DNA of 64,000 bases, taken from contig CASCGD010000003.1 of the NCBI GenBank assembly GCA_949132985.1, forward strand, positions 1,147 to 65,146. Reading direction: 5' to 3'. The notes below the pieces were generated by a model. It saw only the letters and a program-made list of their open reading frames with translations. It made no database searches and had not been told where the DNA came from. The position numbers and the translations under genes were made by a program. Position 1 is the stretch's first letter; every line of letters starts with the position of its first letter. The stretch is from an uncultured Lachnospiraceae bacterium (GTDB taxonomy: Bacteria; Bacillota; Clostridia; Lachnospirales; Lachnospiraceae). This document shows, one piece after another, positions 1 through 64,000 of the stretch.

Positions 1-111
1 AAAATCAATGAGGAAACAGATTTTACATTTCCTGAGGCGCAGAAAACAAAAAAAGAACTATTTCCCGAGTATGATCTCGAGTATTTATTTGCATCAGATG
101 TGAATGCCTGA
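1..111 (+). CDS. C-terminal end of Cro-like XRE HTH regulator (partial)
   Basis: Frame 1 reads KINEETDFTFPEAQKTKKELFPEYDLEYLFASDVNA*, typical of Firmicute phage Cro C-termini. Confidence 0.7.
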   Translation, partial: KINEETDFTFPEAQKTKKELFPEYDLEYLFASDVNA

Positions 112-186
112 GAAATAGAGCGCAGGGCATTCATTTGAATACAAAGTGCTTATAGAATACAAAAGTAGAAAAAGAGGTGACATGTT

Positions 187-393
187 GTGGAAACTGTAAA
201 GATTACTCCGTGGTTATATGTTATTGGGCTCGTTGCGATTTTGGTCAGCCTTGCAGTGGTCATTTGGAAATCTAGAAAAGAGTTTCCAAGTGACCACGTA
301 CGGCGTGATTTATTTAACATATGGTGGATGTTGGCAATCATATCCGTTCTGACCTTGGTTGACCGGGTGTACATTTATGTATGTCTTCCGTAG
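187..393 (+). CDS. Small two-TM membrane protein
   Basis: GAGGTG RBS, GTG start, two hydrophobic segments. Confidence 0.6.
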   Translation: METVKITPWLYVIGLVAILVSLAVVIWKSRKEFPSDHVRRDLFNIWWMLAIISVLTLVDRVYIYVCLP

Positions 394-1183
394 GCGGTTC
401 ATTGCTATTTGGCGCGGAATCGAGGGCATCGTATATTTTCTCCAATAGTTTTGTTTGCTTCCGCTCTTCGTACATAAGCTCTTTATGCTGGGCTTCATCT
501 TGCTGCATGCGTTCAGCGTGTTGCTGTTTAGATAGGGCAGTGGATGAGTTGTCGGAGACTATGCTTAAAAAAAGCGATAAAATGGCCACTAGTAGACCTA
601 TGACAGCAATAAATGTATCGTGATTAGTTTTATCAACACGAACAATCTGCTCAGAGTTTGACGGTGGAAGCTCTATTGAGTCATCCATATCAGAAAACAT
701 TTTTGCAACAGGCTCGGGCAGATCAATATAGCCACCTGATTCTAGATCGGAGGATATAGTTATATTTTCCATGTTGGAGGTAAAAGTGGAGAAAATATTG
801 TCCTGCTTTTGTGTAGCATTGGCGATAATCTGTGAGGATTCATATAAAAGCCGAGCGGGAAGGTTGATATTTTCGCAGGCCAGAGAAATTCCTTCTGTGA
901 GTGCAGAAAGGCTTTCGGTTTTTATATTATAGCGCTGGATATAATCCAATGAATCAGCAAACTGATCCAGTAAAGCATTAGAAGGTTTAATGTTTTGAAG
1001 GAGATCTGGCCTGTCGTAAAGAGGGTTGGAAGCTGCAGCCAGAGCTTGCTCTAGGAGAAGTGAGCTAGGATTTTCTGCTTGAAGCGATTCGGCGAATGCT
1101 GATCGCACTTGGTTGGAATTAACAAGGTCAATCGCTGGTTGTAATGAAGCAACAAGTTCTGCTATGTAGCTGATATTTTTCAT
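338..1183 (-). CDS. Hypothetical single-TM/coiled-coil protein, antisense to lytic genes
   Basis: 281-aa ORF, AGGAGG RBS, TM segment TFIAVIGLLVAILSLFLSIV. Confidence 0.7.
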   Translation of the reverse strand: MKNISYIAELVASLQPAIDLVNSNQVRSAFAESLQAENPSSLLLEQALAAASNPLYDRPDLLQNIKPSNALLDQFADSLDYIQRYNIKTESLSALTEGISLACENINLPARLLYESSQIIANATQKQDNIFSTFTSNMENITISSDLESGGYIDLPEPVAKMFSDMDDSIELPPSNSEQIVRVDKTNHDTFIAVIGLLVAILSLFLSIVSDNSSTALSKQQHAERMQQDEAQHKELMYEERKQTKLLEKIYDALDSAPNSNEPPTEDIHKCTPGQPRSERI

Positions 1184-1416
1184 CAGGGGCGCTCCTCCTA
1201 AAAATAATTTATGAAAAATTTTACGATATTCTGTAAAAAATTACAATGTATTTTAGAAAAATTTTATTTATTTTTTAGATTGGGGGGGGCGGAAGATTCA
1301 AATGGAAACAAAAGGTTTACTTTTCCTGAATATGAAATGAGTTGTTGGGCATTAGGGTTAAACACTGATAAATTCCTGCATCCCAGAATGCCGGTATAGA
1401 GGGGAGGTGAATAGAA

Positions 1417-1578
1417 GTGACAGAAAACGTTAACAAAGAAATGTTTCTGTACGCAATGGAAAAAGAGGAGAAAACAGGATTTGTAAAAATCCTCCCCATG
1501 AATGGCGACGCAATCACCATCCATGGGGAAAAGGAAGCGATGTTCTTGATGCAGAGGCTTATTGAATGCTTCCTATAA
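1417..1578 (+). CDS. Small hypothetical protein (53 aa)
   Basis: GGAGGTG RBS then GTG; hand-translated, below ORF-track cutoff. Confidence 0.5.
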   Translation: MTENVNKEMFLYAMEKEEKTGFVKILPMNGDAITIHGEKEAMFLMQRLIECFL

Positions 1579-1756
1579 TCGTAATGATTTTGCCGGATCC
1601 GCTTTTAGGAATAGATTTCAGCTTAAATTTGCGCAGGTATTGTCGCAGGGCAAATTTACATTCGGATTCAGTCAGCTTTCGGTATGCATAGGCGCGAAGG
1701 GTAAAATCGCCTATTTTTATGACAGTTACGACATTCGGCGTTGGTAAATCATACAT
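1559..1756 (-). CDS. Small basic hypothetical protein (65 aa, MYDLPTP...)
   Basis: GAAAGGAAG RBS, own promoter TTGCAA-16-TATCCT. Confidence 0.6.
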   Translation of the reverse strand: MYDLPTPNVVTVIKIGDFTLRAYAYRKLTESECKFALRQYLRKFKLKSIPKSGSGKIITIIGSIQ

Positions 1757-1900
1757 TTTATGCATCTTCCTTTCTGCGGTTGGATCTGGCGGGAGTCTGT
1801 AAAGAAAGGATAGCACAAAAACTACGATTTGCAAAGCATCAGAAATCACACCGGATAGGTTTATACGCTCTGATGCCGGTATAGAGAGGAGGTGAATAAC

Positions 1901-2095
1901 GTGGTTGTAAAAAGAATGCCAGACGGAGTATGCAGTTCTTTGAGTTTGGTTGGAAAAGAGCATTTATCAGATGTGCTGATCGAATGGTTAAGAAGTCAGA
2001 ATTTATCCGTGCGCCAAGCAAGGGATCTCTTAAAAGATACTGAAAAGATGATCGAAAATGCTTGGCGCACGGAAGAAAGCAAAATTAGCCTCTAG
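1901..2095 (+). CDS. Small hypothetical protein
   Basis: AGGAGGTG RBS, GTG start. Confidence 0.55.
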   Translation: MVVKRMPDGVCSSLSLVGKEHLSDVLIEWLRSQNLSVRQARDLLKDTEKMIENAWRTEESKISL

Positions 2096-2261
2096 GATAA
2101 TGCGATAGTTGCTCTCTGATGTTTTCCAAGGCAAAGCGATAGTCATATGCAAAGCTATAGAGTTCTTCTTTTGTAGGTATCTCGCGTTCGGGTTGTTTAC
2201 GTGATAATCGCGCCTGTGCATAAGCAATAGCTAATTGTTGGTACAGTGTTTGTGATTCCAT
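2085..2261 (-). CDS. Small hypothetical protein (58 aa, MESQTLYQQLAIAYAQ...)
   Basis: GAAAGGAG RBS, extended -10 TGcTATCCT upstream; hand-translated. Confidence 0.6.
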   Translation of the reverse strand: MESQTLYQQLAIAYAQARLSRKQPEREIPTKEELYSFAYDYRFALENIREQLSHYPRG

Positions 2262-2388
2262 AGGAAAACTCCTTTCTTTTGTAATCGGCTCTGGCGGAGC
2301 CTGTAAAAAAAGGATAGCACAGATACCAGAAGATGGGAAGAAATTTTTGTACCTTCGGGTGCCAGTATAGAGGGGAGGTGAAAAGAAA

Positions 2389-2604
2389 GTGAGGGAACAA
2401 GAACAGGAAAATTATAAAGAGCTTATTGAAACCACTGAAAGCATTGCCGTTAAATACGCGAATATGGTAGAAGATCGTATTGACGACGTAAAGAATGGCT
2501 TAACGGGCGTTGATTTGAAAGATGTTTATGAATGCATCCAGATATTGGGGCACATCGTTGCAACGCTGGAAAGACTCAGCCGCATGAGAGATTTAGTTGA
2601 TTGA
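2389..2604 (+). CDS. Small helical hypothetical protein
   Basis: GGAGGTG RBS, 71 aa. Confidence 0.6.
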   Translation: MREQEQENYKELIETTESIAVKYANMVEDRIDDVKNGLTGVDLKDVYECIQILGHIVATLERLSRMRDLVD

Positions 2605-2630
2605 TGCGGCTGAATCATACCAGAGACGCA

Positions 2631-2855
2631 TTAGTAACAGCGTTCCCATTCACTCAGGTCGGTTGGCGCATCATCGATTTGACCGTCAAGTCGATCCCAG
2701 TCATAGCAACCCGTGCAGTGCAAATAAACGTTGTCGGCTTCTGCTTGCGGCGAACTGCAGGATTCCCAAACGGTGTCATCGTAGAGGAAGCCATAGCGAC
2801 CATCATCCAGGCGTTTAATGTATAGGGTGCCTATTGGGCTTTCATATTTCCACAT
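2631..2855 (-). CDS. Small acidic hypothetical protein (MWKYESPIG...)
   Basis: AAAGGAG RBS, promoter TTGCCA-17-TATTCT. Confidence 0.65.
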   Translation of the reverse strand: MWKYESPIGTLYIKRLDDGRYGFLYDDTVWESCSSPQAEADNVYLHCTGCYDWDRLDGQIDDAPTDLSEWERCY

Positions 2856-3140
2856 ATGATAAACAGCTCCTTTCTTTCAAGTTCGGCTCTGGCGGGAGCC
2901 TGTAAGCATAGAATAGGGTGAATGGCAGGAGATGGCAATAGAAAACTGAAAAAATTCACAAAATGAAAAGTTTTTAAGAAAAAACGTATAAATCTTTTCG
3001 ATTTGTGAATTTCAAATTGAAATCAGGAAGGGGTGAAGTGAATCATTGGATTTTCGGAAAAACTGGAAAGCCTGATGGAAGAGCTGGATATCCAAAGCTT
3101 GCGGAATTAACGAGTGTTGGCATAGAGGGGAGGTAGATGC

Positions 3141-3329
3141 ATGACATATGCAAAAAAGGTGATGCGTCTGACAGAACTTGAAAAAGATGGTTTTCCAAAG
3201 GAATATTTAATGCGCGCATACCGTTCGAAAGGACAGACATTTGCGCGAAAAATAAATCCTGCAGCTCGCAACTCACCTATTATTTTTGACACAGAGGAAT
3301 TTGACAAATGGAGGATAAAAAACGCATGA
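3141..3329 (+). CDS. Excisionase-like winged-helix DNA-binding protein
   Basis: 62 aa; MRLTELEKDGF...PIIFDTEEFDKW pattern; early-operon position. Confidence 0.55.
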   Translation: MTYAKKVMRLTELEKDGFPKEYLMRAYRSKGQTFARKINPAARNSPIIFDTEEFDKWRIKNA

Positions 3330-3541
3330 GCAATCATCTATTTGACAACCTGAAAAAGGAAAGCACCTATGCATTGCAAAGCAAAAGCCGGGATCTGGTG
3401 TATGAGACATACGGCTCCGCGAAAATGGCATGTGCGCTGGGCGTGATCAGTAAAGATCAGTTTATGGAAATCAACCACATGCTGATCAAAGAGGGAATCA
3501 ACAATCCACAGTGGCGGCAGGAGGCAGAAAAAGACCGGTAA
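3326..3541 (+). CDS. Hypothetical phage protein
   Basis: ATGA overlap with the previous gene. Confidence 0.65.
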   Translation: MSNHLFDNLKKESTYALQSKSRDLVYETYGSAKMACALGVISKDQFMEINHMLIKEGINNPQWRQEAEKDR

Positions 3542-3622
3542 CAATTAACGTTCGTATTTGAGTAGCGTTACAAACATAGTTCACACAATCACGGCGGCAC
3601 CTGCCGCCGGAAAGGAGGTACT

Positions 3623-3931
3623 ATGCTTACGGCGGAGCAGATCAGGAAAAAAATTTATAAATGCGCGGAAGCATTTGAAGAACATTACCGCGCAGGCGAA
3701 TATTCTCTCGCGAAATATGATTACGATACCGCAAGCACAATGGCGGTATTCATGGAGCTTCCCCCGGAGGATATGTATGAATTATTCCAAAACCATAACC
3801 CGGACGATGACGCCGATCCGGTCTGGGGCCGTTTCAACCTAGATAAAGCGCGTGAGTGTTATCTCTGGTGCATCCGGAAGAACCGCACGAATGAGGTTAT
3901 GCCGTTCCATCTTCCACGCGCGCCATTGTGA
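3623..3931 (+). CDS. Hypothetical phage protein
   Basis: AAAGGAGGT RBS, 102 aa. Confidence 0.7.
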   Translation: MLTAEQIRKKIYKCAEAFEEHYRAGEYSLAKYDYDTASTMAVFMELPPEDMYELFQNHNPDDDADPVWGRFNLDKARECYLWCIRKNRTNEVMPFHLPRAPL

Positions 3932-3951
3932 CGCATCTGACAACAAAAAAA

Positions 3952-3979
3952 CACCTGCAGGGCGGTCATCCTGCAGGTG
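3952..3979. other. 10-bp perfect stem-loop upstream of rep (possible origin element or minus-strand terminator)
   Basis: CACCTGCAGG-gcggtcat-CCTGCAGGTG preceded by an A-run. Confidence 0.5.
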
Positions 3980-4111
3980 CAGACATATCAGATATGCCTT
4001 GTTCATTACACATAAATCATAACATGGCATCCCTGAAAAGTCAAGGAAAACCAAGGGTTTAAAGGCCCTTTTACAACAATCTTCACAGTATTAAAGTTAG
4101 GATAGAGTGTC

Positions 4112-4939
4112 ATGTATGAAATGAAATATTACGAGTTTCACGACTCGGTTGAATACGAATATAGGTTCGCCGGCAGATATGGGGCGAAGGGGGAGAAGCG
4201 GGCAAAAAGAAAGAAGGCCACCCCGGAACAGGTGAGGCGACAGAACCAGTGGAACAAGGAAGCGATGGTGCGGCGGCTCATAAAACGGAATTTCCGCCCG
4301 GGGGATCTCTGGATGACCCTGAAATACCCAAAGGGGACTAGGGAATCATTTGGGGAAGTGAAAGATGACATGGGCTGCTTCCTGCGGGAGATGCGCAAGG
4401 AGTACAAAAGGCGCGGCCAGCCCTTAAAGTGGATCAACCGCATCGAGATTGGGGAACGCGGGGGTATCCATATGCATATTATAGTCAGCCGTCTGGACGG
4501 GGAACCGGGCACGGACATCGTGGCGCAGCGGATTTGGGAGCAGATAGCCGGAGGCCGCATTAATTACAGCAACCTCTATGCAGCTGGGGGGTATAAAAAT
4601 TTAGCCAGGTATATCACCAAGCCCCCGAATGAAGAGCAGGAGAAGCAGCTGTCTTTTTTTGACCCATCAGAGCGCAGGCAGATGATCCGGTACTCTTCCT
4701 CCCGCAACCTGGTCCGCCCGCAGCCCCAGAAAAAGAAAAGCCATTGGCGGACCATGCGCCGGATGATCAAGGACGGCATCAGGCCGCGCCCAGGCTACTA
4801 CATCGACCCGGAATCTGTCTACTACGGCATCAACCCGTTTAATGGGACAACCTACCTCAAGTATACCGAGTGCAGGCTCGGGACAAAAGACGGCACGGCA
4901 GAGCCAATTAAGCCAGAATGGGAGGAGTGGAGCGGATGA
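4112..4939 (+). CDS. HUH-endonuclease rolling-circle-type replication initiator
   Basis: Motif I MTLKY, motif II GIHMHIIV, motif III LARYITK. Confidence 0.8.
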   Translation: MYEMKYYEFHDSVEYEYRFAGRYGAKGEKRAKRKKATPEQVRRQNQWNKEAMVRRLIKRNFRPGDLWMTLKYPKGTRESFGEVKDDMGCFLREMRKEYKRRGQPLKWINRIEIGERGGIHMHIIVSRLDGEPGTDIVAQRIWEQIAGGRINYSNLYAAGGYKNLARYITKPPNEEQEKQLSFFDPSERRQMIRYSSSRNLVRPQPQKKKSHWRTMRRMIKDGIRPRPGYYIDPESVYYGINPFNGTTYLKYTECRLGTKDGTAEPIKPEWEEWSG

Positions 4940-5370
4940 TAACGGATATCTACATACAGTCGAGCATCCGGAGCATGGAGCGGCGCGACGGCATTGTAGG
5001 GTTTGTGGTCGAGCGCCAGACGGATGTGCCAGAGACATTTACGCAGTTTGGCCGCGTCCTCTCCGCAACCAAAAACTGTGCCGACCTCCTGGGCTTAAAA
5101 AACGCACTGATACACACAGCTCCAGAGGACTACCTGCATATCTATCTCGATAACAGCTACGTCACAGCGGCGATCATGCATGACTGGCTCGGGGAGTGGT
5201 GGTTCAACGGCTGGAAAACCGCAAAGGGCAGGCCGATTGCCAACATGGAGGAATGGCAGTCTGTATCGGTGCTCCTGGACGGCAGGAAGCCAGAGATCCA
5301 CTCAGGGACACACCAGTACAAGCGCTGGCTGGAAAGCGAGCTGGCGCGGAGGTCAAAAAAGTATGGATAG
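4936..5370 (+). CDS. RNase H-like protein (acidic catalytic residues look partly lost)
   Basis: LHIYLDNSYV...W...NGWKTAKGRPIANMEEW matches the RNase HI basic-protrusion region. Confidence 0.75.
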   Translation: MITDIYIQSSIRSMERRDGIVGFVVERQTDVPETFTQFGRVLSATKNCADLLGLKNALIHTAPEDYLHIYLDNSYVTAAIMHDWLGEWWFNGWKTAKGRPIANMEEWQSVSVLLDGRKPEIHSGTHQYKRWLESELARRSKKYG

Positions 5371-5570
5371 GACAGCACGGACAATCAAAAGCATTGCCCG
5401 TGCCCCGCCAGAAAGCCCGAAAAGACAGAATGGGAAGCTGTTTTCCGGCGTGGACAGTGCGGACAGCAGGAAAAAATGTGGATAACTGCAAAAAAGCCCA
5501 TAAAGACAAAATGAAGGTGCATTTTGCGGAGGGAAGAAAAAAGACAATCAGGGACAAAAAGGAGGCTGAA

Positions 5571-6062
5571 ATGAAGGGACGAAAAGCAAATATCCGTCTG
5601 GACACATTTGCGGGCGGCGCTCTGGCCGAGAAGGTAGATGAAGCAGTCATGCAGGTTGTCGAGAATATACAGAACCCGAACACGGAAGCAAAGATCAAGC
5701 GCAGAATCAGCATTGTGATTGACTTCGCGCCGAGCAAAACCCGCCAGGTGGCCAGCACGAAAATTTCCGTCACGACGAAGCTTGCGCCCACGGAAGCGAT
5801 CGACACGCAGGTATTAATGGGCGTAGATATGCGGACGGGGGAACTCGGGATACAGGAGATCGGCGAGCAGATCAGCGGGCAGATGAACCTTGCAGATTTT
5901 GACCATGCAGAGGAAAAGCCGCAGGAGGCAACAGGAGGCGGAAAACCGCTGGACTTGAGAAACAGGGGTCCTGTGGCCGGAAAAGATGTTGATCCCGAGA
6001 CAGGGGAAGTACTTATGGAAGAGCAGAAAATTGTAGATATCGGCCAGAGGGCCGTACAGTAA
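5571..6062 (+). CDS. Conserved phage early protein
   Basis: AGGAGG RBS; FAGGALAEKVD...NIQNPNT...R.I.I motif. Confidence 0.7.
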   Translation: MKGRKANIRLDTFAGGALAEKVDEAVMQVVENIQNPNTEAKIKRRISIVIDFAPSKTRQVASTKISVTTKLAPTEAIDTQVLMGVDMRTGELGIQEIGEQISGQMNLADFDHAEEKPQEATGGGKPLDLRNRGPVAGKDVDPETGEVLMEEQKIVDIGQRAVQ

Positions 6063-6074
6063 AGGAGGAAAACC

Positions 6075-6818
6075 ATGGAAGATTTGAGAGATGCATTGGA
6101 ATACATCGCCGAACTGGCAGTTGGGGCACAAAAACCGGAGCAGATCGAGATTAACGGGCGGACTTATTGCACAAAGAGCCTCACCCGCTACGACCGCCCG
6201 GACATGGCCGAGCCGATCAAGGCAACGACCCTCACGTCCCTTGTGGATTATATCAAAGAGAGCCGGGAAGAGCTGCGCGAGCGCATGATCATCCAGATCA
6301 CGGACCCGACGGAGGTTCTGTTATATTCCGGCCTTACGCCAGAGCGCGACCGGGAAATGCTCTTCAAGGTAAATGCGCTGCTTCCGCGTTTTGACTTCGG
6401 CACGGAATATGGCCAGGAGAATTTTCTGATCGCGCTGCAGTCGTGTTTTGAAAGGAATGATGACAGGGATACTGTCTCGCTGTTCGCGGGCAACGTCGTC
6501 GACACGCAGGAGGCTGCCTACTCCGACGACGGTGTATCACAGCAGGCAGTCATGAAAACCGGAGTGGCGAACAAAGAAAACGTGCTTGTGCCGAACCCGG
6601 TACATCTGATCCCGTACCGCACGTTTCTCGAGGTGGAGCAGCCGGGCAGCGATTTTATCTTCCGGGCAGGCAAAGGGCGCGACGATACGCCGACGTTTAA
6701 GCTCGTGTCGGCAGACGGCGGGCTTTGGAAATCGCAGGCGCTTGACAACGTGAAAACCTATCTCACAGAGGCGCTGAAGGATATCCCGAACCGGGAGCAG
6801 ATCACGATTATTGCATAA
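6075..6818 (+). CDS. Conserved phage early protein
   Basis: DDGVSQ, PNPVHLIPYRTFLEVEQP, ADGGLWK motifs. Confidence 0.75.
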   Translation: MEDLRDALEYIAELAVGAQKPEQIEINGRTYCTKSLTRYDRPDMAEPIKATTLTSLVDYIKESREELRERMIIQITDPTEVLLYSGLTPERDREMLFKVNALLPRFDFGTEYGQENFLIALQSCFERNDDRDTVSLFAGNVVDTQEAAYSDDGVSQQAVMKTGVANKENVLVPNPVHLIPYRTFLEVEQPGSDFIFRAGKGRDDTPTFKLVSADGGLWKSQALDNVKTYLTEALKDIPNREQITIIA

Positions 6819-6860
6819 CAGCCGCGGGAGGGGCATTCCTCCCGCTATAAGGAGAACGGC

Positions 6861-7193
6861 ATGAAATCAAAACGTACGAAGGCGTGCGATTTCTCACAGA
6901 AAGAGCGCGACCGGATCAAAGAGCGTGACGGAGGCTGCATTTTCTGCCGGATGCGCTACCGCATGGAAAAAGCAGACAGCTACAATACATCCACCAGGGA
7001 GATCATGCACTACATCCCGCGCTCGCAGGGTGGCCTCGGAATTGGAAGAAATGCAGCGGTCGGCTGCAGGTATCATCACAAGATGATGGACGAGGGGGAG
7101 CACCGGGATGAAATGCGGGGGCTGATGAAGAAATACCTACAGTCCATGTACCGGGGATGGGATGAGCGGGAGCTTGTCTACCGGAAAGAGTGA
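6861..7193 (+). CDS. HNH/NinG-like endonuclease
   Basis: RD..CIFC...HYIPRSQGGLG...N...C..HH. Confidence 0.75.
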   Translation: MKSKRTKACDFSQKERDRIKERDGGCIFCRMRYRMEKADSYNTSTREIMHYIPRSQGGLGIGRNAAVGCRYHHKMMDEGEHRDEMRGLMKKYLQSMYRGWDERELVYRKE

Positions 7194-7209
7194 GACAGGA
7201 GGATGAGCC

Positions 7210-7425
7210 ATGGAAAGAAAGTATAGGAAAGCGGTTACGATCGTGGCGCTGGTTGCGCTGCTGTCGATCGTGGCGATTTGTGCAGGGCTGGTAGTAACAG
7301 TCTGGTATGTGGAGATTGGGACGGGAATTTCCATAGCGGGCATGGCAGCGCTTATTGGATGCTCATGGGCACGCAACATTATTGAAAGCGCGTGGGACGA
7401 AATTGGGGAGCGGGGCAAAGACTAA
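7210..7425 (+). CDS. Small two-TM membrane protein
   Basis: AGGAGG RBS, hydrophobic. Confidence 0.6.
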   Translation: MERKYRKAVTIVALVALLSIVAICAGLVVTVWYVEIGTGISIAGMAALIGCSWARNIIESAWDEIGERGKD

Positions 7426-7556
7426 GAGCGGAAGCGAATGTACGTTGACAATTGAATATTGGCGGTTGGCGCAAGGAAATAAAGGCTTTGATGTAGAAAG
7501 ATGTTGATTATTGTATAAAAAAGTAATATCATGTAACCATAGATGCATGAGGGGGC

Positions 7557-8525
7557 ATGATTCAGTACATGATACGTCAAAACTGGTTAAAATATGCGAA
7601 TATCGTAATTCCGTTTTTGGGGCCAATTGCTTTTGAATTTAGCAATAGTGTTACAGGTGAATGGTTAAATGCGCAGAAAAAGCTAAATTTGTCTACAGGG
7701 AAAATTATAACTTTGCTCATAGGAGTGGCATATATTGTTGTAATGATATGCTTGCTATGGTATGATGAGAAAAAGAAACGGTATGCGGATAATTTGCAAA
7801 TGCAGTTAGATGAATTGCAGAAAAGGACAAAGGTTTACGAACATTCGAACGAGACATTGCGCATATTGTTAGCGTATTTGGAGGATAAGATTAAAGCACA
7901 GATTGATTATCTGAGAGAGCATGGTAAAATTGATGTAAGGGATCTAAACATTAATTCCGCGTCTGCAAACATTGCAAGAATAATCTATAAGATTATATCT
8001 GATAATAGCACGGATATTAAATTGTCGGTAAATATTTATGATCGGACAATCGAATCGGGTCCAGAATATACGACAATGATAGCGCATGAAGGCCATGTTT
8101 CTCAGCCAAGTGCATTTGGGGTTCCGAAGGTTTTGAGTCCAGACAAAAGCAATAATAGGTATTGCGAGAAAGTCATATTAAGCAACAAACCAGATTATAG
8201 AATATTGCTTACGAAAGAAGAGGTTGCAAAAGCTTTTAATCAAAGCCTGAATAAATGTAAGTATAATCAATATTTAGGAATACCTATACGAAAATTGGGA
8301 GGTATCAATATTGCGTTAATAGAAATTGTTGCACACGATAAGGCTGTTATATGGAAAACAGAGGATGAGGCCATACAATTCGCGGCAGATTATTGTGAAA
8401 CACTTAAAGAATATATTTTGCTCATCAAGAGAATATATGAGCAAGGGGAAGCGATAGCGCGCAAGATAGGGCAGAGAGGAGGTGTGCAACATGGGAAAAG
8501 CAATGTCGACATTAGTACGTCCTAA
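7557..8525 (+). CDS. AT-rich accessory (moron) protein: TM segments, coiled coil, GAF-like C-terminus
   Basis: AT-rich; own promoter TTGATT-17-TATCAT; YNQYLGIPI...IALIEI strand pattern. Confidence 0.7.
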   Translation: MIQYMIRQNWLKYANIVIPFLGPIAFEFSNSVTGEWLNAQKKLNLSTGKIITLLIGVAYIVVMICLLWYDEKKKRYADNLQMQLDELQKRTKVYEHSNETLRILLAYLEDKIKAQIDYLREHGKIDVRDLNINSASANIARIIYKIISDNSTDIKLSVNIYDRTIESGPEYTTMIAHEGHVSQPSAFGVPKVLSPDKSNNRYCEKVILSNKPDYRILLTKEEVAKAFNQSLNKCKYNQYLGIPIRKLGGINIALIEIVAHDKAVIWKTEDEAIQFAADYCETLKEYILLIKRIYEQGEAIARKIGQRGGVQHGKSNVDISTS

Positions 8526-8649
8526 ATTAAAAACACAAGAGGATTATATCAGGCAAAGAGAAAAGAGTAAAAATGATTTTGAACAATTTGCAGAAAAGAG
8601 GAATAGATTGACCTATATCAATAACGGGAAAGAAAAAAAGCGGATGTAA
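8491..8649 (+). CDS. Small basic protein (52 aa), second moron gene
   Basis: AGGAGGTG RBS; hand-translated MGKAMSTLVRPK... Confidence 0.55.
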   Translation: MGKAMSTLVRPKLKTQEDYIRQREKSKNDFEQFAEKRNRLTYINNGKEKKRM

Positions 8650-8672
8650 GGAAATAATGCTGTAGAGATTGG

Positions 8673-8712
8673 AAAATACCAACCGTCAATATTCGATGGT
8701 TGGTATTTTTTT
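8673..8712 (+). terminator. Intrinsic terminator closing the moron
   Basis: AAAATACCAACCGTC...GATGGTTGGTATTTT plus T-run. Confidence 0.8.
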
Positions 8713-8742
8713 GTCCAAAAACAGGGGAAACGAGGTGATGAG

Positions 8743-9108
8743 ATGGACAAAAAACCAAGTGAAGTGATTACGGATTTCCTGAATTTCCTTGAGACATCAA
8801 AGTGCGAGTATGAATCTGCTTACACCTGCGTCGGGGAAGAGGACCGGAAGGTACAGACCTTTCTCCATGATATCGAATTTGCGTCAAACAAAAATGAGCG
8901 CAACCGTGTCTGCACGAAACTTCAACAGAGCAGGCGGTCCCGGAGGCAGTCAAAAGACCGGGCGAAGCTGTACGGGCATATACACAGCTTCTGTACAGAC
9001 AGCCAGAACCAGAAATTTATAAAGGCGCTGCGGCGCCTGCAAAATGAACAGATCACGGAGGAGAAATATTTGTTCGGCCCCCGTGAATTTAAAAACCGGG
9101 TGGAATAA
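8743..9108 (+). CDS. Hypothetical phage protein
   Basis: 121-aa ORF with GAGGTG RBS. Confidence 0.7.
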   Translation: MDKKPSEVITDFLNFLETSKCEYESAYTCVGEEDRKVQTFLHDIEFASNKNERNRVCTKLQQSRRSRRQSKDRAKLYGHIHSFCTDSQNQKFIKALRRLQNEQITEEKYLFGPREFKNRVE

Positions 9109-9119
9109 GGAGGGACAAC

Positions 9120-9431
9120 ATGTATTGCTACATATGCAGCCCATACCGCGGAAACCTGATCAGGCGCATCCGAAACCGGCGCTATGCCAGGGCGCTGACA
9201 AAACGGGCTATTGACATGGGTTACACACCGATCACACCGCATCTGTATCTGACGCAGGTCTTAAATGACAACCGGCAGCAGGAGCGGGAAAAGGGTCTGA
9301 AACTTGGCCTGGATTTACTAAACGTCTGCGGGACAATGATAGTCGGCTGCCGCTATGGGATCACGGAAGGGATGCAGAAAGAGATCACGCAGGCAGCGCG
9401 GATGCGCGTGGATATCAAATATCGGGGGTAG
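9120..9431 (+). CDS. Nucleoside 2-deoxyribosyltransferase-like (DUF4406-like) protein
   Basis: YICSPYRG...PITPHL...ITEGMQKEI. Confidence 0.7.
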   Translation: MYCYICSPYRGNLIRRIRNRRYARALTKRAIDMGYTPITPHLYLTQVLNDNRQQEREKGLKLGLDLLNVCGTMIVGCRYGITEGMQKEITQAARMRVDIKYRG

Positions 9432-9433
9432 AG

Positions 9434-9622
9434 ATGGCAGAAAAAATGATAAACGTTACTGCGGCCCTGTCCGCGGCAGTGCTCCTCGCGGGGGTAGTGT
9501 TGACGCCATGGCTGGGGTTTGCAGGGCTGAAAATTGCGTCAGGTGCAGTGCTGGTGCTTGCGGTTGCTTGTCTGGCACATTTCGCGGTCAAATCAAAAAT
9601 ATGGGGAGGGAAAGGTGAATGA
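9434..9622 (+). CDS. Small membrane protein
   Basis: Two hydrophobic helices, operon packing. Confidence 0.55.
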   Translation: MAEKMINVTAALSAAVLLAGVVLTPWLGFAGLKIASGAVLVLAVACLAHFAVKSKIWGGKGE

Positions 9623-9804
9623 GCGAGGTAGCAGTACAAACATATCGATGCAGCAAGGTCGGGAAGACATGCATCTACGGGTGCAGGCTGTCAGGAGAAC
9701 CGATCTGTGAATACATATTAATCGAGCACCACCGGCGGGGTTGCCCTCCAGAGGCATGTGACAAATACGCGAGGAAGGCCAGACGGAGGAAGGCAAAGCT
9801 ATGA
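9619..9804 (+). CDS. Small Cys-rich phage protein
   Basis: C..C..CEYIL...RRGCPPEACDKY. Confidence 0.6.
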   Translation: MSEVAVQTYRCSKVGKTCIYGCRLSGEPICEYILIEHHRRGCPPEACDKYARKARRRKAKL

Positions 9805-11303
9805 TAAATGGGAAACTAATTGTAGACAATTTTGCCGGTGGCGGCGGTGCAAGCACCGGAATCGAAATAGCAACCGGATACAGCGTGGACATAGCAGTTA
9901 ACCATGATCCGGAAGCGATAAAAATGCATAAGGCAAATCATCCGGCCACAACGCATTATTGCGAAAATGTATGGTCGGTTGACCCGGTGAAAGCCTGCGG
10001 CGGGCATCCGGTGGCGCTTGCATGGTTCTCCCCGGACTGCAAGCATTTTTCCAGGGCAAAAGGCGGAAAGCCGAAGGACAAGAACATCCGGGGGCTTGCA
10101 TGGGTGGCCTGCCGGTGGGCGGGGCTTGTCCGGCCGGACGTGATCATGCTCGAAAATGTGGAAGAGTTTAAGACGTGGGGGCCGCTGAACAGGCGGCACC
10201 GCCCGATCTCGAAAAAGCGCGGAGAGACGTTCCGGAAGTTTGTCAGCCAGCTGGAAAATCTGGGCTATGCCGTGGAATACCGGGAGCTGGTGGCTGCTGA
10301 TTACGGCACGCCCACCATGCGCAGAAGATTTTTTCTGGTCGCCCGGTGCGACGGCAGGCCGGTTGTCTGGCCGAAGCCGACACATGCGCCGGTGGAGAGC
10401 GAGGCGGTAAAGGCCGGGCTTCTGAAACCTTATGTCGGAGCCTGGACGCAGATCGATTTTTCCCTGCCGTGTCCGTCTATCTTTGACACTGCCGGGGAAA
10501 TCAAAGAGAAATACGGCATCCGTGCCGTGCGTCCGCTTGCCGAAAAAACGATGGAGCGGATCGCGAGAGGCCTGAAAAAATTTATACTGGATAATCCGGA
10601 ACCTTTTGTCATCCGAGGGGCCTCGGCGGCAGAAAACCGCAGCCTTTTCGTCGCACCGACACTGATACAGTATCATTCCGAGACGTATAACGGCGTGGTC
10701 CGGGGGCAGAAGCTGGACAGGCCCATCATGACGGTGGACGGCTCCAACCGATACGGTCTGGCAGCGGCATTCCTGCAGAAATACTATGGAGGCGGCTATA
10801 CGGGCGCAGGGGAGAGCGTATCGAATCCGCTGCCGACTGTGACAACACGGGATCATAACAGCATATGTGCGGTCACACTCATCCAGATGAATAATCATTG
10901 CGACGGGAAAAATATCAGGGAACCACTGCCAACCGTCACGGCGGGTGACGGCCATTTCGGCGAGGTGAGGGCGTTCCTGATCAAATATTATGGACAGGGC
11001 ACCGGGCAGGCAGTCACAGATCCTTTGGATACAATCCCGACGCATGACAGATTCGGCCTTGTCACGATTGCGGGAACGGATTATCAGATCGTAGACATTG
11101 GTCTGCGGATGCTTGAACCGAAGGAACTGTATGGATGCCAGGGCTTTCCGGCTGATTACATCATCGATCATGACCACACCGGGAAGAAGTATCCCAGAAG
11201 TGAGCAGGTGCGGCGGTGCGGCAATGCGGTATGTCCACCGATTCCGGCGGCACTGGTCAGGGCAAATCTGCCGGAATTATGCTGTTCAGTGAAGGAGTCT
11301 TAA
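9801..11303 (+). CDS. DNA (cytosine-5) methyltransferase
   Basis: FAGGGG motif I, SPDC motif IV, ENV motif VI, RRRFF motif VIII, GNAV motif X. Confidence 0.93.
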   Translation: MINGKLIVDNFAGGGGASTGIEIATGYSVDIAVNHDPEAIKMHKANHPATTHYCENVWSVDPVKACGGHPVALAWFSPDCKHFSRAKGGKPKDKNIRGLAWVACRWAGLVRPDVIMLENVEEFKTWGPLNRRHRPISKKRGETFRKFVSQLENLGYAVEYRELVAADYGTPTMRRRFFLVARCDGRPVVWPKPTHAPVESEAVKAGLLKPYVGAWTQIDFSLPCPSIFDTAGEIKEKYGIRAVRPLAEKTMERIARGLKKFILDNPEPFVIRGASAAENRSLFVAPTLIQYHSETYNGVVRGQKLDRPIMTVDGSNRYGLAAAFLQKYYGGGYTGAGESVSNPLPTVTTRDHNSICAVTLIQMNNHCDGKNIREPLPTVTAGDGHFGEVRAFLIKYYGQGTGQAVTDPLDTIPTHDRFGLVTIAGTDYQIVDIGLRMLEPKELYGCQGFPADYIIDHDHTGKKYPRSEQVRRCGNAVCPPIPAALVRANLPELCCSVKES

Positions 11304-11309
11304 GTTTAG

Positions 11310-12125
11310 ATGAAAGCGATTATGAAATATCCCGGAAGCAAATGGAGCATCGCGGACTGGATCATCAGTTATTTTCCGGAGCACCACAGCTATCTGGAGC
11401 CGTTTTTCGGCTCGGGCGCGGTCCTGTTCCATAAGCCCCAGAGCAACATCGAGACAGTCAATGATCTCGACGGGAACGTCGTCAACCTTTTTGAGTGGAT
11501 CAAAAAGGACCCGGAGCGCCTTGCGCACGAGATATATTTTACACCGTATGCCAGACAGGTTTACGAGGATGCTTTTGCGGCGGTACCGGCGGACAGCTTC
11601 GGCCGGGCGGTAAATTTCTACATCCGTCTCAATATGGGTCACGGCTTCCGCACAAATGGAGAAAAGGTCGGATGGAAAAATGATGTACAGGGCCGGGAGC
11701 GTGCCTATGCGGCGCAGGACTGGTGCCGTTACCCGGAAAAGATCATGCAGGCAGCAGAGCGCCTGCGGGGCGTGCAGATCGAGAACCGCCCGGCAGCAGA
11801 GCTGGTCGAGAGGTTTAACAGCAAAAAGGTGCTCATCTACGCAGACCCGCCCTATGTCCTCAGGACAAGGCACGGGAAGCAGTACCGGCATGAGATGGAC
11901 GACCAGGCGCAGGACGATCTCTTAGATGTGCTGCTGGACCACAAAGGTCCGGTGCTCCTAAGTGGATATGACAATGCCCTGTATAACGACCGTCTGCGGG
12001 GCTGGTGCCGGGAAGAGACAACCTGCTATTCGCAGGCACACTCCAAGAAAAGGGAAGTGCTCTGGATGAATTTCCAGCCAGAAAACATACAGATGGATCT
12101 TAAGGATTTTGAGGTAAAACAGTGA
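11310..12125 (+). CDS. DNA adenine methyltransferase (Dam/D12 class)
   Basis: KYPGSK, EPFFGSG, DPPY. Confidence 0.93.
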   Translation: MKAIMKYPGSKWSIADWIISYFPEHHSYLEPFFGSGAVLFHKPQSNIETVNDLDGNVVNLFEWIKKDPERLAHEIYFTPYARQVYEDAFAAVPADSFGRAVNFYIRLNMGHGFRTNGEKVGWKNDVQGRERAYAAQDWCRYPEKIMQAAERLRGVQIENRPAAELVERFNSKKVLIYADPPYVLRTRHGKQYRHEMDDQAQDDLLDVLLDHKGPVLLSGYDNALYNDRLRGWCREETTCYSQAHSKKREVLWMNFQPENIQMDLKDFEVKQ

Positions 12126-13021
12126 TGGATTTAGAACAGAAAGCAATCGAACGGATTAAGCTTGCATCGGAGATGAGCCTGCACCACTACGGGGAACCGT
12201 TGGTATGTGCCTACTCGGGAGGAAAGGACAGTGATGTAATGCTAGAGCTGTTCAAACGCTCCGGCATACCGTTTGAGGTACACAACAGCCATACAACCGC
12301 GGACGCGCCGCAGACGGTATACCACATCCGCGCGGTATTCCGGGAGCTGGAGCTACAGGGGATTAAATGCACAATCGACTACCACCGGCAGCAGGACGGG
12401 ACAAACATCACCATGTGGAATCTTATCCCAAAAAAACTGATGCCGCCGACGAGGAAGGTGCGTTACTGCTGCTCAGTATTAAAAGAAAGCGGGTGCAGAA
12501 ACCGCATGATCGCGACCGGCGTCCGCTGGGCAGAAAGCGTCAGGAGGAGGGAAAGGGAAGCGTTTGAAGGAATTGTGCCAAGAAAATCAGATAAAATAAG
12601 GGTTTCCGATGAAAAAATGCTCCTGACAGACAACAACGACACAAGACGCTTGTTTGAACACTGCCAGTTAAAAGCGAAAACTGTAGTAAATCCTATTATC
12701 GACTGGACGGATGGAGCCGTATGGGAATTTTACCAGCATGAGTGCAGGCTGCACAATCCGCTCTATGAGATGGTTTGTTACCGCGTCGGCTGTATCGGTT
12801 ACCCAATGGCGAGAAAAAAACGTTACAAGGAATTTGCCATTTTTCCAAATTATAAGCAGGCATACATCCATGCATTTGACCGGATGCTTTTGGAACGTGT
12901 GCGGCGGGGGTTGGAAAGCAAATGGAGTTGTGGGGAAGAGGTTTTCATCTGGTGGATGGAGGATAAAAATATACCAGGGCAGATATCGATGGATGAATAT
13001 TATGGGGAAATGGAGGTGTAA
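12122..13021 (+). CDS. PAPS-reductase-family (PP-loop) protein
   Basis: AYSGGKDS, RYCC, GVRWAES..R, NPIIDW, RVGCIG. Confidence 0.88.
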   Translation: MMDLEQKAIERIKLASEMSLHHYGEPLVCAYSGGKDSDVMLELFKRSGIPFEVHNSHTTADAPQTVYHIRAVFRELELQGIKCTIDYHRQQDGTNITMWNLIPKKLMPPTRKVRYCCSVLKESGCRNRMIATGVRWAESVRRREREAFEGIVPRKSDKIRVSDEKMLLTDNNDTRRLFEHCQLKAKTVVNPIIDWTDGAVWEFYQHECRLHNPLYEMVCYRVGCIGYPMARKKRYKEFAIFPNYKQAYIHAFDRMLLERVRRGLESKWSCGEEVFIWWMEDKNIPGQISMDEYYGEMEV

Positions 13022-13026
13022 AGGGC

Positions 13027-13698
13027 GTGAGGGTATTGCCAATATTATTTAACACGGATATGGTTCGGGCGGTACTGGACAACAGAAAGACGGCCACGCG
13101 GCGGGCTGTGCGATACAAATACAGTAACACTGAAATGAAAATGCGGACGGATAAGTATGGGACATGTCTTATTGAGATCCAAAAAGATATTGAAGGGGAG
13201 ACACACGGTAAGTATCCGGATGGCCGCAAATGGCAGAAACTCCTCCCGTACATAGAAAAGAAAGCACCGTATAAAAAGGGTGATGTCCTGTATGTCCGTG
13301 AGACATGGGCATTTTTACCGTGCATTGACTGTGTACGTGAAGGGACAGACTGCGGCAGGCCATGCGTTACATATGAGGACAAAGACGGTGTATCGGACGG
13401 ATGCTTTGTGTACCGGGCAGACCATCCGGACCCGGGCCGCGTCAGCTGGAGCCCGTCCATCCATATGCCAAAGGCAGCGGCCAGAATCTGGCTGGAGGTT
13501 ACGGACGTAAGGACGGAACGCCTGCAGGACATAGACGATAAGGGGATTGTAGCGGAAGGTCTTGAGATCGGGGCGCCGTTTGAAGAATTATGGGATTCTA
13601 CCATCAAGAAATCCGATCTTGATCGCTACGGCTGGGATGCCAACCCGTGGGTATGGACAATAGAATTTGAGCGTTGCGAAAAGCCAAAGGAGGGCTGA
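13027..13698 (+). CDS. ASCH/PUA-like phage protein
   Basis: ILFNTDMVRA...KTATRR...GDVLYVRETW...PSIHMP...NPWVW. Confidence 0.75.
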   Translation: MRVLPILFNTDMVRAVLDNRKTATRRAVRYKYSNTEMKMRTDKYGTCLIEIQKDIEGETHGKYPDGRKWQKLLPYIEKKAPYKKGDVLYVRETWAFLPCIDCVREGTDCGRPCVTYEDKDGVSDGCFVYRADHPDPGRVSWSPSIHMPKAAARIWLEVTDVRTERLQDIDDKGIVAEGLEIGAPFEELWDSTIKKSDLDRYGWDANPWVWTIEFERCEKPKEG

Positions 13699-13702
13699 AA
13701 GT

Positions 13703-14359
13703 ATGGATAGATTAACAAGTACGCAAATAATAGAGCACGCAGATGGGACTACTCATGAACAGATGTATTGCTTTGATCATCTCTGGGGTCCGGCGTATTT
13801 CAAAAAGGGCACAAAAGATTATGACGAATATCTCCAATTAGTAAAACGCCTTGTTGAATACGAAAATACCGGCCTTACACCGGAGCAGATCAAGGAGATG
13901 GACAGGCTCTACAAAGCAAAAAGCGAAGAGCTGGCGGAGTGTAAAGCACGGCAGCAGGACAACACCTTAAACCTGCCCTGCAAGATCGGGCAGGAGGTAT
14001 ATATCGTCAGCTTAAACAGGACCGGGTATACCACGGGCGAAGTCGTATCTATCAAAATCGGCGCACATGGGGTGTCACTGCGCATTTATATCCCGTCGGA
14101 TAAGCAGCATATCAACCGCGCGTTTGAGCAGATCGGCAAGAGTGTGTTTTTCGAGCGAGCATCAGTTGAAAAGGCATTGGTGGTGAGGAGGGAATGTACA
14201 CATGAACATAACACCAAGAAAGGCATCAGATCGGGGCGGCTATCTAATGATGCCGCTTGTAAAAAACATCCCAGAGCCGAAACATCCGGAATGGAGACGG
14301 ACAACCTGCCCGGCATGTGGTCGGGAGTGCTGGGAGCGACCTCTTCCGGCAGGATTTGA
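13703..14359 (+). CDS. Hypothetical mosaic phage protein
   Basis: RL.EYENTGLTPEQI and LPCKIG modules. Confidence 0.65.
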   Translation: MDRLTSTQIIEHADGTTHEQMYCFDHLWGPAYFKKGTKDYDEYLQLVKRLVEYENTGLTPEQIKEMDRLYKAKSEELAECKARQQDNTLNLPCKIGQEVYIVSLNRTGYTTGEVVSIKIGAHGVSLRIYIPSDKQHINRAFEQIGKSVFFERASVEKALVVRRECTHEHNTKKGIRSGRLSNDAACKKHPRAETSGMETDNLPGMWSGVLGATSSGRI

Positions 14360-14459
14360 CAGATCATCTTTTGACGGAGTGCTTTGTACAGAGTGCGCAT
14401 TAATGGACGAACATAAAAAATACCCCAAAAATGTGAAAGGTGCGGAACAGAAACATTAG
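14202..14459 (+). CDS. Small Zn-finger phage protein
   Basis: CPACG...CTEC; GAGGAGG RBS. Confidence 0.6.
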   Translation: MNITPRKASDRGGYLMMPLVKNIPEPKHPEWRRTTCPACGRECWERPLPAGFDRSSFDGVLCTECALMDEHKKYPKNVKGAEQKH

Positions 14460-14612
14460 AATTATACAATCTCTCAATTCCACGCCAGATGCTTGGCGAC
14501 ACAAGTATTATCCACGAAACCTTCGCGGGACATGACAGAATGGCGACTGTATGCCGTGGATGCTTGAAAAGAGCTGAAGAAGAATTACGTAAATGGATGG
14601 GATGGTGATTAA

Positions 14613-15317
14613 GTGAGGGAAATAATAGAAGATATGCTGATATGGACCATGGCAATATCTCTGTGGGTTTTAGCGCAGCCGATGAAAATGATTAAAATTA
14701 TGAGAGGGCGGTGTTTGGTATCCGGATGCGGAAATAAGGCAACACATTTTGGGATTGATGGGCATGAATCATATGGGATGTGTGATGATTGTTACAATGA
14801 TTATAAAAATTTAGCGAATAAGCTGGAATGTATTGCAGATGAATTACAGCAAATGGGGAGGGGGCAAGTCATGAGCGATGGTTCTGACAGAATGAGGGAA
14901 ATTTTATTCATGGCGAAACGGACAGATGACGGGGGATGGGTAACAGGATATGTTACAAGGATAAAACATTTAGACGAAGAGGGAAAAGTTGAAAGGTATT
15001 ATTTTAACGCATTAAGTGAATCAGGGTGGGTGGCGGAATGTGTTGTATCCGCCGAAAGCGTCTGCCAGTTTACGGGATATGAAGCCATTCGGAGAAAAAA
15101 AGTTTTTGAGCATAATATTGTATTTTGCGAAGACAATCAACATTTTGGTCATGTCGTATCTAAAGACGGGGCATTCTTAATTGAGTGGGAGAGATCGGGA
15201 GATTATTTAAGGCAGGATATACATTTTTGGTTCGCGGAGAGAAGGATGTACGTTGTTGGTAACATTTTTGACAACCCAGAACTTATGAAAGGAAAAGAAG
15301 CAGAATATGAGCAATGA
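14613..15317 (+). CDS. YopX-family protein (domain starts ~14892)
   Basis: MREILF.AKR...W..G; CQFTG; VVGNIFDNPEL. Confidence 0.75.
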   Translation: MREIIEDMLIWTMAISLWVLAQPMKMIKIMRGRCLVSGCGNKATHFGIDGHESYGMCDDCYNDYKNLANKLECIADELQQMGRGQVMSDGSDRMREILFMAKRTDDGGWVTGYVTRIKHLDEEGKVERYYFNALSESGWVAECVVSAESVCQFTGYEAIRRKKVFEHNIVFCEDNQHFGHVVSKDGAFLIEWERSGDYLRQDIHFWFAERRMYVVGNIFDNPELMKGKEAEYEQ

Positions 15318-15924
15318 TCTTATCAACAGGAACACGCTGTTCAAAAAAATGGGTATGAATACGGGGTTATTTGATAAAAATAAGACACCCATCGATGTTG
15401 GTGACAGAACTAGGCTTGTTTTAGATGATGGGGAAGTAAGAGAATTTGATGTATGTTTTAAGACTGTAAATCGCACCACGGTAAAAACTCTGCGGGGGTT
15501 TTCACCGGAAACAGTAGATGTATCTATCACTGGGGTTTTCTTTTGCTGGCGAGGCAATGATTTGCTTCCCTGTGTGGATGAAAACGGTGTTTCTGATGTG
15601 TCAAAGATGGAAGTAATCAGCAAATATAATAACAATGCTAAACCTCCAGATGAAACCGATGGGTTGAAATATGACAAAGAACTGTATTTAGACAACGAGA
15701 TTTATGGACTCGATGAAGATTTTGTAAAAAGAAGTGAAAAGGTCGTAAAGTGCAGAAAACCACATGAATGTAATAATTGCGGAAATGAAATAGAGTCCGG
15801 CAATTATGCAATATGTGAAACTGGCTTTATGTATGGAAATCCGGTTTCCACCTACACATGCATAAAGTGCATGGAGGAATGGATGGAAGAGTTAGGCCGG
15901 GTAGAAACAGGAGACGAAGAATGA
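15307..15924 (+). CDS. Hypothetical mosaic protein with C-terminal Zn ribbon
   Basis: TGLFDKN; CRKPHECNNC...C..C. Confidence 0.65.
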   Translation: MSNDLINRNTLFKKMGMNTGLFDKNKTPIDVGDRTRLVLDDGEVREFDVCFKTVNRTTVKTLRGFSPETVDVSITGVFFCWRGNDLLPCVDENGVSDVSKMEVISKYNNNAKPPDETDGLKYDKELYLDNEIYGLDEDFVKRSEKVVKCRKPHECNNCGNEIESGNYAICETGFMYGNPVSTYTCIKCMEEWMEELGRVETGDEE

Positions 15925-16187
15925 GCAATGATCTAATCAGTAGAGCTGCTCTGTTGAAAGAAATGGAAAAAGGAATCATCATAGAAGACCAGCCAAGTGA
16001 ATACCAGCGCTATCGGAACATAGTAAAGAACATGCCTGCTGCCTATGATACAGACAAGGCAGCAGAGCAGATCGAAAAGACAACCAGACCCGGACAACCA
16101 GAATACTACTTAGACGGTCGCCCGGTCATATACAAAGAACAGGCCATAGAGATCATAAGATCAGGAGGGAGGCAGCAGGATGAATAA
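15921..16187 (+). CDS. Hypothetical phage protein
   Basis: MSNDLISRAALL...MPAAYD...AIEIIRSGG. Confidence 0.65.
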   Translation: MSNDLISRAALLKEMEKGIIIEDQPSEYQRYRNIVKNMPAAYDTDKAAEQIEKTTRPGQPEYYLDGRPVIYKEQAIEIIRSGGRQQDE

Positions 16188-17025
16188 AACAAAAATTGAT
16201 TGGTGCGACAGCACATGGAACCCGGTAACGGGTTGCCTGCATGGATGCGAATATTGCTATGCGAGGGGGACGGCAGAACGGTTCAGAGGGTTTGAGCCAT
16301 CAGAAAATGGAGCGTGGGACACAATTCAGTACGGAAAGGGAAAAGAAAGGCTTGGAGTCCTGAATAGTGCGCAGGTAAAGAAATGCAAGGATGGGAAAAT
16401 AATTCGTGCCCCTTATCCATTTGGATTTACCCCGACACTCCACCGTTACCGATTGAACGATTATATAAACAAGAAAGGTAGAAATATCTTTGTCTGCTCC
16501 ATGGCGGATCTGTTTGGGGATTGGGTGCCGGACGAATGGATTGAGGAAGTTTTTGCGGCCTGTGCAAAAGCGCCGCAGCATAATTACCTGTTTCTGACCA
16601 AAAACCCGAAAAGATACCTCGATCTGGAAATATCCGGGAAGCTCCCGAAGGGCGATAATATGTGGTATGGTGTCACGATCAACAATATGAAACAGGTCGA
16701 ACGGGTATATGAAGCAGTCGGAAATTTGCCGGGAAGTACACATCTGTTTCTTAGCGTCGAACCATTGCTGGAAGATATATCATGGCATCCGCGATGGTCT
16801 GATATGGTAATAAATTGGTGGATGGGTTGGGTCATCATTGGCGCGGAAACAGGCAGCAGGAGGAACAAGGTTGTGCCGGAAAGAAAGTGGATCAAGAATC
16901 TTGTAAATGATTGCGGATTCATGCAAATGCCAGTATTTATGAAATCCAGCCTCAAAGAAATCTGGGGCGAACCGCTCATACAGGAATTTCCGAGGAAACT
17001 GAAAGGAGGCAGCAGCCATGCGTAA
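16180..17025 (+). CDS. Gp37/Gp68 (DUF5131) radical-SAM-like protein
   Basis: TWNPVTGCLHGCEYCYA, FVCSMADLF, LTKNP, FLSVEPL, IGAETG. Confidence 0.88.
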   Translation: MNKTKIDWCDSTWNPVTGCLHGCEYCYARGTAERFRGFEPSENGAWDTIQYGKGKERLGVLNSAQVKKCKDGKIIRAPYPFGFTPTLHRYRLNDYINKKGRNIFVCSMADLFGDWVPDEWIEEVFAACAKAPQHNYLFLTKNPKRYLDLEISGKLPKGDNMWYGVTINNMKQVERVYEAVGNLPGSTHLFLSVEPLLEDISWHPRWSDMVINWWMGWVIIGAETGSRRNKVVPERKWIKNLVNDCGFMQMPVFMKSSLKEIWGEPLIQEFPRKLKGGSSHA

Positions 17026-17332
17026 AAGACTGGCCCCATCAGACCGCCAGCTTATCTATAACAGATACAACGGCCATTGCGCCTACTGCGGACAGGTAAT
17101 CACACGGAAAAATTTCCACGTAGACCACATGCTCCCTTCCTGCGGGAGCTGTGCCCGCTACAAGTCAACCCATGACCTTGAGACATTCCGCCGGATGCTT
17201 TCAAAGATCCCAGAGAGACTGCAGCGTGATTCGAGTACATATAAGATTGCGCTTCGCTTCGGCATGGTGAAAGAGTATCGGGAACCGGTCAGGTTTTATT
17301 TTGAGAAGATGGAGGGCAGCAGCCATGGATAA
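17018..17332 (+). CDS. HNH endonuclease with apparent internal deletion
   Basis: GHCAYCG...HVDH joined almost directly to PSCGSC. Confidence 0.65.
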   Translation: MRKRLAPSDRQLIYNRYNGHCAYCGQVITRKNFHVDHMLPSCGSCARYKSTHDLETFRRMLSKIPERLQRDSSTYKIALRFGMVKEYREPVRFYFEKMEGSSHG

Positions 17333-17747
17333 CAAAGAACTGATCCATCAATACGTAGACGCGGCGAAGCTGGCAGAGGAGACACTCGAGGATATTGAAG
17401 CACTGAACAAGAGAAAGTGCCTGGTACTTGGCAAGGTAAAAGGGAGCAACCCTGAGTTCCCATACGAATCAAGGAGCTTTTCGATCTCTGGAACTACATG
17501 CACATTTAAAGAAGCGGACAAGATCAGGGAACAAGAGCGGGTTTTAGAGGAACGATACCAGGCAGCAGTATCGGCGAAGGAAGCGGCTGAAAGGTTTATC
17601 AACCATGCACCGCCACGGATTCAACGGATTATCCGCTATCGGTATATACAGGGATTGTCATGGGATATGACAGCGGCAAAAATAGGAGCAGGTGCATCAG
17701 AAGGGAGCATTCGAAAGGAATTGGAAAGATTTCTAAAAAAAGTTTAG
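17325..17747 (+). CDS. Late transcriptional activator (RinA/ArpU-like)
   Basis: RIIRYRYIQGLSW..TA..IG; last gene before terminase. Confidence 0.75.
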   Translation: MDNKELIHQYVDAAKLAEETLEDIEALNKRKCLVLGKVKGSNPEFPYESRSFSISGTTCTFKEADKIREQERVLEERYQAAVSAKEAAERFINHAPPRIQRIIRYRYIQGLSWDMTAAKIGAGASEGSIRKELERFLKKV

Positions 17748-17750
17748 ATT

Positions 17751-17800
17751 TTGTCCGTTTTGTCCACAATGTCCGGAAAGTTTGTGCTAAATTATAATGG
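17751..17800 (+). promoter_or_regulatory. Late promoter with three TGTCC direct repeats at 9-bp period
   Basis: TGTCC at 17752, 17761, 17770, then a -10-like TATAAT at 17793 with no consensus -35. Confidence 0.6.
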
Positions 17801-17940
17801 AGGAAAGAAGGCAATCACCCCTTGTTCTTGTCAGAAGGAAAGCAGCACGGCAGCAGTCGACGCTGCTTTCCTTTGCGCTAACATGGAATTTTGTGTGCAA
17901 GAAAACAGCCTAAAATAACTGTGGATGCGCGTAAAAAATC

Positions 17941-18000
17941 CAGGTTCTGTGGGAAAAATTTTTTGGTTGCGGGTCGGAACGAGGCCCAAAGCCCGCCTAG
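17941..18000. other. Possible cos/packaging site region
   Basis: Non-coding GC-rich segment directly upstream of the small terminase; positional inference only. Confidence 0.35.
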
Positions 18001-18042
18001 ATATTAAAAATTTTTTATGCTTTGCCGAATCGGAGGTTTAAA

Positions 18043-18627
18043 ATGGGTGCAAAAGGAATGGATGAGTTAGATGACATACTGGTGACGTCAAAAGTGCTGG
18101 AAGCCCTGTTTTGCGTGAAGGACAGGACGATCCGCTATCTTGCGGATAACGGGATTGTAAAGAGGGGTTCGCACGGGAAATATCTGCTGATGGAATCGGC
18201 AAAAAGCTACATACTGGCGCTGAAAGTCAAAAACACCGGAAAGATTCGGACAGATGACGAGGAAGAGGATCTAAACCTGAATGCGGAAAAAGCTATGCAT
18301 GAGCGTGTTAAGCGCCAGATTGATGAGATCAAGCTGCAGCTGATTCGGGGAAAGGTCCATAAGGCCGAGGACGTGGAGGCTGTCATGACCGACATGTTTG
18401 AACGGTTCCGCATGAAAATGTCTGCACTCCCGGCAAAGCTGGCTAAGGGACTGGAGGGAAAGGGGCGTGCTGAGATCCGGAAAATTTTGCAGAAAGAAAT
18501 CAAACAGGCGCTGAATGAACTCGCGGACTATAAGCCGGCCGATTTTTATTCGGATGAGCATATAGAGATTTCCGGGGAGGCGTTAAACGTGCTTGGGGAT
18601 TATGAAGATGGGGAAAACGGAGGTTAA
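18043..18627 (+). CDS. Terminase small subunit (Nu1-like)
   Basis: N-terminal wHTH plus coiled coil, precedes TerL. Confidence 0.85.
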   Translation: MGAKGMDELDDILVTSKVLEALFCVKDRTIRYLADNGIVKRGSHGKYLLMESAKSYILALKVKNTGKIRTDDEEEDLNLNAEKAMHERVKRQIDEIKLQLIRGKVHKAEDVEAVMTDMFERFRMKMSALPAKLAKGLEGKGRAEIRKILQKEIKQALNELADYKPADFYSDEHIEISGEALNVLGDYEDGENGG

Positions 18628-20500
18628 CTGGCGCACGCTGGCATTTATGAGCGGGCTGACTGAGACGCTGCGCCCGAAAAAAGAGCTTACGATCAGCCAG
18701 TGGGCGGAAGAGAATATGGTGTTTTCGGTAGGCACAAATGAACCGGGGCAGTATACGGTGGATGCGGCACCGTACCAGGGCCAGATTATGGATGCAATCG
18801 TTGATCCGGAAGTGGTCGAGGTGATAGTCATGAGCTCGGCGCAGATTGGAAAGACAACGATAGAGATGTGCAGCATGGGGTATTATATCTGCCACGAGCC
18901 GGTGATGATGATGCTTGTCATGCCAACGATTGATGATGCGGAAAGATTCAGTAAGTTGAAGCTTGCGCCTATGATCAGGGATGTGAGAGCCCTTCGCGAG
19001 AAAATATCAAAAGCAAAGACGAGGGATTCCAGCAATACGCTGTTGCTGAAAAGCTATCCGGGAGGCAGTCTGGTCATATCGGGTGCGAACTCACCGTCTT
19101 CCCTGTCTATGCTCTCGGTGCAGGTTGTATTGATGGATGAGATCGACCGCTACCCGGAATCAGCCGGGAGCGAAGGAAACCCGATCCGGCTTGCGGAAAA
19201 GCGTGCTACAAGCTACTGGAATAAAAAGTATGTCAAACTGTCAACGCCGACCATTGCAGGGAAAAGCAATATCGAGGAGGAGTACGAAAAAGGCTCGATG
19301 GAGCAGTGGTGCGTGAAATGCCCGGAATGCGGGCATTTCCAGCCCTATGACTTCGAACGGCTGAATTTTGAAACCGTGTCCATGGCATGCGAACACTGTG
19401 GATGCCTGGTTCCGGAGCAGGCATGGAAGGAGTCAGAGCACGCGTGGATCGCGCAGCACCCGAAGCGGAAGAAGCGGCGCAGCTTCCACATTAACGAAAT
19501 GGCAAGCCCGTTTGTGGAATGGCAGGAGATTATAGATGCGCACCAGTATGCGTATAAGCGGATGAAGGAAAAGCACGATCCGCGGGATATGATTGTATTT
19601 ACCAATACGCGGCTTGGGAAAACATGGGACGAAACGCTCATGGACACAGATGTGATCGACAAGAGTGCCATCGAAAAACGTGCTGAATTTTACGGCGCAG
19701 ACATCCCAGAGGGCGTCCTGATGCTGACAGCCGCAGTCGATGTACAAAAAGACTGGCTGGAGGTGGAGGTGCGCGGCTGGGCGCGGAACTATGAGACATG
19801 GGGCATATACCGGGAAAAATTTTACGGCGATCTGATCAAGGACGAGCCGTGGGACCGGGTGGAAGCTTATCTTGACCAGACGTTTGCATTTGCGGACGGC
19901 CGCAGGCTCGGGATTGCGGGGTACGCGGTCGATACGGGCGGCTGCCACACAAACAAGGTTTATAAGTGGACAAAGGCCCAGAAAAAGCGGGGAAAGAAGT
20001 GCTATGCCATCAAGGGCTATGCGGGAAAGCCGGATATTCCCCTCATCCACAACAAGCGCGTTGTTGACATCAAAGAGGAGAGGGGCAAAAAGACCGTGGT
20101 TGTGGATAGGACGATGCTACAGATCATCGGTGTGGACTCCGGCAAGGAGGATATCACGAACCGCCTGAAAATTACGGAGCCGGGCGAAGGCTACTGCCAT
20201 TTTCCGGCAGACGAAGGCAGGGGTTACGACCACGACTATTATGAAGGGCTTACGAGCGAACATAAGATCGAAAAAAATGTGAGAGGCGTCATAAAGACGG
20301 CGTGGGTGAAAAAGAGTTCCGGCGCGAGAAACGAGCCGTTCGACCTGTTTAATTATAATTATGCAGCTGTCGAACTGATAAACCCGAAATGGGATGTCCT
20401 GGAAGAAAAGCTGGAGCGCGGGATCAATTACACGCAGCCGCACGCAGGGGCAAAAAAACGGGCGCGCGGGACGGTTGGAGGAATTGAGGTGTATAGATGA
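18602..20500 (+). CDS. Terminase large subunit (lambda GpA family)
   Basis: SAQIGKT Walker A, LMDEIDRY Walker B, STPT, CPECG, AAVDVQ, RNEPFD. Confidence 0.95.
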   Translation: MKMGKTEVNWRTLAFMSGLTETLRPKKELTISQWAEENMVFSVGTNEPGQYTVDAAPYQGQIMDAIVDPEVVEVIVMSSAQIGKTTIEMCSMGYYICHEPVMMMLVMPTIDDAERFSKLKLAPMIRDVRALREKISKAKTRDSSNTLLLKSYPGGSLVISGANSPSSLSMLSVQVVLMDEIDRYPESAGSEGNPIRLAEKRATSYWNKKYVKLSTPTIAGKSNIEEEYEKGSMEQWCVKCPECGHFQPYDFERLNFETVSMACEHCGCLVPEQAWKESEHAWIAQHPKRKKRRSFHINEMASPFVEWQEIIDAHQYAYKRMKEKHDPRDMIVFTNTRLGKTWDETLMDTDVIDKSAIEKRAEFYGADIPEGVLMLTAAVDVQKDWLEVEVRGWARNYETWGIYREKFYGDLIKDEPWDRVEAYLDQTFAFADGRRLGIAGYAVDTGGCHTNKVYKWTKAQKKRGKKCYAIKGYAGKPDIPLIHNKRVVDIKEERGKKTVVVDRTMLQIIGVDSGKEDITNRLKITEPGEGYCHFPADEGRGYDHDYYEGLTSEHKIEKNVRGVIKTAWVKKSSGARNEPFDLFNYNYAAVELINPKWDVLEEKLERGINYTQPHAGAKKRARGTVGGIEVYR

Positions 20501-20733
20501 GAGTGATTATAAAAAACGAAAAGCAGCTGAGGCAGGCGAAGGAGGATTACGAGGCGCTGCATAAGGCGTGGCGGAAAACCCTGCTTGCGCAGAGCTATTC
20601 GGAGAGCTCAAACCAGCTGACGCGGGCAAGTCTGAAAGAGCTCCGCGCAGAGATGGCGGATTATGAAGCTGCGATTGCTGCTTATGAGTCGCGCGGGAAC
20701 CGCAGGAGCGTCCGAGCCGTGCCACTGGATTGA
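20497..20733 (+). CDS. Head-tail joining protein (gpW-like)
   Basis: QSYS...LTRASLKEL; lies between TerL and portal. Confidence 0.75.
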   Translation: MRVIIKNEKQLRQAKEDYEALHKAWRKTLLAQSYSESSNQLTRASLKELRAEMADYEAAIAAYESRGNRRSVRAVPLD

Positions 20734-20782
20734 GGGGCGCGCCCGAGAACGGGCGCTGTATTAATTTTTGGAGGAAAGCGCG

Positions 20783-22420
20783 ATGGGATTCAAAGACATT
20801 ATGGAGCAGGCGCGGCTAAAGCGTGATCTGAAGCAGGAGCAGACAAAAAACCAGCTTGCCAGAACGCGGGCGAATACCGCGGCGCTTGAGATGCAGGCGG
20901 ACGCGATCGAGCAGTACAGAAATTCGGGCTACTCAAATGGCGGGGCATCCAGAACGGCCACATGGGCGGAAAAATACCATTCACACAGCCTTTCGGCGAA
21001 AAGCGATATTGAGGAAAACCGGAAGACGCTGCGGGAAAGGACACGCGATCTCTCGATGAACGCACCGCTCGCAACGGCAGCGGTAGTCAGTACGCGGACG
21101 AACTGTGTCGGCTCCGGGCTTGTGCCGAAGCCAAAAATCAATTACGGGCTGTTGGGAATTGAAAAAGAGGCGGCGGAGGAGCTGCAGACAAAAATCAAAA
21201 ATGAATTTGCACTGTGGGCCGAGAGTACGCTCTGCGATGCGAGTGACCAGAACAATTTTTACGAGCTTCAGCAGATCGCTTTCCTTGACTGGCTGAAAAA
21301 CGGCGAGGAGTTTGCGCTGATCCGTTACGATGAGGAGCTTCCTTACATGCCTTACCGTCTCAGGATAAAGCTTGTCGAGGCCGACAGGGTGTGCGTGGAA
21401 GAAAGCTTCGGGGAGTATGATGGGTGTGACAGGCAGTTAAAAAACGGAAACACCGTCATGAACGGCATAGAAATTGACCCGGGCGGGAAGGTGGTTGCCT
21501 ATCATATATGTTCCGTGCATCCGGGGGAGTACACGGCAAAAAAGCTGGAATGGACGCGAGTTGAGAAACGGGGAAAGAAGACGGGCAACCCGAACGTGCT
21601 GCACATTTTTAACGCGGAACGCGCGGAGCAGTACCGGGGTGTGCCATTTTTAGCGCCGGTCATTGAGACGATCAAGCAGCTTTCACGTTATACGGAAGCA
21701 GAAATTATGGCGGCGGTTTTAAATGCAATGCTCGCAATTTTTATTACAAGTAAATCCGGGGAAGAGGTTGGCGGGTACGAAGGAGTGGTAGAAGGCGAAG
21801 ATCGGAGGGGTGGCGAGGGAAAGGCCGAGATCGGGGCAGGAACACTCACGTATCTCGGGGAGGGCGAAGATGTCAAGCCGGTCGAGTCAAAGCATCCGTC
21901 CGGGAATTACGATGCCTTTGTGCGGGCGATGTCAATGCAGATTGGCGCAGCACTTGAAATTGCACCGGAAATTCTCCTGAAAAAATTCGGGCAGAATTTT
22001 TCGGCATCAAAAGGCGCGTTAAACGAAACGTGGAAAGCGTACTCCATGCGAAGGAAGTGGTTTGTTAATGATTTCTGCCAGGAGGTATACGGCCTGTGGT
22101 TTGCGGAGGCCGTGAGCAAGGGCAGGATCGACGCGCCGGGGTTTTTCGAGGACCCGATTATACGAAAGGCTTATACGAGGGCAACGTGGAACGGTCCCGC
22201 ACAGGGGAATTTAGATCCTGTGAAGGAGGTCAGTGCATCCGTGAAGCGGATTGAAAACGGTCTTTCGACGCGCGAGGACGAATGCGCGATGATCAATGGC
22301 AGCGATTACGAAGACAATGTGCGCACGCTGATCGGGGAAAATGAGAAGCTGGCGGAGGCAAACAAAAAGGGAGGAAAGAATGAAAACAATAAAGGTAAAA
22401 GGGCCGATCGTATCAAATAA
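20783..22420 (+). CDS. Portal protein, lambda family
   Basis: LRERTRDL..N, QYRGVP.LAP, NFSAS, DPVKE. Confidence 0.95.
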   Translation: MGFKDIMEQARLKRDLKQEQTKNQLARTRANTAALEMQADAIEQYRNSGYSNGGASRTATWAEKYHSHSLSAKSDIEENRKTLRERTRDLSMNAPLATAAVVSTRTNCVGSGLVPKPKINYGLLGIEKEAAEELQTKIKNEFALWAESTLCDASDQNNFYELQQIAFLDWLKNGEEFALIRYDEELPYMPYRLRIKLVEADRVCVEESFGEYDGCDRQLKNGNTVMNGIEIDPGGKVVAYHICSVHPGEYTAKKLEWTRVEKRGKKTGNPNVLHIFNAERAEQYRGVPFLAPVIETIKQLSRYTEAEIMAAVLNAMLAIFITSKSGEEVGGYEGVVEGEDRRGGEGKAEIGAGTLTYLGEGEDVKPVESKHPSGNYDAFVRAMSMQIGAALEIAPEILLKKFGQNFSASKGALNETWKAYSMRRKWFVNDFCQEVYGLWFAEAVSKGRIDAPGFFEDPIIRKAYTRATWNGPAQGNLDPVKEVSASVKRIENGLSTREDECAMINGSDYEDNVRTLIGENEKLAEANKKGGKNENNKGKRADRIK

Positions 22421-23474
22421 TACGGCGGTTTTTTACAAATGGGTCGGCTGGGACTGTTGTTCGCCTGGAATGATCGCGGAGGCGCTGGAGGATGCGGCAG
22501 GCGAAGATGTGGTGGTGGAAATCAATTCGCAGGGCGGCGTGTGTGTGAGCGGTTATGAGATTTATACGGCGCTTAAGGGTTACAGCGGAAATGTGACCGC
22601 ACATGTCATCTATGCGGCGTCTGCGGCGACACTGATCGCCTGCGCGGCAGACAAGGCGTTGATTTCCGATGCAGGTATTTACATGATCCATAATACACAG
22701 TCATACGCAGAAGGGGATTACCGGGACATGGACGAGAGCGGGGATTCCCTGCGGCAGTTTAACGAAGGCCTGTTAAATGTGTATGAGAAAAAAACCGGAA
22801 TGAGCCGCAAAGAGATTCAGCGCCTTATGGATGATAATACCTATATGGGTCCGCAGCGTGCGATTGAATACGGTTTTATCGATGGTTATATTTTTGACCG
22901 GGAGCCAGAGGGAAATCTGGTGCAGACGGTCGTTGCGGCGGAGATCCCGATTATGCCGGAGCGCATTGCGAAAGAGATCATGGCAATGTATAAGAATCAA
23001 ACAACCGCGCCGACGCGACAGGAAACCAATTTGCAGGACGCGGCAGAGGAGCCGCAGGAAAAGGAAGGAGAGGTAATTATGACACTTGAGGAATTTGCAA
23101 ACCAGAGCGACGAGGCGCGCGCAGAGCTGGAAGAATTGAAGCGCACGATGCGGGAGCAGGGGGTGACAAGCGAGCGCGAACGCATGAAAGCGCTTGACGC
23201 GCTCGAAGGAGCTGTGCTCGGAGATGATATCAGGGAGGCAAAATACGGGGAGCATCCGATCGATGCGCCAGCGCTTGCCTACCAGTCGGCAATGAAAAGC
23301 CGGAAGGCGGCAGCAGGATACATGGAGGATGCGGTTGCAGACGCGAAAAACTCCGGTGCGGAAGATGTGGGTATCGGTGATGCGGATGCAGGAGAGGATA
23401 AAACGGATGAGTCTGACGGGATGGCGGCGTATGTGAACAAAAAGAGAGGAGGCTGGAATGGGGCTGTTAAATAA
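22380..23474 (+). CDS. ClpP-type head maturation protease with scaffold tail
   Basis: INSQGG, AASAA, YMIHN, GFID. Confidence 0.92.
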   Translation: MKTIKVKGPIVSNNTAVFYKWVGWDCCSPGMIAEALEDAAGEDVVVEINSQGGVCVSGYEIYTALKGYSGNVTAHVIYAASAATLIACAADKALISDAGIYMIHNTQSYAEGDYRDMDESGDSLRQFNEGLLNVYEKKTGMSRKEIQRLMDDNTYMGPQRAIEYGFIDGYIFDREPEGNLVQTVVAAEIPIMPERIAKEIMAMYKNQTTAPTRQETNLQDAAEEPQEKEGEVIMTLEEFANQSDEARAELEELKRTMREQGVTSERERMKALDALEGAVLGDDIREAKYGEHPIDAPALAYQSAMKSRKAAAGYMEDAVADAKNSGAEDVGIGDADAGEDKTDESDGMAAYVNKKRGGWNGAVK

Positions 23475-23811
23475 GAATAGTTACAAGGTAGAGGCGGATC
23501 ACCTGATTTATGATACCACGCATCCGGTAGACGCGAAGAATGTGCAGGTGTTGATTACGCCAATGGATGCGGGCGTGATTGAAAGAGGGCAGATCATTGA
23601 TGTGTCAGAAGGCACATACACGCTGCACGAGGAATCCGGCACACCGAGTTGTATCGCGGCGGAAAACGTGACGTATACAGAGGATGACACGGACGTGATC
23701 GTCCCGTGCTATATCACGGGCGCGTTCCACGCCAAAAGAGTCATCGCATCGCCGGAGCTGACAGAAACAGATGTGGAAACGCTGCGGGAAAAAGGCATCA
23801 TTTTAAAGTAG
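23458..23811 (+). CDS. Head decoration protein (gpD-like)
   Basis: Position; ends LREKGIILK. Confidence 0.75.
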   Translation: MGLLNKNSYKVEADHLIYDTTHPVDAKNVQVLITPMDAGVIERGQIIDVSEGTYTLHEESGTPSCIAAENVTYTEDDTDVIVPCYITGAFHAKRVIASPELTETDVETLREKGIILK

Positions 23812-23823
23812 GAGGGAAGAAAA

Positions 23824-25125
23824 GTGGTTACGGAGACTTATAAACTGATCAATGCGATCAAAAAGATGTATCCGGTTGTTACGTTCTTCAAGGACAGATA
23901 CTTCCCGGATGCAAGGGTTTTCTATTCGCAGAAAGTGCTTATAGAAATGAAAAAGAAGGGGCGCAAGGTAGCACCGTTTGTCGTCCCGATTGTTGGTGGC
24001 ATCCCGGTAAAAAGCGAAGGTTACTGGGCTGACGAACTGACCGCGCCCTTTATCGCGCCGAAAATGGAAATTACGGCCGAAGAGCTTGAAAAGAAGGCAT
24101 TTGGCGAATCACCGGAAACAGACCGCAGACCGGAAGACCGGGAGAATGAGATCGAGGCAGAGCATATGGACGATATGCGCAAATCGATCCTCCGCAGGCT
24201 GGAGCTTATGAGCACAGAGATTATCCTGACGGGAGGCGTCGTGATGAAGCATTATGCGACCGCGGAGGACGCGGCAAATGATGTCCGTTATGACTTGAAG
24301 CAGTTCCGGTATTATGAAGGGGAATTTAAAAACAGATACCGGTTTGCGAAGGATTTCAGGACAATGACAGCGCAGGAACGTGTTATGGAGTTTTACAAGA
24401 TCGCGGCGATCCTGCGCAAAAGAGGAGTCCGTGCGACGGATATCGTTATGACGAGCGACGTGTCGATGCTCCTCGTGACAGATCCTGATTTTCTGGATTA
24501 TTATGACAAAAAGAGTGTCCAGACCGGAACGATTGACCAGGTGGAACTCCCGGAGGGTGTTGCGAGGAATGGGACAATCAATATCAATGGTGTCGTGATG
24601 ACCATGTATACCTATGACTGCGAGTATGAGGATCTCGACGGGGCGGCAAAGCCGTTTCTTCCTGCAGGAACGATCGCGTTCTTAAAACCGGGAATCGGAG
24701 AGACGGTTTACGGGCAGGTGACGTTTGTGAAAGGTTCCAGGCATGTGTCCTATGCGGAGAAAATCGTGCCGAGGGCATATGCCGACGAGAAAAACAACAT
24801 CCTTGAGGTGCAGGAGTTTTCGAGGCCGGTGCCGTATCCGTTTGACCCGGAATCATGGATCGTCTGCAATATTTATGATGGGCCCGCGGATTCTTCACCG
24901 GATAGTGGACGGGAAGGCGGAACAACGGGTGAAGCGGACGTGGCGCAGTACGCGTTAGAGCCGGACGGTGTGGAGACGAAATCGGAAGCCGAGATCATGG
25001 CGATGACGCGGAAGGCGGATGTGATCGCTTACGCGGAGTCCATCGGCCTTACAGGGCTTACGGAAGATATGAAGCTTGATGAGCTGAAGGCGGCGACACT
25101 GCAGCATCAGAATGAAATCTACTAA
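23824..25125 (+). CDS. Major capsid protein (lambda gpE family) with C-terminal extension
   Basis: FFKDRYFP, KVAPFV, RRLELM, SRPVP. Confidence 0.92.
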   Translation: MVTETYKLINAIKKMYPVVTFFKDRYFPDARVFYSQKVLIEMKKKGRKVAPFVVPIVGGIPVKSEGYWADELTAPFIAPKMEITAEELEKKAFGESPETDRRPEDRENEIEAEHMDDMRKSILRRLELMSTEIILTGGVVMKHYATAEDAANDVRYDLKQFRYYEGEFKNRYRFAKDFRTMTAQERVMEFYKIAAILRKRGVRATDIVMTSDVSMLLVTDPDFLDYYDKKSVQTGTIDQVELPEGVARNGTININGVVMTMYTYDCEYEDLDGAAKPFLPAGTIAFLKPGIGETVYGQVTFVKGSRHVSYAEKIVPRAYADEKNNILEVQEFSRPVPYPFDPESWIVCNIYDGPADSSPDSGREGGTTGEADVAQYALEPDGVETKSEAEIMAMTRKADVIAYAESIGLTGLTEDMKLDELKAATLQHQNEIY

Positions 25126-25143
25126 GAGTAGGGGGAGACAGTT

Positions 25144-25314
25144 ATGTTCATTGCAAAAGGCACGGTTATCGTAAATGGAAAAGAATTTGGGAAAGGGCAG
25201 GCTGTTAAAGGCCTGTCCAAAACGGATATTAAGTGGATGAAGAAGCGCGGGTTTATCGAGGATGTTCCCGATGAGGAAAAGCCGGCGAAGGAGGAGATAA
25301 AAGCAAAAAAATGA
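25144..25314 (+). CDS. Small head-associated protein (gpFI position, 56 aa)
   Basis: GGGGGAG RBS; ATGA overlap with the next gene; hand-translated. Confidence 0.6.
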   Translation: MFIAKGTVIVNGKEFGKGQAVKGLSKTDIKWMKKRGFIEDVPDEEKPAKEEIKAKK

Positions 25315-25667
25315 CATTTCGGGAAGCATACGGCGAGGACTTGAAGGATGTATTTTTTGATCCGGAGGAATTTGGCAGTGAGCACACGATTGACGGAGTG
25401 GCGTTGACAGTCGTGCTAAAGGAAGCTGACTTTGAGAGCGGAGGCCGGGGGTCTGAGCTGAAAAACGCATTCAATCCGAAGGAATCGGCGGTCAATAAAA
25501 AAACGCTTGTGCTCTGCATCCGGGAAGAGGATGTAGAAGAGAAGCTGGAGCGGAAAAAACTGACCGTAAACGCAATGATTGAAGTAGACGGAAAGAAAAT
25601 GTTTATCCACAGCGTCAGCCATATGATGGAAATGTACAGGCTGGTTGTGGGACAGCACGGGGTATAA
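25311..25667 (+). CDS. Head closure protein
   Basis: DL..VFF.PEEF...HTIDG. Confidence 0.75.
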   Translation: MTFREAYGEDLKDVFFDPEEFGSEHTIDGVALTVVLKEADFESGGRGSELKNAFNPKESAVNKKTLVLCIREEDVEEKLERKKLTVNAMIEVDGKKMFIHSVSHMMEMYRLVVGQHGV

Positions 25668-25675
25668 GAGGAATA

Positions 25676-26287
25676 ATGGAAGAATCGTATTTAACGGTCG
25701 ATGTGGTGGACCATGTATTAAAAACAGCATTAAAGAAGATGGGGAGCGAGTCGGGCGTAGTGCTTTCAAGAGCTTCCAATCGTGCGGCTACTGCGGCAAA
25801 TACGGAAATCAAGAAGAGAACTGCGGAGCTTTTTATCGTTAGACAGCGTGATATACAAGAGGCTCTTTGGACACGAAAGGCGACAGTGGCGCGGCCACAG
25901 GCACAGCTGCGGTACAAGTCCAAGAAAAAGAACCTGTATGAGTGGCGCGCAGGCGGAAGCGGGGCTGTTACTCCGCAAAGAATCGTGTCGCACACGGGAA
26001 GGAGGCCAAACCCGAACGTGTATAAGGCGGGGATCAAGCGCGGGGAGGGGAAAAAACCGTATGGTCGCGCCCCAAAAGCGTTTGTCCAAAGGATGCCGCG
26101 CAACGGAGGCATTATCTTTGTCAGAAGAGAACACAACTTTTCGCGCAGTAAACTAAAAGCCATCCAGGCGCCGGCACTTACGCAAGTCATGGCTGCCAGA
26201 AAAATCATGGAGCCGGCAACGGGCAGGGCAAATGAAATATTCTGCAAGAGACTTGATGCGGAGCTTGATTATTTGCTGAAATCATAA
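25676..26287 (+). CDS. Minor tail protein (gpZ-like)
   Basis: Basic; RASNRA...KAFV; position. Confidence 0.75.
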   Translation: MEESYLTVDVVDHVLKTALKKMGSESGVVLSRASNRAATAANTEIKKRTAELFIVRQRDIQEALWTRKATVARPQAQLRYKSKKKNLYEWRAGGSGAVTPQRIVSHTGRRPNPNVYKAGIKRGEGKKPYGRAPKAFVQRMPRNGGIIFVRREHNFSRSKLKAIQAPALTQVMAARKIMEPATGRANEIFCKRLDAELDYLLKS

Positions 26288-26297
26288 GGAGGGGACA

Positions 26298-26768
26298 GTG
26301 ACAGATTTAAAATTGCAGGAGGTACTTGTTGGAGAGATCCGAAGCCTTCTGCAAAACCAGAGCCTGAAAAAGCTGGACGGCACTGCCTGGAAGGACCTAA
26401 ACGTCTACCAGCAGGAAAAACCGTACAAGGACGATGAGGACGACGCCGCCCAGGAGGATTATATCATCGTCATGCTCGGCGATGAGGATCTTGGGGAGGA
26501 CAGGCGCTGGAAGGTGGATGTGCATATGATCATGAGCATTTGCCTTTATGAGAATGCGCATCAGGGCAACATGATCCTTGCGAACCTCATGAACCAGATT
26601 TTCATGCATCTGCAGCGGAAAGGCATCATAGGGGATATATTCGGGATGGAGCCGGAGGCGTACAAGCGGTTCAATCATGAGTGCTATCCCAACTATTATG
26701 AATGCGACCTGATTACCGTCTGGAAGCTTCCGGAAGTTGAGCGGGAATCATCGGAGGATTTTATATGA
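26298..26768 (+). CDS. Tail completion/terminator protein
   Basis: Position; acidic 156 aa. Confidence 0.6.
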   Translation: MTDLKLQEVLVGEIRSLLQNQSLKKLDGTAWKDLNVYQQEKPYKDDEDDAAQEDYIIVMLGDEDLGEDRRWKVDVHMIMSICLYENAHQGNMILANLMNQIFMHLQRKGIIGDIFGMEPEAYKRFNHECYPNYYECDLITVWKLPEVERESSEDFI

Positions 26769-26998
26769 AGCAGATTGCATACATCGGCCCGACCATCCGC
26801 GGGCTTGTAAAGAAAAACCAGATTTTTACGTATGAGCCAAAAGCGATTATGGAAAAGGCGGGACGCTTGTCCATGTACACGGGATATCTGTTCGTGCGCA
26901 TGGATGACATTGTAAGTAAGAGGAAAGAGTTGCGGGAGCAGGGAACATTATTAAACATTTCGTACAAAATTGTACAGAAGGAGGCGGGAAATGTCTGA
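26765..26998 (+). CDS. Small tail-associated protein
   Basis: YIGPTI motif, immediately before sheath. Confidence 0.6.
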   Translation: MKQIAYIGPTIRGLVKKNQIFTYEPKAIMEKAGRLSMYTGYLFVRMDDIVSKRKELREQGTLLNISYKIVQKEAGNV

Positions 26999-28448
26999 TT
27001 ATAAGCATCGGATAGAGACGGACCGGGATGCGGCGATTGCGGCAAGTCCGGTCACAGGGAGCTATAATGTGCAGGTTGTTGTAGGGACTGCGCCGGTCAA
27101 TCAATCGAAACATATGGAAGAAGCCGTGAACCGTCCCGTCCTTGTCAGGAGCATGAAGGACGTGACTGAATATTTTGGGTGGAGCGACGATTACGGGAAA
27201 TATACGCTCATGCAGGCGGCGCATATGTCGTTCAAGTCGTTCCCAGTGGCGCCGGTTGTCATGATCAATGTGCTTGACCCGTCAAAAACGGAGCATACGG
27301 CAGCAGTGGCGGGAAAGGAAATCGCGCTTGTAAAGGGCAGCGCTCTCGTTGAGGACGACGGGATACTCGCTGACACGATTGTCATTACGGCGGGTGATGC
27401 GGAGGCTGAAAAGGATACGGATTACGCGGCGACGGTCAGTGCGGCAGGGGTAGTGATCGCGGCGCTTCCCGAGGGAAAACTGGAAGGCGCTCAAAAAGTA
27501 ATGGTTGGGTATCAAAAACTGAAGCCCGAAGGGGTTGTGCCGGAGGATATTGTCGGCGGGCTTGATGAGAACGGTGTTCGAAAAGGAATCGAGCTGATCG
27601 ATGAGGTATACGCAAAGCTTGGCGTTCTGCCGGGCGTGCTGACGGCACCGGGATTTTCCGGGAACCCGATGGTTGCCATGGCATTAGAAGCAAAGGCGGA
27701 GCTTGCCGGGGACTTTTCAAACGCGATGGCGGTTGTGGATATCGATACGGATACAGCGACAAAAATCACAGACGTTGCGGCGGCAAAAGAAGTGCTTGGC
27801 GCGAAGTCAAGATGGGTTGTTGCATGCTGGCCGAAAGTTCTGGTGTCCGGGAAGGTGATTGCAATGTCGTCCGCGGTATCGGCGTTATTGCAGTACACAT
27901 GCATCAAAAATAATAATATCCCGTGCGAATCCCCGGATAACCTGAGCATCGGGATTGATGGGCTTGTCCTTTCGGACGGCACGGAGCTCAACATCACACA
28001 GGCGCAGGTAAATGACTACCTGAACAAAATCGGCGTTGTGTCGTGCATCTATATGAACGGCTGGAAGTGCTGGGGAAACAACACGACCGCGTACCCGGAT
28101 GAGACCGCGCCGAACAGCCGCTTCATTAAAAACGTGCTGATTGCGAACTATCTGGAAAACCGTTTCAAGGTCGACCACTTATCGAAGCTCGGGAGGACGG
28201 CGACGATGAAGCGGATCGAGGCGATTGTTACGGAGTTTAACGCGCTGATCGGCACGCTTGTACCGGACTATCTTGCGGGCGGGGAGGTTGTTTTTGACAA
28301 GGAGGATAACCCGATCTGGAAATTGCAGGAGGGGCATCTGACCTTCCGGACAAAATATGCGGATTATACGCCGATTGAGTATATTCTGAATAAATTTACA
28401 TGGGATTCCACGATTCTGGAGGACGCACTGACAGGAGGTGAAGCATAA
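26991..28448 (+). CDS. Tail sheath protein
   Basis: VVVGTAPV, APGFS, CWP, ESP.N, GWKCWGNNT. Confidence 0.93.
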   Translation: MSDYKHRIETDRDAAIAASPVTGSYNVQVVVGTAPVNQSKHMEEAVNRPVLVRSMKDVTEYFGWSDDYGKYTLMQAAHMSFKSFPVAPVVMINVLDPSKTEHTAAVAGKEIALVKGSALVEDDGILADTIVITAGDAEAEKDTDYAATVSAAGVVIAALPEGKLEGAQKVMVGYQKLKPEGVVPEDIVGGLDENGVRKGIELIDEVYAKLGVLPGVLTAPGFSGNPMVAMALEAKAELAGDFSNAMAVVDIDTDTATKITDVAAAKEVLGAKSRWVVACWPKVLVSGKVIAMSSAVSALLQYTCIKNNNIPCESPDNLSIGIDGLVLSDGTELNITQAQVNDYLNKIGVVSCIYMNGWKCWGNNTTAYPDETAPNSRFIKNVLIANYLENRFKVDHLSKLGRTATMKRIEAIVTEFNALIGTLVPDYLAGGEVVFDKEDNPIWKLQEGHLTFRTKYADYTPIEYILNKFTWDSTILEDALTGGEA

Positions 28449-29005
28449 TGGCAGGCACAAATACAATGCCGGTTACAAATCTGATACCTGATAAAATCGG
28501 GCGGTATAACGCGTATGTCGGAGATACGGATGTAGCGAACAAGCTGATCGGGATTACGGCGGAGATGACGCTCCCGACGTTTACGTATATGTCGGAAGAG
28601 CTGAATCTTTCAGGAACGGGAGGGAAGATCGATTCCCCGGCTGACGGGCAGCTCGAGAGTGCGCAAATCGACATTCCGTTCACGAATATTTCCGAACAGG
28701 CGCTGGCCCTTGCGGCGAACGATGACAAGGCTTTGATTCTGCGGGCAGAACAGGAATTTATGGACAGGACCACTTACGCAAAGGTGAAAAAGCCGAGGGT
28801 CATTACCATCCGGGGGCTGACAAAGGAGATTAATTTTGGCTCGCTGAAAAAGGCGGGGTTCGGAAACCCTTCTATCAAAAAGGAAATTTTATATTACAAG
28901 GAAGTCGTTGACGGCGTGACGGTGTTTGAGATCGACAAACTCAACGGGTCGCCGTTTATTATCAACGGCGTGAACAAGGCGGCTGAAACGGACAGCATGA
29001 TTTAA
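28448..29005 (+). CDS. Tail tube protein (P2 FII family)
   Basis: LIG..E.TLP; YYK..VDG...FEIDKLN. Confidence 0.88.
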   Translation: MAGTNTMPVTNLIPDKIGRYNAYVGDTDVANKLIGITAEMTLPTFTYMSEELNLSGTGGKIDSPADGQLESAQIDIPFTNISEQALALAANDDKALILRAEQEFMDRTTYAKVKKPRVITIRGLTKEINFGSLKKAGFGNPSIKKEILYYKEVVDGVTVFEIDKLNGSPFIINGVNKAAETDSMI

Positions 29006-29015
29006 GGAGGGCAAA

Positions 29016-29411
29016 ATGGGCGAGGAAAAGAATATGATGGTTACAGACGGCGAGGCGGCAGAGAATGCGGCGCTCATGGCGGAGGCGGACAGCGCATCGG
29101 GCGGCGAGCGGCCAGAGATGCGCATCCCGTATGTCGTGAAATTAAGCCGCGCATACGATCTGGACGGAAAAAGCATCAACACGGTGGATCTGACAGGGCT
29201 TGATGAGCTGACGACGATGGACGCGCAGGAGGTGGACGAGATCGTGAGCAGGATCGGGCACAGGACGAGAAATAAATGGGCGGACACGCTCTACACAAAG
29301 CACGTCGCAGTAAAGGCGAGCGGGCTTCCGGTGGAGTTTTTCAACCGGCTCCGCTGGAACGATATGAATGAGATCACAAATGTGGTGGCGCTGTATTTTT
29401 TATTAAGATAA
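29016..29411 (+). CDS. Tail assembly chaperone; -1 frameshift extension to 29596
   Basis: T TTT TTA slippery site at 29396-29402; -1 frame open to TGA 29594-29596. Confidence 0.85.
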   Translation: MGEEKNMMVTDGEAAENAALMAEADSASGGERPEMRIPYVVKLSRAYDLDGKSINTVDLTGLDELTTMDAQEVDEIVSRIGHRTRNKWADTLYTKHVAVKASGLPVEFFNRLRWNDMNEITNVVALYFLLR

Positions 29412-29597
29412 AAGCCGGCGAAAATCTGGTGGAAAACTTAAACCAGCTTATCATACAGATGATCGTAGAATATAACCAGCCGCTGGAATATCTTGAAAAC
29501 CTCCCGATCGGAAGACTGTTAAAACTGGCGGACGGCATCGCGGAGTATGTGAAAGCCAGGGAGGAATACAGAAGGAGCATGAAACGGGAGGGCTGAC

Positions 29598-32500
29598 ATG
29601 GGAAAAGCGCAGTATATGCTGGAGGTGAAGCTCGGGGCTTCCACAACGGCCAGCTATAACAGGAATATCAACCGGGCGCTGAAAAGCCTGGATGGGCTGG
29701 AATCGACGGCAAAGCATGTGGCGGCGGGAGCCGCCGCGGCTTTTGCCGCAGTCAATATCTCACAGCTCGCGGAGGATGCATTTGGCACCTATTCGAAATT
29801 TGAACAGGCGATGCGCAATACGGCAGCGATCTCAAATGCAACCACAGCAGAGTATGAGATGATGGAGCAGGCGGCGCGCGAGGCCGGAAGGGGAACGACG
29901 AAAACGGTCGCCGAGTCCGCCGAGGCTCTGGGCTATATGGCGCTGGCGGGATGGGATGCAAAGGAGTCCGTGGAAGGATTAATGCCGATCCTGAAGCTGT
30001 CCGAGGCAACAGGCGCGAAACTGAAAGAGACGAGCGATCTTGTCACGGACTCCATGAGTGCCTTCGGCCTTAGTGTCAGAGACATGGGGGTATATCTGGA
30101 TGAGCTTGTTGCCGGCAATAATAATTCCAACATGACAGCCGTCATGCTTATGGAAACGCTGATCGGGACAGGCGGTGCGGCAAGGTCGCTGGGGGCAAGC
30201 CTGGAGGATACGATCACGGCGGCCGGCGTGCTGGCAGACAACGGCACAAAAGCCGGGAAGGCCGGCACGGCGATGAACTCCATCCTGACGCGCCTGGCTG
30301 CAAACAGCAAGGCGAGGGACGCGCTGGAAGAGATCGGGGCGAGTGTTTTTGATGCGGAAGGGAATTTTGTCGGGCTCCGGGAAGCGATTATAGAGATCGA
30401 CAAGGCGCTTGCGGGAATGAGCACCGAGCAGCGGAGCGGTTATCTGAAGGATATCGCCGGAACGCATTACTACAGCCAGATGGAATACCTGCTTGCCAGC
30501 GTACGGGAAGGCGCGAACGGCGCGGCGAGCGCGTGGGACAAGCTGGAAAAGAAAATCGAAGACAGCGGCGGCGCGCTTGACCAGATGAACGCGACGGCGA
30601 CGGATACGATGTCGGCATCATGGGAGCGGATGAAATCCGCGGTAGACGATGCAAAGATCAGCCTTGTTGATGTGTTCGGCGGTGACGTGACGGATTTTCT
30701 CGACCATGCCGCGGCAAAGATCCCGGATATTACGGATCATGTGACGGATTTTGTATCGAACAACAAGGCGGAGATTTTCGATGCGCTTGAAACAGGAGGG
30801 GAACTGATCGGAAATGTCTGGAACATTGCGGAGGGATCCGTTACATGGCTTTTGGATCATGAAGGCGCGGTGGTGGGTGCGCTGACGTCGATCGGAACGG
30901 CGCTGTTCCTCAAAAAGGCTGTAAGTTCCGCCACGTCCATTGTGTCATTTCTCTCGGGGCTCACAACGCCCATGGGCGTGATTGCCGGACTGTCCGGAGC
31001 CGTGGGGGTGATTGCGGGCCTGGGTGCGGCGGTTGACCAGGCAAACGAGCGGGCGGGGCGCGCGAACCTGGACGAGCATTTCGGGGACATTTCGCTATCT
31101 CTGGAAGAGCTGCAGGACATAGCAGGCGAGATCGTGCATGGGAATGACCTAAATACAGTCGCGGAGATGCTGGATGCAGTCGGGGAATCCGAGAACGCTT
31201 TAAAGGGCGTAAACCGGGCTTTAAAGGAGCTTGAAAAAAGCTCGTGGAAGATCAGGGCGGGATTTTCTCTTGATGAGCAGGATTCCGAACAATATGTGAC
31301 AAAAGTAGATGAATATGTGCGCCAGGCACAGGAATACATCGACGCGAAGGGCTACGAGGTAACTGTAGGGGCCACACTTTTGTTTGGGGCGGATTCCGAG
31401 CGGACTGCGGAGGCATCGGAGTACGCGAACGAACTTAGTGAGCGGGCACAGGGATTCGGGAGATTTATACAGCAGCAGATCGTTGTTGCACTGCAGGATG
31501 ACGGGATCATTGACGAGGCCGAAGATGCGTTGATCCAGCATTACGCCCAGAGCATCGACAAGATTAAGACGGCGATCAGCGAAGGGCAGTCAGAAGCAAG
31601 GATGCAGGCGATCAAGGTGAAATACAGCGGGGCGGAGCTTGACGAGGAGGGATTCCTCCAACTGGCGGATGAAATCGGAAAGGCCACGGAAGAAAACCGG
31701 GACGCCGCGCTTGCCGCCTATGAGTCTACGATGGCAATTTATAATGCCAAGAAGCTGTCAGACCCATCCTACAAGACATATGACGAGGATGCGCGGGCGG
31801 CAGAGCTGGCTTTTTTTCAGCAGAACGCGGATGCGGTTACAAATGGAGCGTCCTATCTCTTAGAGAGCATCCAGTCGGCATACCCGGAGCTGGAAAGCGC
31901 GGTCGTGCAGGCACAGGGGAAACTTAGTGAAATACTGGAACAGGCTTTTGCCGGGGACGGGAAAGGAGGATTGCTGCGGGGAGACCCGGATGCCTGGGGG
32001 AACATCATAAGCAGCCTGTATGACGGAATGGTGGCTGACGATCCGGCGGTGCAGCATGCGCTGGAGATCATACTTTCGCAAACAGAGCCTATTCGGGACG
32101 GGCTGGAGCAGGCAGCCCGGGAGTGCGAAGAGGCCGGGGAGGAGATTCCGGAAGCAGTAAAGAGCGGATTACAAAAGCTGGATATGCTTGGCGCGCTTTC
32201 GGGAGACAAGGACTCGGCATGGACGTTATTCATGGATGCAGTTGCAGACAACGAGGAATACAGGAATGTAATAGAAACTGCAAAAGAGAATGGGGCGAAT
32301 ATCCCGGAGCAGATTTCCGAGTCGATTACCGGCAACCAGGTGAGTATTGAGAATGCGATTGATGGACTTTATGCTTACTCAAACCAGTACCTCGACCAGA
32401 TCTATTCCAGGGGTTTTGATGTGGATGCGGAAGTGCGCGTGAATTACAAGACCACAACCAAGAAGCCGCCGTCCATTTATGACGGTACAGGGAGCTATGT

Positions 32501-32891
32501 AAATCCAATTACAGCTACACCCCATGCAACGGGCGGAATCTTTTCCACACCTCATTTTGGCCTTCTGGCAGAGGATGGCCCCGAGGCTTATATTCCGCTG
32601 GACGGCTCAAAAAATGCGCTGTCCATATGGGAAAAGGCCGGCGCGATGCTCGGCGTCGGACAGCCAAAGGACGAGGCGCTTGTATCAGGCATTGCGGGCA
32701 GCGCAGGGATGGCGCGTGAAAATAGCGGAATCAACATACAGATTAATAACAGTCCACACATTATCATACAGGGAAACGCTTCGGAAAGCGACGTCCAGGC
32801 AGGCGTGGCCCTGGGCGCAGAGGATATTATCAATATCGTAAAGGAATATGTTGACGGACGGGCGCGGGTGAGCTTTTCGGGCGGCAGGTGA
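29598..32891 (+). CDS. Tape measure protein (TP901-type core)
   Basis: 1097 aa Ala/Gly-rich; YMALAGW; HATGGI...AEDGPEA.IPL. Confidence 0.95.
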   Translation: MGKAQYMLEVKLGASTTASYNRNINRALKSLDGLESTAKHVAAGAAAAFAAVNISQLAEDAFGTYSKFEQAMRNTAAISNATTAEYEMMEQAAREAGRGTTKTVAESAEALGYMALAGWDAKESVEGLMPILKLSEATGAKLKETSDLVTDSMSAFGLSVRDMGVYLDELVAGNNNSNMTAVMLMETLIGTGGAARSLGASLEDTITAAGVLADNGTKAGKAGTAMNSILTRLAANSKARDALEEIGASVFDAEGNFVGLREAIIEIDKALAGMSTEQRSGYLKDIAGTHYYSQMEYLLASVREGANGAASAWDKLEKKIEDSGGALDQMNATATDTMSASWERMKSAVDDAKISLVDVFGGDVTDFLDHAAAKIPDITDHVTDFVSNNKAEIFDALETGGELIGNVWNIAEGSVTWLLDHEGAVVGALTSIGTALFLKKAVSSATSIVSFLSGLTTPMGVIAGLSGAVGVIAGLGAAVDQANERAGRANLDEHFGDISLSLEELQDIAGEIVHGNDLNTVAEMLDAVGESENALKGVNRALKELEKSSWKIRAGFSLDEQDSEQYVTKVDEYVRQAQEYIDAKGYEVTVGATLLFGADSERTAEASEYANELSERAQGFGRFIQQQIVVALQDDGIIDEAEDALIQHYAQSIDKIKTAISEGQSEARMQAIKVKYSGAELDEEGFLQLADEIGKATEENRDAALAAYESTMAIYNAKKLSDPSYKTYDEDARAAELAFFQQNADAVTNGASYLLESIQSAYPELESAVVQAQGKLSEILEQAFAGDGKGGLLRGDPDAWGNIISSLYDGMVADDPAVQHALEIILSQTEPIRDGLEQAARECEEAGEEIPEAVKSGLQKLDMLGALSGDKDSAWTLFMDAVADNEEYRNVIETAKENGANIPEQISESITGNQVSIENAIDGLYAYSNQYLDQIYSRGFDVDAEVRVNYKTTTKKPPSIYDGTGSYVNPITATPHATGGIFSTPHFGLLAEDGPEAYIPLDGSKNALSIWEKAGAMLGVGQPKDEALVSGIAGSAGMARENSGINIQINNSPHIIIQGNASESDVQAGVALGAEDIINIVKEYVDGRARVSFSGGR

Positions 32892-32894
32892 TTT

Positions 32895-33116
32895 ATGGGA
32901 GGATACTATTACACAACAAAATCCGGCGATATGTGGGATTATATCGCATGGAAGGTATATGGAGCAGAACGTTTTGTAGAAGCATTATTTTTGGCGAAGG
33001 AAAACCGCGAGTTATTGTATATTTATATATTTTCGGCGGGCGTAAAAGTGTGGTGCCCGTACGTGGAAGAGGAGGACGCGGATGACGAAGTGCCGGACTG
33101 GAGGAATGAAGGATGA
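32895..33116 (+). CDS. Tail protein X (LysM-like)
   Basis: YTTKSGDMWD.IA.KVYG...N...IFSAG...P. Confidence 0.85.
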   Translation: MGGYYYTTKSGDMWDYIAWKVYGAERFVEALFLAKENRELLYIYIFSAGVKVWCPYVEEEDADDEVPDWRNEG

Positions 33117-34126
33117 GCCTTGCCATGAGGTCGAAGATTGTGCTGCATTATAATCACGTAGAAGTGCCGGAGAGTGTTACTGACGACTGCGAGGGATTTA
33201 CATTTGAGGACAATGCATCAGGGAATGCGGATTCCATTGCACTCACGCTGTCGAACCGTTCCGGAAGGTGGTTCCGGAAGTTCCACCCGAAGGAAAGCGA
33301 TTTTATAAAAGCCTGGATTGCGGTTGAAAACTGGGAGCAGGGAAAGGAAAATGCAAAATTATATTGCGGAAAGTTTGCTGTTGATGAGCTGGCTTTCTCC
33401 GGATTCCCGGAGCGGGTACAGGTTAAGGGGATATCCATGCCGATCAAAGGGAAATTTAACGTAACTGAACGCAACCGGACATGGAAGAAAACGACGACGA
33501 AGCAGATTCTTTCGGATATTGCAAAGGATGCGGGGATAAAGCTTGTCTATGAGGCAGAAGTACATACGATAGACGAGACTTCCCAGAGCGGCAGTACGGA
33601 CATGGAATTTGCTTTCAGTGTGTGCTCCGATTATGACATAGCGTTGAAGCTTTATGACGATAAGATGATCGCGTATGACAAGACGGCATATGAAAAAAAG
33701 AAGGCAGCCTATACGATCAAAAAATCGCAGCTCGGGGGAAGCGGCGCGTATTCCGTCAAGGAGCAGATTCGGACCCTGTATGACAGCGTAAAAATACAAT
33801 ATGCAAAAGACGGAAAAACGGTCACGTATGAGTATACCATTCCCGGAAAGAAGGGCACGCGCAGGATGTTTCTATCGGAGAAAGCGGAGTCCATAAAGGA
33901 TGCCGAGCTAAAGGCGAAAGCGCGACTGAGGGAAAATCTGCGGGAAAGCAAATCGTTGAGCCTGGCATTGACCGGGAATGTCCGGTACCGGGCGGCTGAA
34001 AATTTTATGCTGGAGGGCTTCGGGAAGCTGGACGGAAAATATTTTATTGATTATGTGTGCCACAGCAAATCAAACGGGAAATATACAAGCAGGATCATCG
34101 CACATCCGGTCGTGACGCATTTTTAA
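33113..34126 (+). CDS. Baseplate hub (P2 gpD-like)
   Basis: DNASG.ADSI, CGKF.VD, GFGKLDGKY. Confidence 0.88.
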   Translation: MSLAMRSKIVLHYNHVEVPESVTDDCEGFTFEDNASGNADSIALTLSNRSGRWFRKFHPKESDFIKAWIAVENWEQGKENAKLYCGKFAVDELAFSGFPERVQVKGISMPIKGKFNVTERNRTWKKTTTKQILSDIAKDAGIKLVYEAEVHTIDETSQSGSTDMEFAFSVCSDYDIALKLYDDKMIAYDKTAYEKKKAAYTIKKSQLGGSGAYSVKEQIRTLYDSVKIQYAKDGKTVTYEYTIPGKKGTRRMFLSEKAESIKDAELKAKARLRENLRESKSLSLALTGNVRYRAAENFMLEGFGKLDGKYFIDYVCHSKSNGKYTSRIIAHPVVTHF

Positions 34127-34168
34127 AACACGAAGCGGCGCGTGCCCATCATGGAAAGGAGGACAGGC

Positions 34169-34561
34169 TTGGCAGGAATTTTTTTATGTGAGGTGTCTGC
34201 GGCCCATGCAAAAGAGGGGACGGTTGATGTGAAAGTCGCCGACCGGGATGGCATGATAAAGACGGATGTGCCGATGCTTGATACGGTATATGAGATGCCG
34301 GAGGTCGGGGAAGTGCTGGCGGTATTGTTCGAGGAACGGAGCGGGGCGCTGCAGCGAGGGCTTGTGCTCGGGCACCCGTACTCTGCGGGGAACCGTCCGG
34401 AGCAGAGCGGGGAGCAGATTTTCTGCAAAACATTCCGCGACGGGGCATTTGTGAAATATGATGCGGCAACTAAGACGATGGATGTGAGTGCTGAAAGAAT
34501 TTGCGTGAAGCATCTGGCCGCAGAGCACATCGTATACAGAACCGCATGTGAAAAGGAATAA
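34169..34561 (+). CDS. Baseplate spike (gpV-like)
   Basis: AAAGGAGG then TTG; MPEVGEV...GLVLG..Y...N.P. Confidence 0.8.
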   Translation: MAGIFLCEVSAAHAKEGTVDVKVADRDGMIKTDVPMLDTVYEMPEVGEVLAVLFEERSGALQRGLVLGHPYSAGNRPEQSGEQIFCKTFRDGAFVKYDAATKTMDVSAERICVKHLAAEHIVYRTACEKE

Positions 34562-34563
34562 TC

Positions 34564-35238
34564 ATGGGAAAAGTCGGAAGCCTTGGGGGAATCCAGTTTT
34601 ATGTAAAGAGTGTAGACGGAAAAAATAAAATATTGAGCTTCCAGAATATGTCGAGGGAATCGTCAGCAAAGTACGAAGAGCATCCGGTCACGGGCAAAAA
34701 GGCATATCTGGAATTTATTGCCCCGGAGCCGCATCAGATCACGCTGACGATCGTGGCGAGCAAACAGTTCGGCGTAGCGCCGAGAACCCTGCAGGAAAAG
34801 CTTCACACATATGAAGAGGAGGGCAGGGTATGCACCTTTATGCTCGGGGGCAAGAAGGTCGGGCATTTTAAGTGGGTGATTGTCAGTACGTCAGATGTTT
34901 ATACCAAGATTACTGTCGGCGGCAGGGTTATGCAGATGAGTTTTACGCTGACATTAAAGGAATACAGGTATAAACGAAAGAAAAGCGCGACGTACACATC
35001 TCCCGTGAAGCCAGGGGGAAGCACCAAAAACAGCGCGAAAGGCGGTACAAAGAAATACGAGCCAAAGGTTAAAAGCTATGAAACGTATACGGTTAAAAAA
35101 GGAGATACGTTATGGCGCATCGCGAAAAAGTATTATGGGAATGGGGCGAAATATATAAAGATATATAATGCAAATAAGAATATTATCAAAAATCCGAATA
35201 AATTGACAATCGGGTGGAAGATAAAAATACCGAAATAG
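34564..35238 (+). CDS. Tail tube initiator (gpU-like) with C-terminal LysM
   Basis: GSLGGI.F...LTLKEY; YTVKKGDTLWRIAKKYYG. Confidence 0.88.
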   Translation: MGKVGSLGGIQFYVKSVDGKNKILSFQNMSRESSAKYEEHPVTGKKAYLEFIAPEPHQITLTIVASKQFGVAPRTLQEKLHTYEEEGRVCTFMLGGKKVGHFKWVIVSTSDVYTKITVGGRVMQMSFTLTLKEYRYKRKKSATYTSPVKPGGSTKNSAKGGTKKYEPKVKSYETYTVKKGDTLWRIAKKYYGNGAKYIKIYNANKNIIKNPNKLTIGWKIKIPK

Positions 35239-35249
35239 GAGATGCCTGG

Positions 35250-35552
35250 ATGGAAGTTGTATATGATAGAGGCTACATGCGCGAAGCTATGTCGGAGGCG
35301 GAACAGAAAAGTATTTCTTCCTGCGTCAACACGATTGCGTCCACTGCATATGGAACCGTGCCGTATGCACGGGAAATGGGGCTGAAACAGATATTGCCGC
35401 GGAATAATTCTGAAATGGCAAAGAATGAATATGCGACAGAGCTCGTGGATGCTGTTGAGAGCTGGGAGGAGCGGGTGGGTGTAAAAGAAGTTATATTTGA
35501 GGAGAATTGTGAAGTGAAGGTGGTGGTTGAATATGGCGGGCAGCTCGATTGA
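35250..35552 (+). CDS. Baseplate wedge gp25/gpW-like
   Basis: T..GTVPY.REMG...WE.R. Confidence 0.8.
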   Translation: MEVVYDRGYMREAMSEAEQKSISSCVNTIASTAYGTVPYAREMGLKQILPRNNSEMAKNEYATELVDAVESWEERVGVKEVIFEENCEVKVVVEYGGQLD

Positions 35553-36687
35553 AAATTTGCCGGAGATATCGATTTTAGATGATGAAGGAATCACTCTCGA
35601 ATCAATACAAAACGAGATGATCTCTGACTATGAACAGCGATATCAAGAGATAACCGGGCAGGAAATCGCATTGCATCCGGCAGACGAAGACCGGATTAAA
35701 CTCATGGTGGTAGCGGGAATGTATTATCAACTATGCGTTATCATGAATGAAAATTATAAAATGAACTTTTTGCCAAACATGTATGGCGACAGGTTGAAAA
35801 ACTGGGCGGCAAATTTTGGATTTGTGGAAGATGGCGTAAGGCGGGCGACGGTGACCTTGCGCTTTTTTGCATCTAAAATACAGGAGTTTGCTATAGGGAT
35901 ACCGCAGGGGACACGGGCGACTGCCGGAGACAGTATTTTTTTTGCTACAGATGAATATGCGGAAATACTGCCGGGCGAAGAGTACGTGGATGTGCCCGCT
36001 ACATGCACGCAGGATGGAAAGGCCGGAAATGAGTATCAGGCCGGGAAGATAGAAATACTCGTCGATCCGGTAAATATGATACGTGGAGTAGTCAATGTTT
36101 CTGACAGCGACGGCGGCCATGATGCGTACACAGACGATGAGTTAAGAGAGCTGGTATTAAATTTCCCGTCTACGTATTCGACCGCAGGCCCGGAAGAAGG
36201 GTATATACAGCTTGTCAGGCAATGCAGCGACCGGATTGTAAGCGTGAGGAAAATTGAAGCGGAAGAAGCGGTCGTCAGGATGTGCATTATGTGCGAAGGA
36301 GGAAAGATCCCGGATGAAGATTATTGCGAACAGATATTGCAGCGCATCAAGGCTTTAAAGTGCACGCCGGATACGGACAAAGTTGAAATTGTCGCTCCCG
36401 AGGTTATCGAGTACGAACTGGATATAACCTACTATATTTCCGAGGATAAGAAGGATATTGCAGAGTCTATTAAAACGGGCGTCGGGGAGGCTGTGGTATC
36501 TTTTACCGAATTTACGCAGGAAAATATAGGGCATGATATAAATCCGGATATCTTGACGGCGTATACAAGTGCGGCAGGGGCAAGACGGATTGTAATTCAT
36601 GCGCCGGAATACACCGTCATCAGGGAAAACCAGATTGCGATATGTAAATTAGTAGATGTGAAATACGGAGGGCTGGAGCAGGACTGA
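35533..36687 (+). CDS. Baseplate J-like protein
   Basis: IPQGTR, G..GN, GG.D..TD.ELR, STAGP. Confidence 0.92.
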   Translation: MAGSSIENLPEISILDDEGITLESIQNEMISDYEQRYQEITGQEIALHPADEDRIKLMVVAGMYYQLCVIMNENYKMNFLPNMYGDRLKNWAANFGFVEDGVRRATVTLRFFASKIQEFAIGIPQGTRATAGDSIFFATDEYAEILPGEEYVDVPATCTQDGKAGNEYQAGKIEILVDPVNMIRGVVNVSDSDGGHDAYTDDELRELVLNFPSTYSTAGPEEGYIQLVRQCSDRIVSVRKIEAEEAVVRMCIMCEGGKIPDEDYCEQILQRIKALKCTPDTDKVEIVAPEVIEYELDITYYISEDKKDIAESIKTGVGEAVVSFTEFTQENIGHDINPDILTAYTSAAGARRIVIHAPEYTVIRENQIAICKLVDVKYGGLEQD

Positions 36688-36688
36688 T

Positions 36689-37363
36689 ATGTATGATATT
36701 GGAGATGCAGGAGGGTTGTATGCTTCCATGCCGTCGAATATGCAGGATGAAAAAACAGATGCATTTTGTTTTGCAGTCGAACGTCAGGCGGGACGGATCA
36801 GAAATCTATTGCAAAAATTGAACGTGTGGAGCGATCTGGACCATGTAAAGCCAGGCCATTATGATTATGTTGCGGCATGTCTGAGGGCGCTTTATTACAG
36901 ATCAGATTTGCCGGATCATCAAAAACTGGCCGCAATTAAAAGTGCGATGATGACATACCGTTACGCTGGAAGCATGCGAGCAATCGAGGAGCTTTTAAAT
37001 AATGTTTTTTCGGAAGCGGAATTTATACCATGGTACGAATATGGCGGGAAGCCCTTCTGTTTTAAGGTCAAAACAAATGAGACATTGACAGAGAATAACA
37101 CGTCGTATTTTCTCAACATGATCAACAAAGTAAAAAGTGCGCGGGATAAGGTGGAGATAATAGAAGTCACCCGGATTACCCACCGCCCGATACACTCCGG
37201 AACCGGAGGGATTACGCACAGTAAATGTGTGATTTTGGATCATTTTAATGAGAAAAGAAGTACGCATGTCAGGCAGGGTGTCGGAATGGAGGCACAGAGA
37301 ATCCAAAGAAGCGCGATTGTGGCTGAGGATCTTTCTTCTCAAGTAGACACAAAAAATAGGTAA
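36689..37363 (+). CDS. Baseplate wedge / tail protein I
   Basis: PWYEYGGKPF.F...N.VKSAR. Confidence 0.85.
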   Translation: MYDIGDAGGLYASMPSNMQDEKTDAFCFAVERQAGRIRNLLQKLNVWSDLDHVKPGHYDYVAACLRALYYRSDLPDHQKLAAIKSAMMTYRYAGSMRAIEELLNNVFSEAEFIPWYEYGGKPFCFKVKTNETLTENNTSYFLNMINKVKSARDKVEIIEVTRITHRPIHSGTGGITHSKCVILDHFNEKRSTHVRQGVGMEAQRIQRSAIVAEDLSSQVDTKNR

Positions 37364-37381
37364 AGGGGGAATGGAAATAAC

Positions 37382-38155
37382 ATGGCAGATTTTAATAATG
37401 CTATCATGACAGACAGCGGCGCGGCACTTTTGGCAAAAGACACTGCCGGTGTCGCTCGAATTAAATTTACCAAGCTGGTAACCGGTTCAGGAGTTTACGC
37501 AGAATCTGAAAAAGCAAGGGAGAATTTACAGTCTTGTACGGGCCTGAAAGAACCAAAGCAGGAGATCCCTTTTTCTTCTATTTCAATGGAAACCGATACA
37601 TGTGTAAAACTTGTTGCGCTTATTTCGAATGCAGAACTTACGACCGGGTATTATGTAAATGAAGTTGGTGTATATGCAGTTGATGAGATGAACGAAGACG
37701 CGGAGCCGGTGCTTTATTCCATCGCGGTTGCAAATATAGCGGATTATTTGCCGCCATATAACGGATTGGTGACATCTACAATCACGCAGGAATATTTTGC
37801 GACGGTAGATAATGCGCTTGAAGTCACAATCCAGACAAACGCCGGGGCCGTGGCTCTTGCGGAAGATTTAGAAGCACTGAAGCAGGAAGTTGACGGGAAA
37901 CAGGATGCAGTTAAGGGGAAAGGGCTGTCAACAGAGGATTATACAACAGACGAAAAACAGAAGCTCGCCGGGATCGATAAAGGTGCAAATAAAACAATTA
38001 TAGACACAGAACTGTCCCCGGAATCCGAAAACCCCGTACAAAACAAGGCAGTGGACGCCGCCATCAAGTCCCTTGGTGCAGCTGTTATTATCAGTGACAC
38101 CGCCCCAGACCGCACAGAAAATGTATTATGGGTAAAACCGGGAGGTAGCACATGA
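37382..38155 (+). CDS. Tail fibre base/stem protein with no apparent receptor-binding domain
   Basis: P2 gpH-like N-terminus (T..G..L.AK, NEVGVYA); GKGLSTEDYT.DEK.KL; ends ISDTAP...VLWVKP. Confidence 0.85.
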   Translation: MADFNNAIMTDSGAALLAKDTAGVARIKFTKLVTGSGVYAESEKARENLQSCTGLKEPKQEIPFSSISMETDTCVKLVALISNAELTTGYYVNEVGVYAVDEMNEDAEPVLYSIAVANIADYLPPYNGLVTSTITQEYFATVDNALEVTIQTNAGAVALAEDLEALKQEVDGKQDAVKGKGLSTEDYTTDEKQKLAGIDKGANKTIIDTELSPESENPVQNKAVDAAIKSLGAAVIISDTAPDRTENVLWVKPGGST

Positions 38156-39039
38156 GCATATTAATACCAAGCACAGAGCCGGGGGTATTGCAGGATGCGG
38201 AGACACTCAAGACGTATAATCCTGATATCGCGGCTTATGAGGAGTGCGATAGCGCGCTGATACCAGCAGATGGTGTTTGGCAGGAGGTATGGCCGGAGCA
38301 CCGGCAGGAGGTACATTATCTGATGCTCTATGACCGGGGCAATGAATGTATGGATGTCACTGGCGGATGGGAATATGTGCAAGAAGCCGGAATGCATAAC
38401 GCAGCATATATAGGCGAAGGAATTTGGCGTACAAAGCGAGAGATTGATTTTTCGGCCTATCCGAAAGGGATGGCGAACAGGCAGGCGCGCTTTATCTCTG
38501 GGTCAAGTCCTCGCAATTACACCTATATTTTCTCGCATGGCTCCTACCTGGAACCCGTGAACAAAAATAGCTATAAGGGATTTGTGTCATTTGACACAGA
38601 ATCCCCGACCAATTTTGTGCCATATATCTATGTATATAGCAATACTTATTATCCAACTACGAACAGAGGAGAAAGAAGGAGCGATTGTTTGTATATCTAT
38701 CATAATTACACCAGCTATTCGGAAACGGAAGAATATGTATATAGCCTTTGGGTGTATCAAGACGACGATTGGCAGACGTGGCTATCAAAGGCAGGGCTGG
38801 ACGCCGCATCTTATGACACACTCGATAGCGTGATGCAGGATGCGGCAGCTCTTGGCGTGCTGCTTGCATCAAGGCAAGCGGTGTCTTACATGATCTACCA
38901 GTGCACCGGTAGTGTTATGGTATCGGCTATCCAGTCAAAGGCATTTTTGGCGGCGCTGGAGGGTAGCCCATATAAGGACAAGATATATGCAAACGAGCAT
39001 TGGGACAAATTTTTGACGATGGTCGGGGTAGAGTTGTAA
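38152..39039 (+). CDS. Tail-tip protein 0 (no leader; ATGA-coupled to the stem gene)
   Basis: Shared N-module ending WQEVWP; LYDRGNECMDVTGGW. Confidence 0.75.
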   Translation: MSILIPSTEPGVLQDAETLKTYNPDIAAYEECDSALIPADGVWQEVWPEHRQEVHYLMLYDRGNECMDVTGGWEYVQEAGMHNAAYIGEGIWRTKREIDFSAYPKGMANRQARFISGSSPRNYTYIFSHGSYLEPVNKNSYKGFVSFDTESPTNFVPYIYVYSNTYYPTTNRGERRSDCLYIYHNYTSYSETEEYVYSLWVYQDDDWQTWLSKAGLDAASYDTLDSVMQDAAALGVLLASRQAVSYMIYQCTGSVMVSAIQSKAFLAALEGSPYKDKIYANEHWDKFLTMVGVEL

Positions 39040-39050
39040 GGAGGAATTAT

Positions 39051-39080
39051 ATGTGTAAGGTTTTTAAGGGGGGGGGGTAA
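39051..39080 (+). promoter_or_regulatory. Leader ORF 1 (MCKVFKGGG*) with G10 tract at 39068-39077
   Basis: AAGGAGG RBS, ATG 39051, TAA directly after the tract. Confidence 0.8.
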
Positions 39081-39107
39081 AACCCCGCGCAGCGCCGCAG
39101 GTGGCGT

Positions 39108-39752
39108 ATGGCAGTAATGGTATGGGACAGCAACAGCCAGGCGTTTGCAGATGCAGAGCCGCCGCTTGCCTATAATCAGCAGCTTGACGCATGGCAGGAG
39201 ACAGAGGGCAATCTGTACAATCCTGGCATTGAGGCGTGGGAAAAGGTGTGGCCAGCAGATGTAAAAGTATATATGGATGCAACCCTTGGATGGCCGCTGG
39301 CAGATGGGCAGACGCTTGGGGCAGACGGATTTGCCCGTCAGAATGCAGACGGGTCGTATACGATCCGGGCGCAGGACGACTCACATACGGTAGTCGGGTG
39401 TAAGGGCATCACATTTGAGCCGCCACAGGGACGCTCTAAGATACACATGACGCTTGACAGTTATAGCCGGAACAATGTCGGGGGCACAAATAACTATGTT
39501 GCTGTCTATGTTGTTGCAAGTAATGTATTAGAGCAAGCCTCGATAGACGCGGCGCAGATCGTATTTAATTCTGTCGCAAAAGGAACTGGCCGTGGCGACG
39601 AAACCGAGCCGGTAGAGATAGGGAAGGATACTGTTATTGATATCAGCCAATACAAATCGTACAGATATTTTTGTATCGGCACATCAACTGGTAGTGGGGG
39701 ATGGTCTACGGGCTGGACGGAGATCACGGTTAGCAATATATATTTTGAGTAA
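39108..39752 (+). CDS. Variable tail-tip protein 1
   Basis: Shared ~48-aa N-module ending AWEKVWP; divergent beta-rich C-domain. Confidence 0.8.
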   Translation: MAVMVWDSNSQAFADAEPPLAYNQQLDAWQETEGNLYNPGIEAWEKVWPADVKVYMDATLGWPLADGQTLGADGFARQNADGSYTIRAQDDSHTVVGCKGITFEPPQGRSKIHMTLDSYSRNNVGGTNNYVAVYVVASNVLEQASIDAAQIVFNSVAKGTGRGDETEPVEIGKDTVIDISQYKSYRYFCIGTSTGSGGWSTGWTEITVSNIYFE

Positions 39753-39765
39753 AGGAGGGAAATAT

Positions 39766-39858
39766 ATGTGTAAAATCAGATCGGGGGGGGTAAAACCTCG
39801 CGCGGCGCCGCAGGTGCGGTATGCCGTTAGTATGGAACAATCGGCTGCAGGCCTTTGA
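39766..39858 (+). promoter_or_regulatory. Leader ORF 2 (MCKIRSGGVKP...) with G8 tract at 39783-39790
   Basis: AAAGGAGG RBS; overlaps the tip ATG out of frame. Confidence 0.8.
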
Positions 39859-40444
39859 GGAGTCGGAGCTGCCGCTTACCTACAATCCTGCCGTAGATGC
39901 ATGGCAGGACACGGAGGGCCTTGTATACAACCACGAGCTGGATGCGTGGGAAAAAGTCTGGCCGGAAATTATCTATTTTGTCAAAAACGGCGTACCGCAA
40001 GCAGGATATACCTGGGCGGACACCTACAAAGGAAATGACGGGAATGCTGGAAGTTATTCCGCGCGGACAGACGGAGATTATTTTGCCCTGTCTGTTAGCG
40101 GGACTGCCACAGCTGGCAAAATGATTGTGTTCCCCGCAATTGAAAAGGCGGGGACATTATGTGCGGAAGATATTGCGGTTACTGCTACGCATGGTAACAA
40201 CCATGTACATTTTGGCTTTGCGCGCGTTGACAGCGCTGGAAAGACAATTATATACGGCGAGGTAGCGGGTGGGTCCAGCGGGTGGGCGTATTGCCTGCCG
40301 CCTAACAGCACCGGAGGCAGCATAGACATATTGCAAAATGAGTTGTCTGCGGGCAGCTGCCCGAAACTTGGGATCTACTGCAACAATTATTATGGATTTT
40401 CCGGCACGCTGCAGATCCGGAATCTCTATTTTGTACCTAATTAA
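39821..40444 (+). CDS. Variable tail-tip protein 2
   Basis: Shared N-module; divergent C-domain. Confidence 0.8.
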   Translation: MPLVWNNRLQAFEESELPLTYNPAVDAWQDTEGLVYNHELDAWEKVWPEIIYFVKNGVPQAGYTWADTYKGNDGNAGSYSARTDGDYFALSVSGTATAGKMIVFPAIEKAGTLCAEDIAVTATHGNNHVHFGFARVDSAGKTIIYGEVAGGSSGWAYCLPPNSTGGSIDILQNELSAGSCPKLGIYCNNYYGFSGTLQIRNLYFVPN

Positions 40445-40457
40445 GGGAGGGAAATAT

Positions 40458-40550
40458 ATGTGTAAAATAAGATCGGGGGGGGTAAACCTCCGCGGGCATC
40501 CGCAGGTGCGGTATGCCGTTAATATGGGACAAACAATTACAGGCGTTTAG
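40458..40550 (+). promoter_or_regulatory. Leader ORF 3 (MCKIRSGGVNL...) with G8 tract at 40475-40482
   Basis: GGGAGG RBS; overlaps the tip ATG out of frame. Confidence 0.8.
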
Positions 40551-41151
40551 AGAGTCAGGGACGCCGCTGGCCTACAACCCTGGGCTGGGAGCATGGCAGG
40601 AAACCGAAGGATGTGTTTATAACTCGCAGCTGGGTGCATGGGAAAAAGTCTGGCCAGGCGAATTATATCTGTACAAGGACGGTGACGAGTGCACGGATAT
40701 TACAGGCGGATGGAAATATCAGCCTTACAATTATTATTCATCAGCATTTACCTGCAAAATGCCAACTATCGAAAGGAGGGCCGACAGCCTATATACAAGG
40801 CTGGTATTTGGACGATCGTTTAATTGCGCTTTAATCGGCACAGCAAATATCATTGATACATCGCGCTACACAAAGATGTGTTGTGAGGTCTCGGGCACAT
40901 GCTCATCAACTAACGCGGCATGTTGGGGCGAAATAGCGGCTTTTGCTGGTGGATACAGCTATAATTATAAAAAACAATACGGATGTGAGATCTGTTACGG
41001 CGGATATGGAGGACACTATGCATCGTCCAATCACGCGCTGTTGGAACTTGATATAACTGATATCAGCAGTGCGGCATTTGCGATAGAGCATGTCTGTGAT
41101 TCGATTGCGGCCCCGGATTTTGTGCAATTATTTAAGTTATGGCTTGAGTAG
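40513..41151 (+). CDS. Variable tail-tip protein 3
   Basis: Shared N-module; LYKDGDECTDITGGW; ends KLWLE. Confidence 0.8.
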   Translation: MPLIWDKQLQAFRESGTPLAYNPGLGAWQETEGCVYNSQLGAWEKVWPGELYLYKDGDECTDITGGWKYQPYNYYSSAFTCKMPTIERRADSLYTRLVFGRSFNCALIGTANIIDTSRYTKMCCEVSGTCSSTNAACWGEIAAFAGGYSYNYKKQYGCEICYGGYGGHYASSNHALLELDITDISSAAFAIEHVCDSIAAPDFVQLFKLWLE

Positions 41152-41202
41152 GGATGCGCCGCATCTCTTTAATTTTACAAAAAAATGAAAGGAAGAGAAT
41201 TA

Positions 41203-41592
41203 ATGGGAAAAATCGTATTTGGCAACAAGGAAATTATCACACAAAGCGTATACCCATACGCGTACAGCAACGGAAAAGTAGTACTAAGGGTGTCAGCACG
41301 CGAAGAAGATGTGTCAGAGAATGACCTGAAACAGCTCAAAGACAATATGCTCCCGATTGAATACTATGAGTGCAAAACAGTCATGGACGCAGAGACGGGA
41401 GCTCTCACAGAAACGGATGCATGGGAACTGAAGGCAACCTATGATAACTACGACTCCGGCGAGTACGTATCATCCTACAAGGACGGCGTATACTCCTGCG
41501 AGATAACGCGTGTGGGAGAAACAGAAAAGGCCGTCCGCAGGAACACGGCAGATATCGCCTATCTTGGTATCATGGCCGGGGTAGAGCTGTAA
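41203..41592 (+). CDS. XkdW-like tail fibre accessory protein
   Basis: Ends ADIAYLGIMAGVEL; lies near the XkdX-like gene. Confidence 0.6.
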   Translation: MGKIVFGNKEIITQSVYPYAYSNGKVVLRVSAREEDVSENDLKQLKDNMLPIEYYECKTVMDAETGALTETDAWELKATYDNYDSGEYVSSYKDGVYSCEITRVGETEKAVRRNTADIAYLGIMAGVEL

Positions 41593-41603
41593 GGAGGATA
41601 TAT

Positions 41604-41672
41604 ATGTGTAAGATTTTTAAGGGGGGGGGTAAAACCCCGCGCAGCGCCGCAGGTGATCTATGGCGTTGCTGA
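41604..41672 (+). promoter_or_regulatory. Leader ORF 4 (MCKIFKGGGKTPRSAAGDLWRC*) with G9 tract at 41621-41629
   Basis: AAGGAGG RBS; stop begins 10 nt after the A of the tip ATG. Confidence 0.8.
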
Positions 41673-42298
41673 TACCGGATGTCGCGGGTGTCTATATAGA
41701 TCAAAAGCCGCCGCTTATCTACAACCATCAGCTAGAGGCATGGCAGGACACCGAGGGATACGCGCATGACAATGCATTTGAGGCGTGGCGCAAGATCTGG
41801 CCGGAGAAGTTATATTTATATACGGATGGCGATGAGTGCGTAGATGTAACGGAAGGGTACGACGGAATTTATACAGAAACAGGCGCGTTTATCACAAAGG
41901 GCCCTGACTCCATAAAAATTTTTGCAGATCGTGGCGATGGTTGGAAACTTGCAAAATTCTGCTCAAGGAATAAGGTGGATTTTACAAAATACAAAAAGCT
42001 TCGTGCGGTTATGTCTGGCAGGGCATGGGATGTTGTCAGTCCAACTGGAACTATCTATAATTGCATTTCAGCACATATATCTTTCTTCCACACGTATTCC
42101 AATGAATGGGGAGATGGGCAGGATCTTGATGTGCCACAATCCATATTACCGTTTAATCAGACTCATAATTTTGAAATGCCGTACAAAGAGTATGTATTAA
42201 ATATTCCGGACGAAGCCGCATATATCGGATGGCGGTCACATGTTGGATTAACCGGAGGAAAGTATGAATTCCGCATCAAACAACTATGGCTGGAATAA
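41660..42298 (+). CDS. Variable tail-tip protein 4
   Basis: Shared N-module; LYTDGDECVDVTEG; ends KQLWLE. Confidence 0.8.
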   Translation: MALLIPDVAGVYIDQKPPLIYNHQLEAWQDTEGYAHDNAFEAWRKIWPEKLYLYTDGDECVDVTEGYDGIYTETGAFITKGPDSIKIFADRGDGWKLAKFCSRNKVDFTKYKKLRAVMSGRAWDVVSPTGTIYNCISAHISFFHTYSNEWGDGQDLDVPQSILPFNQTHNFEMPYKEYVLNIPDEAAYIGWRSHVGLTGGKYEFRIKQLWLE

Positions 42299-42326
42299 AT
42301 CAAACAAAGAAAGCGAGGAAAAGACC

Positions 42327-42467
42327 ATGAACGTAAAAGAATTAGCAAAGAAATATTATCCCACCTATTGGGATATCAACCGCATGCGCAATCTTGTAGC
42401 GGCAGGCAAGTTGTCTGAGGCAGACTATCAGGAGATCACAGGCAGTACATACCGCGCCACGGAGTAA
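42327..42467 (+). CDS. XkdX-family protein
   Basis: KKYY..YW......LV..GKLS..DYQEITG..Y. Confidence 0.85.
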   Translation: MNVKELAKKYYPTYWDINRMRNLVAAGKLSEADYQEITGSTYRATE

Positions 42468-42477
42468 GGAGGATTAG

Positions 42478-42546
42478 ATGTGTAAGATTTTTAGGGGGGG
42501 GGGTAAAGCACCCTCGCGCAGCGCCGCAGGTGCGGTATGCCGTTAA
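42478..42546 (+). promoter_or_regulatory. Leader ORF 5 (MCKIFRGGGKAPSRSAAGAVCR*) with G10 tract at 42494-42503
   Basis: AAGGAGG RBS; stop begins 7 nt after the A of the tip ATG. Confidence 0.8.
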
Positions 42547-43125
42547 TATGGGACAAACAATTAAAAGCATTTGTAGACACGGCTCCGCCGCTGCTCTACG
42601 ACCCGGCCATAGAGGCCTACGGAGATACCGAGGGTTATGTGCACGACAATGCACTTGAGGCTTGGCGCAAAGTCTGGCCCGCACGGCTGTATCTCTATCA
42701 TGAGGGTGGAGAGTGTGCAGGTATTACCGGTGGATGGGATGCGTATCCATACAAACTTACGGGATGGGGGGAGCGAGCTTGCGCCAACTCTGGTTAAAGG
42801 GGTATCCGATATGAGCGCATCAATGCAGAGCCCATATGCGGGAGCAGTAGCGACATGTGCCACCATACAGATAGACAGGTTTGGCAAGTTATGTGCTATA
42901 TGCTCTGGGAGCGCGCAGATACACTCGGGAGTTACGTTGTGTTTGGCACCGGTTATATCGGAAAGCCAACGAGAGGTTGCTGTATATTCCGTTATTGATA
43001 TGGGAACTACAAAAACAGATGAACAGATTATTGCAGATATATCGCAGATAAGCGGAAGCCAACATGTGATCTTTCGGATGGTTGCTAATTGTAATGTAAC
43101 AATCAAGCAAGTATGGCTTGAGTAA
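42537..43125 (+). pseudogene. Variable tail-tip protein 5, frameshifted at G6 (42766-42771)
   Basis: Removing one G joins 42537..42797 to 42637..43125, giving a product ending KQVWLE. Confidence 0.8.
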
Positions 43126-43178
43126 GGGGATGCGATCGCATCTCTTTCATTTTGTAAAAAGAGGGGAGGGAGATAATC

Positions 43179-43505
43179 ATGACCGTGGATATAAGCACGC
43201 TGATACTTGCTATGTCGATTCCGTCCGCTGTGACCGGTTTTTGCTTTTGGCTTATGGAGCGGCGCATCGAAAAGCGGGAAAAAGAAAGGGAACGGAAAGA
43301 GGCAATCCGGGAGAAGAGCGAGATACTTACTGTGAAAGGAATCGGCGCAGCGATCGCGCTGGGAGAAGCGACAGCGGAAGCAGTATCCAGAATACCGGAT
43401 ACGCATTGTAACGGCGACATGCATAAAGCGCTGGAATATGCCAGAAGCGTTAAGCATGAGCAAAAGGATTTCTTCGTTGAACAGGGAATCCATGAAATTT
43501 ATTGA
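43179..43505 (+). CDS. Holin-like / lysis-associated membrane protein
   Basis: N-terminal TM; CNGDMHKAL; lysis-cassette position. Confidence 0.65.
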   Translation: MTVDISTLILAMSIPSAVTGFCFWLMERRIEKREKERERKEAIREKSEILTVKGIGAAIALGEATAEAVSRIPDTHCNGDMHKALEYARSVKHEQKDFFVEQGIHEIY

Positions 43506-43519
43506 AGGAGGGAAAAATC

Positions 43520-43681
43520 GTGATCCAGATCACACAAATGAACGGAACATACAACGAATGGAAACCCGAACAGTACACTGATTATATGTATGATGGCAAG
43601 TGCTTTATCATTATGCGCGGTGAAAAATGGGTAGGAATCTATAACATGGATGCAATCAGGAGCATCGTAATCGACCAGTAA
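43520..43681 (+). CDS. Small hypothetical protein (53 aa)
   Basis: AAGGAGG RBS then GTG; hand-translated. Confidence 0.55.
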   Translation: MIQITQMNGTYNEWKPEQYTDYMYDGKCFIIMRGEKWVGIYNMDAIRSIVIDQ

Positions 43682-43695
43682 AGGGGGAAATCACA

Positions 43696-43935
43696 ATGAA
43701 AGGAATCAACTGGACAAGGAAACTCACGAGCCGCAAATTCTGGGCGGCAGTCACGTCGTTTGTCTCGATGATGATTATGGCCACAGGCGGCACACAGGGC
43801 ACCGCGGAGCAGATAACGGCGCTTATTATGGCGGGCGCATCGGTTGTGGCGTATATCGTCGCGGAGGGTCTTACGGATGCGGCAAACACTGCCGCTGCCG
43901 GCATCGAGATCGAGGAGGGAACCGATGAAAATTAA
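43696..43935 (+). CDS. Holin
   Basis: INW.RKLTSRKFW, two TM, YI.AEG..DA. Confidence 0.85.
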   Translation: MKGINWTRKLTSRKFWAAVTSFVSMMIMATGGTQGTAEQITALIMAGASVVAYIVAEGLTDAANTAAAGIEIEEGTDEN

Positions 43936-44710
43936 AATAAAACTTGCATCCAAACACAACTACGGAGGATGGCGGGATACAAAACAGATCAAATACATCG
44001 TCCTGCATTATACCGCGGTTGATGGAGACAGCGACGAGGGTAATGCAAGCTACTTTGCAAGGCCGCACGATCCCAAGACGTCGGCACATTATTTTGTGGA
44101 TGACGACTCAATTACGCAGTCCGCGCCAGATAATTACATTGCCTATGCAGTCGGCGGCAAGCGCTGGGAGGACTGCAGGCAGACCGGAGGCGGCAAACTC
44201 TACGGCAAGGCCACCAATGCCAACACAATCAATATCGAGATGTGCGACAGCAAAAAGGACGGTGTGATCATGGCGCAGCCTGCGACGATCACGCGCACGA
44301 TCAAGCTGGTACGCCTGCTGATGGACAAGTACAATATCGATATCGATCATGTGATCAGACACTTTGACGTCAACGGCAAGCACTGCCCGGCCTATTACAT
44401 GGATGCGGGAGCGTGGGCTGCATTTAAGGCGCGCATCCTTGGCTACAGGGCCGGCAACAAGTACAGGACGGCCAAGCCCTGCTATCTGCGCCTCTCACCT
44501 GCTGGCAAAAAGCTCACCTATGAGGAGGCACCGGATCACATCAAGGCAAAATCCATAAAAAAGAAGGGGTATATCTCCTTCAAAAAAGGCGCGATCTTCA
44601 AGCTTGTCGAAGTTGCCGAAAAGAACGGCGATCTCTGGGGCAGGATGAAAACCGGCTATTGGGTACCGCTGCGCTATAAGAGCGCCCTGCGGGCGATCAT
44701 CTGCAAATAG
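43925..44710 (+). CDS. Endolysin, N-acetylmuramoyl-L-alanine amidase (Amidase_2)
   Basis: YIVLHYT, SAHYFVD, IEMC, RHFDVNGKHCP. Confidence 0.93.
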   Translation: MKIKIKLASKHNYGGWRDTKQIKYIVLHYTAVDGDSDEGNASYFARPHDPKTSAHYFVDDDSITQSAPDNYIAYAVGGKRWEDCRQTGGGKLYGKATNANTINIEMCDSKKDGVIMAQPATITRTIKLVRLLMDKYNIDIDHVIRHFDVNGKHCPAYYMDAGAWAAFKARILGYRAGNKYRTAKPCYLRLSPAGKKLTYEEAPDHIKAKSIKKKGYISFKKGAIFKLVEVAEKNGDLWGRMKTGYWVPLRYKSALRAIICK

Positions 44711-44721
44711 GGGCAGTCAAT

Positions 44722-44751
44722 ATAACAGGCGGCATTATGCCGCCTGTTATT
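44722..44751. terminator. Bidirectional terminator
   Basis: ATAACAGGCGGCA-tta-TGCCGCCTGTTAT between convergent genes. Confidence 0.85.
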
Positions 44752-45445
44752 ACTGAATCCATGCCTCCTGCGGCATATTGTCTAAAATACTGTCAAGATC
44801 CCGGAACGCGTTGCCTTTCCATGTGAATTGGAATCCGCTCGTTTCTTCATCTGCTTTTTCGTATAATTCTTCGATCTGCCTCACCATCTGCAAATATCCT
44901 GTATTCTGGTCGCGTAGGATATCCAGCGCGGACTTGATGCAGTCGTACCGGTACCGCAATCCGATATAGGATTGATAGGTTCCAAAACAATACCGCATGG
45001 CTTTGATTAACTCGTCTTTTGTAAGGCGTTTCAGCTTCTTTGCCGCTTCATCATTCGCCCATTCGCTTTCATAATAGCCTAATCCATAATAGTCATGTTC
45101 GTATATATCGTATCCAAGCATTTCACCGCCTTTATTCACGGCAGCAAAAAAGATATCAAAATATTCCGGCACATATTCATTCCGGAGGTCGTCCCACATC
45201 CGTTCGCATTCACCGGCCAGATCACCAAACATCATCTTAAATTCAAAGGCATCGTCCTCATCCCCATCAAGGGTATTGATGAGTGTGTCCTCATCCCCGT
45301 CAATATAATACTGCACTTCGTCGCACGCTTCCCCTATATCCCATAGGGCTTCCTGTATATCATCGAGGTTCAGCCCTTTCGCAAGCGGTTTCTTATAGCG
45401 TAAATTCTTCGCTTTCAAGCGCTTTGTTTCCTCTGCATTTATCAT
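44750..45445 (-). CDS. Acidic hypothetical protein (accessory island, left arm)
   Basis: 231 aa from MINAEE; AGAAAGTGAG RBS. Confidence 0.8.
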   Translation of the reverse strand: MINAEETKRLKAKNLRYKKPLAKGLNLDDIQEALWDIGEACDEVQYYIDGDEDTLINTLDGDEDDAFEFKMMFGDLAGECERMWDDLRNEYVPEYFDIFFAAVNKGGEMLGYDIYEHDYYGLGYYESEWANDEAAKKLKRLTKDELIKAMRYCFGTYQSYIGLRYRYDCIKSALDILRDQNTGYLQMVRQIEELYEKADEETSGFQFTWKGNAFRDLDSILDNMPQEAWIQ

Positions 45446-45451
45446 CTCTGT

Positions 45452-45747
45452 CTCACTTTCTCCCTGCATTACCCGGCAGGGACGGGAAAACGGTTAATGC
45501 TCAATCAGTTGACTATAAATTTGATCTGCTGCTTCTGGATCAGCGTCAAGCATATCAAACGTATCTTTGATTCTGGCATATACTTCCGAAACGATAGCCT
45601 TCTGTGTGATTGCCTTATCTTCTTGATTGATTCTGCCTGCTTCAAAAGCGTATCCGTCAATCAGTTCCTTTAAAGATTTTGTCCTGTAATGCATATCTCT
45701 TGCCATATCCTCCTCACTTTCTCCCTGCATTACCCGGCAGGGACGGG
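45452..45747 (-). repeat. Two identical 35-bp repeats (45452-45486, 45713-45747); structural variants at 45951-45980 and 46638-46670
   Basis: CTCACTTTCTCCCTGCATTACCCGGCAGGGACGGG occurs twice. Confidence 0.92.
45494..45706 (-). CDS. Small hypothetical protein
   Basis: 70 aa from MARDMHY; RBS within the repeat. Confidence 0.7.
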   Translation of the reverse strand: MARDMHYRTKSLKELIDGYAFEAGRINQEDKAITQKAIVSEVYARIKDTFDMLDADPEAADQIYSQLIEH

Positions 45748-45754
45748 GTAGAAG

Positions 45755-45940
45755 TTACATTGTAGTGTTATTGATAGTCACCATAATTTCACTTAAAGCA
45801 CTTAAGCAATCCTCCGCTATGCTTACATCAGACAGGAACAATTCATCTTCTCTGGATTCTGGTTCTTGGTCAATTATGTTTCTTGCCTTTTTGATATATG
45901 CAAGCACTCTTTCAGAATTTCTTTTATTCATCTGTTTCAT
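45755..45940 (-). CDS. Small hypothetical protein
   Basis: 61 aa from MKQMNK; purine-rich RBS. Confidence 0.65.
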   Translation of the reverse strand: MKQMNKRNSERVLAYIKKARNIIDQEPESREDELFLSDVSIAEDCLSALSEIMVTINNTTM

Positions 45941-45983
45941 ATCTTCCCTTCTTTCTCCCGGCGCAACCCCGCCGGGTGGGTGG

Positions 45984-46250
45984 TTAATATACGCATGCTT
46001 CTGCAATGCTGTTTTCGATAATTGAATAAGTGTCAATCTCTAACTTGTACTCTTCTTCGCTTATTACACCGAGTTCATGGTCAAGTTCAGCGTCTTCATA
46101 TAATTTTCTGTTCATGTCCTTGAAAACTTTCCTGCCGTATTTTGTAAATGATAAGTAGAGTTCAATTCCGCATGATGTTCCATATCTTTTTGCCATTTCT
46201 AATGCTTCTTTGCGAGAGTGGTTGTATTCGTTTTTATAATTTCTTTTCAT
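45984..46250 (-). CDS. Small hypothetical protein
   Basis: 88 aa from MKRNYKNE. Confidence 0.65.
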   Translation of the reverse strand: MKRNYKNEYNHSRKEALEMAKRYGTSCGIELYLSFTKYGRKVFKDMNRKLYEDAELDHELGVISEEEYKLEIDTYSIIENSIAEACVY

Positions 46251-46314
46251 TTCCCATATCTTCCGTTCCTTTGATATTGCCGGTTTAAAGGGTTTCCGGC
46301 GTCCTATATGGTTG

Positions 46315-46548
46315 TTATGCAATCCCGTAGAGTCTGGTAGATTTGCGGAAGGTTTTAAGGACTCCGCCCGGCGTCCCATCCGGCTTAATCGTCCAGTGTG
46401 TATGTATACCGGAGAAATCGCTGCACAGACGTACGGTTATGGTCTTAGGGGTCTCCCGGACGATCTCGACCACATCAAACAAAAATCCGTCTGCCTCTGC
46501 TAACTGTGTACCAACCTTAATGTTACCTGCTAAAATGATGCTTGCCAT
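46315..46548 (-). CDS. Small beta-rich hypothetical protein
   Basis: AGGAGGT RBS, 77 aa. Confidence 0.75.
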   Translation of the reverse strand: MASIILAGNIKVGTQLAEADGFLFDVVEIVRETPKTITVRLCSDFSGIHTHWTIKPDGTPGGVLKTFRKSTRLYGIA

Positions 46549-46701
46549 AGTTTATACCTCCTGTATGAAAAGTGCTGATTATAGTTTCTTTTATGTTGGA
46601 TTTTCACCCCGAAGCTATTCAGCCGGTTCCGGTCGCTGTTGCCGAACTCTACGCCCCGGCAACCGGGCGGTTAAAAGTGTTTTGTTCTTGTTTCTGTAAT
46701 T

Positions 46702-46746
46702 ATAATAACACTAATATTAGTGGTTGTCAACACTGATATTAAAGTT
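46702..46746 (-). promoter_or_regulatory. Strong leftward promoter TTGACA-17-TATTAT with two palindromic operators
   Basis: AACACTAATATTAGTGGT at 46707 and AACACTGATATTAAAGTT at 46729. Confidence 0.85.
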
Positions 46747-46826
46747 TTTTGAAAAATATTTTTGGAGTTGATTTTATGAAGCCTGTGTATTATAATGATG
46801 AAAAGTCAAAGAAAGGGAGTGGAGAA

Positions 46827-47054
46827 ATGTGGCGTTACAAGATTGATATTTTGAAAGAATTATCGAATAGAGGATACACAAGTACTAAAATGAGGAAAGA
46901 CAAAATAATGTCAGAAGGGACAATGCAGCATATCAGGAAGGGGAAGGGAATATCAGTTGATACACTGAATACGATATGTTTGATATTGCGATTGGAACCA
47001 TCTGATATAATAGAAATAATACCAACAGATGAAGAAAAGATAAAATATTTTTAA
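46827..47054 (+). CDS. Small XRE/HTH_26 repressor (Aca-like)
   Basis: MSEGTMQHIRKGKGISVDTLNTIC..L...PSDIIE; own promoter TTGATT-17-TATAAT. Confidence 0.88.
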   Translation: MWRYKIDILKELSNRGYTSTKMRKDKIMSEGTMQHIRKGKGISVDTLNTICLILRLEPSDIIEIIPTDEEKIKYF

Positions 47055-47055
47055 A

Positions 47056-47100
47056 AACACTAAAATTAGTGTTGACACATACCAAAAAAGGTGTTATTAT
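47056..47100 (+). promoter_or_regulatory. Strong rightward promoter TTGACA-17-TATTAT with two operators
   Basis: AACACTAAAATTAGTGTT at 47056 and CATACCAAAAAAGGTGTT at 47078. Confidence 0.85.
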
Positions 47101-47155
47101 ATAATTGTCCAAAGGGAACGGCGGACAATAACTCGAAAGGGAGAAAGGAGAACAG

Positions 47156-47326
47156 ATGAACGATATGGCAACAAACAAGCAGCTACAATTTATCACATGG
47201 TTGATAACAACGGCAACCGACAAATGCCAGACAATCGAGGAAGTAAGGGAGCTGAACAAGGAAATTCGCAAACACTCCGACGGACTGATTGATGAACTGG
47301 CAGAACAGAACAAAGGGGCTGAATAA
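47156..47326 (+). CDS. Small hypothetical protein (56 aa, MNDMATNKQLQF...)
   Basis: GAAAGGAG RBS; hand-translated. Confidence 0.65.
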   Translation: MNDMATNKQLQFITWLITTATDKCQTIEEVRELNKEIRKHSDGLIDELAEQNKGAE

Positions 47327-47425
47327 ACAGCCCCAACACAACAGAAAGGGCGGCAGGCACACAAGCCGCCCGATTCTCAAAAATTATAGCAAATATAAAA
47401 TGATAAATCAATGGAGGAAATAAAA

Positions 47426-47623
47426 ATGAAGAGATATGGCAAAGATTTCGAACTGACAGAGGAACTTATGGATACAATAGGCAGTTACATGGACGATGAC
47501 ATACGCGAGGATATCCACGGAGAGATGGCCCCTTGCACGCCGGAAGAATTTTTAAAAAGGTATCTGGAATCAGACCCGGACTTCGCGGAACTTTTGAAAT
47601 CTGAATTTGATATTGTGATGTGA
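47426..47623 (+). CDS. AcrIC5-like small acidic protein
   Basis: YMDDDIREDIHGEMAPCTPEEFLKRY resembles the AcrIC5 core as recalled; highly acidic. Confidence 0.65.
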   Translation: MKRYGKDFELTEELMDTIGSYMDDDIREDIHGEMAPCTPEEFLKRYLESDPDFAELLKSEFDIVM

Positions 47624-47636
47624 GGCGCTTTGAGTA

Positions 47637-48419
47637 ATGGGTATATGGGAAAAACTGTTGGAAACGTATGACACATATTGTGAGAGCGGGCGCGTAGCGC
47701 CCGTTGCGCATACGCGGATTATTATGCATATTGGGGTAGTATTGGATAAAGAGTCAAACGTGCTCGTTGCGGCAAAGGGGAAACAGTCCATACTCGCTCC
47801 GTGCACGATTGACTCCGAGTGCAGGACAAGAAATGTTGCCCCGCACCTGCTCCACGACAACGTATCGTACATTGTGCCGGGCGTGGACGATAAAAGGCAC
47901 AGGGCATACCTTGAGCAGTTGGGGGCGTATGTGTCACAGGTGAACGATCCGCTAGCACAGATCATATACGATTATGTAAAGCGGGAGACGATTGCAGATG
48001 ATTTGAAACATCTGGTCGATCTGGCGGATAGGAAAAATAAAGGTCTTGTTATTGGATTTGGGATAAGGGACATACCGGAGACGCTGGATGCGTCGATAGA
48101 TACGATATGGACGGATTATTATTTGTCCACTCTTCCCATAAATGGGATATGCGGCATCACCGGACAGCCGGATCATATACCGGGCAAATATCCGGGGAAT
48201 ATCAGGCATCCAAGTGACATGGCAAAATTGTTTGTCGGTAAAGATACAGATCCTTTGTGCAGTATGCCAAAGATAAAGGCGGGCTATATTGCCAGCCAGA
48301 AAATTATACATATGCTGCAGGCAATGCACGGAGGATGGGTGGAGCAAGACGAATTGCCTTTGACCGATTGTGTATTGAGGGTGGGTGATCTTGCACACGA
48401 AGAAAGAGCGGAATTATGA
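47637..48419 (+). CDS. Orphan, C-terminally truncated Cas8c/Csd1-like protein
   Basis: W.KL.ETYD, PVAHT, PCT..S..RT...APH.L.D...Y, YLEQL, GIC.ITG...P..IR...D.AKL, SQK. Confidence 0.75.
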   Translation: MGIWEKLLETYDTYCESGRVAPVAHTRIIMHIGVVLDKESNVLVAAKGKQSILAPCTIDSECRTRNVAPHLLHDNVSYIVPGVDDKRHRAYLEQLGAYVSQVNDPLAQIIYDYVKRETIADDLKHLVDLADRKNKGLVIGFGIRDIPETLDASIDTIWTDYYLSTLPINGICGITGQPDHIPGKYPGNIRHPSDMAKLFVGKDTDPLCSMPKIKAGYIASQKIIHMLQAMHGGWVEQDELPLTDCVLRVGDLAHEERAEL

Positions 48420-49036
48420 AAAACAGAACACAAAAGGTTTGCCAGGACTGCGGCAAGCCTTTTTATGGAGGTAAAGATTGCTTTTACTGCCCGGGCTGCG
48501 CCAAAAAGAAAAAATCTGATACGGTAAAAAGAATCCGTGTCTGCCAGGATTGCGGAGTTGAATTTTTTGGCGGGCCGCGGTCAAAGAGGTGTCCAAACTG
48601 CGCGCGTTTGGCAAAGCGGGAGCGGGACAGGAAAAATAAAAAAGAAGGCCCGAAAAGACCGACTGGCAGCATGGACGTATGCGCTGTATGCGGGAAAGAA
48701 TACATTGTCTCTTCTGGCCGTCAAAAATACTGCTCTGAGGCTTGCCAGCGCAAAGGCGTGTTAGAGTGGCAGCGGAAACATAAAAAAGGATATAGCAAAG
48801 AGTCGGGACAGGATGCAAAAAAGCAGGGACGGCGCAAAGAGCAAAAAAAGATATGCGTATATTGCTTGCGGGAATTTAAGAGCAGCACGTCAACAAATAC
48901 ATGCTCCGAATATTGCAGATCGGAGCAGAAAAAGCTTGAACAGTGTGTTGTCGACGTGAAAAGAGGGCGCAAAAGGGATTTGAAAAGATACGAGGATATG
49001 CGGAAGGAGTATAGGGAGAGGATGCGGAAAACATAA
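48416..49036 (+). CDS. Basic multi-Zn-ribbon protein
   Basis: Four CxxC...CxxC/CSxxC units; Lys/Arg-rich. Confidence 0.8.
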   Translation: MKNRTQKVCQDCGKPFYGGKDCFYCPGCAKKKKSDTVKRIRVCQDCGVEFFGGPRSKRCPNCARLAKRERDRKNKKEGPKRPTGSMDVCAVCGKEYIVSSGRQKYCSEACQRKGVLEWQRKHKKGYSKESGQDAKKQGRRKEQKKICVYCLREFKSSTSTNTCSEYCRSEQKKLEQCVVDVKRGRKRDLKRYEDMRKEYRERMRKT

Positions 49037-49186
49037 ATTTTGTCTCGGAATGCGGTGGAATGCCCAGAGGAGTGATGAATAAAAGGAAGCTATGTCGGGA
49101 AATGAGCCTTAAAAAAGGAAATATTTTAAAGTACGAAGGCATATTATATATTATAATAGGAAGAAACAGGCGTGAGGTTGTAACTG

Positions 49187-49208
49187 AAATGTCTCATAAA
49201 TGTCTCAA
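49187..49208. other. Tandem direct repeat AAATGTCTCA x2; likely integrase arm-type sites
   Basis: About 40 bp inside the att core. Confidence 0.55.
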
Positions 49209-49246
49209 ATATAGCCCTAAATGCGCATAAACAGCGCAATAAGGCA

Positions 49247-49292
49247 TTGACTTTTAATCAAGTTGTCGGGGGTTCGAATCCCCCGTGTCTCA
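49247..49292 (+). other. attR core: 3' half of tRNA-Lys(UUU)
   Basis: TTGACTTTTAATCAA anticodon arm, GGTTCGAATCC T-loop and 3' acceptor strand present; no D-arm or 5' acceptor strand upstream. Confidence 0.88.
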
Positions 49293-49299
49293 GGAGCGG

Positions 49300-49344
49300 A
49301 AAATCGCCGTAAGCCTTGATTTTTCAGGGGCTGCGGCGATTTTT
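49300..49344 (+). terminator. Host tRNA terminator
   Basis: AAAATCGCCG...CGGCGATTTTT. Confidence 0.75.
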
Positions 49345-50041
49345 GTGTAGTGGGATGCGTGCAGTAGTTAAATGCTTTGTCATGTTCTCAGGCAGCATTA
49401 TGATAATCGATAACAGCGATTTCTGTTAAGATGCCTTTAAATTTTTTTGATGATTGGGGAGTAAGCAGTTGCAATCCATAATATTTCCAAACGGCTGACG
49501 ATTACGACATGCAGATATTGTTTGTTTACGGGTAGACCAGGAACGCGGCAACTTGGTTATGGGTAATCATTTGGATATTGCTCGATAATTTCTCTGTTTT
49601 TTTATGCAGGATAGGTCCCCCCTTGTGAACGGAGGGTATCTTTCATTCAAATACTGCGTTCCATTATCAGAATAGCGCACGACATTTGGAAAACCAATAT
49701 ATATTCCCGGCTTTTTAAAAACATAGTGGTAAATAAACGAGTGACATAGGTCCATGTTCTTTCCTGCAAGTAAGCCAACTGTGTTTTATAACATATAATT
49801 GTGAAGAAAACATGATCCATCCGGCATTTTTAATATATTATATCATAAAAAGAATGTATCGGAGAAGGGAACGGGCTATTACGGAAAATCGCGCGTGAAA
49901 CGAACATAAAAAATACAAAAAATGCACAAAAAGAAGAAAAAGGCTCTTCCATATTTTAGAGGATAGTGCTATAATATTTTCATAGTACGTGCTACCCTTT
50001 TGAGCAGCACAGAAAAAAGAAAAAGGAAAGGAAGAAATGAA

Positions 50042-51046
50042 ATGAAGAACAAATTCAAAAAAATTGTTGCTACCGTGGCTGCAATTGCAGTTGCATTGAC
50101 CACAGTCGTAGTGACAGACGTAACAACTGCGCAGGCGGCGGAGTATGATGATTTATATATGTCGGCAAGCGCAGAGAACGGTGCAGCAGGCGTAGAGAAC
50201 AAGTACAACTTTACGGTTAATAATGCAGGCAAGGTGTATTTCCAGATTGCAACGACAGAGTACACTGGCATTACCGTAACACTCTACAACAGCACAGGCG
50301 GTAAGGTAGAGGATGCGAATAATCCGCTTTATATTTCAAGCACGGATGAAGTGTGGACCATGGATTCCTCAACCGGTTATGCGATCAATGGTGACATGTG
50401 GGAGCTGCCGGCAGGCGATTATACATACGGTGTGAAATTTGATACCGATCATCAGTATCTGATCAATATTTATCAGGAGAAGCCTTCCGCAAAGATCAGT
50501 GATTCCAAGGCTACCGTTACCACCGGTTTCACAAAGAAGCTCAGCGTAAGCGGCTCTAAGGTTACAAAGTGGTCCAGCAGCAAGAAATCTGTTGCAACCG
50601 TAGATTCTAAGGGTAAGGTTACCGCTAAGAAGACCGGTAAGGCAACGATCAGTGCGAAGTGCGAAAACGGCCAGACCGTAAAGTGTGTTGTAACCGTTAA
50701 GGCGAATAAGTACACCGCAAGCAAGATCTCCGTTGGCCAGGTTACTTATGGCAAGTGGGGAATGGAAGCTTACAGTGCAAGCTTCGACTCAAAGGGCAAT
50801 CTGGTAGTTAAGGTAAGAATCGCGAACAACACAACCGGACGCCTGACTCAGATCAGAAGCTTAAAGGTTACCGTTAAGAACGGCAGTGGAAAAACCGTTG
50901 CGAAATATTCTACAAGCAAGAAGAATATCTCTGTTCCGGCATACTCCACAAAGGATACCAGCTTCACAATCGCTAAGTCTAAGGTTAAGAAAGTAGACCT
51001 GAGAAATGCAACGATTACCTGCAGCGGTAATGGATACGGATATTAA
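50042..51046 (+). CDS. Secreted/surface protein with bacterial Ig-like (Big_2) domain
   Basis: Signal peptide ending AQA; KWSSSKKSVATVDSKGKVTAKKTGKATISA. Confidence 0.85.
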   Translation: MKNKFKKIVATVAAIAVALTTVVVTDVTTAQAAEYDDLYMSASAENGAAGVENKYNFTVNNAGKVYFQIATTEYTGITVTLYNSTGGKVEDANNPLYISSTDEVWTMDSSTGYAINGDMWELPAGDYTYGVKFDTDHQYLINIYQEKPSAKISDSKATVTTGFTKKLSVSGSKVTKWSSSKKSVATVDSKGKVTAKKTGKATISAKCENGQTVKCVVTVKANKYTASKISVGQVTYGKWGMEAYSASFDSKGNLVVKVRIANNTTGRLTQIRSLKVTVKNGSGKTVAKYSTSKKNISVPAYSTKDTSFTIAKSKVKKVDLRNATITCSGNGYGY

Positions 51047-51064
51047 TATTTACTGACGGATAAC

Positions 51065-51100
51065 AGACCCCCGGATGGTATTTGCCCTCCGGGGGTTTTA
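51065..51100 (+). terminator. Intrinsic terminator
   Basis: ACCCCCGGA...TCCGGGGGTTTT. Confidence 0.75.
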
Positions 51101-51169
51101 CAAATGGAACCGGAAGCTGCTTCAAAGATGTTTTTGGACAGTTCCTCAGAGAGCAATACAGGAGACAAA

Positions 51170-53038
51170 ATGACTGCAACACAATTGCTGAAAACTTATT
51201 TTGGCTATGATTCCTTTCGCAAAGGGCAGCAGGAGCTAATCGATTCTATTTTATCGGGAAAGGATGTCATGGCTGTGATGCCAACCGGTGCCGGGAAGTC
51301 CATCTGTTATCAGGTGCCTGCGCTGCTTCTCTCAGGCATCACGCTTGTTATTTCGCCCCTCATTTCTTTAATGCAGGATCAGGTTAAATCTTTAAACGAA
51401 GCCGGAATTCACGCGGCGTTTATCAATTCCTCACTGACAGAAACACAGATCGCAAAGGCGCTTCATCTGGCAAGGGAAGGCGTTTATAAAATCATCTATG
51501 TGGCACCGGAACGGCTGGAGAGCGCAGGCTTTCTGGATTTTGCGATGGGCAGCGATATTTCGATGGTTACGGTTGACGAGGCGCACTGCATTTCTCAGTG
51601 GGGACAGGATTTTCGGCCCAACTATTTAAAAATTGTGGATTTTATTGAACGTCTGCCGGCCCGCCCCATCGTGAGCGCGTTTACGGCGACGGCCACGGAG
51701 GAGGTCAAGACAGATATTATATGTGTTTTAAAGCTGCATGAGCCGAAGGTCGTTGTGACGGGTTTTGACCGGGAGAATCTCTACTACCGTGTGGAGCAGC
51801 TTTCTGCCGGGCAGAAGGTGGCTTTTGTGACGGACTACATCAGCAAGCACCCGAACGAGAGCGGAATCATCTATTGCGCCACGAGGAAAAATGTGGATAT
51901 GCTCTATGAGAGCTTATTTAAGCAGGGTGTACCGGTGACCAGCTATCACGCAGGAATTGACAATGAGCTGCGAAAGAAAAATCAGGAGGATTTTATTTAT
52001 GACCGGACACCGGTCATCGTGGCTACAAACGCCTTTGGCATGGGCATCGATAAGTCGAACGTGCGGTTTGTGATTCACTATAATATGCCGCAGAGTATGG
52101 AAAATTATTATCAGGAGGCCGGCCGCGCGGGACGGGATGGTGAGAGTGCGCAGTGCATCCTGCTGTTTTCTCCTCAGGATGTCCGCATCAATCAGTTTCT
52201 GCTCGACCGAAAAGATTTTGAAGGCTCCGAAAGCGACGAGATCGAATTGATCCGGCAGAGAGATGCACAGAGACTTTGGGTGATGGAGGGATATTGCAAG
52301 AGTACCTCCTGTCTCAGAAATTATATTCTCACCTATTTTGGCGAACGGGTTTTGGTGCCCTGTGATAATTGCGGGAACTGCCACGGAGAATATGAAGAGG
52401 TCGATATGACCGAGGACGCGAAATGGGTGATTAACTGTATCGCGGAGACGAGGGGCAGATTTGGGCTGAGCATTGTGACAGGTGCACTGCTGGGAGCAAA
52501 ACGCGCCAGATTAAACGAGGTGGGGGCGACGGAGTATAAGTCTTATGGGGCGCTCTCAGGCAGGAGCGAAGGGGCGCTTCGGCTGCTGATTGACCGGTTG
52601 CTGGCGGAGGGATTCATCACCCGAACGGAGGGCGCATACAGTGTCCTGCAAATGGGCGATATCCGAAGACTGAGAGACGAGAATACCCGGATTGTGGTTC
52701 GCATGCCGAAGAAGAAGGAGACGGCGGTAAAGAGCAGAGGCATGAGCAAGCGCAGTACGGATTCCCTCACCAGCGCAGGATACCGGCTGTTTGAACAGCT
52801 CAAAGGGCTGCGCCTTGCCATCGCAAGGGAGGAAGGCATGCCGCCCTATATCGTTTTCAGCGATAAGACGCTGATCGATATGTGCGCCAGACTTCCCGGA
52901 AACAAGCAGGAAATGCTGGCGGTCTCCGGCGTCGGGGAACATAAATTTCAAAAATACGGGGAACGCTTTTTAGATGAAATCGCGAAATTTGCGGCTGATC
53001 ATCCGGGAGCGGTGGTTGTTTCGGAGGTGGAGGAGTAG
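51170..53038 (+). CDS. recQ: DNA helicase RecQ
   Basis: PTGAGKS, DEAHCISQWG, QEAGRAGRDG, Zn/RQC and HRDC regions. Confidence 0.96.
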   Translation: MTATQLLKTYFGYDSFRKGQQELIDSILSGKDVMAVMPTGAGKSICYQVPALLLSGITLVISPLISLMQDQVKSLNEAGIHAAFINSSLTETQIAKALHLAREGVYKIIYVAPERLESAGFLDFAMGSDISMVTVDEAHCISQWGQDFRPNYLKIVDFIERLPARPIVSAFTATATEEVKTDIICVLKLHEPKVVVTGFDRENLYYRVEQLSAGQKVAFVTDYISKHPNESGIIYCATRKNVDMLYESLFKQGVPVTSYHAGIDNELRKKNQEDFIYDRTPVIVATNAFGMGIDKSNVRFVIHYNMPQSMENYYQEAGRAGRDGESAQCILLFSPQDVRINQFLLDRKDFEGSESDEIELIRQRDAQRLWVMEGYCKSTSCLRNYILTYFGERVLVPCDNCGNCHGEYEEVDMTEDAKWVINCIAETRGRFGLSIVTGALLGAKRARLNEVGATEYKSYGALSGRSEGALRLLIDRLLAEGFITRTEGAYSVLQMGDIRRLRDENTRIVVRMPKKKETAVKSRGMSKRSTDSLTSAGYRLFEQLKGLRLAIAREEGMPPYIVFSDKTLIDMCARLPGNKQEMLAVSGVGEHKFQKYGERFLDEIAKFAADHPGAVVVSEVEE

Positions 53039-53082
53039 AGGGAAAAGAATATGGAGACTGAAACATATATCATGTATGTGTC

Positions 53083-53138
53083 TTGACAAACAGAGGTTAC
53101 AGTTGTATCCTATAAACGAGGGTACGATTGTAACCTCT
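53083..53138 (+). promoter_or_regulatory. Promoter TTGACA-17-TATCCT with two BlaI/CopY boxes
   Basis: TACAGTTGTA at 53098 and TACGATTGTA at 53123 match TACAnnTGTA. Confidence 0.8.
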
Positions 53139-53288
53139 TTTGCGCGCAAGATAAGGAGCTGTTAAAAGTTCTTTTTGAACAAATCCTGAGCACACGAATG
53201 CAGACGACGAGGTGCTTTGTCCGCTTGGGAACAAACGGTAAGAAATGGAAGATGCGGAAGCTTCAGGAAAAATGAGAGGAGGACGAAT

Positions 53289-53735
53289 ATGTCAAAGCCG
53301 GAAGAAAAAATAACGGATGCGGAGCTGGAGGTCATGCAGGCCTTGTGGGAGGCGAAGGGGCCGATGACGCTGGCGCAGGTGAAAGCGGCGCTTGCCGGGC
53401 GCAACAAAGATACGACAAAGACGCTGCTTCGCCGTTTGTGTGAAAAGGGAGCGGTAGGGCAGGAAAAGAGGGAGGTTTATTATTATTGTCCATTGGTGGA
53501 GCGGGATGAGCTGGGGCTTTACCGCACCGGCCGTCTGATCGAAAAGCTCTATGCGGGGAGTGCAAAGGCGATGGTGGCGTCTCTGGTGGAGCATGAGCAG
53601 CTTGGCCCGCAGGACGTGGAGGAGCTGCGGGAGCTGTTCGCCAATTTGACGGGGAAGGCAGAGCGCAAAGCGCCTTTTGAGACAACTTCCGACGACCTGC
53701 CCGTGAATGGAGACAGGCGGGCATTACATCATTAA
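53289..53735 (+). CDS. BlaI/MecI/CopY family repressor
   Basis: ITDAELEVMQALW...TKTLL.RL..KG. Confidence 0.92.
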   Translation: MSKPEEKITDAELEVMQALWEAKGPMTLAQVKAALAGRNKDTTKTLLRRLCEKGAVGQEKREVYYYCPLVERDELGLYRTGRLIEKLYAGSAKAMVASLVEHEQLGPQDVEELRELFANLTGKAERKAPFETTSDDLPVNGDRRALHH

Positions 53736-53748
53736 AGGAGGCAGGCAT

Positions 53749-56208
53749 ATGGCAGATTTTTTGTTCCGTTTTTTACAGATGAGTGCGGTGGGTTCCCTGA
53801 TGGCGGGGCTGATCTTTCTGTGGCATCGCTTTCTTCGGAAAGAGGCGATTAACACGATTTTTTATTATATGTGGCTGCTTGTATTGCTGCGGCTGTGTGT
53901 GCCCTTTGGCGTTACGGTTTCGCTTCCTGTGGTCGGGGAATGGGCGTTTGAATCGGAGCGGAGGCTGGAAGACGGGGGAGCGGAGAGGCTGGCATCTGCG
54001 GAGAAGTCCGATGCGGCAGGGAAAGACCAGCCGGAATTTACAGGGAAGCAGGGTGCGGCAGGGAAAGACCGGCTGGAATTTGCAGGGAAGCAGGGCGCGG
54101 CAGGGAAAGACCAGCCGGAATTTGCAGGGAAGCCCGGTGCGGCAGAGAATGCTCCGCGGCTATCGGACGCGGGGAATGTGCTGCGGGAAGCAGGGCGCGG
54201 CTTCCAGGATTTTTTAAGCATTCCCTGGCTGTGGGTGCTTCTGTGGAGTGCAGGTGCGGTGGTCTGTCTGGGGCGCTATGTGACAGGATATGTTCGTTTT
54301 TACTGTGCGGTGAAAAGGGCTGCATTGGAGGCTTCGCCGAAAGCGCAGGAGGTATTGTGTGAACTTGATCCGGATGGCCGTGTCCGCATTCTGGAGTGTC
54401 CCTTTGCGGCGACGCCGATGCTGATGGGGCTTTTGCGGCCGACCATTGTTTTGCCCGTCGGTGTTGAGGACAAACAGCGGTTAAAGGATATTGTGACACA
54501 TGAGCTGGTCCACGCACGCCGCCATGATCTGCTCTATAAATGGTTTGCAGTGGCAGTGACGAGCCTCCACTGGTTTAACCCGGTTATGATTCTGGTGCGA
54601 AGGGAGATCGGCCGTGCCTGTGAGCTGTCCTGCGACGAGGCGGTGATGCGCGGCATGGACGGGGAAGAGCGGCTGCACTACGGAGAGACGCTGCTGAGTC
54701 TGGCGGCAGCTCATCCCGGCGGTTTAAGGCTGGTAACGATGACGTTGTGCGAGGAGAAAAAGCAGTTAAAGGAACGGCTGGTGTCCATCGCAGCCTATCG
54801 AAAAAAAGGAGCGGCGGCCGTGCTCGTGTCTGTGTATGTGTTAATCTTTTTGTGCAGCTGTGGGACGATTTCCGGTGCAGATTTTGTGAGGGCGGACGCG
54901 CCGGGAGAGAAAGCGGGCGGCAGCGCTTCCGGGATGAATCCGGCGGGAGAGAGCGAAGCGGTGGATATGGCAAATGCCGGGGCTGCGGATGTTCCGCAGG
55001 ACAGCGCAAATGCCGGGAACGGATCAGAGGATGACGGTTCGGACGGGAACCGGAGTAAAACGGCGGTGCTGCTTCGGGAAGCGCTATTGGGAGAAAGACC
55101 GATTCTCTGTGCGAACGGTGAGGACGCGCCTGTCTCCATGAACATTGATGATGTGCCGGATATTTTCGACCCGCACAGCGAATATGCGAAGATCTGGCAG
55201 TTTACGGTGATTGATCTGGACGGGGACGGCGAGGAGGAGGCAGTTCTGCGCATTTTAGGCTTGTCGGGCGATATGGGCGGCTGCCTGGTGCTCCACTGTG
55301 CGGATGACGAGGTGCTCGGTTTTGCCACAAGCTATCAGACGTTTGAAGTGCTCAAGGCAGACGGAACGTACAACGGCAGAGGGGGAGAGATACTGGACGG
55401 TGTTTGCAGGATGGGTTTTGAAGGGAATACCTGTACCTTTGACTGGCTGATTTCCTGTACGTTTTCCGATGCCGGGGAACAGACAGAGCAGGAGGAGGGC
55501 TATCCGGAGCTTTCTTATTATGTGAAGGGCGCATCCGTCAGTGAGGAGGAATGGAGCGCGGCAGTGAATGAGCAGGGTGAAAAGGAGGATGCTGAGTGGA
55601 GCTTTTATTCGAAAGCGGCGGTCGAGAGGCTGCTGACGGAGGATGGCGGCCTTCCGTTTGAATATACCCCGGACGATGCGGAAGCGGAAGACGGAACCGG
55701 CAAAGATTCAAAAACGAGTGATCAGAGCCGCGATGCCCGGGAGAAGAAGAATCTGGAGGACATGTATCAATTTCCGGTGCGCGTCTCCGATACGCGGTTG
55801 CTGACGGTGGTGCTTGATACGTCAGAGCCGGAAAAGAATTATTTTTCTGTGGAACGGATATACGTTTATGACGGCGATACGCTCATACAGACCATAGAGA
55901 CGGCGGAGCTGACACTGCCGCAGGATTACCTGTGGGAAGGATTGTTTGTAAACAAAGGCCATGCGGAGGGTGAGCCGGATGTTCGGGACGTGAACTTTGA
56001 CGGGGCGGAGGACTTCGGGCTTTTGTGTGCAGCTTCTTACCCGAAAAATCTTCCGTTCACGTACTTTTACTGGTTTGAGTCGGAAGGAAAGTTTGTGCAG
56101 GGCTTCACCATATTCGGCGGCAGGGCGCTGGAGGTGGATGAGGAGCAGAAATGCCTGATTGAGCACTGGTATGATGTGAACGGGGAGCATACGACCCGCT
56201 ATGCGTGA
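53749..56208 (+). CDS. BlaR1-type M56 metallopeptidase
   Basis: HELVH, HWFNP, CELSCDE, TM segments. Confidence 0.92.
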   Translation: MADFLFRFLQMSAVGSLMAGLIFLWHRFLRKEAINTIFYYMWLLVLLRLCVPFGVTVSLPVVGEWAFESERRLEDGGAERLASAEKSDAAGKDQPEFTGKQGAAGKDRLEFAGKQGAAGKDQPEFAGKPGAAENAPRLSDAGNVLREAGRGFQDFLSIPWLWVLLWSAGAVVCLGRYVTGYVRFYCAVKRAALEASPKAQEVLCELDPDGRVRILECPFAATPMLMGLLRPTIVLPVGVEDKQRLKDIVTHELVHARRHDLLYKWFAVAVTSLHWFNPVMILVRREIGRACELSCDEAVMRGMDGEERLHYGETLLSLAAAHPGGLRLVTMTLCEEKKQLKERLVSIAAYRKKGAAAVLVSVYVLIFLCSCGTISGADFVRADAPGEKAGGSASGMNPAGESEAVDMANAGAADVPQDSANAGNGSEDDGSDGNRSKTAVLLREALLGERPILCANGEDAPVSMNIDDVPDIFDPHSEYAKIWQFTVIDLDGDGEEEAVLRILGLSGDMGGCLVLHCADDEVLGFATSYQTFEVLKADGTYNGRGGEILDGVCRMGFEGNTCTFDWLISCTFSDAGEQTEQEEGYPELSYYVKGASVSEEEWSAAVNEQGEKEDAEWSFYSKAAVERLLTEDGGLPFEYTPDDAEAEDGTGKDSKTSDQSRDAREKKNLEDMYQFPVRVSDTRLLTVVLDTSEPEKNYFSVERIYVYDGDTLIQTIETAELTLPQDYLWEGLFVNKGHAEGEPDVRDVNFDGAEDFGLLCAASYPKNLPFTYFYWFESEGKFVQGFTIFGGRALEVDEEQKCLIEHWYDVNGEHTTRYA
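54013..54145 (+). repeat. In-frame 42-bp tandem repeat, ~3.2 copies (AAGKDQPEFTGKQG)
   Basis: Units start at 54013, 54055, 54097, 54139. Confidence 0.9.
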
Positions 56209-56485
56209 GGAACGCGCAGCCATTATGCACGCTTCGTCAGGGGAAATCGTGTGCATTGCAGGGCAGGGAATCATAATATAATTAAAAATCTTATAAAAAA
56301 ATTTAAAAAAGTAAGGAAATATGCTTCCAAATAGTGTATAATCTCTATACTGTGAATTTTCCAGAATACAGCTTCAGAATGAAGCTGCTGCTGCACGTAA
56401 ATCCGATTATAGGATTCCCGGAGGGGTTCCTATAATATAATTTATGAAAAGGAATATTTTCTTGAACAGATGGAGGCAAATTAGA

Positions 56486-58597
56486 ATGATTGGCACACCA
56501 CGTTATAAAGAGCCGGTCCGGGGACAACGGCTGCAACCCTTAGACGTGATTGCCGGTTTTCCGGTGCGCCCTGGATTTTACCGCACCAACGGAGCAACGC
56601 CGGGAAATGGCGGCGTGAGCTTTACGATCGGCTCTCACCACGCAACAGGCTGTACACTGCTTTTGTTTCACCCGCACGAGAAGGAGCCTTATGCAAGGCT
56701 TCCCTATCCGGATACCTATCGCATCGGAAACATTTATTCGATGTTTGTGTACGGATTAAAAATAGAAGATTTTGAGTATGCATTTCAGTTTGACGGTCCC
56801 TATGACGAGCGGGAGGGGCACCGTTTTGACAAGAATGCGATCATTTTGGATCCTTACGCCAAGGCTGTGACAGAGCAGCGCGGATGGGGAGAGAAGTTTG
56901 AGGACGGCTATGTCTACAAGGCGCGGGTCGTGGAAAACAATTTTGACTGGGGAAAAAAGAAGCAGCTGGAGAATAACCTGGAGGATATGGTCATCTATGA
57001 GATGCATGTCCGCGGATTCACGATGGATCCGTCTTCCGGCGTGACGGCGCGGGGAACCTTTGAGGGAATTCGTGAAAAAATTCCTTATCTCAAGGAGCTG
57101 GGCGTTAATGCGGTGGAGCTGATGCCTATTTTCGAGTTTGACGAGATGGGTTCCGCCAGAGAGCACAACGGACAGACGCTGGTGGATTATTGGGGCTATA
57201 ATACGGTGTGTTATTTTGCACCGAACACAAGTTATTCCTATGTGCAGGAGCACAACCATGAGGGCGACGAGTTAAAAAGGCTCATCCGTGAGCTGCACGA
57301 CAACGGCATAGAGGTTCTTCTTGACGTTGTGTTCAACCATACGGCGGAGGGAAATGAGCTTGGCCCGGTCTTTTCCTTTAAGGGAATCGATAACAAGACG
57401 TTTTATATGCTGACACCGGAGGGCTATTATTACAATTTCAGCGGCTGCGGCAATACGATGAACTGCAATGACCCCATTGTGCGGCGCTATATTATGGATT
57501 GCCTGAGCTACTGGGTCATCGAGTATCGTGTGGACGGCTTTCGTTTTGATCTGGCGTCAATTTTGAGCCGCGATAAAAACGGTGTGCCGATGGAAAATCC
57601 GCCGTTGCTGGAGAGCTTGGCGTTTGACGAGATTCTTTCCGGCGTGAAGCTCATCGCGGAGGCGTGGGATGCGGGCGGCCTGTATCAGGTAGGTACGTTT
57701 CCGAGCTGGAACCGCTGGGCGGAGTGGAACGGCAGATACCGCGACGACATGCGCCGTTTTTTAAAGAGCGACGACGGAATGGCTCCTGCGGCGGTGGCGC
57801 GGATCACCGGTTCCCGCGATATTTACGATCCGCTGGTGCGCGGGCAGAGTGCATCGGTGAACTTTTTGACGTGCCACGACGGTTTCACACTGTATGATCT
57901 TTATTCCTACAATGTGAAGCACAATGAGTCTAACGGATGGAATAATACGGACGGCGATAATAACGGCAACAGCTGGAACTGCGGCTGTGAGGGTGATACG
58001 GACGATCCGGAGGTCGAAAAGCTGCGGCGGCGCATGGTGAAAAACGCTTTTGCTACGCTGCTGTGCAGCAGAGGTCCTGCGATGTTTTTTGCGGGGGATG
58101 AGTTTTGCAACACGCAAAAAGGAAATAATAACGCCTACTGCCAGGACAATGAGATTTCGTGGCTGGACTGGAACCGAAAAGAGAAGTACCGGGAGGTCTA
58201 TGATTTTGCCCGGTTTATGATTCATTTCCGCATGGCGCATCCGGTGCTGCGTAAGCCGACGGCTCCGGCAAGCTGCGGCTTCGCGGATATTTCCTATCAT
58301 CACGGGCGTGCGTGGAATGCGGACTGCGGGAATAATGCGCGTCTGATCGGACTGATCTACGCGGGAAAAAATGACGCGGGAGAGGATGACCTGGTCTATG
58401 TGGGCATCAACACCTATTGGGAGACGCTTGGAACCGGATTCCCGGACCCGCCGGCGGGCTACCGCTGGATGCTGGTAGCGGATACAATGCGGGGAGGCGC
58501 GCTGCCGGAGGCGGAACCGCTTCTGGCAGGACGTTACGATATGGGATCGCGCAGCGTGATTATTATGGTTATAGAGAAAATAAAGCCGGGGGATTAA
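56486..58597 (+). CDS. glgX: Glycogen debranching enzyme (GH13)
   Basis: YWGY, DVVFNHTAEG, DGFRFDLA, AEAWD, HDGFTL. Confidence 0.93.
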   Translation: MIGTPRYKEPVRGQRLQPLDVIAGFPVRPGFYRTNGATPGNGGVSFTIGSHHATGCTLLLFHPHEKEPYARLPYPDTYRIGNIYSMFVYGLKIEDFEYAFQFDGPYDEREGHRFDKNAIILDPYAKAVTEQRGWGEKFEDGYVYKARVVENNFDWGKKKQLENNLEDMVIYEMHVRGFTMDPSSGVTARGTFEGIREKIPYLKELGVNAVELMPIFEFDEMGSAREHNGQTLVDYWGYNTVCYFAPNTSYSYVQEHNHEGDELKRLIRELHDNGIEVLLDVVFNHTAEGNELGPVFSFKGIDNKTFYMLTPEGYYYNFSGCGNTMNCNDPIVRRYIMDCLSYWVIEYRVDGFRFDLASILSRDKNGVPMENPPLLESLAFDEILSGVKLIAEAWDAGGLYQVGTFPSWNRWAEWNGRYRDDMRRFLKSDDGMAPAAVARITGSRDIYDPLVRGQSASVNFLTCHDGFTLYDLYSYNVKHNESNGWNNTDGDNNGNSWNCGCEGDTDDPEVEKLRRRMVKNAFATLLCSRGPAMFFAGDEFCNTQKGNNNAYCQDNEISWLDWNRKEKYREVYDFARFMIHFRMAHPVLRKPTAPASCGFADISYHHGRAWNADCGNNARLIGLIYAGKNDAGEDDLVYVGINTYWETLGTGFPDPPAGYRWMLVADTMRGGALPEAEPLLAGRYDMGSRSVIIMVIEKIKPGD

Positions 58598-58881
58598 TCC
58601 CCCGGCTTTGTGCGTAAATCTGCAAATGGAAGCTTGCTGCTATGATATTTCGCTGCGTGCATCGGGGGTCTTTGATTTTCCGCGCGAAATTTTCGGACAT
58701 GAAGGACTCCTTTCCTGATACAATAATAAGTAGTAAAAAAACCGGGATTGAATTTCAAGAAAAGTTTTTAAACTTTTTGGGATTTTTTGGAGAGTGGGTC
58801 TGTCTAATGTATGTAAAACGAAAACGAAGGACGCTTCGTGGAGGTTTTGCATGTACAGTGCGCACGGGAGGTACTGCAGAT

Positions 58882-59409
58882 ATGCAGGAAAAACAAAGAA
58901 GCGATTTGGTAAAAAGGGCAAAAAGGCGTGAAACGGATGCTTTCACTGAGCTGATGCAGCTTCACATGAAGGATATGTACCGGGTTGCCGTGTCTATCCT
59001 CATGAACGATGAGGATGCCGCGGATGCGATTCAGGATGCGATTCTTGCCTGCTGGGAGAAGATCGGCAGCTTGAAAGAGCCGCGTTATTTCAGCACATGG
59101 ATGACGCGGATCCTGATCAACAAGTGCTATGACATCCGCAAACGAAACCAGCGGTTCACGGATCTTGAAGGCTGGGAAGAGCCGGCGGCGGAGGATCACT
59201 ACAATCTGGAATGGAAGGAAGCGCTTTGCGTGCTGAACGAACAGCAACGCGTTGTGGTCGAGCTGTTCTACGGTGAGGGATACCGCACCGAGGAGATTGC
59301 GCGAATTTTAAAAATTCCGAAGAGTACGGTGCAGACCAGGCTCTGGCGGGCACGGCAAAAGCTGGCAGGCTATTACGCGGACGGATATCGCAGCTGTCAG
59401 GGAATCTGA
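58882..59409 (+). CDS. ECF sigma-70 factor
   Basis: DAADAIQD, FSTW..RI..N, EIA..L.IP.STV.TRL.RAR. Confidence 0.92.
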   Translation: MQEKQRSDLVKRAKRRETDAFTELMQLHMKDMYRVAVSILMNDEDAADAIQDAILACWEKIGSLKEPRYFSTWMTRILINKCYDIRKRNQRFTDLEGWEEPAAEDHYNLEWKEALCVLNEQQRVVVELFYGEGYRTEEIARILKIPKSTVQTRLWRARQKLAGYYADGYRSCQGI

Positions 59410-59470
59410 AGCATGTGTGCTGCCGATAGATAGCATCCTGCACGGAAAGCGGGCGAAAGGAGCAAATCAT

Positions 59471-60487
59471 ATGGATAAGAATGAGAAAATAATTTTTCAA
59501 CATGATATCGAGGTGCCGCCGATCGTGATGGAGAAAGCTGAAGCTGCCTTTTTAACGATCGAAAAGGAAGGAAGGAATATCATGAGAGAGAATAAGAGCG
59601 TAAAAATGAGAGGGATCGTAAAATCAACAGCGGCGGTTGCGGCTTGTGCAGCACTGCTTGTAGCGGCAGGAGTCGCGGCGGGTGACTTTGTGGGCGGGGA
59701 TGCCCCGGTCACGGAGGTCGCAGACAGGAGCGGTGTCTCTGCGGCGGACGGCTCTGTGGGAGGAAAGGGAATCCCCACGGCAGAGGGCAGTGCGAAGGAC
59801 GGGTTCTGTACGGTGGAGCCGACCTTTTCTTTGGCCGCATATGCGCCGGAGGGTGTGAAGACCGGTGTGTCGGGCGACGGCCTTGTGTTCACCGATATCG
59901 GGCACGGTGAAGGCGGCTTTACGGGAATGCTCTTTCAGGTGCAGGGCGACGGTATCACGGACGTCGATATGAAAATTGACAAGGGCGCACTGTATACGAC
60001 GACGATCGAGGAGACGACGGTGGACGCTATCCAAGCTATCATGGAGGGAGGGATGCCGGACGAGGACGGCGACCCGAATACGCACACGGTTTACAGTCTG
60101 ATAGGCGATTATGATCCGAACGAGAAGACGGAGGATCAGGAACCCCGTGATGTCATTGCCTACCACTGCACAAAGGTCGGAACGGAGGTCTCAGGGGCAT
60201 ACGAGGCGGGATTGTACTACGGCTTTTACATTCCGGACGACGTGACCTCGTCGAAGTACGATCTGGCAGAGGCGTACCGCGAGCAGCTTGGCGTTTTTGA
60301 GGGAGCGACACTTAGCGTTTCCGTGACCGGGAAGGACGGCAGCAGGTCGACAAAGGAGTACGCCCTGTCGGTGAAAAAGCTGGCGCTGGACGCAGAGCGT
60401 AACGTTACCCAGACCGAGTGGAAGGAAGGTGAAGCCGGAATGGAAGAGGGCTATGTATACGGCGTGATGGCGACGGAAAAAGAATAG
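59471..60487 (+). CDS. Putative membrane anti-sigma factor
   Basis: Follows the ECF gene; single TM AAVAACAALLV. Confidence 0.7.
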   Translation: MDKNEKIIFQHDIEVPPIVMEKAEAAFLTIEKEGRNIMRENKSVKMRGIVKSTAAVAACAALLVAAGVAAGDFVGGDAPVTEVADRSGVSAADGSVGGKGIPTAEGSAKDGFCTVEPTFSLAAYAPEGVKTGVSGDGLVFTDIGHGEGGFTGMLFQVQGDGITDVDMKIDKGALYTTTIEETTVDAIQAIMEGGMPDEDGDPNTHTVYSLIGDYDPNEKTEDQEPRDVIAYHCTKVGTEVSGAYEAGLYYGFYIPDDVTSSKYDLAEAYREQLGVFEGATLSVSVTGKDGSRSTKEYALSVKKLALDAERNVTQTEWKEGEAGMEEGYVYGVMATEKE

Positions 60488-60667
60488 GGCAGTATCATAC
60501 GGTTTTATGACGGATACGGGCGGGAGCATATCAAGGCTTCCGCCCGTTTTTGCGGCGCATGGGGGATGAAAGAAAGCTCCGTGGTTGTAAAATTAAGAAA
60601 ATCTGCTATAATTGATAAAAGTGATTTGCAGTGGGCTTCGTGTATGCAGTAAGGATGGGAGAGAGCT

Positions 60668-61969
60668 ATGAGTATGAACAGCGTCGTGAGCGCCGAGCGC
60701 GTTCACATTGGTTTTTTCGGGTGCCGCAACGCGGGCAAATCGAGTCTTGTCAACGCAGTGACGGCGCAGGAGCTATCGGTCGTAAGCCGGACGGCGGGGA
60801 CGACGACCGACCCGGTTAAAAAAGCAATGGAGCTGCTTCCGGTGGGCCCGGTGGTGATCGTGGACACACCGGGCTTTGACGATGCGGGGGCGCTGGGAGA
60901 AAAGCGCGTGGAACGCACAAGGCAGGTGCTGCGGGACATCGACGTAGCCGTACTCGTCATCGATGCGGCGGCAGGTGTGCGGGAGGCAGACGGTGAGCTG
61001 CTCGGACTGATGGAAGAGCGCCGGCTGCCATACCTGATCGCGTGGAACAAATCGGATCTGGACGTGCCGGTTGCACCGGGAGGTACGGATGGCCGTCCCG
61101 GCTCTGCGGAGCAGATTTGCATGTCAGGGCAGCAGGCCATCGGCTGTGAGGCAGGAAGCAGGCTGCCTGGCGTGCCCATCGAGCGGCAGTTTTGGGTGAG
61201 CGCGAAGAGCGGTCAGGGCATTGAAGAATTAAAGTGCGCCCTCGGCACCCTGGCGAACGTGGAGGAAACGGCGCCCCCGCTTGTTACAGATTTGGTAAAA
61301 CCCGGCGATCTGCTGGTTTTAGTCGTTCCCATCGATTCGGCAGCGCCGAAGGGCAGGTTAATTTTACCGCAGCAGCAGACGATTCGTGACATATTGGATG
61401 CGGACGCGCGTGCGCTTGTGGTGAAGGAGGATGCGGTGGCACAGACGCTCTCGGAGCTTTCCGCGCCGCCGGCGATGGTTATCACCGATTCTCAGGTCTT
61501 CGGAAAGGTTGCGGCGGCAGTGCCAAAGGACGTGGCGCTCACGTCGTTTTCGATTTTGATGGCGCGTCATAAGGGATTCCTTGAATTGGCCGTAGCAGGC
61601 GCGGCAAAGCTTCCGGCGCTTGGTGACGGAGACCGCGTGCTCATCTGCGAGGGCTGTACGCATCACAGGCAGTGCGGCGATATCGGAACCGAAAAGCTTC
61701 CGCGGTTGCTGGAAACATATACAAACAAGGAGCTTCAACTGGAATTTGCCTCGGGGAAGGATTTCCCGGAGGATTTGTCGGGATATGCCCTCGTGCTGCA
61801 CTGCGGCGGATGCATGCTGACGGAGCGGGAGGTGTGTGCGCGCATGGAAACGGCCCGGGCACAGGGCGTCCCGGTGACGAACTACGGGACGGCGATCGCA
61901 CAGATGAATGGAATTTTAAGGCGTTCGCTGTCGGTGTTTCCGGGGCTGATTGATAAATATTTTGCATGA
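60668..61969 (+). CDS. hydF: [FeFe]-hydrogenase maturation GTPase
   Basis: G..NAGKSS, GTTTD, DTPG, NKSD, CTHH, HCGGC. Confidence 0.96.
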   Translation: MSMNSVVSAERVHIGFFGCRNAGKSSLVNAVTAQELSVVSRTAGTTTDPVKKAMELLPVGPVVIVDTPGFDDAGALGEKRVERTRQVLRDIDVAVLVIDAAAGVREADGELLGLMEERRLPYLIAWNKSDLDVPVAPGGTDGRPGSAEQICMSGQQAIGCEAGSRLPGVPIERQFWVSAKSGQGIEELKCALGTLANVEETAPPLVTDLVKPGDLLVLVVPIDSAAPKGRLILPQQQTIRDILDADARALVVKEDAVAQTLSELSAPPAMVITDSQVFGKVAAAVPKDVALTSFSILMARHKGFLELAVAGAAKLPALGDGDRVLICEGCTHHRQCGDIGTEKLPRLLETYTNKELQLEFASGKDFPEDLSGYALVLHCGGCMLTEREVCARMETARAQGVPVTNYGTAIAQMNGILRRSLSVFPGLIDKYFA

Positions 61970-62106
61970 CGGTCGCGGATGAGGCGGCGGGCCTGTGTTT
62001 TTCGGCGGGAATGATTTGACAGGATGCGGAAACTGACAGCGGTCATGGGAAGGTACGGTTGCGATTTCGCGGGCGGAAATGATTTAACAGGGCACCGGAG
62101 GAGCAG

Positions 62107-63150
62107 ATGGACAGAAGGAAACAAATTGAAACGCTGGAAAAAAATCACATATTGCCGCAGGAGGAGCTGGCGGCGTTGATTGTGGGGGCAAAGCCGGAGG
62201 ACGACGCGTACCTTTTTGCCCGCGCCCGCGCGGTGCGTGAGCGGGTCTACGGAAAAGCGGTCTACATGCGGGGGCTGATCGAGTTTACGAACTACTGTAA
62301 AAACGACTGCTATTACTGCGGCATTCGAAGAAGTGCGCCGCATGCCGAGCGCTACCGGCTCAGCGAGGAGGAGATTTTGGATTGCTGTGAGGTGGGCTAC
62401 GGTCTTGGATTTCGCACGTTTGTTTTGCAGGGCGGCGAGGATTTGTATTTCACGGATGAACGGATGGTATCGATTGTTACACAGATCAGAGCGCGCTGGC
62501 CGGACTGCGCACTGACCCTTTCCGTTGGGGAGAGAGCGCGGGGGAGCTATGAGGCGCTTTTTGCGGCAGGGGCGAACCGGTATCTCCTGCGTCATGAGAC
62601 GGCAGACGAGGCGCACTATGCGCGGCTCCACCCAGGGGAGCTGTCCTTAGAGCATCGGAAAAGGTGCTTGTGGGATTTAAAGGAGATTGGCTATCAGGTG
62701 GGCTGTGGTTTTATGGTGGGTTCACCGGGGCAGACTGCGGCATGCCTAGCGGAGGACTTGCAGTTTATCCATGAGCTGAAGCCACATATGGTGGGCATCG
62801 GTCCCTTTGTGCCGCAATGTGATACGCCTTTTGCGGGGGAGGCGCAGGGTAGTCTGGAGTTAACGCTGCGGCTGCTCGGTATCATCCGTCTCATGGAGCC
62901 TTGCGTGCTGCTTCCGGCAACGACGGCGCTGGGGACGATCCATCCGCATGGCAGGGAAAAAGGCATTCTGGCCGGAGCGAACGTGGTTATGCCGAATCTT
63001 TCGCCTCAGACGGTGCGGAAGAAATATATGCTTTATGACAACAAAATCTGCACCGGGGATGAGGCGGCGGAGTGCGTGGACTGCCTGCGGCAGCGCATCG
63101 CGTCCATTGGATACGAGCTGTCGGGCAGCCGGGGAGATTATGTGAATTGA
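62107..63150 (+). CDS. hydE: [FeFe]-hydrogenase radical SAM maturase
   Basis: CKNDCYYC, LLRHET, YDNKIC. Confidence 0.95.
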   Translation: MDRRKQIETLEKNHILPQEELAALIVGAKPEDDAYLFARARAVRERVYGKAVYMRGLIEFTNYCKNDCYYCGIRRSAPHAERYRLSEEEILDCCEVGYGLGFRTFVLQGGEDLYFTDERMVSIVTQIRARWPDCALTLSVGERARGSYEALFAAGANRYLLRHETADEAHYARLHPGELSLEHRKRCLWDLKEIGYQVGCGFMVGSPGQTAACLAEDLQFIHELKPHMVGIGPFVPQCDTPFAGEAQGSLELTLRLLGIIRLMEPCVLLPATTALGTIHPHGREKGILAGANVVMPNLSPQTVRKKYMLYDNKICTGDEAAECVDCLRQRIASIGYELSGSRGDYVN

Positions 63151-63227
63151 CAAAGGGCAGGACAGTCCGCAGGAATTAGGGACTTGACTCTGATGTTCAA
63201 ATAAAACCAGAAACAGGAGGAAGAGAG

Positions 63228-64000
63228 ATGTACGATCCAAGATCAAACAAGGCAGAGGAATTCATTGACGACGGAGAGATATTAGAGACGCTGGCATACG
63301 CAGAAAAAAATAAGCGCAACGCGGCGCTTATCGACCGGATTATCGAGAAGGCAAAGCTTCGCAAGGGCCTTTCTCACCGGGAGGCGGCGGTCCTTTTAGA
63401 CTGCGAGCTGGAGGATAAAAACGAGGAGATCTACGAGCTGGCAAAGCAGATTAAGAAGGATTTTTACGGCAACCGCATCGTCATGTTTGCGCCGCTGTAT
63501 CTGTCCAACTACTGCATCAATAGCTGTGTGTACTGCCCTTACCATATCAAAAACAAGCACATTGCGCGAAAGAAGCTGACCCAGGAGGAGATTCGGCGCG
63601 AGGTCATTGCGCTACAGGATATGGGGCACAAACGGCTGGCGCTGGAGACAGGGGAGGACCCGGTCAATAACCCGATCGAGTATGTGCTTGAGAGCATTGA
63701 GACGATCTACGGTATCAAGCACAAAAACGGAGCCATTCGCCGGGTCAACGTCAACATCGCAGCGACGACGGTGGAAAACTACAGGCGCTTAAAAGATGCG
63801 GGTATCGGCACCTACATTCTCTTTCAGGAGACGTACCACAAAAAGAGCTACGAGACCCTCCACCCGGCAGGGCCAAAGCATGATTACGCTTACCATACCG
63901 AGGCGATGGACCGGGCGATGGAGGGCGGTATCGACGACGTGGGGCTGGGGGTGCTCTTCGGGCTAGAGATGTACCGCTATGAGTTTGCCGGACTTTTGAT
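63228..64000 (+). CDS. hydG: [FeFe]-hydrogenase radical SAM maturase (partial)
   Basis: MYDPRS..AEEFID; FAPLYLSNYCINSCVYCPY; runs off the window end. Confidence 0.93.
   Translation, partial: MYDPRSNKAEEFIDDGEILETLAYAEKNKRNAALIDRIIEKAKLRKGLSHREAAVLLDCELEDKNEEIYELAKQIKKDFYGNRIVMFAPLYLSNYCINSCVYCPYHIKNKHIARKKLTQEEIRREVIALQDMGHKRLALETGEDPVNNPIEYVLESIETIYGIKHKNGAIRRVNVNIAATTVENYRRLKDAGIGTYILFQETYHKKSYETLHPAGPKHDYAYHTEAMDRAMEGGIDDVGLGVLFGLEMYRYEFAGLL

Follow-up and report, generated by a model that had tools for sequence, protein, structure and literature searches.

Among described systems, the closest to this locus are the acr-aca loci, such as those regulated by Aca1 and Aca2 in phages of Pseudomonas and Pectobacterium, and the HTH_26 loci predicted by AcaFinder. 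Here as there, the acr genes are accompanied by a gene for a small HTH protein, the strong acr promoter is overlapped by inverted-repeat operators, a conserved regulator contrasts with hypervariable cargo, and the host carries the cognate CRISPR type together with self-targeting spacers. Classically the regulator is the last gene of the acr operon.

AcrIC5 prevents target DNA binding. It (PF22147; León et al. 2021, PMC7913775) is a very acidic protein of about 65 aa, encoded in a prophage of a type I-C host with an HTH gene beside it, features that R2 of the present island shares. Its predicted binding position is the PAM site of Cas8c, in the N-terminal domain (10.1101/2025.06.06.658234), and a prophage homologue from Bifidobacterium was experimentally active (Camara-Wilpert et al. 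2023, PMC10651486). Other anti-CRISPRs are Cas-derived: AcrIB3 is a Cas5 homologue, and AcrIB4 is a homologue of the last 90 residues of Cas8b (Katz et al., 10.1101/2023.06.24.545427). In the same work, the orphan viral cas rows of Table S3 mention 'cas8c' 24 times. The kind of locus described here is already known, orphan viral cas8c genes having been catalogued by Katz et al. and HTH_26 Acas beside AcrIC5 homologues having been predicted by AcaFinder. No tested Cas8c-derived member of this group was found in the literature searched.

The window analysed was a stretch of 64,000 nucleotides carrying a prophage, that is, a temperate phage of a gut bacterium, with a self-regulated accessory island (Table 1). 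The island is probably an acr-aca-like locus in which an HTH_26 switch controls a right-arm anti-type-I-C cassette and a left arm of variable cargo. It differs from the classic arrangement in that the HTH gene precedes the acr genes and has a promoter of its own, and in that a single predicted regulator serves two divergent promoters. An earlier note had ascribed acr-aca logic to the whole island. The regulator and the right arm bear this out well (AcrIC5-family R2, Cas8c-derived R3, cognate type I-C host, conserved operator), whereas for the left arm the argument is guilt by association.

Table 1. Features of the island and of related sites in the window.
Feature	Coordinates	Strand	Description
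Protospacer, array spacer 6	32596-32629	+	34/34 match, PAM TTC
Protospacer, array spacer 1 (leader-proximal)	35411-35445	+	35/35 match, PAM TTC
Hairpin	44722-44746		GC-rich, 13-bp perfect; common to converging endolysin gene and left arm
Accessory island	44750-49036		Divergent arms around HTH_26 gene; att-proximal end, between endolysin gene and probable att site
L5	44750-45445	-	231 aa, acidic (pI 4.4, net -23)
L4	45494-45706	-	70 aa, acidic; ORF with RBS after repeated hairpin
L3	45755-45940	-	61 aa, acidic; ORF and RBS read from sequence
L2	45984-46250	-	88 aa
L1	46315-46548	-	77 aa
P_left	46702-46730	-	TTGACA-17-TATTAT, extended -10; -35 at 46730-46725, -10 at 46707-46702
O_L1 (predicted operator)	46707-46724		AACACTAATATTAGTGGT; in spacer of P_left
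O_L2 (predicted operator)	46729-46746		Weaker, 3 mismatches; 22 bp from O_L1; overlaps P_left -35
Promoter-like site of HTH gene	46768-46796	+	TTGATT-17-TATAAT; 10/12; kept in related loci L013-L021
HTH_26 gene	46827-47054	+	Cro/C1-type DNA-binding protein, 75 aa; Pfam PF13443, E 1.9e-10
O_R (predicted operator)	47056-47073		Perfect palindrome AACACTAAAATTAGTGTT; final two bases overlap P_right -35
P_right	47072-47100	+	TTGACA-17-TATTAT, extended -10
R1	47156-47326	+	56 aa, acidic, helical
Hairpins between R1 and R2	47315-47372	+	Two, very stable; fold z -8.0
R2	47426-47623	+	65 aa, pI 4.1; AcrIC5-family homologue, PF22147, E 6.5e-10
R3 (vCas8c)	47637-48419	+	260 aa; orphan Cas8c N-terminal-domain homologue, candidate Cas-derived anti-CRISPR
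R4	48416-49036	+	206 aa, pI 9.8; four CxxC...CxxC zinc ribbons; PHROG 1271 partial match
tRNA-Lys(UUU)-like gene	49243-49292	+	3' ~50 nt, without 5' half; read from sequence

The layout given in the earlier note was confirmed: five ORFs lie on the minus strand (L1-L5) and four on the plus strand (R1-R4), with the HTH gene between two outward promoters of identical hexamers and spacing. Both promoters carry a TG extension and, at 11/12 each, are the top two sites between 43.5 and 50 kb. The bidirectional terminator claimed for the left-arm end corresponds to a strong hairpin between the endolysin gene and L5 (fold z -5.2 on the plus and -6.1 on the minus strand), but this has no clean U-tract and the terminator scan gave no call there; it is probably a bidirectional terminator or a stabiliser. 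Beyond the right arm, the partial tRNA-Lys(UUU)-like gene read from the sequence probably marks the att site where the prophage ends; ARAGORN detected no whole tRNA anywhere in the window.

The HTH gene most likely starts at ATG 46827 (RBS AAGGGAG), because nearly all homologues are 75 aa long and begin MW[KR]YK. Clusters of its relatives at 75% identity or higher number over 450. The protein is 36% identical end to end to an AcaFinder-predicted Aca, uvig_181232 (E 1e-18), and does not match solved Aca1 or Aca2 in sequence. HTH_26 Aca candidates beside AcrIC5 homologues in gut phages were already predicted by AcaFinder (PMC9765179, supplement), which weakens the earlier proposal of a new Aca family while leaving the protein Aca-like.

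The palindrome AACACTAAWWTTAGTGTT was located at 47056 (0 mismatches), 46707 (1) and 46729 (3); no further copy was present in the 64 kb, where 0.05 matches are expected by chance. Two 18-bp copies had been proposed for each promoter. These three are real and conserved, the left half-site of O_L2 also being kept in relatives, but the fourth, at 47078, has mismatches at 6 of 18 positions, did not appear in the search at 3 or fewer mismatches and showed no conservation in related loci. All 79 IMG/VR viral loci with HTH homologues have the operator no more than 70 nt past the HTH stop, and 68 of them have it no more than 160 nt upstream of the gene (background, 27 sites in 664 kb). Its position varies by lineage, but it invariably overlaps or adjoins a promoter core. 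Of the 79 loci, 65 have a divergent promoter-like site.

Expressed from a modest promoter of its own, the HTH_26 protein would bind these palindromes, of which two lie within the P_left core and one adjoins and reaches into the -35 of P_right. A newly entered naive cell would contain no repressor, so both near-consensus promoters would fire; as repressor builds up it would throttle both, and burst-then-repression kinetics are what we infer. No terminator was detected in the stretch from the HTH gene to P_right, and R2 is preceded by a weak internal promoter-like site; therefore some right-arm expression should persist in the lysogen. The hairpins between R1 and R2 might conceivably be an attenuator or a processing site.

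Cargo adjoining the HTH homologues is hypervariable and 93% Pfam-less. An AcrIC5-like gene was encountered in only 4 of 80 IMG/VR HTH loci and a vCas8c gene within 5 kb in none of the 80; other cargo is of a different kind, including GIY-YIG endonucleases (19/80), a DUF4258 and zinc-finger pair, MazG and DnaJ. The HTH protein is therefore a general regulator of accessory cassettes rather than Acr-specific. The endonucleases and the DUF4258 pair are not obviously anti-defence.

The starts of L3, L4 and L5 were corrected to 45940, 45706 and 45445; longer ORFs cross intergenic hairpins. L1 has 13 IMG/VR relatives, 72-80% identical, which sit in other contexts and in many cases close to contig ends, and L2 has one (88% identity), which does not adjoin an HTH gene. 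No family match was obtained for L2, for L3 (Pfam, PHROG) or for L4 and L5 (Pfam, PHROG, PADLOC, NCBIfam). L5 has 448 clusters of relatives at 50% identity, and its AF2 model (pLDDT 93) matched only generic helical bundles. The R1 slot is variable, being filled by unrelated small proteins in related loci L004-L021. The uncharacterised cargo had been put forward as new anti-defence candidates; R2 and R3 are indeed of anti-CRISPR type, but no family, fold or neighbourhood evidence of anti-defence was found for L1-L5 and R1, whose candidacy is by association. L1-L5 are variable cargo under the HTH switch, for which anti-defence is the leading guess.

These observations also bear on a second reading, in which the island is a generic accessory-gene (moron) cassette whose small Cro-like repressor times or limits recombined cargo. 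Anti-CRISPR function would then be confined to the R2-R4 block, and the left arm and R1 would serve superinfection exclusion, toxin-antitoxin function, homing or host takeover. The endonucleases, DUF4258 pair, MazG and DnaJ beside HTH homologues are consistent with it, as are an upstream neighbour that is non-divergent in 20 of 74 loci, the occurrence of L1 and L2 homologues away from HTH genes, and the lack of any anti-defence family match for L1-L5 in the four databases. However, the right arm clearly carries anti-CRISPR-type genes, the left arm of one related locus encodes a Lar restriction-alleviation protein, and small, acidic, Pfam-less, hypervariable cargo is typical of anti-defence loci. 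This reading is judged unlikely. It differs from the acr-aca-like interpretation solely in how far 'anti-defence' reaches.

Under the acr-aca-like interpretation, the right arm would be an anti-type-I-C cassette (R2, R3, R4). R2, a predicted AcrIC5-family acidic inhibitor, scored 39.4 bits against PF22147 (cut-off 27), and the profile was present in all 64 clusters of its homologues. It is distant from solved AcrIC5 (7YHR; phmmer E 0.84), family membership being given by the Pfam profile, and it is followed by a Cas8c fragment instead of a Racr RNA; a search of the window for a solitary repeat copy found none.

R3 matched positions 1-224 of 559 of the Pfam Cas_Csd1 profile (E 9e-17) and PADLOC Cas8c (E 6e-26), and is 26% identical to residues 1-259 of the host Cas8c. 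Its AF2 model (pLDDT 85) matched type I-C Cas8c chains only (Foldseek probability 1.0, TM 0.59-0.66). R3 shares the N-terminal domain fold of genuine Cas8c/Csd1 of the type I-C Cascade (PDB 8DEJ, 8GAF) and the motifs P55, R63, D74, Y78 and G176 (vCas8c numbering). It differs in being 260 rather than about 600 aa long, in lacking the C-terminal/Cas11 part, in lying outside any cas operon, in having a conserved H (host H209) replaced by Y, and in deletion of the F231...G235 motif (host numbering), which is 91-100% conserved in genuine Cas8c N-terminal domains. The vCas8c family comprises 81 clusters of 162-329 aa (almost all 217-329 aa); every one stops at the same domain boundary, and 28 positions are invariant and 21 nearly so. 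In the tree the family groups with the host-type Cas8c subclade yet is separate from it and deeply diversified. Members occur in phages and ICE-like elements, adjoining HTH_26 or RHH genes and small acidic proteins; no cas genes lay beside vCas8c in the loci examined. The R4 family, an acidic family of 127-135 aa and HTH_26 recur as partners in several gene orders, R4 homologues (51-66% identity) adjoining vCas8c in L013-L020 and L022 in either order. One lineage (P0038, 11 contigs) carries a fused N-terminal HTH, and one sequence (P0061) is fused to an AcrIC5 domain.

As in Cas-derived anti-CRISPRs and orphan viral cas genes, a lone, diverged Cas subunit homologue, phylogenetically apart from cellular copies, lies in an acr-like cluster of a mobile element. 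R3 differs in representing the N-terminal domain of the type I-C large subunit, the part on the Cas5 side that reads the PAM, where AcrIB4 represents the C-terminal 90 aa of Cas8b, and in its zinc-ribbon companion. By analogy with AcrIB3 and AcrIB4, R3, as a free N-terminal domain without the C-terminal/Cas11 part, would most likely enter or titrate Cascade as a defective large subunit; basic R4 would be its frequent partner. Alternatively, R3 and R4 could repurpose Cascade rather than inhibit it, for example by redirecting the host's Cas5-Cas7-crRNA backbone to a different task, acting on spacer acquisition or buffering the phage's AcrIC5. The gene for the inhibitor R2 lies 13 bp from one for a paralogue of the domain that R2 is predicted to target, the AcrIC5-vCas8c fusion exists, and a Cas homologue acting on an unexpected CRISPR type was found by Katz et al. 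(10.1101/2023.06.24.545427), but the simplest precedent, AcrIB3 and AcrIB4, is formation of a defective complex, and repurposing appears very improbable. That R3 is a decaying, non-functional pseudogene fragment of phage- or host-derived cas8c beside a real acrIC5 is scarcely credible, since, although it spans the first ~40% of Cas8c alone and has lost the F231...G235 motif, the conservation up to one shared boundary, confident model, diversification apart from cellular Cas8c, recurrent partners in several gene orders and HTH-fused lineage together disfavour neutral decay.

The host assembly encodes a full-length type I-C system (cas3-cas5c-cas8c-cas7-cas4-cas1-cas2) and an array of 38 repeats and 37 spacers. 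Eight of the 37 spacers match the prophage; two are perfect, one of these leader-proximal, and six have a TTC PAM. The assembly is MAG-like (166 contigs, 87% complete), and array (C6), cas operon (C47) and prophage (C3) are on separate contigs that may derive from different strains, so that array and prophage may not share one cell. Since the host array has perfect spacers against the prophage, the right-arm cassette most likely keeps the prophage alive despite them. It would allow the phage to infect, and then to persist as a prophage in, a type I-C host with perfect PAM-flanked spacers.

The island at 44750-49036 is flanked by an Amidase_2 endolysin gene (43844-44710; Pfam E 5.5e-21) on one side and a tRNA-Lys-like fragment on the other, and upstream of it genes of terminase, portal, tape-measure and tail-fibre size were found on the plus strand only. 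It was therefore placed at the end of a prophage nearest to the att site. The left end of the prophage lies off this contig; when attL, the integrase or a CI repressor was sought, the first 5 kb gave no Pfam match, no second att copy was found in the assembly, and ARAGORN detected no whole tRNA in the window. Gene starts were assigned from the ORF map and from ribosome-binding sites read in the sequence. A hairpin at 44722-44746, which lacks a clean U-tract, folds with high stability on either strand (z -5.2 and -6.1). When the island DNA was compared with GenBank phages, the HTH segment was the only matching part. The only Rfam match, a GA-cis sRNA at 53646-53732 (41.6 bits; gathering score 34.7), lies in host DNA past the prophage and is unrelated to the island.

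Coordinates of the island genes, the left-arm hairpins and the adjacent tRNA fragment (positions in the window)
Feature	Position	Strand	Length
L5	44750-45445	minus	
Left-arm hairpin	45455-45490	minus	
L4	45494-45706	minus	
Left-arm hairpin	45712-45745	minus	
L3	45755-45940	minus	
Left-arm hairpin	45945-45985	minus	
L2	45984-46250	minus	
L1	46315-46548	minus	
Left-arm hairpin	46640-46670	minus	
Small HTH gene	46827-47054	plus	75 aa
R1	47156-47326	plus	
R2	47426-47623	plus	65 aa
R3	47637-48419	plus	260 aa
R4	48416-49036	plus	206 aa
tRNA-Lys-like gene, 3' fragment	49243-49292		50 nt

The right arm brings R2, R3 and R4 together in an operon of 1.9 kb. R3 encodes an orphan homologue of the Cas8c N-terminal domain (vCas8c). 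It matched Pfam Cas_Csd1 over profile positions 1-224 of 559 (E 9e-17), was assigned to Cas8c by PADLOC (E 6e-26), and aligned from residue 1 with residues 1-259 of the host's 608-aa Cas8c at 26% identity. Its AF2 model (pLDDT 85) matched only the Cas8c chains of type I-C Cascade (8GAF_G, 8DFS_I, 8DEJ_I, 8G9U_H and 8G9T_K; probability 1.0, TM 0.44-0.66), with no other match below E 0.4. Genuine Cas8c/Csd1 proteins are approximately 550-650 aa in length, carry a C-terminal/Cas11 domain and are encoded between cas5c and cas7, whereas R3 lacks the C-terminal/Cas11 part and neither it nor the related loci examined had cas neighbours. No repeat-like sequence was found in the window. R3 thus has what Katz et al. 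require of an orphan viral cas gene, namely Cas homology, a location on a mobile element and no cas operon or array nearby.

The vCas8c family comprises 81 clusters (162-329 aa) from Roseburia, Faecalimonas and many metagenomes, which end at one common domain boundary and share 28 invariant positions. In phages (L022) a 127-aa acidic gene is followed by vCas8c, an R4-like gene and an HTH_26 gene, and in ICE-like elements (L028) vCas8c follows an RHH gene and a 102-aa acidic gene. In P0038 (L034:3501-4490; 11 contigs) an N-terminal XRE-type HTH is fused to vCas8c, which we take to be an Aca-Acr fusion pattern, and in P0061, a single sequence from one contig, vCas8c is fused to a C-terminal AcrIC5 domain. 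No cas operon surrounded any of these contexts. In another member, P0064, the C-terminal tail (…DPNFKDLLKNKLGIEVV) is similar to the C-terminal end of AcrIC5-like proteins. Searches with the single vCas8c protein against IMG/VR, and with tblastn against GenBank phages, gave no match. Plasmid matches were rejected as orphan copies, being genuine full-length cas8c genes.

Of 200 genus representatives from the family of the host, 37 had full-length Cas8c, and none showed another solo copy. The vCas8c profile retrieved the host-type Cas8c subclade only. In the tree, vCas8c and the host-type N-terminal domains were separated from the other Cas8c subclade with support of 100; the cellular host-type domains formed a clade (SH-aLRT 95), and the vCas8c rows were compatible with a single group (1 change) at a support of only 61. 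The family is compatible with one old, diversified group. F231...G235 (host numbering), a motif with 91-100% conservation among cellular N-terminal domains, is deleted in 46/46 vCas8c, and a conserved His of cellular Cas8c (host H209) is replaced by Tyr. Because of this uniform deletion and the replacement of the His, vCas8c looks like a specialised derivative rather than a decaying fragment. The region of the F...G loss (residues ~186-215; window 48192-48281) was modelled without regular secondary structure and at lower confidence. The D. vulgaris PAM residues N72 and Q212 could not be placed on vCas8c by sequence alignment, the host and D. vulgaris N-terminal domains being too divergent.

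R4, a zinc-ribbon protein (pI 9.8), has four CxxC...CxxC units, and its only family match was a partial one, to a PHROG. Its homologues repeatedly adjoin vCas8c with the gene order either way, and this recurrence argues for a probable joint function of the two proteins. A family of 127-135-aa acidic proteins (L013:4597-5004, L022:3105-3488 and L034:3109-3510) occupies the position immediately ahead of vCas8c in three unrelated settings; its members are 42-52% identical, and it is absent from the window. It is a candidate for a further anti-CRISPR or vCas8c partner.

R2 was matched to Pfam AcrIC5 (PF22147) with 39.4 bits against a gathering cut-off of 27 (E 6.5e-10), and the same domain was present in all 64 clusters of R2 homologues. 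The protein, encoded on the prophage in the interval from the endolysin gene to the att site, has a pI of 4.13 and a net charge of -12. It was only marginally similar to the solved AcrIC5 (7YHR; E 0.84), and complex prediction of R2 with vCas8c from alignments scored 0.01 and gave no verdict. The host type I-C repeat, sought as a solitary repeat or Racr, was absent from the window at up to 10 mismatches. AcrIC5 blocks DNA binding and CRISPRi, and an AlphaFold 3 model puts it at the PAM site of Cas8c (10.1101/2025.06.06.658234); an AcrIC5 homologue from a Gram-positive prophage is active by experiment (PMC10651486).

The host assembly (166 contigs, 87% complete) contains a second Cas_Csd1 match, full-length, on contig C47, where the operon cas3-cas5c-cas8c-cas7-cas4-cas1-cas2 is uninterrupted. 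An array of 38 repeats of the typical type I-C kind is present at C6:285-2819. Eight of its 37 spacers match the prophage, with targets within 11879-41523 of the window: the leader-adjacent spacer 1 at 35/35, spacer 6 at 34/34, and spacers 8 and 30 with one mismatch apiece. The 5'-TTC type I-C PAM was found at six of the eight protospacers (binomial probability ~4e-10 at 1/64 each). The targets include the tape-measure and tail-fibre region. The older of these spacers differ from their targets at 1-5 positions and so record a history of repeated encounter and escape. Where self-targeting spacers match perfectly, next to a PAM, and the interference operon is intact, this is a classic sign of an active anti-CRISPR. 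Binning may have joined the contigs of the array, the cas operon and the prophage from separate strains; even in that case, type I-C systems of this species attack this lineage of phages.

The two strong outward promoters that the earlier note had described (P_left and P_right) were recovered exactly, and were the top two sigma-70-like sites of the region (11/12, TG-extended). The same note had covered each promoter with two copies of an 18-bp palindrome. Three of these putative operators held, namely O_R (47056; no mismatch), O_L1 (46707; one) and O_L2 (46729; three), but a fourth at 47078 was rejected as it has six mismatches and relatives do not keep it. At up to three mismatches the palindrome occurs nowhere else in the 64 kb, with 0.05 expected by chance. 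O_L1 falls inside the spacer of P_left, O_L2 overlaps the -35 of P_left and the DNA upstream of it, and O_R begins 2 nt past the HTH stop codon and continues as far as the -35 of P_right, which it overlaps. The stretch from the HTH gene to P_right yielded no terminator. Between R1 and R2, at 47315-47372, are two very stable hairpins (z -8.0) without a U-tract, followed by a weak promoter-like site at 47374-47401; together these may set R1 apart from R2-R4 within the right arm.

The HTH gene product belongs to Pfam HTH_26 (E 1.9e-10), and nearly all of its homologues begin MW[KR]YK. The family holds >450 clusters at >=75% identity and 259 loci in IMG/VR. The operator core CACTAA-N2-TTAGTG was searched with up to two mismatches in 80 of the IMG/VR loci (HTH 68-97% identical). 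It was present within 70 nt past the HTH stop in 79/79 loci and within 160 nt ahead of the HTH start in 68/79, against a background of 27 sites per 664 kb in the remainder of the same loci. The palindrome was kept in all relatives and in every related locus abuts or falls inside the promoter core, with a shifting position: at the -35 in the window and in L013-L021, and between -35 and -10 in L004-L012.

In the loci L013-L021 (HTH 96% identical) the genes downstream of the HTH encode, in order, a protein of 51-54 aa, an acidic protein of 135 aa, an R4 homologue (65%) and vCas8c (53%), after which comes another HTH_26 gene (45%) in convergent orientation; one member of this group has the HTH and small gene and lacks the cassette. 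The loci L004-L012 (HTH 77% identical) have divergent arms with other small genes, one left arm encoding a Lar restriction-alleviation domain. Among the IMG/VR loci, the closest upstream gene was divergent from the HTH in 54/74, and the 238 flanking cargo ORFs fell into 105 clusters, 59 of them singletons. Pfam matched 7 of 96 cluster representatives (GIY-YIG in two, DUF4258, MazG, DUF3310, LPD29 and DnaJ). Within 5 kb of the HTH an AcrIC5-like gene was found in 4/80 loci (in two of them in the right arm, as in the island) and vCas8c in 0/80. From operator co-occurrence and cargo variety in the 80 loci it follows that HTH and operator are a portable switch with highly variable cargo, repeatedly but not exclusively linked to anti-CRISPR genes. 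A GIY-YIG endonuclease gene directly follows the HTH in 19/80 loci. Under the same HTH and operator, the right arms at L134:5314-5874 and L140:5314-5874 encode a DUF4258 protein and, after it, a small zinc-finger protein with CxxC motifs; the two resemble a toxin-antitoxin-type pair.

Several features of an acr-aca locus are present: an HTH_26 gene is encoded with an AcrIC5-family gene, inverted repeats overlap the acr promoter and are co-conserved with the HTH, and the host has a cognate type I-C system with self-targeting spacers, subject to the caveat on MAG binning. In such loci aca lies downstream of the acr genes in one operon, whereas here the HTH gene precedes the right arm and carries a promoter-like site of its own (TTGATT-17-TATAAT). 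No similarity to the solved Aca1 and Aca2 was detectable, and a PDB sequence search with the HTH returned only spurious polyubiquitin rows. The HTH is 36% identical over 75 aa (E 1e-18) to the AcaFinder HTH_26 candidate uvig_181232, which is co-localised with AcrIC5; the exact family of the island was not found among the AcaFinder supplement entries available. The repressor behaviour of Aca proteins is established, and the repressor logic proposed for the HTH draws on that behaviour together with the position and co-conservation of the operators.

L1-L5 and R1 had no match in Pfam, PHROGs, PADLOC or NCBIfam. L5 has a confidently modelled fold (pLDDT 93) and a family of 448 clusters at 50% identity; ESM Atlas (features and shape), Foldseek PDB and VIA-align wide gave nothing specific for it, only generic helical bundles (Z <=9.9). 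One neighbourhood look-up for L5 gave a 1.8-kb contig. Ahead of each left-arm gene is a GC-rich hairpin followed by AGAAAG...RBS on the minus strand. Two copies are identical at 33/34 positions, and the loops can pair with flanking bases, making H-type pseudoknots possible; minimum-free-energy z values were only -0.7 to -1.6. Comparable GC hairpins are found ahead of L1 homologues from other phages (L163-L171).

We infer both the binding of the HTH to the operators and the kinetics of expression. It is plausible that the lysogen expresses R2-R4 continuously at a low level, since no terminator was found from the HTH gene to P_right and since R2 has the hairpins and the weak promoter-like site ahead of it; with self-targeting spacers present, such expression would be required. 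On the model of AcrIB3 and AcrIB4 (10.1101/2023.06.24.545427), R3 would most likely serve as a large subunit that joins Cas5c-Cas7-crRNA or titrates it. As a large subunit it would be without the C-terminal/Cas11 part, which is needed for R-loop locking (10.1101/2022.06.15.496202). A wider reading, which we think improbable when taken whole, joins the pieces. R3 and R4 would form a two-protein Cas-derived anti-CRISPR that occupies the position of the large subunit in type I-C Cascade or keeps Cas5c-crRNA sequestered. R2 may cooperate, for example by sitting on the PAM site of the decoy, a possibility hinted at by the one fused sequence. As a portable switch of wide distribution, the HTH/operator cassette would mark dozens of unrecognised anti-defence genes in gut Firmicutes phages, L1-L5 included.

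AcrIC5 homologues with many Aca partners in gut phages are already published, and the AcaFinder entries available list HTH_26 beside AcrIC5. Orphan viral cas genes as anti-CRISPRs are likewise published, with 24 mentions of cas8c among the orphan viral cas rows of Table S3 (10.1101/2023.06.24.545427). Added here are the anatomy of two promoters and three operators with its conservation over ~80 phages, two partners of vCas8c (the R4 zinc-ribbon protein and the acidic family of 127-135 aa), the HTH-fused and AcrIC5-fused forms of vCas8c, its relation to the host-type Cas8c subclade, and a host with perfect self-targeting spacers (with the MAG-binning caveat). The type I-C system has a minimal Cascade and is in current genome-editing use. 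The operon pairs an AcrIC5 homologue, a candidate Cas8c N-terminal-domain decoy and a conserved zinc-ribbon partner with the intact type I-C system of the apparent host, and the island is a clean natural test case for Cas-derived anti-CRISPRs against type I-C. Current concepts are unchanged and are extended to a new gene set, which is experimentally attractive and unsurprising. For gut Lachnospiraceae-type phages, the HTH and operator provide a very conserved, searchable anchor and a practical guilt-by-association handle, and the cargo that they flag is hypervariable and almost wholly unannotated.

Follow-up and report, generated by a model that had tools for sequence, protein, structure and literature searches.

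Organization of the leftward operon

The window, the whole 64-kb stretch of DNA that was analyzed, contains a leftward operon on the minus strand. Its promoter (46702..46730, minus strand; TTGACA-17-TATTAT, TG-extended) has a palindrome, CACTAATATTAGTG, in the spacer and is the mirror of a plus-strand promoter at 47072-47100. The product of the divergent Cro/C1-type HTH gene (46776..47054, plus strand) is the likely repressor of both mirror promoters. All of the following features are on the minus strand. A conserved 96-nt leader RNA, modeled as R1 (46583..46678), precedes Gene A (46315..46548), which encodes 77 aa and belongs to no family. A homologue of Gene A, 74% identical, follows the same leader as second gene in L076, L082 and L087. 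Linker C (TATCAAAGGAACGGAAGATATGGGAAATG, 46248..46276) is internal here and in other phages is the short 5' UTR directly after the array promoter.

The rest of the operon consists of cassette ORFs that belong to no family and are separated by linkers of two types, A and B. An ORF of 88 aa (45984..46250) is followed by the type B linker (45938..45986), which is made up of TAA, a C-rich tract, the hairpin CCCGGC(G)/(C)GCCGGG, AGAAAG, a Shine-Dalgarno sequence (SD) and ATG. An ORF of 61 aa (45755..45940) leads into the second copy of the type A linker (45704..45757), composed of TAA, a spacer, CCCG-T-CCCTGC-CGGG-TAAT-GCAGGG, AGAAAG, GAGGAGG and ATG, and an ORF of 70 aa (45494..45706) leads into the first copy (45443..45496). 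The last ORF (44750..45445) encodes an acidic protein of 231 aa. Its homologues in other phages (46-63% identity) have no linker, and their neighbor is a gene taken to be methyltransferase-like on our reading of a DPPY motif. The loci with these homologues (L001-L006) were unusable for covariation because no linker lies upstream of the gene.

The operon end and the endolysin gene converge on the hairpin ACAGGCGGCA-TAA-TGCCGCCTGT (44725..44747, minus strand), which probably terminates transcription in both directions and whose 5' arm is similar to the array terminator, T. The search for terminator-like sites in 44500-47300 returned none; the linker hairpins are not followed by a T-run, and no promoter-like site was found at the A and B linkers. 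Host genes start near 50 kb, which places the island at the end of a prophage. This position fits the hypervariable small-ORF regions at the prophage-host junctions of clostridial prophages (PMC8545432).

Geometry and base rates of the motifs

A preliminary description of this DNA had proposed four H-type pseudoknots on the operon transcript. Reading of the sequence and an independent pattern scan both located the four a-b-a'-b' motifs on the minus strand, within a few bases of the positions originally given. The cores of motif 1 (45486-45462, in type A copy 1) and motif 2 (45747-45723, in type A copy 2) have the same sequence and lie inside one identical 35-nt repeat, for which the number of matches expected by chance is 0. 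Motif 3 (core 45980-45957, in the type B linker) reads CCC-A-CCCGGC(G)-GGG-(G)TTG(C)-(C)GCCGGG and motif 4 (46669-46638) reads CGCCC-G-GTTGCCG-GGGCG-TAGAGTT-CGGCAAC. In all four, stem 1 has 3-5 bp, loop 1 has 1 nt, loop 2 is absent, stem 2 has 6-7 bp and loop 3 has 3-7 nt; the values for loop 1, loop 2 and stem 2 are those first reported. All four have the segment order of an H-type pseudoknot and loops able to span the stems. One nucleotide is enough to bridge the deep groove of 6-7 bp, and the pseudoknot of the T2/T4 gene 32 mRNA also has a one-nucleotide loop 1. An SD and ATG adjoin motifs 1-3, and motif 4 starts ~25-30 nt past the transcript start predicted from the TTGACA-17-TATTAT promoter.

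When both strands of the window were scanned with a loose pattern (stem 1 of at least 3 bp), there were eight other matches, every one with a stem 1 of 3 bp, and a stem 1 of at least 4 bp was found only at the sites considered here. The pattern with a 4-bp stem 1 and a 6-bp stem 2 had 71 occurrences in the 6.3 Mb of the genome-wide scan. Among 4398 GC-rich 6-bp hairpins of the genome, a stem 1 with a 1-nt loop 1 and no loop 2 reached at least 3 bp in 1.7%, at least 4 bp in 0.48% and at least 5 bp in 0.09%. Two unrelated hairpin families on one 1.2-kb transcript carry this rare stem 1, which therefore is not a product of chance. The preliminary description is supported in that the motifs are transcript-oriented, non-random and next to an RBS, with a size and loop geometry compatible with an H-type pseudoknot. 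Nested folding recovered the stem 2 hairpins alone, and the z-scores were unremarkable (-1.0 to -1.6).

The leader RNA

Comparison of homologues identifies motif 4 (46638..46669) as hairpin P1 of a separate two-hairpin leader RNA, which replaces the C leader in a few phages. The predicted structure consists of P1, AGCGA, P2 (46609..46632; CCGGA.C/G.TTCGG, loop CGGCTGAATA) and the conserved tail GGTGAAAATCCAACATA (46608-46592). P1 is stem 2 of the motif (GTTGCCG/CGGCAAC), and the candidate stem 1 (CGCCC/GGGCG) would pair the 5' flank with the P1 loop. Ten homologues were found, with eight distinct sequences. Six of the eight pairs of P2 are altered on both sides among them, with CCGGATG/CATCCGG as an extra variant, and P1 has compensatory changes at four positions. 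A 3-bp extension found by RNAalifold (12-14 with 47-49) is a possible competitor of stem 1. The alternative fold of motif 4 given by RNAfold, CCGGUUGC with GCGACCGG, was rejected, as it is unconserved among the homologues.

The Rfam search suggested in the preliminary description was run and gave nothing relevant. At the gathering threshold, the sole match of Rfam 15 in the 64-kb window was GA-cis at 53646-53732, and at E<=10 the region 45300-46900 had no relevant match, the leader and the linkers being unmatched. Pattern scans of the genome, viral and metagenome contigs for the leader gave only a handful of homologues. L085 and most matches of one such scan were chance matches in coding DNA. 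Two matches to R1 were judged spurious, one inside a coding region of G147 (E 0.0017) and a weak one at window positions 13915-14003 (E 0.096).

Conservation of the intercistronic linkers

Motifs 1-3 can be recognized, from their recurrence in other phages, as copies of two variants of a conserved ~50-nt intercistronic linker, in the order stop codon, short spacer, GC-rich stem-loop, AGAAAG, SD and ATG. The preliminary description missed this wider context, in which motifs 1-3 are conserved modular linkers between the cassettes of a hypervariable array and motif 4 belongs to a larger conserved leader RNA. The A and B linkers were found in ~30 IMG/VR phage contigs, always on the coding strand and without exception between a stop codon and an ATG, and they also recur in several Lachnospiraceae genera. 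The usual array order is B, then A 200-270 nt further on. Linker cores are 94-95% identical across phages, versus 70-87% even for homologous cargo genes. Matches of ~45 nt (91-98% identity) in other genera cover the linkers only, and the intervening genes are unmatched. The 2.1-kb operon had no blastn match in 50,697 phage records.

Variation per column and copy was 1-5% in the hairpin and AGAAAG, 5-14% in the SD region and 14-33% in the 5' flank. The loops, loop 1 included, are about as conserved as the stems. The tail of the linker is GGGAGAAAG(T/A)..GATATG. Types A and B occupy equivalent slots despite differences at ~10 of the 25 core positions. No additional linker type with another hairpin was seen in G250. 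A CRISPR spacer of another Lachnospiraceae genome agrees with the type A core in 28 of 30 positions; this spacer, with its CRISPR-repeat flanks, is row L023 of the type A/B alignment, where its stem 1 cells were disregarded with no change in the result.

Several other explanations of the linkers were rejected. A REP/MITE-like repeat does not fit, since the host genome has no linker elements outside this operon. In most copies the hairpin starts 4-9 nt past the stop codon. A readthrough or frameshift stimulator with a fusion product is inconsistent with a stop-to-ATG distance of 49-54 nt and a frame that is not kept between copies. The in-frame upstream ATG in loop 3 of type A was dismissed as a start codon because it has no SD.

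Shuffling of the cassettes

At least 40 small ORFs with no relation to one another are found after linkers. Grouping of the 54 distinct ORFs that follow C, B or A gave 42 clusters, and a Pfam scan of ten cargo ORFs from outside the window left nine without a family. These shuffled ORFans are probably anti-defence genes. The arrays have the leader C and the terminator T in common. T supplies the codons ..EQAAG*, so that unrelated ORFs have the same ending. The full scaffold is a promoter with a variable operator, a leader (C or R1), ORF, B, ORF, A, ORF and terminator T.

Four clusters have members in both slots, following B in one phage and A in another; the genes are 71-87% identical, and the homology of these slot-switched cassettes starts at the common GGGAGAAAG tail. 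In L059 a B hairpin is joined to an A tail, and in L058 the 5' half of B has been swapped out. L055 and L059 have slots in which the tail and SD are kept and the hairpin is absent. Cassettes change slots, and the chimeric and half-replaced linkers are read as crossover marks. The linkers divide small-ORF cassettes that are interchangeable; the accessory operon that holds them is under repressor control and lies at the lysis-proximal end of temperate phages of Lachnospiraceae.

Covariation of stems 1 and 2

The preliminary description had named covariation in stem 1 among homologues as a test of the pseudoknots. Stem 2 differs between A and B by a compensatory U-A versus G-C, and pair 17-25 of stem 1 flips between G-C and C-G, a total of one A-versus-B event per stem. 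Within each linker type there were no compensatory changes, and only wobble changes or uncompensated mismatches were present. In type A, L029, L060 and L036 have uncompensated stem 1 mismatches. Stem 1 of type B has just 3 bp and is in competition with a seventh pair of stem 2. In the leader, the changes in stem 1 are from C to U, all opposite G; two of the five pairs are lost in G162, and G002 has a bulge. The hairpins of stem 2 thus covary in both families and that part of the pseudoknot claim is upheld, whereas stem 1 is supported by a single A/B flip, with wobble changes in the leader and broken pairs in natural copies.

Four sequence types nevertheless retain the a-b-a'-b' pattern, namely A, B, the leader and the hybrid L019 (CCCG-A-CCCGGC-CGGG-CAAT-GCCGGG). 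A rough hand estimate with Turner stacks and a penalty of 9 kcal/mol gave a pseudoknot energy equal, within error, to that of the nested fold. The extra stem is regarded as plausible but unproven.

Proposed role of the linkers

The favored and probable reading is that the linkers are modular insulators or stabilizers and translation-start elements that double as recombination homology for cassette shuffling. With a stable hairpin placed just before the unstructured A-rich tract and the SD, translation of every cassette would start in a uniform context, whatever the upstream ORF. The hairpin is probably also an exonuclease barrier, against 5'-to-3' attack once the RNA has been cleaved and, on behalf of the upstream cistron, against 3'-to-5' attack; a roadblock to RNase J is a reasonable candidate function. 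At the DNA level, the mosaic patterns suggest that 30-50 nt of near-identical sequence would be the homology on which phage recombinases swap cassettes, and recombination on the linkers would also keep them uniform. Stem 1 may form a compact H-type pseudoknot and add stability, although the evidence does not require it. The hairpin-less linkers of L055 and L059 were counted against this reading, as they indicate that a cassette does not need the hairpin to be expressed. Furthermore, the loops are conserved like the stems, which a generic role of any stable hairpin would not call for; this conservation points instead to a specific ligand, a tertiary structure such as a pseudoknot, or recombinational homogenization.

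A tertiary structure is the core of the proposal that all four motifs are true H-type pseudoknots whose compact fold is functional, either as a block to RNase J1 (5'-to-3') before each cistron or in translation control. Loops as conserved as stems are expected of such a fold, and the rare complementarity in two unrelated families on one transcript, its retention in four sequence types, the flip of pair 17-25 and the leader changes that stay opposite G all argue for it. Nevertheless, stem 1 is broken in natural copies of both type A and the leader, is only 3 bp and rivaled in type B, and faces nested alternatives in the leader; the rough pseudoknot energies are no better than those of nested folds, and some slots lack the hairpin wholly. 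The proposal is considered possible but doubtful. The ordinary z-scores of the nested folds would be consistent with complementarity that has no function, but chance is excluded by the base rates together with the conservation across phages. The related suggestion, made in the preliminary description, of decoys resembling pseudoknotted type III antitoxin RNAs has nothing in its favor. ToxI-like RNAs are tandem arrays of ~34-36-nt repeats next to an endoribonuclease toxin gene, whereas here the copies are spaced at 235-261 nt, with intervening ORFs; the locus has neither such tandem repeats nor a neighboring toxin gene, and Rfam gave no match. Chance or decoys can hardly be credited.

Arrays with one promoter followed by promoterless ORFs that are bounded by imperfect hairpins and found in different slots resemble integrons, in which the hairpins would be attC-like folded-DNA sites for cassette capture by a site-specific recombinase. 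This is very improbable. Integron attC sites are imperfect palindromes of ~60 nt or more that have R/L boxes and a neighboring integron integrase, the hairpin is 25 nt without RYYYAAC/GTTRRRY ends, and its conservation extends to sequence beyond structure alone. In addition, the crossovers lie at the common single-stranded tail and at T, not at a defined hairpin point, and an unsystematic look near the arrays turned up no recombinase gene. Another proposal is that the core, as RNA or as a DNA hairpin, is recognized sequence-specifically by a conserved protein of phage or host, e.g. a translational repressor or endoribonuclease, through which all cassettes are co-regulated or processed. This would explain why the whole 31-nt core is near-invariant, loops included, despite differing cargo and operators, and why orientation and SD distance are fixed; the same idea was raised for the mycobacteriophage SAS/ESAS by their authors (PMC3203893). 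It is nonetheless thought unlikely, given that the examined loci showed no candidate protein accompanying the arrays, that A and B occupy equivalent slots in spite of their different cores, and that slots without a hairpin exist. In the boldest form of these ideas, the 31-nt core, as a pseudoknotted RNA or folded DNA hairpin, would be a dedicated trans-factor site, the arrays a phage "mini-integron" for plug-in expression and exchange of anti-defence ORFans, and R1 a ligand- or protein-sensing riboregulator gating the operons, a combination for which the prospects are quite poor.

If the linkers are modular insulators and exchange sites, they would be a natural instance of "insulated" translation-start parts and a testable case of the long-standing idea that phage mosaicism is driven by short conserved sequences at boundaries. 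Lachnospiraceae gut phages have barely been studied by experiment, and the locus has a clean modular architecture, in which a promoter with swappable operators is combined with standard leaders, two linkers made of hairpin and RBS, and a terminator from which ORFs take their last codons. The linkers are a sequence handle for mining such cargo in metagenomes. The R1 leader, in which one helix covaries well, is a new candidate for a structured RNA, and, if stem 1 forms, the linkers would rank with the smallest recurrent pseudoknots that lie immediately 5' of ribosome-binding sites in bacteria.

Comparison with known systems

The 5' pseudoknot of the T2/T4 gene 32 mRNA (PDB 2TPK; Holland et al. 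1999 as cited in PMC5684407) has the same compact H-type topology with coaxial stems and, like motif 4, occupies the 5' end of its phage mRNA. It is the nucleation site for gp32, the ssDNA-binding protein that autoregulates its own mRNA. The motifs here are mostly intercistronic, have no sequence or Rfam similarity to it and precede unrelated ORFans, family-less and variable between phages, in place of a gene for a regulated ssDNA-binding protein; autoregulation of the gene 32 type is therefore unsupported, and the analogy holds for geometry and not for function.

AcrIIA22 loci (Forsberg et al. 2021, PMC8545432) are islands of small ORFs, hypervariable in content, at the ends of prophages of gut clostridia. 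They differ in host genus (CAG-217) and genes, and the paper reports no conserved intergenic elements, the words "intergenic", "hairpin" and "stem-loop" being absent from it. The likeness lies in short arrays of small ORFs with rapid turnover next to the prophage-host junction in gut Clostridia, in anti-defence cargo, which is probable here, and in the lack of a dedicated recombinase there, none having turned up near the arrays here in an unsystematic look.

The SAS/ESAS elements of Cluster K mycobacteriophages (Pope et al. 2011, PMC3203893) are spread over half the genome with 11-19 sites per phage, and a function in translation initiation or with a trans-factor has been suspected. Here there are 2-5 linkers per phage in one operon, with obvious cassette shuffling and a host of another phylum. 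The SAS consensus, 5'-GGGATAGGAGCCC, is not matched by the linker tail; in ESAS the arms measure 17 bp and the spacer varies, and pseudoknot-type complementarity is unreported there. Both systems have a conserved short sequence a few nt before the starts of a subset of non-structural genes of different, unrelated families, with an inverted repeat just upstream and unusually long intergenic gaps.

The promoter-early stem-loops (PeSLs) of T4-type phages (Arbiol et al. 2010, PMC2839356; Comeau et al. 2014, PMC4122927) combine a sigma-70 promoter with a terminator stem-loop. The A and B linkers have neither a promoter nor a U-tract, and instead carry the SD and start context within a polycistronic transcript. 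Both are small conserved stem-loop regulatory cassettes beside ORFans in hyperplastic regions, where recombination between copies drives modular shuffling.

Results

Genes for phage tail proteins, a holin and an Amidase_2 endolysin occupy the plus strand as far as 44710, and host genes (RecQ, a BlaR1-like peptidase, an amylase and HydF) are found from near 50 kb, which places the leftward operon (46700-44750) at the right end of a prophage. The operon starts at a TTGACA-17-TATTAT promoter on the minus strand (46730-46702), mirrored by a TTGACA-17-TATTAT promoter on the plus strand (47072-47100). A Cro/C1-type HTH gene sits between the two, a layout that looks like Aca-like control of two divergent cargo operons. 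Each mirror promoter carries a CACTAATATTAGTG / CACTAATTTTAGTG palindrome. None of the five leftward ORFs (77, 88, 61, 70 and 231 aa) matched any Pfam or PHROG family. In the adjoining plus strand operon, a 260-aa ORF (47637-48419) matched only the N-terminal 224 positions of Cas_Csd1 (Cas8c), with an E value of 9e-17. The sole Rfam hit within the window was a GA-cis RNA (RF02987, 41.6 bits; 53646-53732, plus strand) at the end of a 172-aa ORF, overlapping the start of the BlaR1-like M56 peptidase gene (53707-56208).

Four a-b-a'-b' motifs had been described on the minus strand of the operon. All four were seen as described and were recovered again by a mechanical topology scan (loop 1 = 1, loop 2 = 0, stem 2 of at least 6). 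Motifs 1 and 2, CCCG-T-CCCTGC-CGGG-TAAT-GCAGGG, lie at 45486-45462 and 45747-45723 inside an exact 35-nt repeat. Read along the same strand, motif 3 is CCC-A-CCCGGC-GGG-GTTGC-GCCGGG (45980-45957) and motif 4 is CGCCC-G-GTTGCCG-GGGCG-TAGAGTT-CGGCAAC (46669-46638). Over 128 kb, the scan returned these four sites and 8 background sites, each with a stem 1 of just 3 bp; the pattern with a 4-bp stem 1 and 6-bp stem 2 occurred 71 times over the 3.17-Mb genome. Pre-existing hairpins provide a fairer null. Among 4398 GC-rich 6-bp hairpins of the source genome, the 5' flank paired with the start of the loop over at least 3 bp in 1.7%, at least 4 bp in 0.48% and at least 5 bp in 0.09%. Because such pairing is rare, yet two unrelated hairpins on one 1.2-kb transcript show it, the motifs are not due to chance. 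Nested folding recovered stem 2 alone, with ordinary fold z-scores.

When the 2.1-kb operon was searched against 401 Lachnospiraceae genomes, most matches were 30-50 nt long with 91-98% identity and covered the three motif-bearing intergenic regions and the gap between genes 1 and 2; the genes between the linkers had no match in this search. Pattern scans of IMG/VR gave the same linker-only recurrence in about 30 viral contigs. Two linker types recur, and every copy spans, on the coding strand, the gap between a stop codon and the start codon that follows. Motifs 1 and 2 belong to type A linkers and motif 3 to a type B linker. Most copies of type B read TAACCACACCACCCA-CCCGGCGGGGTTGCGCCGGG-AGAAAG-AAGGGAAGAT-ATG, and type A consists of the stop, TTTYAT, CCCGTCCCTGCCGGGTAATGCAGGG, AGAAAG, TGAGAAGGAT and ATG, usually 200-270 nt after B. 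In the host genome the linker elements are confined to the leftward operon. Loop 3 of type A holds TAATG (window 45715-45738 and 45454-45477, minus strand); its ATG, with no SD ahead of it at either site, lies 24 nt upstream of the real start in the same frame, and its use would extend the protein by MQGESE(E/T)(D/E).

Walking along the arrays revealed a common scaffold: a sigma-70 promoter, a short conserved leader C (TAGACTTATCAAAGGAACGGAGGATATGGRAAATG), an ORF, B, an ORF, A, an ORF and a terminator T (GAACAGGCGGCAGGATAACACCTACCGCCCTTTTT). The promoter has a 17-nt spacer with a phage-specific palindrome. At L041:5150-5260 and five other array loci (L047, L049, L036, L056 and L059), the TTGACA and TATAAT-like hexamers and downstream leader C are kept while the spacer palindromes differ, so that swaps of repressor specificity are independent of the cargo scaffold. 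In the window, leader C lies between genes 1 and 2 (46276-46248), and from this internal position it follows that the operon is the scaffold with an extra upstream unit (promoter, long leader and gene A, the 77-aa first ORF) and a second A slot. Copies of T at the array ends of L041:4428-4460, L040, L054, L057, L053 and L055 consist of GGCGGCAGGATAACACCTACCGCC and a T-run. Since T overlaps the last codons, unrelated terminal ORFs share the ending EQAAG*.

The cargo is highly variable. Sequence clustering sorted the 54 distinct ORFs following C, B or A into 42 clusters, and no Pfam family was found in nine of ten cargo ORFs tested; the tenth, behind a hybrid linker (L019:1024-1521, minus strand, genome G250), encodes a 166-aa GGACT/AIG2-like gamma-glutamyl cyclotransferase. 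Four clusters change slot between phages, following B in one and A in the other; the paired genes share 71-87% nucleotide identity, and their homology starts in the GGGAGAAAG tail common to A and B. Natural chimeras mark crossovers inside the linkers: L059 joins a B hairpin to an A tail, in L058 the 5' half of the B element is replaced, and L055 and L059 have tails with an SD and without a hairpin. In L059 a T remnant is joined directly to an A-type tail. In other phages, homologues of the 231-aa acidic ORF (L001:3180-3990 and L002:2700-3375) follow a gene that we take to be methyltransferase-like from its DPPY motif, either immediately or with a few small ORFs in between. They are preceded by an ordinary short intergenic region, so this cargo gene also occurs outside the linker scaffold. 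The CRISPR spacer CGTTCCTGCCGGATAATGCAGGGAGAAAGT (L023:1501-1530, G022:C80, minus strand), in an array of about 20 units with the 36-nt repeat ATTATACCATACCAAAGGATATAAGGGAACTACGAC, has 28 of its 30 positions in common with the core of the type A linker; a Lachnospiraceae host has thus acquired immunity against the conserved linker itself.

Constraint was evaluated in an ungapped alignment of 45 distinct linker copies, in which the L023 row is the CRISPR spacer and its flanks are to be disregarded. Variation per column per copy was 1-5% in the core (stem 1 through AGAAAG), 5-14% from SD to ATG and 14-33% in the 5' spacer. Mean core identity between copies was 94-95%, whereas homologous cargo genes of different phages share 70-87%; the core is therefore either under strong nucleotide-level selection or homogenised by recombination.

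The motifs had been interpreted as true H-type pseudoknots. In favor of this, their topology is non-random and stem 2 covaries, being paired in 96.7% of cells with one pair changing from U-A in type A to G-C in type B. The paired fraction is 83.9% of cells for stem 1, which has a single between-type flip (pair 17-25, G-C in A and C-G in B); its outermost pair is present in type A only, and the 3-bp stem 1 of type B competes with a seventh stem 2 pair. The G250 hybrid, CCCG-A-CCCGGC-CGGG-CAAT-GCCGGG, has an A-type stem 1 and B-type stem 2 and retains the topology. Because all A/B covariation is between types, each stem has in effect a single covariation event. In both stems, the changes seen within a type are wobble pairs or uncompensated mismatches (stem 1 in L029, L060 and L036; stem 2 in L036, L048, L047, L027, L018 and L093). 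Nested minimum energies were -12.2 kcal/mol for A, -16.0 for B and -15.4 for the P1 region of the long leader, and a rough pseudoknot estimate (Turner stacks, 9 kcal/mol initiation penalty, 0.3 per loop nucleotide) gave about -12.5, -14.2 and -15.2, respectively. As calculated, the two folds do not differ within model error and thermodynamics is therefore not decisive. The pseudoknot layer on the linkers is unproven.

Motif 4 lies within a 96-nt leader (window 46583-46678, minus strand) conserved at about 80%, a new candidate structured RNA without an Rfam counterpart. Homologues were found in G379, G162, G168, three viral or MAG contigs, one metagenome contig and, more distantly, G002 (loci L010, L012, L017, L076, L082, L087, L088 and L090), and not in the remaining loci bearing A or B. 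Within the leader, hairpin P1, which supplies stem 2 of motif 4, is joined through the linker AGCGA to hairpin P2, and most copies continue into the tail GGTGAAAATCCAACATA. P2 is a genuine structure: compensatory changes affect six of its eight pairs, and G002 has a further variant. P1 gains one compensatory pair in G168, and G002 adds three. In stem 1 the changes are all from C to U, opposite G; two of its five pairs are lost in G162, a bulge is needed in G002 and, according to RNAalifold, its 5' arm has a nested alternative of 3 bp. High conservation of the 13-nt P1 loop would agree with ligand binding or a tertiary contact. The genes behind the leader are unrelated between phages, and G379 has it at the front of an array with B and A linkers; it is therefore an alternative leader module rather than the autoregulatory site of one protein. 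In G168 (L088) the leader has behind it a long hairpin (GGGCTTGT...ACAAGCCC TTTGGG) instead of an ORF, which may point to an attenuator or to a small RNA that acts on its own.

Discussion

That conserved modular linkers are built into a hypervariable cassette operon is observed directly. As to function, we infer that a stable local structure, placed immediately ahead of an unstructured A-rich tract and the SD, would let translation of every cassette start from a uniform context, independent of the preceding sequence. The hairpin would also shield the RNA from exonucleases; in Firmicutes, 5' stem-loops that stabilize transcripts against RNase J1 are exonuclease-protecting elements. The near-identical 30-50 nt would in addition offer phage recombinases sites for crossover. 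The exonuclease roadblock proposed in the preliminary description is compatible with this linker model, while nothing favors its suggestion of antitoxin decoys. Because the loops are near-invariant, a specific trans-acting factor or a true tertiary fold may also contribute. The feature is a conserved regulatory linker that would mediate modular shuffling. The observation was confirmed and its original interpretation is partly supported.

Hypervariable small-ORF regions at clostridial prophage ends were described in the AcrIIA22 study (PMC8545432), where conserved intergenic elements and a recombinase are both unreported. The closest systems are the start-associated sequences of mycobacteriophages (SAS/ESAS; PMC3203893) and the promoter-early stem-loops of T4-type phages (PeSLs; PMC2839356, PMC4122927). 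Since the linkers lack the SAS consensus and both the promoter and the terminator of PeSLs, they belong to neither class, although they work like both.

Follow-up and report, generated by a model that had tools for sequence, protein, structure and literature searches.

A metagenome bin of a Lachnospiraceae bacterium from mouse gut contains a prophage whose attR end carries a gene for a 260-residue protein (positions 47637–48419, plus strand, of the 64-kb window, the whole stretch of DNA analysed here), which the initial annotation took for an orphan, truncated Cas8c that might inhibit type I-C CRISPR systems. The locus raises the questions (i) whether this protein is indeed a piece of Cas8c and where in Cas8c it ends; (ii) whether it is a remnant or a maintained protein; and (iii) what a mobile element could gain from it. 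Type I-C, one of the most common CRISPR subtypes, has found use in long-range genome deletion. Pfam and fold comparisons, homologues, a tree and dN/dS identify the gene as one for a stand-alone Cas8c N-terminal domain (NTD), whose general function is probably that of a Cas8c-derived anti-CRISPR (Acr) against type I-C.

Identity and extent of the 260-residue protein

The protein matches the Pfam family Cas_Csd1 (PF09709; E = 9.2e-17; 61.3 bits at a cut-off of 27), its residues 7–210 corresponding to positions 1–224 of the 559-position profile. When its AlphaFold2 model (pLDDT 87.5, pTM 0.85) was compared with the PDB using Foldseek, the five best matches were Cas8c chains of I-C Cascade (E = 2.7e-8 to 2e-4) and the sixth had an E value of 0.29, so that the significant matches are to Cas8c only. 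VIA-align superimposed residues 2–235 of the model on residues 1–262 of N. lactamica Cas8c (8gaf_G; Z = 15.1, rmsd 3.8 Å over 228 residues), and the model likewise aligned with residues 3–258 of D. vulgaris Cas8c (Z = 12.9). The kinship with Cas8c that had been proposed from sequence motifs is therefore borne out by both profile and structure. Searches of NCBIfam and PHROGs with the protein assigned no family, a profile of the short Cas8c family had no match among PDB sequences at E ≤0.01, and it is only through fold comparison and one intermediate full-length sequence that the short family is tied to the solved Cas8c proteins.

According to the N. lactamica I-C structure paper, the Cas8c NTD comprises residues 1–259, and Cas3 docks on the wedge domain, residues 260–348. 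The prophage protein continues for 39 residues beyond its conserved GYIASQK helix, in agreement with the initial annotation, which had noted Cas8c/Csd1 N-terminal motifs and a stop soon after SQK. That annotation's "N-terminal half, truncated" holds as far as the N-terminal position goes, but the end is not an arbitrary cut: the protein is a Cas8c NTD ended at the domain boundary, and an internal motif has been lost as well. The NTD is the PAM-reading module of Cas8c, at the Cas5c end of Cascade; the full architecture of NTD, wedge, adaptor and Cas11-like C-terminal domain (CTD) with an internal cas11 is not that of the 260-residue protein.

The internal motif, S-x-N-(D/A)...F-(T/E)-(Y/S)-(R/Y)-G, precedes the SQK/ALN helix and was found, as a group consensus, in the full-length NTDs of both clades (clade A, 18 of 18; clade B, 20 of 20). 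In all 52 short Cas8c forms this segment, S-x-N...F-T-Y-R-G-R-F, is replaced or deleted, a derived loss. The R-T-x-N of the PAM loop, on the other hand, is kept in the short forms, where it aligns with the PAM-interaction loop of the nearest full-length Cas8c clade.

Conservation and lineage of the short family

Homologues of the short protein form at least 81 clusters (162–329 residues), and all 35 complete short-Cas8c ORFs on IMG/VR viral contigs are 217–294 residues long. At 50% identity, the short length is shared by at least 24 clusters, and 26 alignment columns are invariant among sequences that are 35–85% identical. Measured against the closest homologue (85% identical), dN/dS is 0.11 (NG86) or 0.16 (YN00), with dS of 0.47–0.64, which indicates purifying selection. 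When 1.84 billion representatives were searched exhaustively with an HMM, the best 24 matches (195–357 bits) were all 185–308 residues long, while full-length Cas8c proteins scored no more than 145 bits. A word-based search for longer relatives returned two long ones only. In one of these, P0082, which is known from a single contig, the reading frame of a short form runs on into a P-loop region.

In the tree, one branch sets all 52 short forms apart, next to the "clade B" Cas8c proteins, among them that of the host, and the label short or full-length switches once; that the short clade arose only once is modestly supported (SH-aLRT 71). We infer from these data that the short Cas8c NTD is an ancient lineage that has evolved independently of full-length Cas8c. 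Since it has at least 81 same-length homologues and low dN/dS and stands apart from full-length Cas8c, the protein is not a decayed remnant; conservation, dN/dS and recurrent length together rule out a pseudogene left over from a cas operon that has since been lost. A recent origin by capture of the host cas8c was likewise ruled out, as the protein is only 26% identical to the NTD of host Cas8c, which is not its nearest branch.

The same-length homologues recur in mobile elements. In phages, accessory genes (Tad4, MazG, YopX) are on one side of them and the terminase genes on the other, and they also occur in an integrative and conjugative element (ICE) with a TraG/VirD4-type T4SS coupling protein; they are always among small accessory genes and never within cas operons. 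Among 400 genomes of the host family, one per genus, the short form occurs in the source assembly only. Two natural fusions join the Cas8c NTD to other domains, AcrIC5 in P0061 (a single 1.35-kb contig) and HTH_3 in P0038 (11 contigs), and support the anti-CRISPR context initially proposed.

Operon, neighbours and the I-C system of the same assembly

Upstream of the Cas8c NTD gene lies a gene for a Cro/C1-type regulator (46777–47054, plus strand; Pfam HTH_26, E = 4.1e-10), a candidate Aca-like repressor, whose longest ORF begins at TTG 46749 and whose ATG at 46777 is preceded by GGAG. By consensus matching, it is flanked by two divergent strong promoters. The rightward one (TTGACA-17-TATTAT, 47072–47100, plus strand; 47056–47100 with its palindrome region) agrees with the consensus at 11 of 12 positions and has a TG extension, and its –35 hexamer is overlapped by an 18-bp palindrome, AACACTAAAATTAGTGTT, at 47056–47073; a mirror-image copy is seen at 46702–46730 on the minus strand. 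The "strong repressible promoter" of the initial annotation is supported at the level of sequence, and palindromes over the promoter together with an HTH gene suggest a putative Aca-like regulated operon.

The first gene of this rightward operon is a 56-residue acidic ORF (47156–47326, plus strand; pI 4.8) with no family match. Directly upstream of the Cas8c NTD gene follows the AcrIC5-like gene that had been noticed initially (47411–47623, plus strand), a member of PF22147 (E = 7.9e-10; 39.2 bits at a cut-off of 27) whose product (pI 4.2) has 70 residues if started at 47411 or, more likely, 65 if started at ATG 47426, after GGAGGA. On the other side, the start of a gene for a basic 206-residue protein (48416–49036, plus strand; pI 9.8), with four zinc ribbons of the CxxC...CxxC type, overlaps the stop codon of the Cas8c NTD gene (ATGA). 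The zinc-ribbon gene is a recurrent anchor of such islands and a candidate regulator, and in other prophages it is found next to an orphan Cas7c; its family is far larger than that of the Cas8c NTD. Contigs from RNA libraries span the HTH gene, the 56-residue ORF (where one matches exactly over 47093–47297), the AcrIC5-like gene and 48 nt at the start of the Cas8c NTD gene; the region 47685–48816 lacks such a contig, which is evidence neither that the body of the gene is expressed nor that it is silent.

That the RNA-library contigs examined do not reach the gene body, and that linkage to so large a zinc-ribbon family could be positional only, would fit a protein with no role in CRISPR biology or with no role at all, such as a captured cas8c fragment carried as a neutral passenger or a DNA-binding protein reused by the phage. 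We regard this as improbable, given the low dN/dS, the 26 invariant columns at 35–85% identity, the length kept in at least 24 clusters, the occurrence on two kinds of mobile element, and the constant location among small accessory genes and never in cas operons.

The acidic neighbour is a constant of the family: in all of 31 distinct cases, the short Cas8c gene is directly preceded, on its own strand, by a gene whose product is small and acidic, with a pI <5 (median 4.1), while the acidic share at other positions is only 0–22%. These proteins belong to at least four unrelated families. The commonest, fam00, was excluded as a Cas11 or Cas8c-CTD piece, as it has no similarity to host Cas8c and belongs to no Pfam family; its model (pLDDT 91.8) had no match in the PDB at E ≤0.001, and a search of the Atlas returned its own viral cluster only.

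Such constancy could mean that the Cas8c NTD works solely in complex with the upstream acidic protein, here the AcrIC5-like one, either as a docking carrier that holds the mimic in the PAM pocket or with the mimic masking the DNA-binding face of the NTD until it is loaded. The fusion of the NTD to an AcrIC5 domain, the retained PAM-loop residues and the predicted binding of AcrIC5 to the PAM site on the Cas8c NTD (10.1101/2025.06.06.658234) all agree with an obligate two-part inhibitor. However, in one relative (L113) fam00 directly precedes the zinc-ribbon gene without any Cas8c NTD, so that these genes are combined independently of one another, the usual behaviour of acr cargo; acidic proteins abound in acr loci generally, and the fusion is seen on one short contig only. 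We therefore consider an obligate partnership unlikely. An equally doubtful elaboration is that the NTD and its ever-present acidic upstream partner form a modular "Trojan subunit", in which the NTD would dock on Cas5c–Cas7 and deliver an exchangeable DNA mimic to the PAM pocket; the zinc-ribbon gene would then be a new, non-HTH class of Aca-like anchor marking Lachnospiraceae islands, whose cargo would include orphan Cascade subunits (Cas8c NTD, Cas7c).

No cas5, cas7, cas3 or array is found within the 64-kb window, as had been noted initially, nor is any other cas gene. The Cas8c gene is accordingly an orphan in the sense of lying outside a cas operon, but not in the sense of lacking a cognate system, for the same genome holds a complete I-C locus. 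The source assembly, a mouse-gut metagenome bin of 166 contigs that is 87% complete, contains an intact cas3-cas5c-cas8c-cas7-cas4-cas1-cas2 operon (seven ORFs) on contig C47 and a I-C array of 37 spacers on contig C6; the end of C47 (after cas2) and the start of C6 (the array leader) do not overlap, leaving operon and array unjoined in the assembly.

Six of the 37 spacers match this prophage, all at 5'-TTC PAMs, two perfectly and four nearly so. The perfect protospacers are those of the leader-proximal spacer sp01 (35411–35445, plus strand, 35/35) and of sp06 (32596–32629, plus strand, 34/34); the others belong to sp08 (41490–41523, minus strand, one mismatch, at position 7), sp30 (38381–38415, minus strand, one mismatch), sp23 (34301–34333, minus strand, two mismatches) and sp22 (24494–24527, plus strand, three mismatches). 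A search of the loci of the retrieved relatives with the host spacers gave no match. The host I-C system that the initial annotation proposed to look for is present, and its spacers target this prophage, with the proviso that, in an assembly binned from a metagenome, the array may belong to one strain and the prophage to another; the spacers would then show I-C pressure on the phage rather than tolerated self-targeting. Moreover, the AcrIC5-family neighbour alone could suffice to explain tolerance of the prophage, so the spacer matches do not single out the Cas8c NTD gene.

The matches also bear on the reverse reading, in which the free NTD would act as an anti-anti-CRISPR sponge or buffer by binding DNA-mimic Acrs directed at the PAM site of Cas8c, thereby shielding the lysogen's CRISPR from superinfecting phages or tuning the prophage's own AcrIC5. 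The NTD is exactly the domain targeted by AcrIC5, AcrIC4, AcrIF2 and AcrIC9, and Katz et al. (10.1101/2023.06.24.545427) discuss viral cas genes as possibly aiding the lysogen at first. Yet with six spacers of the host population aimed at this prophage the element gains from I-C being off, a sponge co-transcribed with, and once fused to, an AcrIC5-family protein would be self-defeating, and homologues also occur in lytic-cycle early regions of phages; we find this reading highly improbable.

Proposed mode of action and relation to known inhibitors

For the preferred reading, inhibition of I-C, the chances that the Cas8c NTD acts as a defective Cascade subunit seem to us about even. In this scheme, the regulated accessory operon of the prophage would express the NTD together with the AcrIC5-type DNA mimic, and the free NTD would replace the native, flexibly tethered Cas8c NTD on the Cas5c–Cas7–crRNA platform, during or after assembly. 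Because the lone NTD lacks the wedge (DNA unwinding and Cas3 recruitment loop), the adaptor, the Cas11-like CTD and the S-x-N...F-T-Y-R-G-R-F motif, a Cascade that carried it would have PAM contact uncoupled from R-loop formation and Cas3 recruitment. A lone NTD may compete poorly, as native Cas8c is also held by its CTD and Cas11. The initial suggestion that the fragment could titrate Cas3 does not stand up well: the Cas3-contacting wedge domain is missing, and we judge such titration unlikely.

Complex prediction of the Cas8c NTD with host Cas5c gave a score of 0.36, a weak one, the best of three controls reaching 0.15. Of 80 solved complexes, 58 attained the mark used, as did two of 110 mismatched pairs, but scores ≤0.60 included only seven of the 80 solved complexes and both of the mismatches that passed. 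At least 47% of contacts are shared between the prediction runs, and partner pLDDT is at least 78. As a similar complex has already been solved, the pass may reflect likeness to it rather than binding; with the low identity to the host Cas8c NTD and the weak prediction, docking on host Cas5c is not assured.

The family itself is not new, as orphan viral cas8c genes were already catalogued by Katz et al. (10.1101/2023.06.24.545427). Their catalogue of 358 orphan viral cas genes lists orphan "cas8c, CAS-I-C" entries in Lachnospiraceae phages (Table S3), of which UViG 3300029739_000022, 3300045988_008992 and 3300029660_000034 correspond to our relatives L073, L092 and L099; their main text does not discuss cas8c. 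In the literature searched, we found no report of a tested Cas8c-derived Acr, and the characterised I-C inhibitors were all small proteins acting from outside, by binding to Cascade or Cas3.

The closest precedents are AcrIB3 (Cas5-like) and AcrIB4 (like the Cas8b CTD, or Cas11) of Listeria, which assemble into a defective Cascade (10.1101/2023.06.24.545427). Like these, the Cas8c NTD is a homologue of a Cascade subunit, has its gene on a mobile element, next to known acr genes and away from cas operons, and forms a lineage of its own apart from bona fide Cas proteins. It differs in belonging to type I-C rather than I-B, and in corresponding to the N-terminal PAM-reading domain, whereas AcrIB4 is a C-terminal Cas11-like bundle and AcrIB3 a whole subunit. 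With genuine Cas8c/Csd1 (PDB 8G9T, 8G9U, 8GAF, 8DEJ) it shares the family, the fold of residues 1–262 and the R-T-x-N of the PAM loop; unlike Cas8c, it is short, ending before wedge, adaptor and CTD/Cas11 and hence without an internal cas11, lacks the S-x-N...F-T-Y-R-G-R-F segment, and is encoded outside a cas operon. Finally, the locus resembles the Aca-regulated operons of AcrIC5, AcrIC4, AcrIC9 and AcrIF2 in its acidic Acr-family gene, its HTH regulator, its palindromes over a strong promoter, and its targeting by spacers of the cognate system (here, in a metagenome bin). However, the Cas8c NTD, with 260 residues and a pI of 5.6, is not a small acidic DNA mimic, the regulator gene lies upstream of the promoter instead of closing the operon, and that final place is taken by the gene for the basic zinc-ribbon protein.

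The locus lends itself well to testing, as cognate cas operon, array and matching protospacers are found in one assembly, the AcrIC5-like gene in the same operon provides a natural control, natural fusions exist, and more than 80 diverse homologues can be compared. If the proposed mode of action is true, it would extend the "defective subunit" principle from I-B to I-C and to another part of the large subunit, and from bacteria outside the gut commensals to gut Lachnospiraceae. Furthermore, the recurrent zinc-ribbon gene, together with the upstream gene whose product is invariably acidic, could provide new guilt-by-association markers for anti-CRISPR loci in Clostridia.

A stand-alone Cas8c N-terminal domain

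The 260-aa ORF at 47637–48419 (+ strand), which the initial annotation had read as an N-terminal fragment of Cas8c/Csd1, matched Pfam Cas_Csd1 (PF09709) with an E-value of 9.2e-17 (61.3 bits; cut-off 27), the match being restricted to profile positions 1–224 of 559; searches of NCBIfam and PHROGs with the protein returned no family. Its AlphaFold2 model (input 52 homologues) was confident (pLDDT 87.5, pTM 0.85), and Foldseek against the PDB yielded five significant matches, all to type I-C Cascade Cas8c chains from N. lactamica (Nla) and D. vulgaris (Dvu), with the first match beyond these at E 0.29. The assignment to the N-terminal part of Cas8c is thereby upheld. When superposed by VIA-align, model residues 2–235 fitted Nla Cas8c 1–262 (Z 15.1, rmsd 3.8 Å, 228 residues), and the model fitted Dvu Cas8c residues 3–258 with Z 12.9. 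Nla Cas8c consists of four domains, an N-terminal domain (NTD, 1–259), a wedge (260–348) that includes the Cas3 'recruit loop' (276–297), an adaptor (349–457) and a C-terminal domain (CTD, 458–582) (10.1101/2023.08.05.552134). Since the fold match (1–262) coincides with the published NTD, the protein is the NTD of Cas8c with no further domain, and the 'N-terminal half' originally described is more exactly a single domain, cut at its boundary.

In a joint alignment of short forms and full-length Cas8c, the PAM-interaction loop is kept in the short protein, with an R-T-S pattern as in the nearest full-length clade; in the window's protein it reads R63-T64-x-N66, which corresponds, via an intermediate sequence, to Dvu G71-N72-G73 and Nla R69-S72. 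The short protein has no wedge, no adaptor and no Cas11-like CTD. Furthermore, a segment conserved in all full-length Cas8c sampled, which reads S-x-N-D...F-T-Y-R-G-R-F in clade B (the Lachnospiraceae clade containing the host Cas8c) and SFN..AFESYGKEQ in the second Lachnospiraceae clade, A, and in Dvu (219–232), is deleted or exchanged for a variable stretch in all short forms.

An old family of short Cas8c proteins

The recurrence of same-length homologues under purifying selection, which the initial annotation had named as a check, was found on both counts. A word-indexed search returned 81 homologue clusters of 162–329 aa, each with PF09709; the alignment of 52 of these has 26 invariant columns, and in all 52 the chain ends 20–50 residues past the GYIASQKIIHTLQ helix. 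When 1.84 billion representatives were searched exhaustively with an HMM, the 24 best matches were 185–308 aa long (195–357 bits), and full-length Cas8c appeared only after a score gap, at 145 bits or less. A scan of IMG/VR identified 37 viral contigs, in which all complete ORFs (35 of 35) encode 217–294 aa, and comparison of the window gene with an 85%-identical homologue gave a dN/dS of 0.11–0.16 (dS 0.47–0.64).

In a maximum-likelihood tree of NTD regions, with the other Lachnospiraceae Cas8c clade as outgroup, all 52 short proteins fall to the same side of one branch (SH-aLRT 71), adjoining full-length clade B. As the window protein shares only 26% identity with the Cas8c of the host, the short lineage is old and not recently captured. 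Of 400 genomes from the host's family, one per genus, 74 encode full-length Cas8c and only the host assembly, G000, encodes the short form; the short family resides chiefly on mobile elements captured by metagenome sampling.

The island and its neighbours

The window prophage encodes a replication initiator, methyltransferase, large terminase, portal, major head protein, tape measure and an amidase endolysin (43844). The NTD gene lies in an accessory island (44750–49036) flanked by the lysis genes and by a tRNA-Lys-like 3' fragment (~49247–49292; anticodon loop CTTTTAA, T-arm GGGGGTTCGAATCCCCC), exactly at which contigs of other runs part from the window sequence; ARAGORN detected no complete tRNA anywhere in the window. 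This fragment is probably the attR of the prophage.

An HTH_26 gene (46777–47054) sits between two mirror-image promoters, both TTGACA-17-TATTAT with a TG extension and 11 of 12 consensus positions matched, and AACACTAA(A/T)ATTAGTGTT-type palindromes overlap each. The proposed strong repressible promoter thus holds at the level of sequence. The rightward operon opens with a 56-aa acidic ORF, followed by an AcrIC5-family gene whose product (pI 4.2) matches PF22147 above cut-off (E 7.9e-10). Next come the NTD gene, directly preceded by this AcrIC5-like neighbour as initially described, and a gene at 48416–49036 for a basic 206-aa protein (pI 9.8) with four zinc ribbons, whose start overlaps the NTD gene end through ATGA. 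Exact matches to 47093–47297, beginning shortly before the predicted transcription start, came from contigs of two mouse-gut metatranscriptome studies; one of these studies also supplied a contig matching 47328–47684, which spans the AcrIC5-like gene and reaches into the beginning of the NTD gene; given possible DNA carry-over, this is a weak hint of operon expression. The leftward arm (44750–46548, - strand) contains four or five ORFs that are small or acidic (239, 78, 93, 131 and 77 aa), with no match in Pfam or PHROGs and no homologue in 47 related loci. Region 45486–45984 is rearranged in other runs, with joints that skip 190–450 nt, which suggests a variable cassette.

Phage homologues lie between accessory genes (Tad4, MazG, YopX) and DUF4417 and terminase genes, and one integrative and conjugative element carries a homologue near a TraG/VirD4-type T4SS coupling protein. 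Two fusions point to anti-CRISPR (Acr) biology: P0038 (11 contigs) has an HTH_3 domain fused N-terminally in the style of Acr-Aca fusions, and P0061 (one contig) has an AcrIC5 domain fused C-terminally. Separately, P0082 (464 aa, single contig) consists of a P0034-type short Cas8c running on into a Walker A region (GKSGTGKS), and may be a fusion or read-through.

For 31 of 31 distinct proteins, the gene directly upstream encodes, on the same strand, a small, very acidic protein (median pI 4.1), as against an acidic share of only 0–22% at other positions, where ORF calling was crude. This constancy bears on the main rival reading, that the NTD forms an obligate complex with its acidic neighbour; the 31 neighbours belong to at least four unrelated families. 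The commonest of these (113–172 aa, pI ~4.1) occurs at 29 loci (L009:5605–5985, L068:587–1036, L113:3613–4008 and 26 others); its confidently modelled structure (pLDDT 91.8) matched no PDB fold, it belongs to no Pfam family, and it is a candidate new Acr family.

Host spacers matching the prophage and a proposed function

The host assembly (3.17 Mb, 166 contigs, 87% complete) encodes an intact cas3-cas5c-cas8c-cas7-cas4-cas1-cas2 locus on contig C47 (Cas8c of 608 aa) and, at C6:284–2802, an array of 38 repeats and 37 spacers with the I-C repeat GTCGCGCCCCGCGAGGGGCGTGTGGATTGAAAT. Six of the 37 spacers match the window prophage directly 3' of a 5'-TTC PAM: the leader-proximal sp01 (35/35 positions) and sp06 (34/34) perfectly, sp08 and sp30 with one mismatch each, sp23 with two and sp22 with three. 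Two more match partially, without a PAM (8 of 37 in total), a sign that the array repeatedly took up spacers from this phage or its relatives. For an array and prophage residing in one cell, such matches are the classic signature of self-targeting, from which an active Acr is predicted. As G000 is evidently a mouse-gut metagenome bin, the array and prophage contigs perhaps derive from different strains, in which case the spacers would show only I-C attack on this phage in the host population. Of the self-targeting host system initially sought, the locus and PAM-flanked matches are thus present, while the shared cell is uncertain. Selection for I-C inhibitors exists in both cases; the AcrIC5-family gene could by itself meet this need.

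We consider it probable that short Cas8c acts against type I-C systems. The favoured mechanism, held at about even odds, is that of a defective subunit: the free NTD would take the place of the native NTD at the Cas5c end of Cascade, and, because it has no wedge, adaptor or CTD, PAM contact would be uncoupled from unwinding, R-loop locking and Cas3 recruitment. This reading draws on published observations of apo and AcrIC8-bound Cascade, where the native NTD is mobile or unresolved, on the precedent of AcrIB3 and AcrIB4, and on a weak complex prediction. The NTD with host Cas5c scored 0.36 (best control 0.15), a mark that 58 of 80 solved complexes and 2 of 110 mismatches also attained; scores of 0.60 or less mislead in most cases unless the two proteins were likely partners beforehand. 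Since a solved structure of a similar complex exists, the score may reflect likeness to it. Minor alternatives are that the NTD serves as an Acr sponge or has a role outside CRISPR.

In 17 of 47 loci, spread over several subclades, the zinc-ribbon gene comes after the NTD gene, and its family (more than 207 clusters at ≥60% identity; no Pfam family) is larger than that of the NTD; some members (P0130, P0151) carry a fused sigma-70 region 4. At another locus it adjoins the commonest acidic protein, without a Cas8c NTD. Other Lachnospiraceae prophages carry, at the end nearest the lysis genes and two genes after a zinc-ribbon homologue, an orphan full-length Cas7 (L110:4950–5771, also L111 and L112; 273 aa, 49% identical to host Cas7c), possibly another type of Cas-derived I-C inhibitor housed in such islands. 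The behaviour of the zinc-ribbon gene is that of a conserved anchor in an otherwise variable anti-defence island, and its product is a candidate transcription factor or Aca-like anchor.

Cas-derived Acrs, such as AcrIB3 and AcrIB4, are a known kind. Katz et al. demonstrated Acrs of this kind and catalogued 358 orphan viral cas genes, with cas8c entries in Lachnospiraceae phages in their Table S3 that are not discussed in the main text (10.1101/2023.06.24.545427); three of those contigs were found independently here. Our literature search retrieved no paper testing a cas8c-derived Acr. To this the window adds an exact domain definition, a derived motif loss, a cognate array with perfect PAM-flanked matches, an invariant acidic partner, and a zinc-ribbon anchor common to Cas8c NTD and orphan Cas7 islands.
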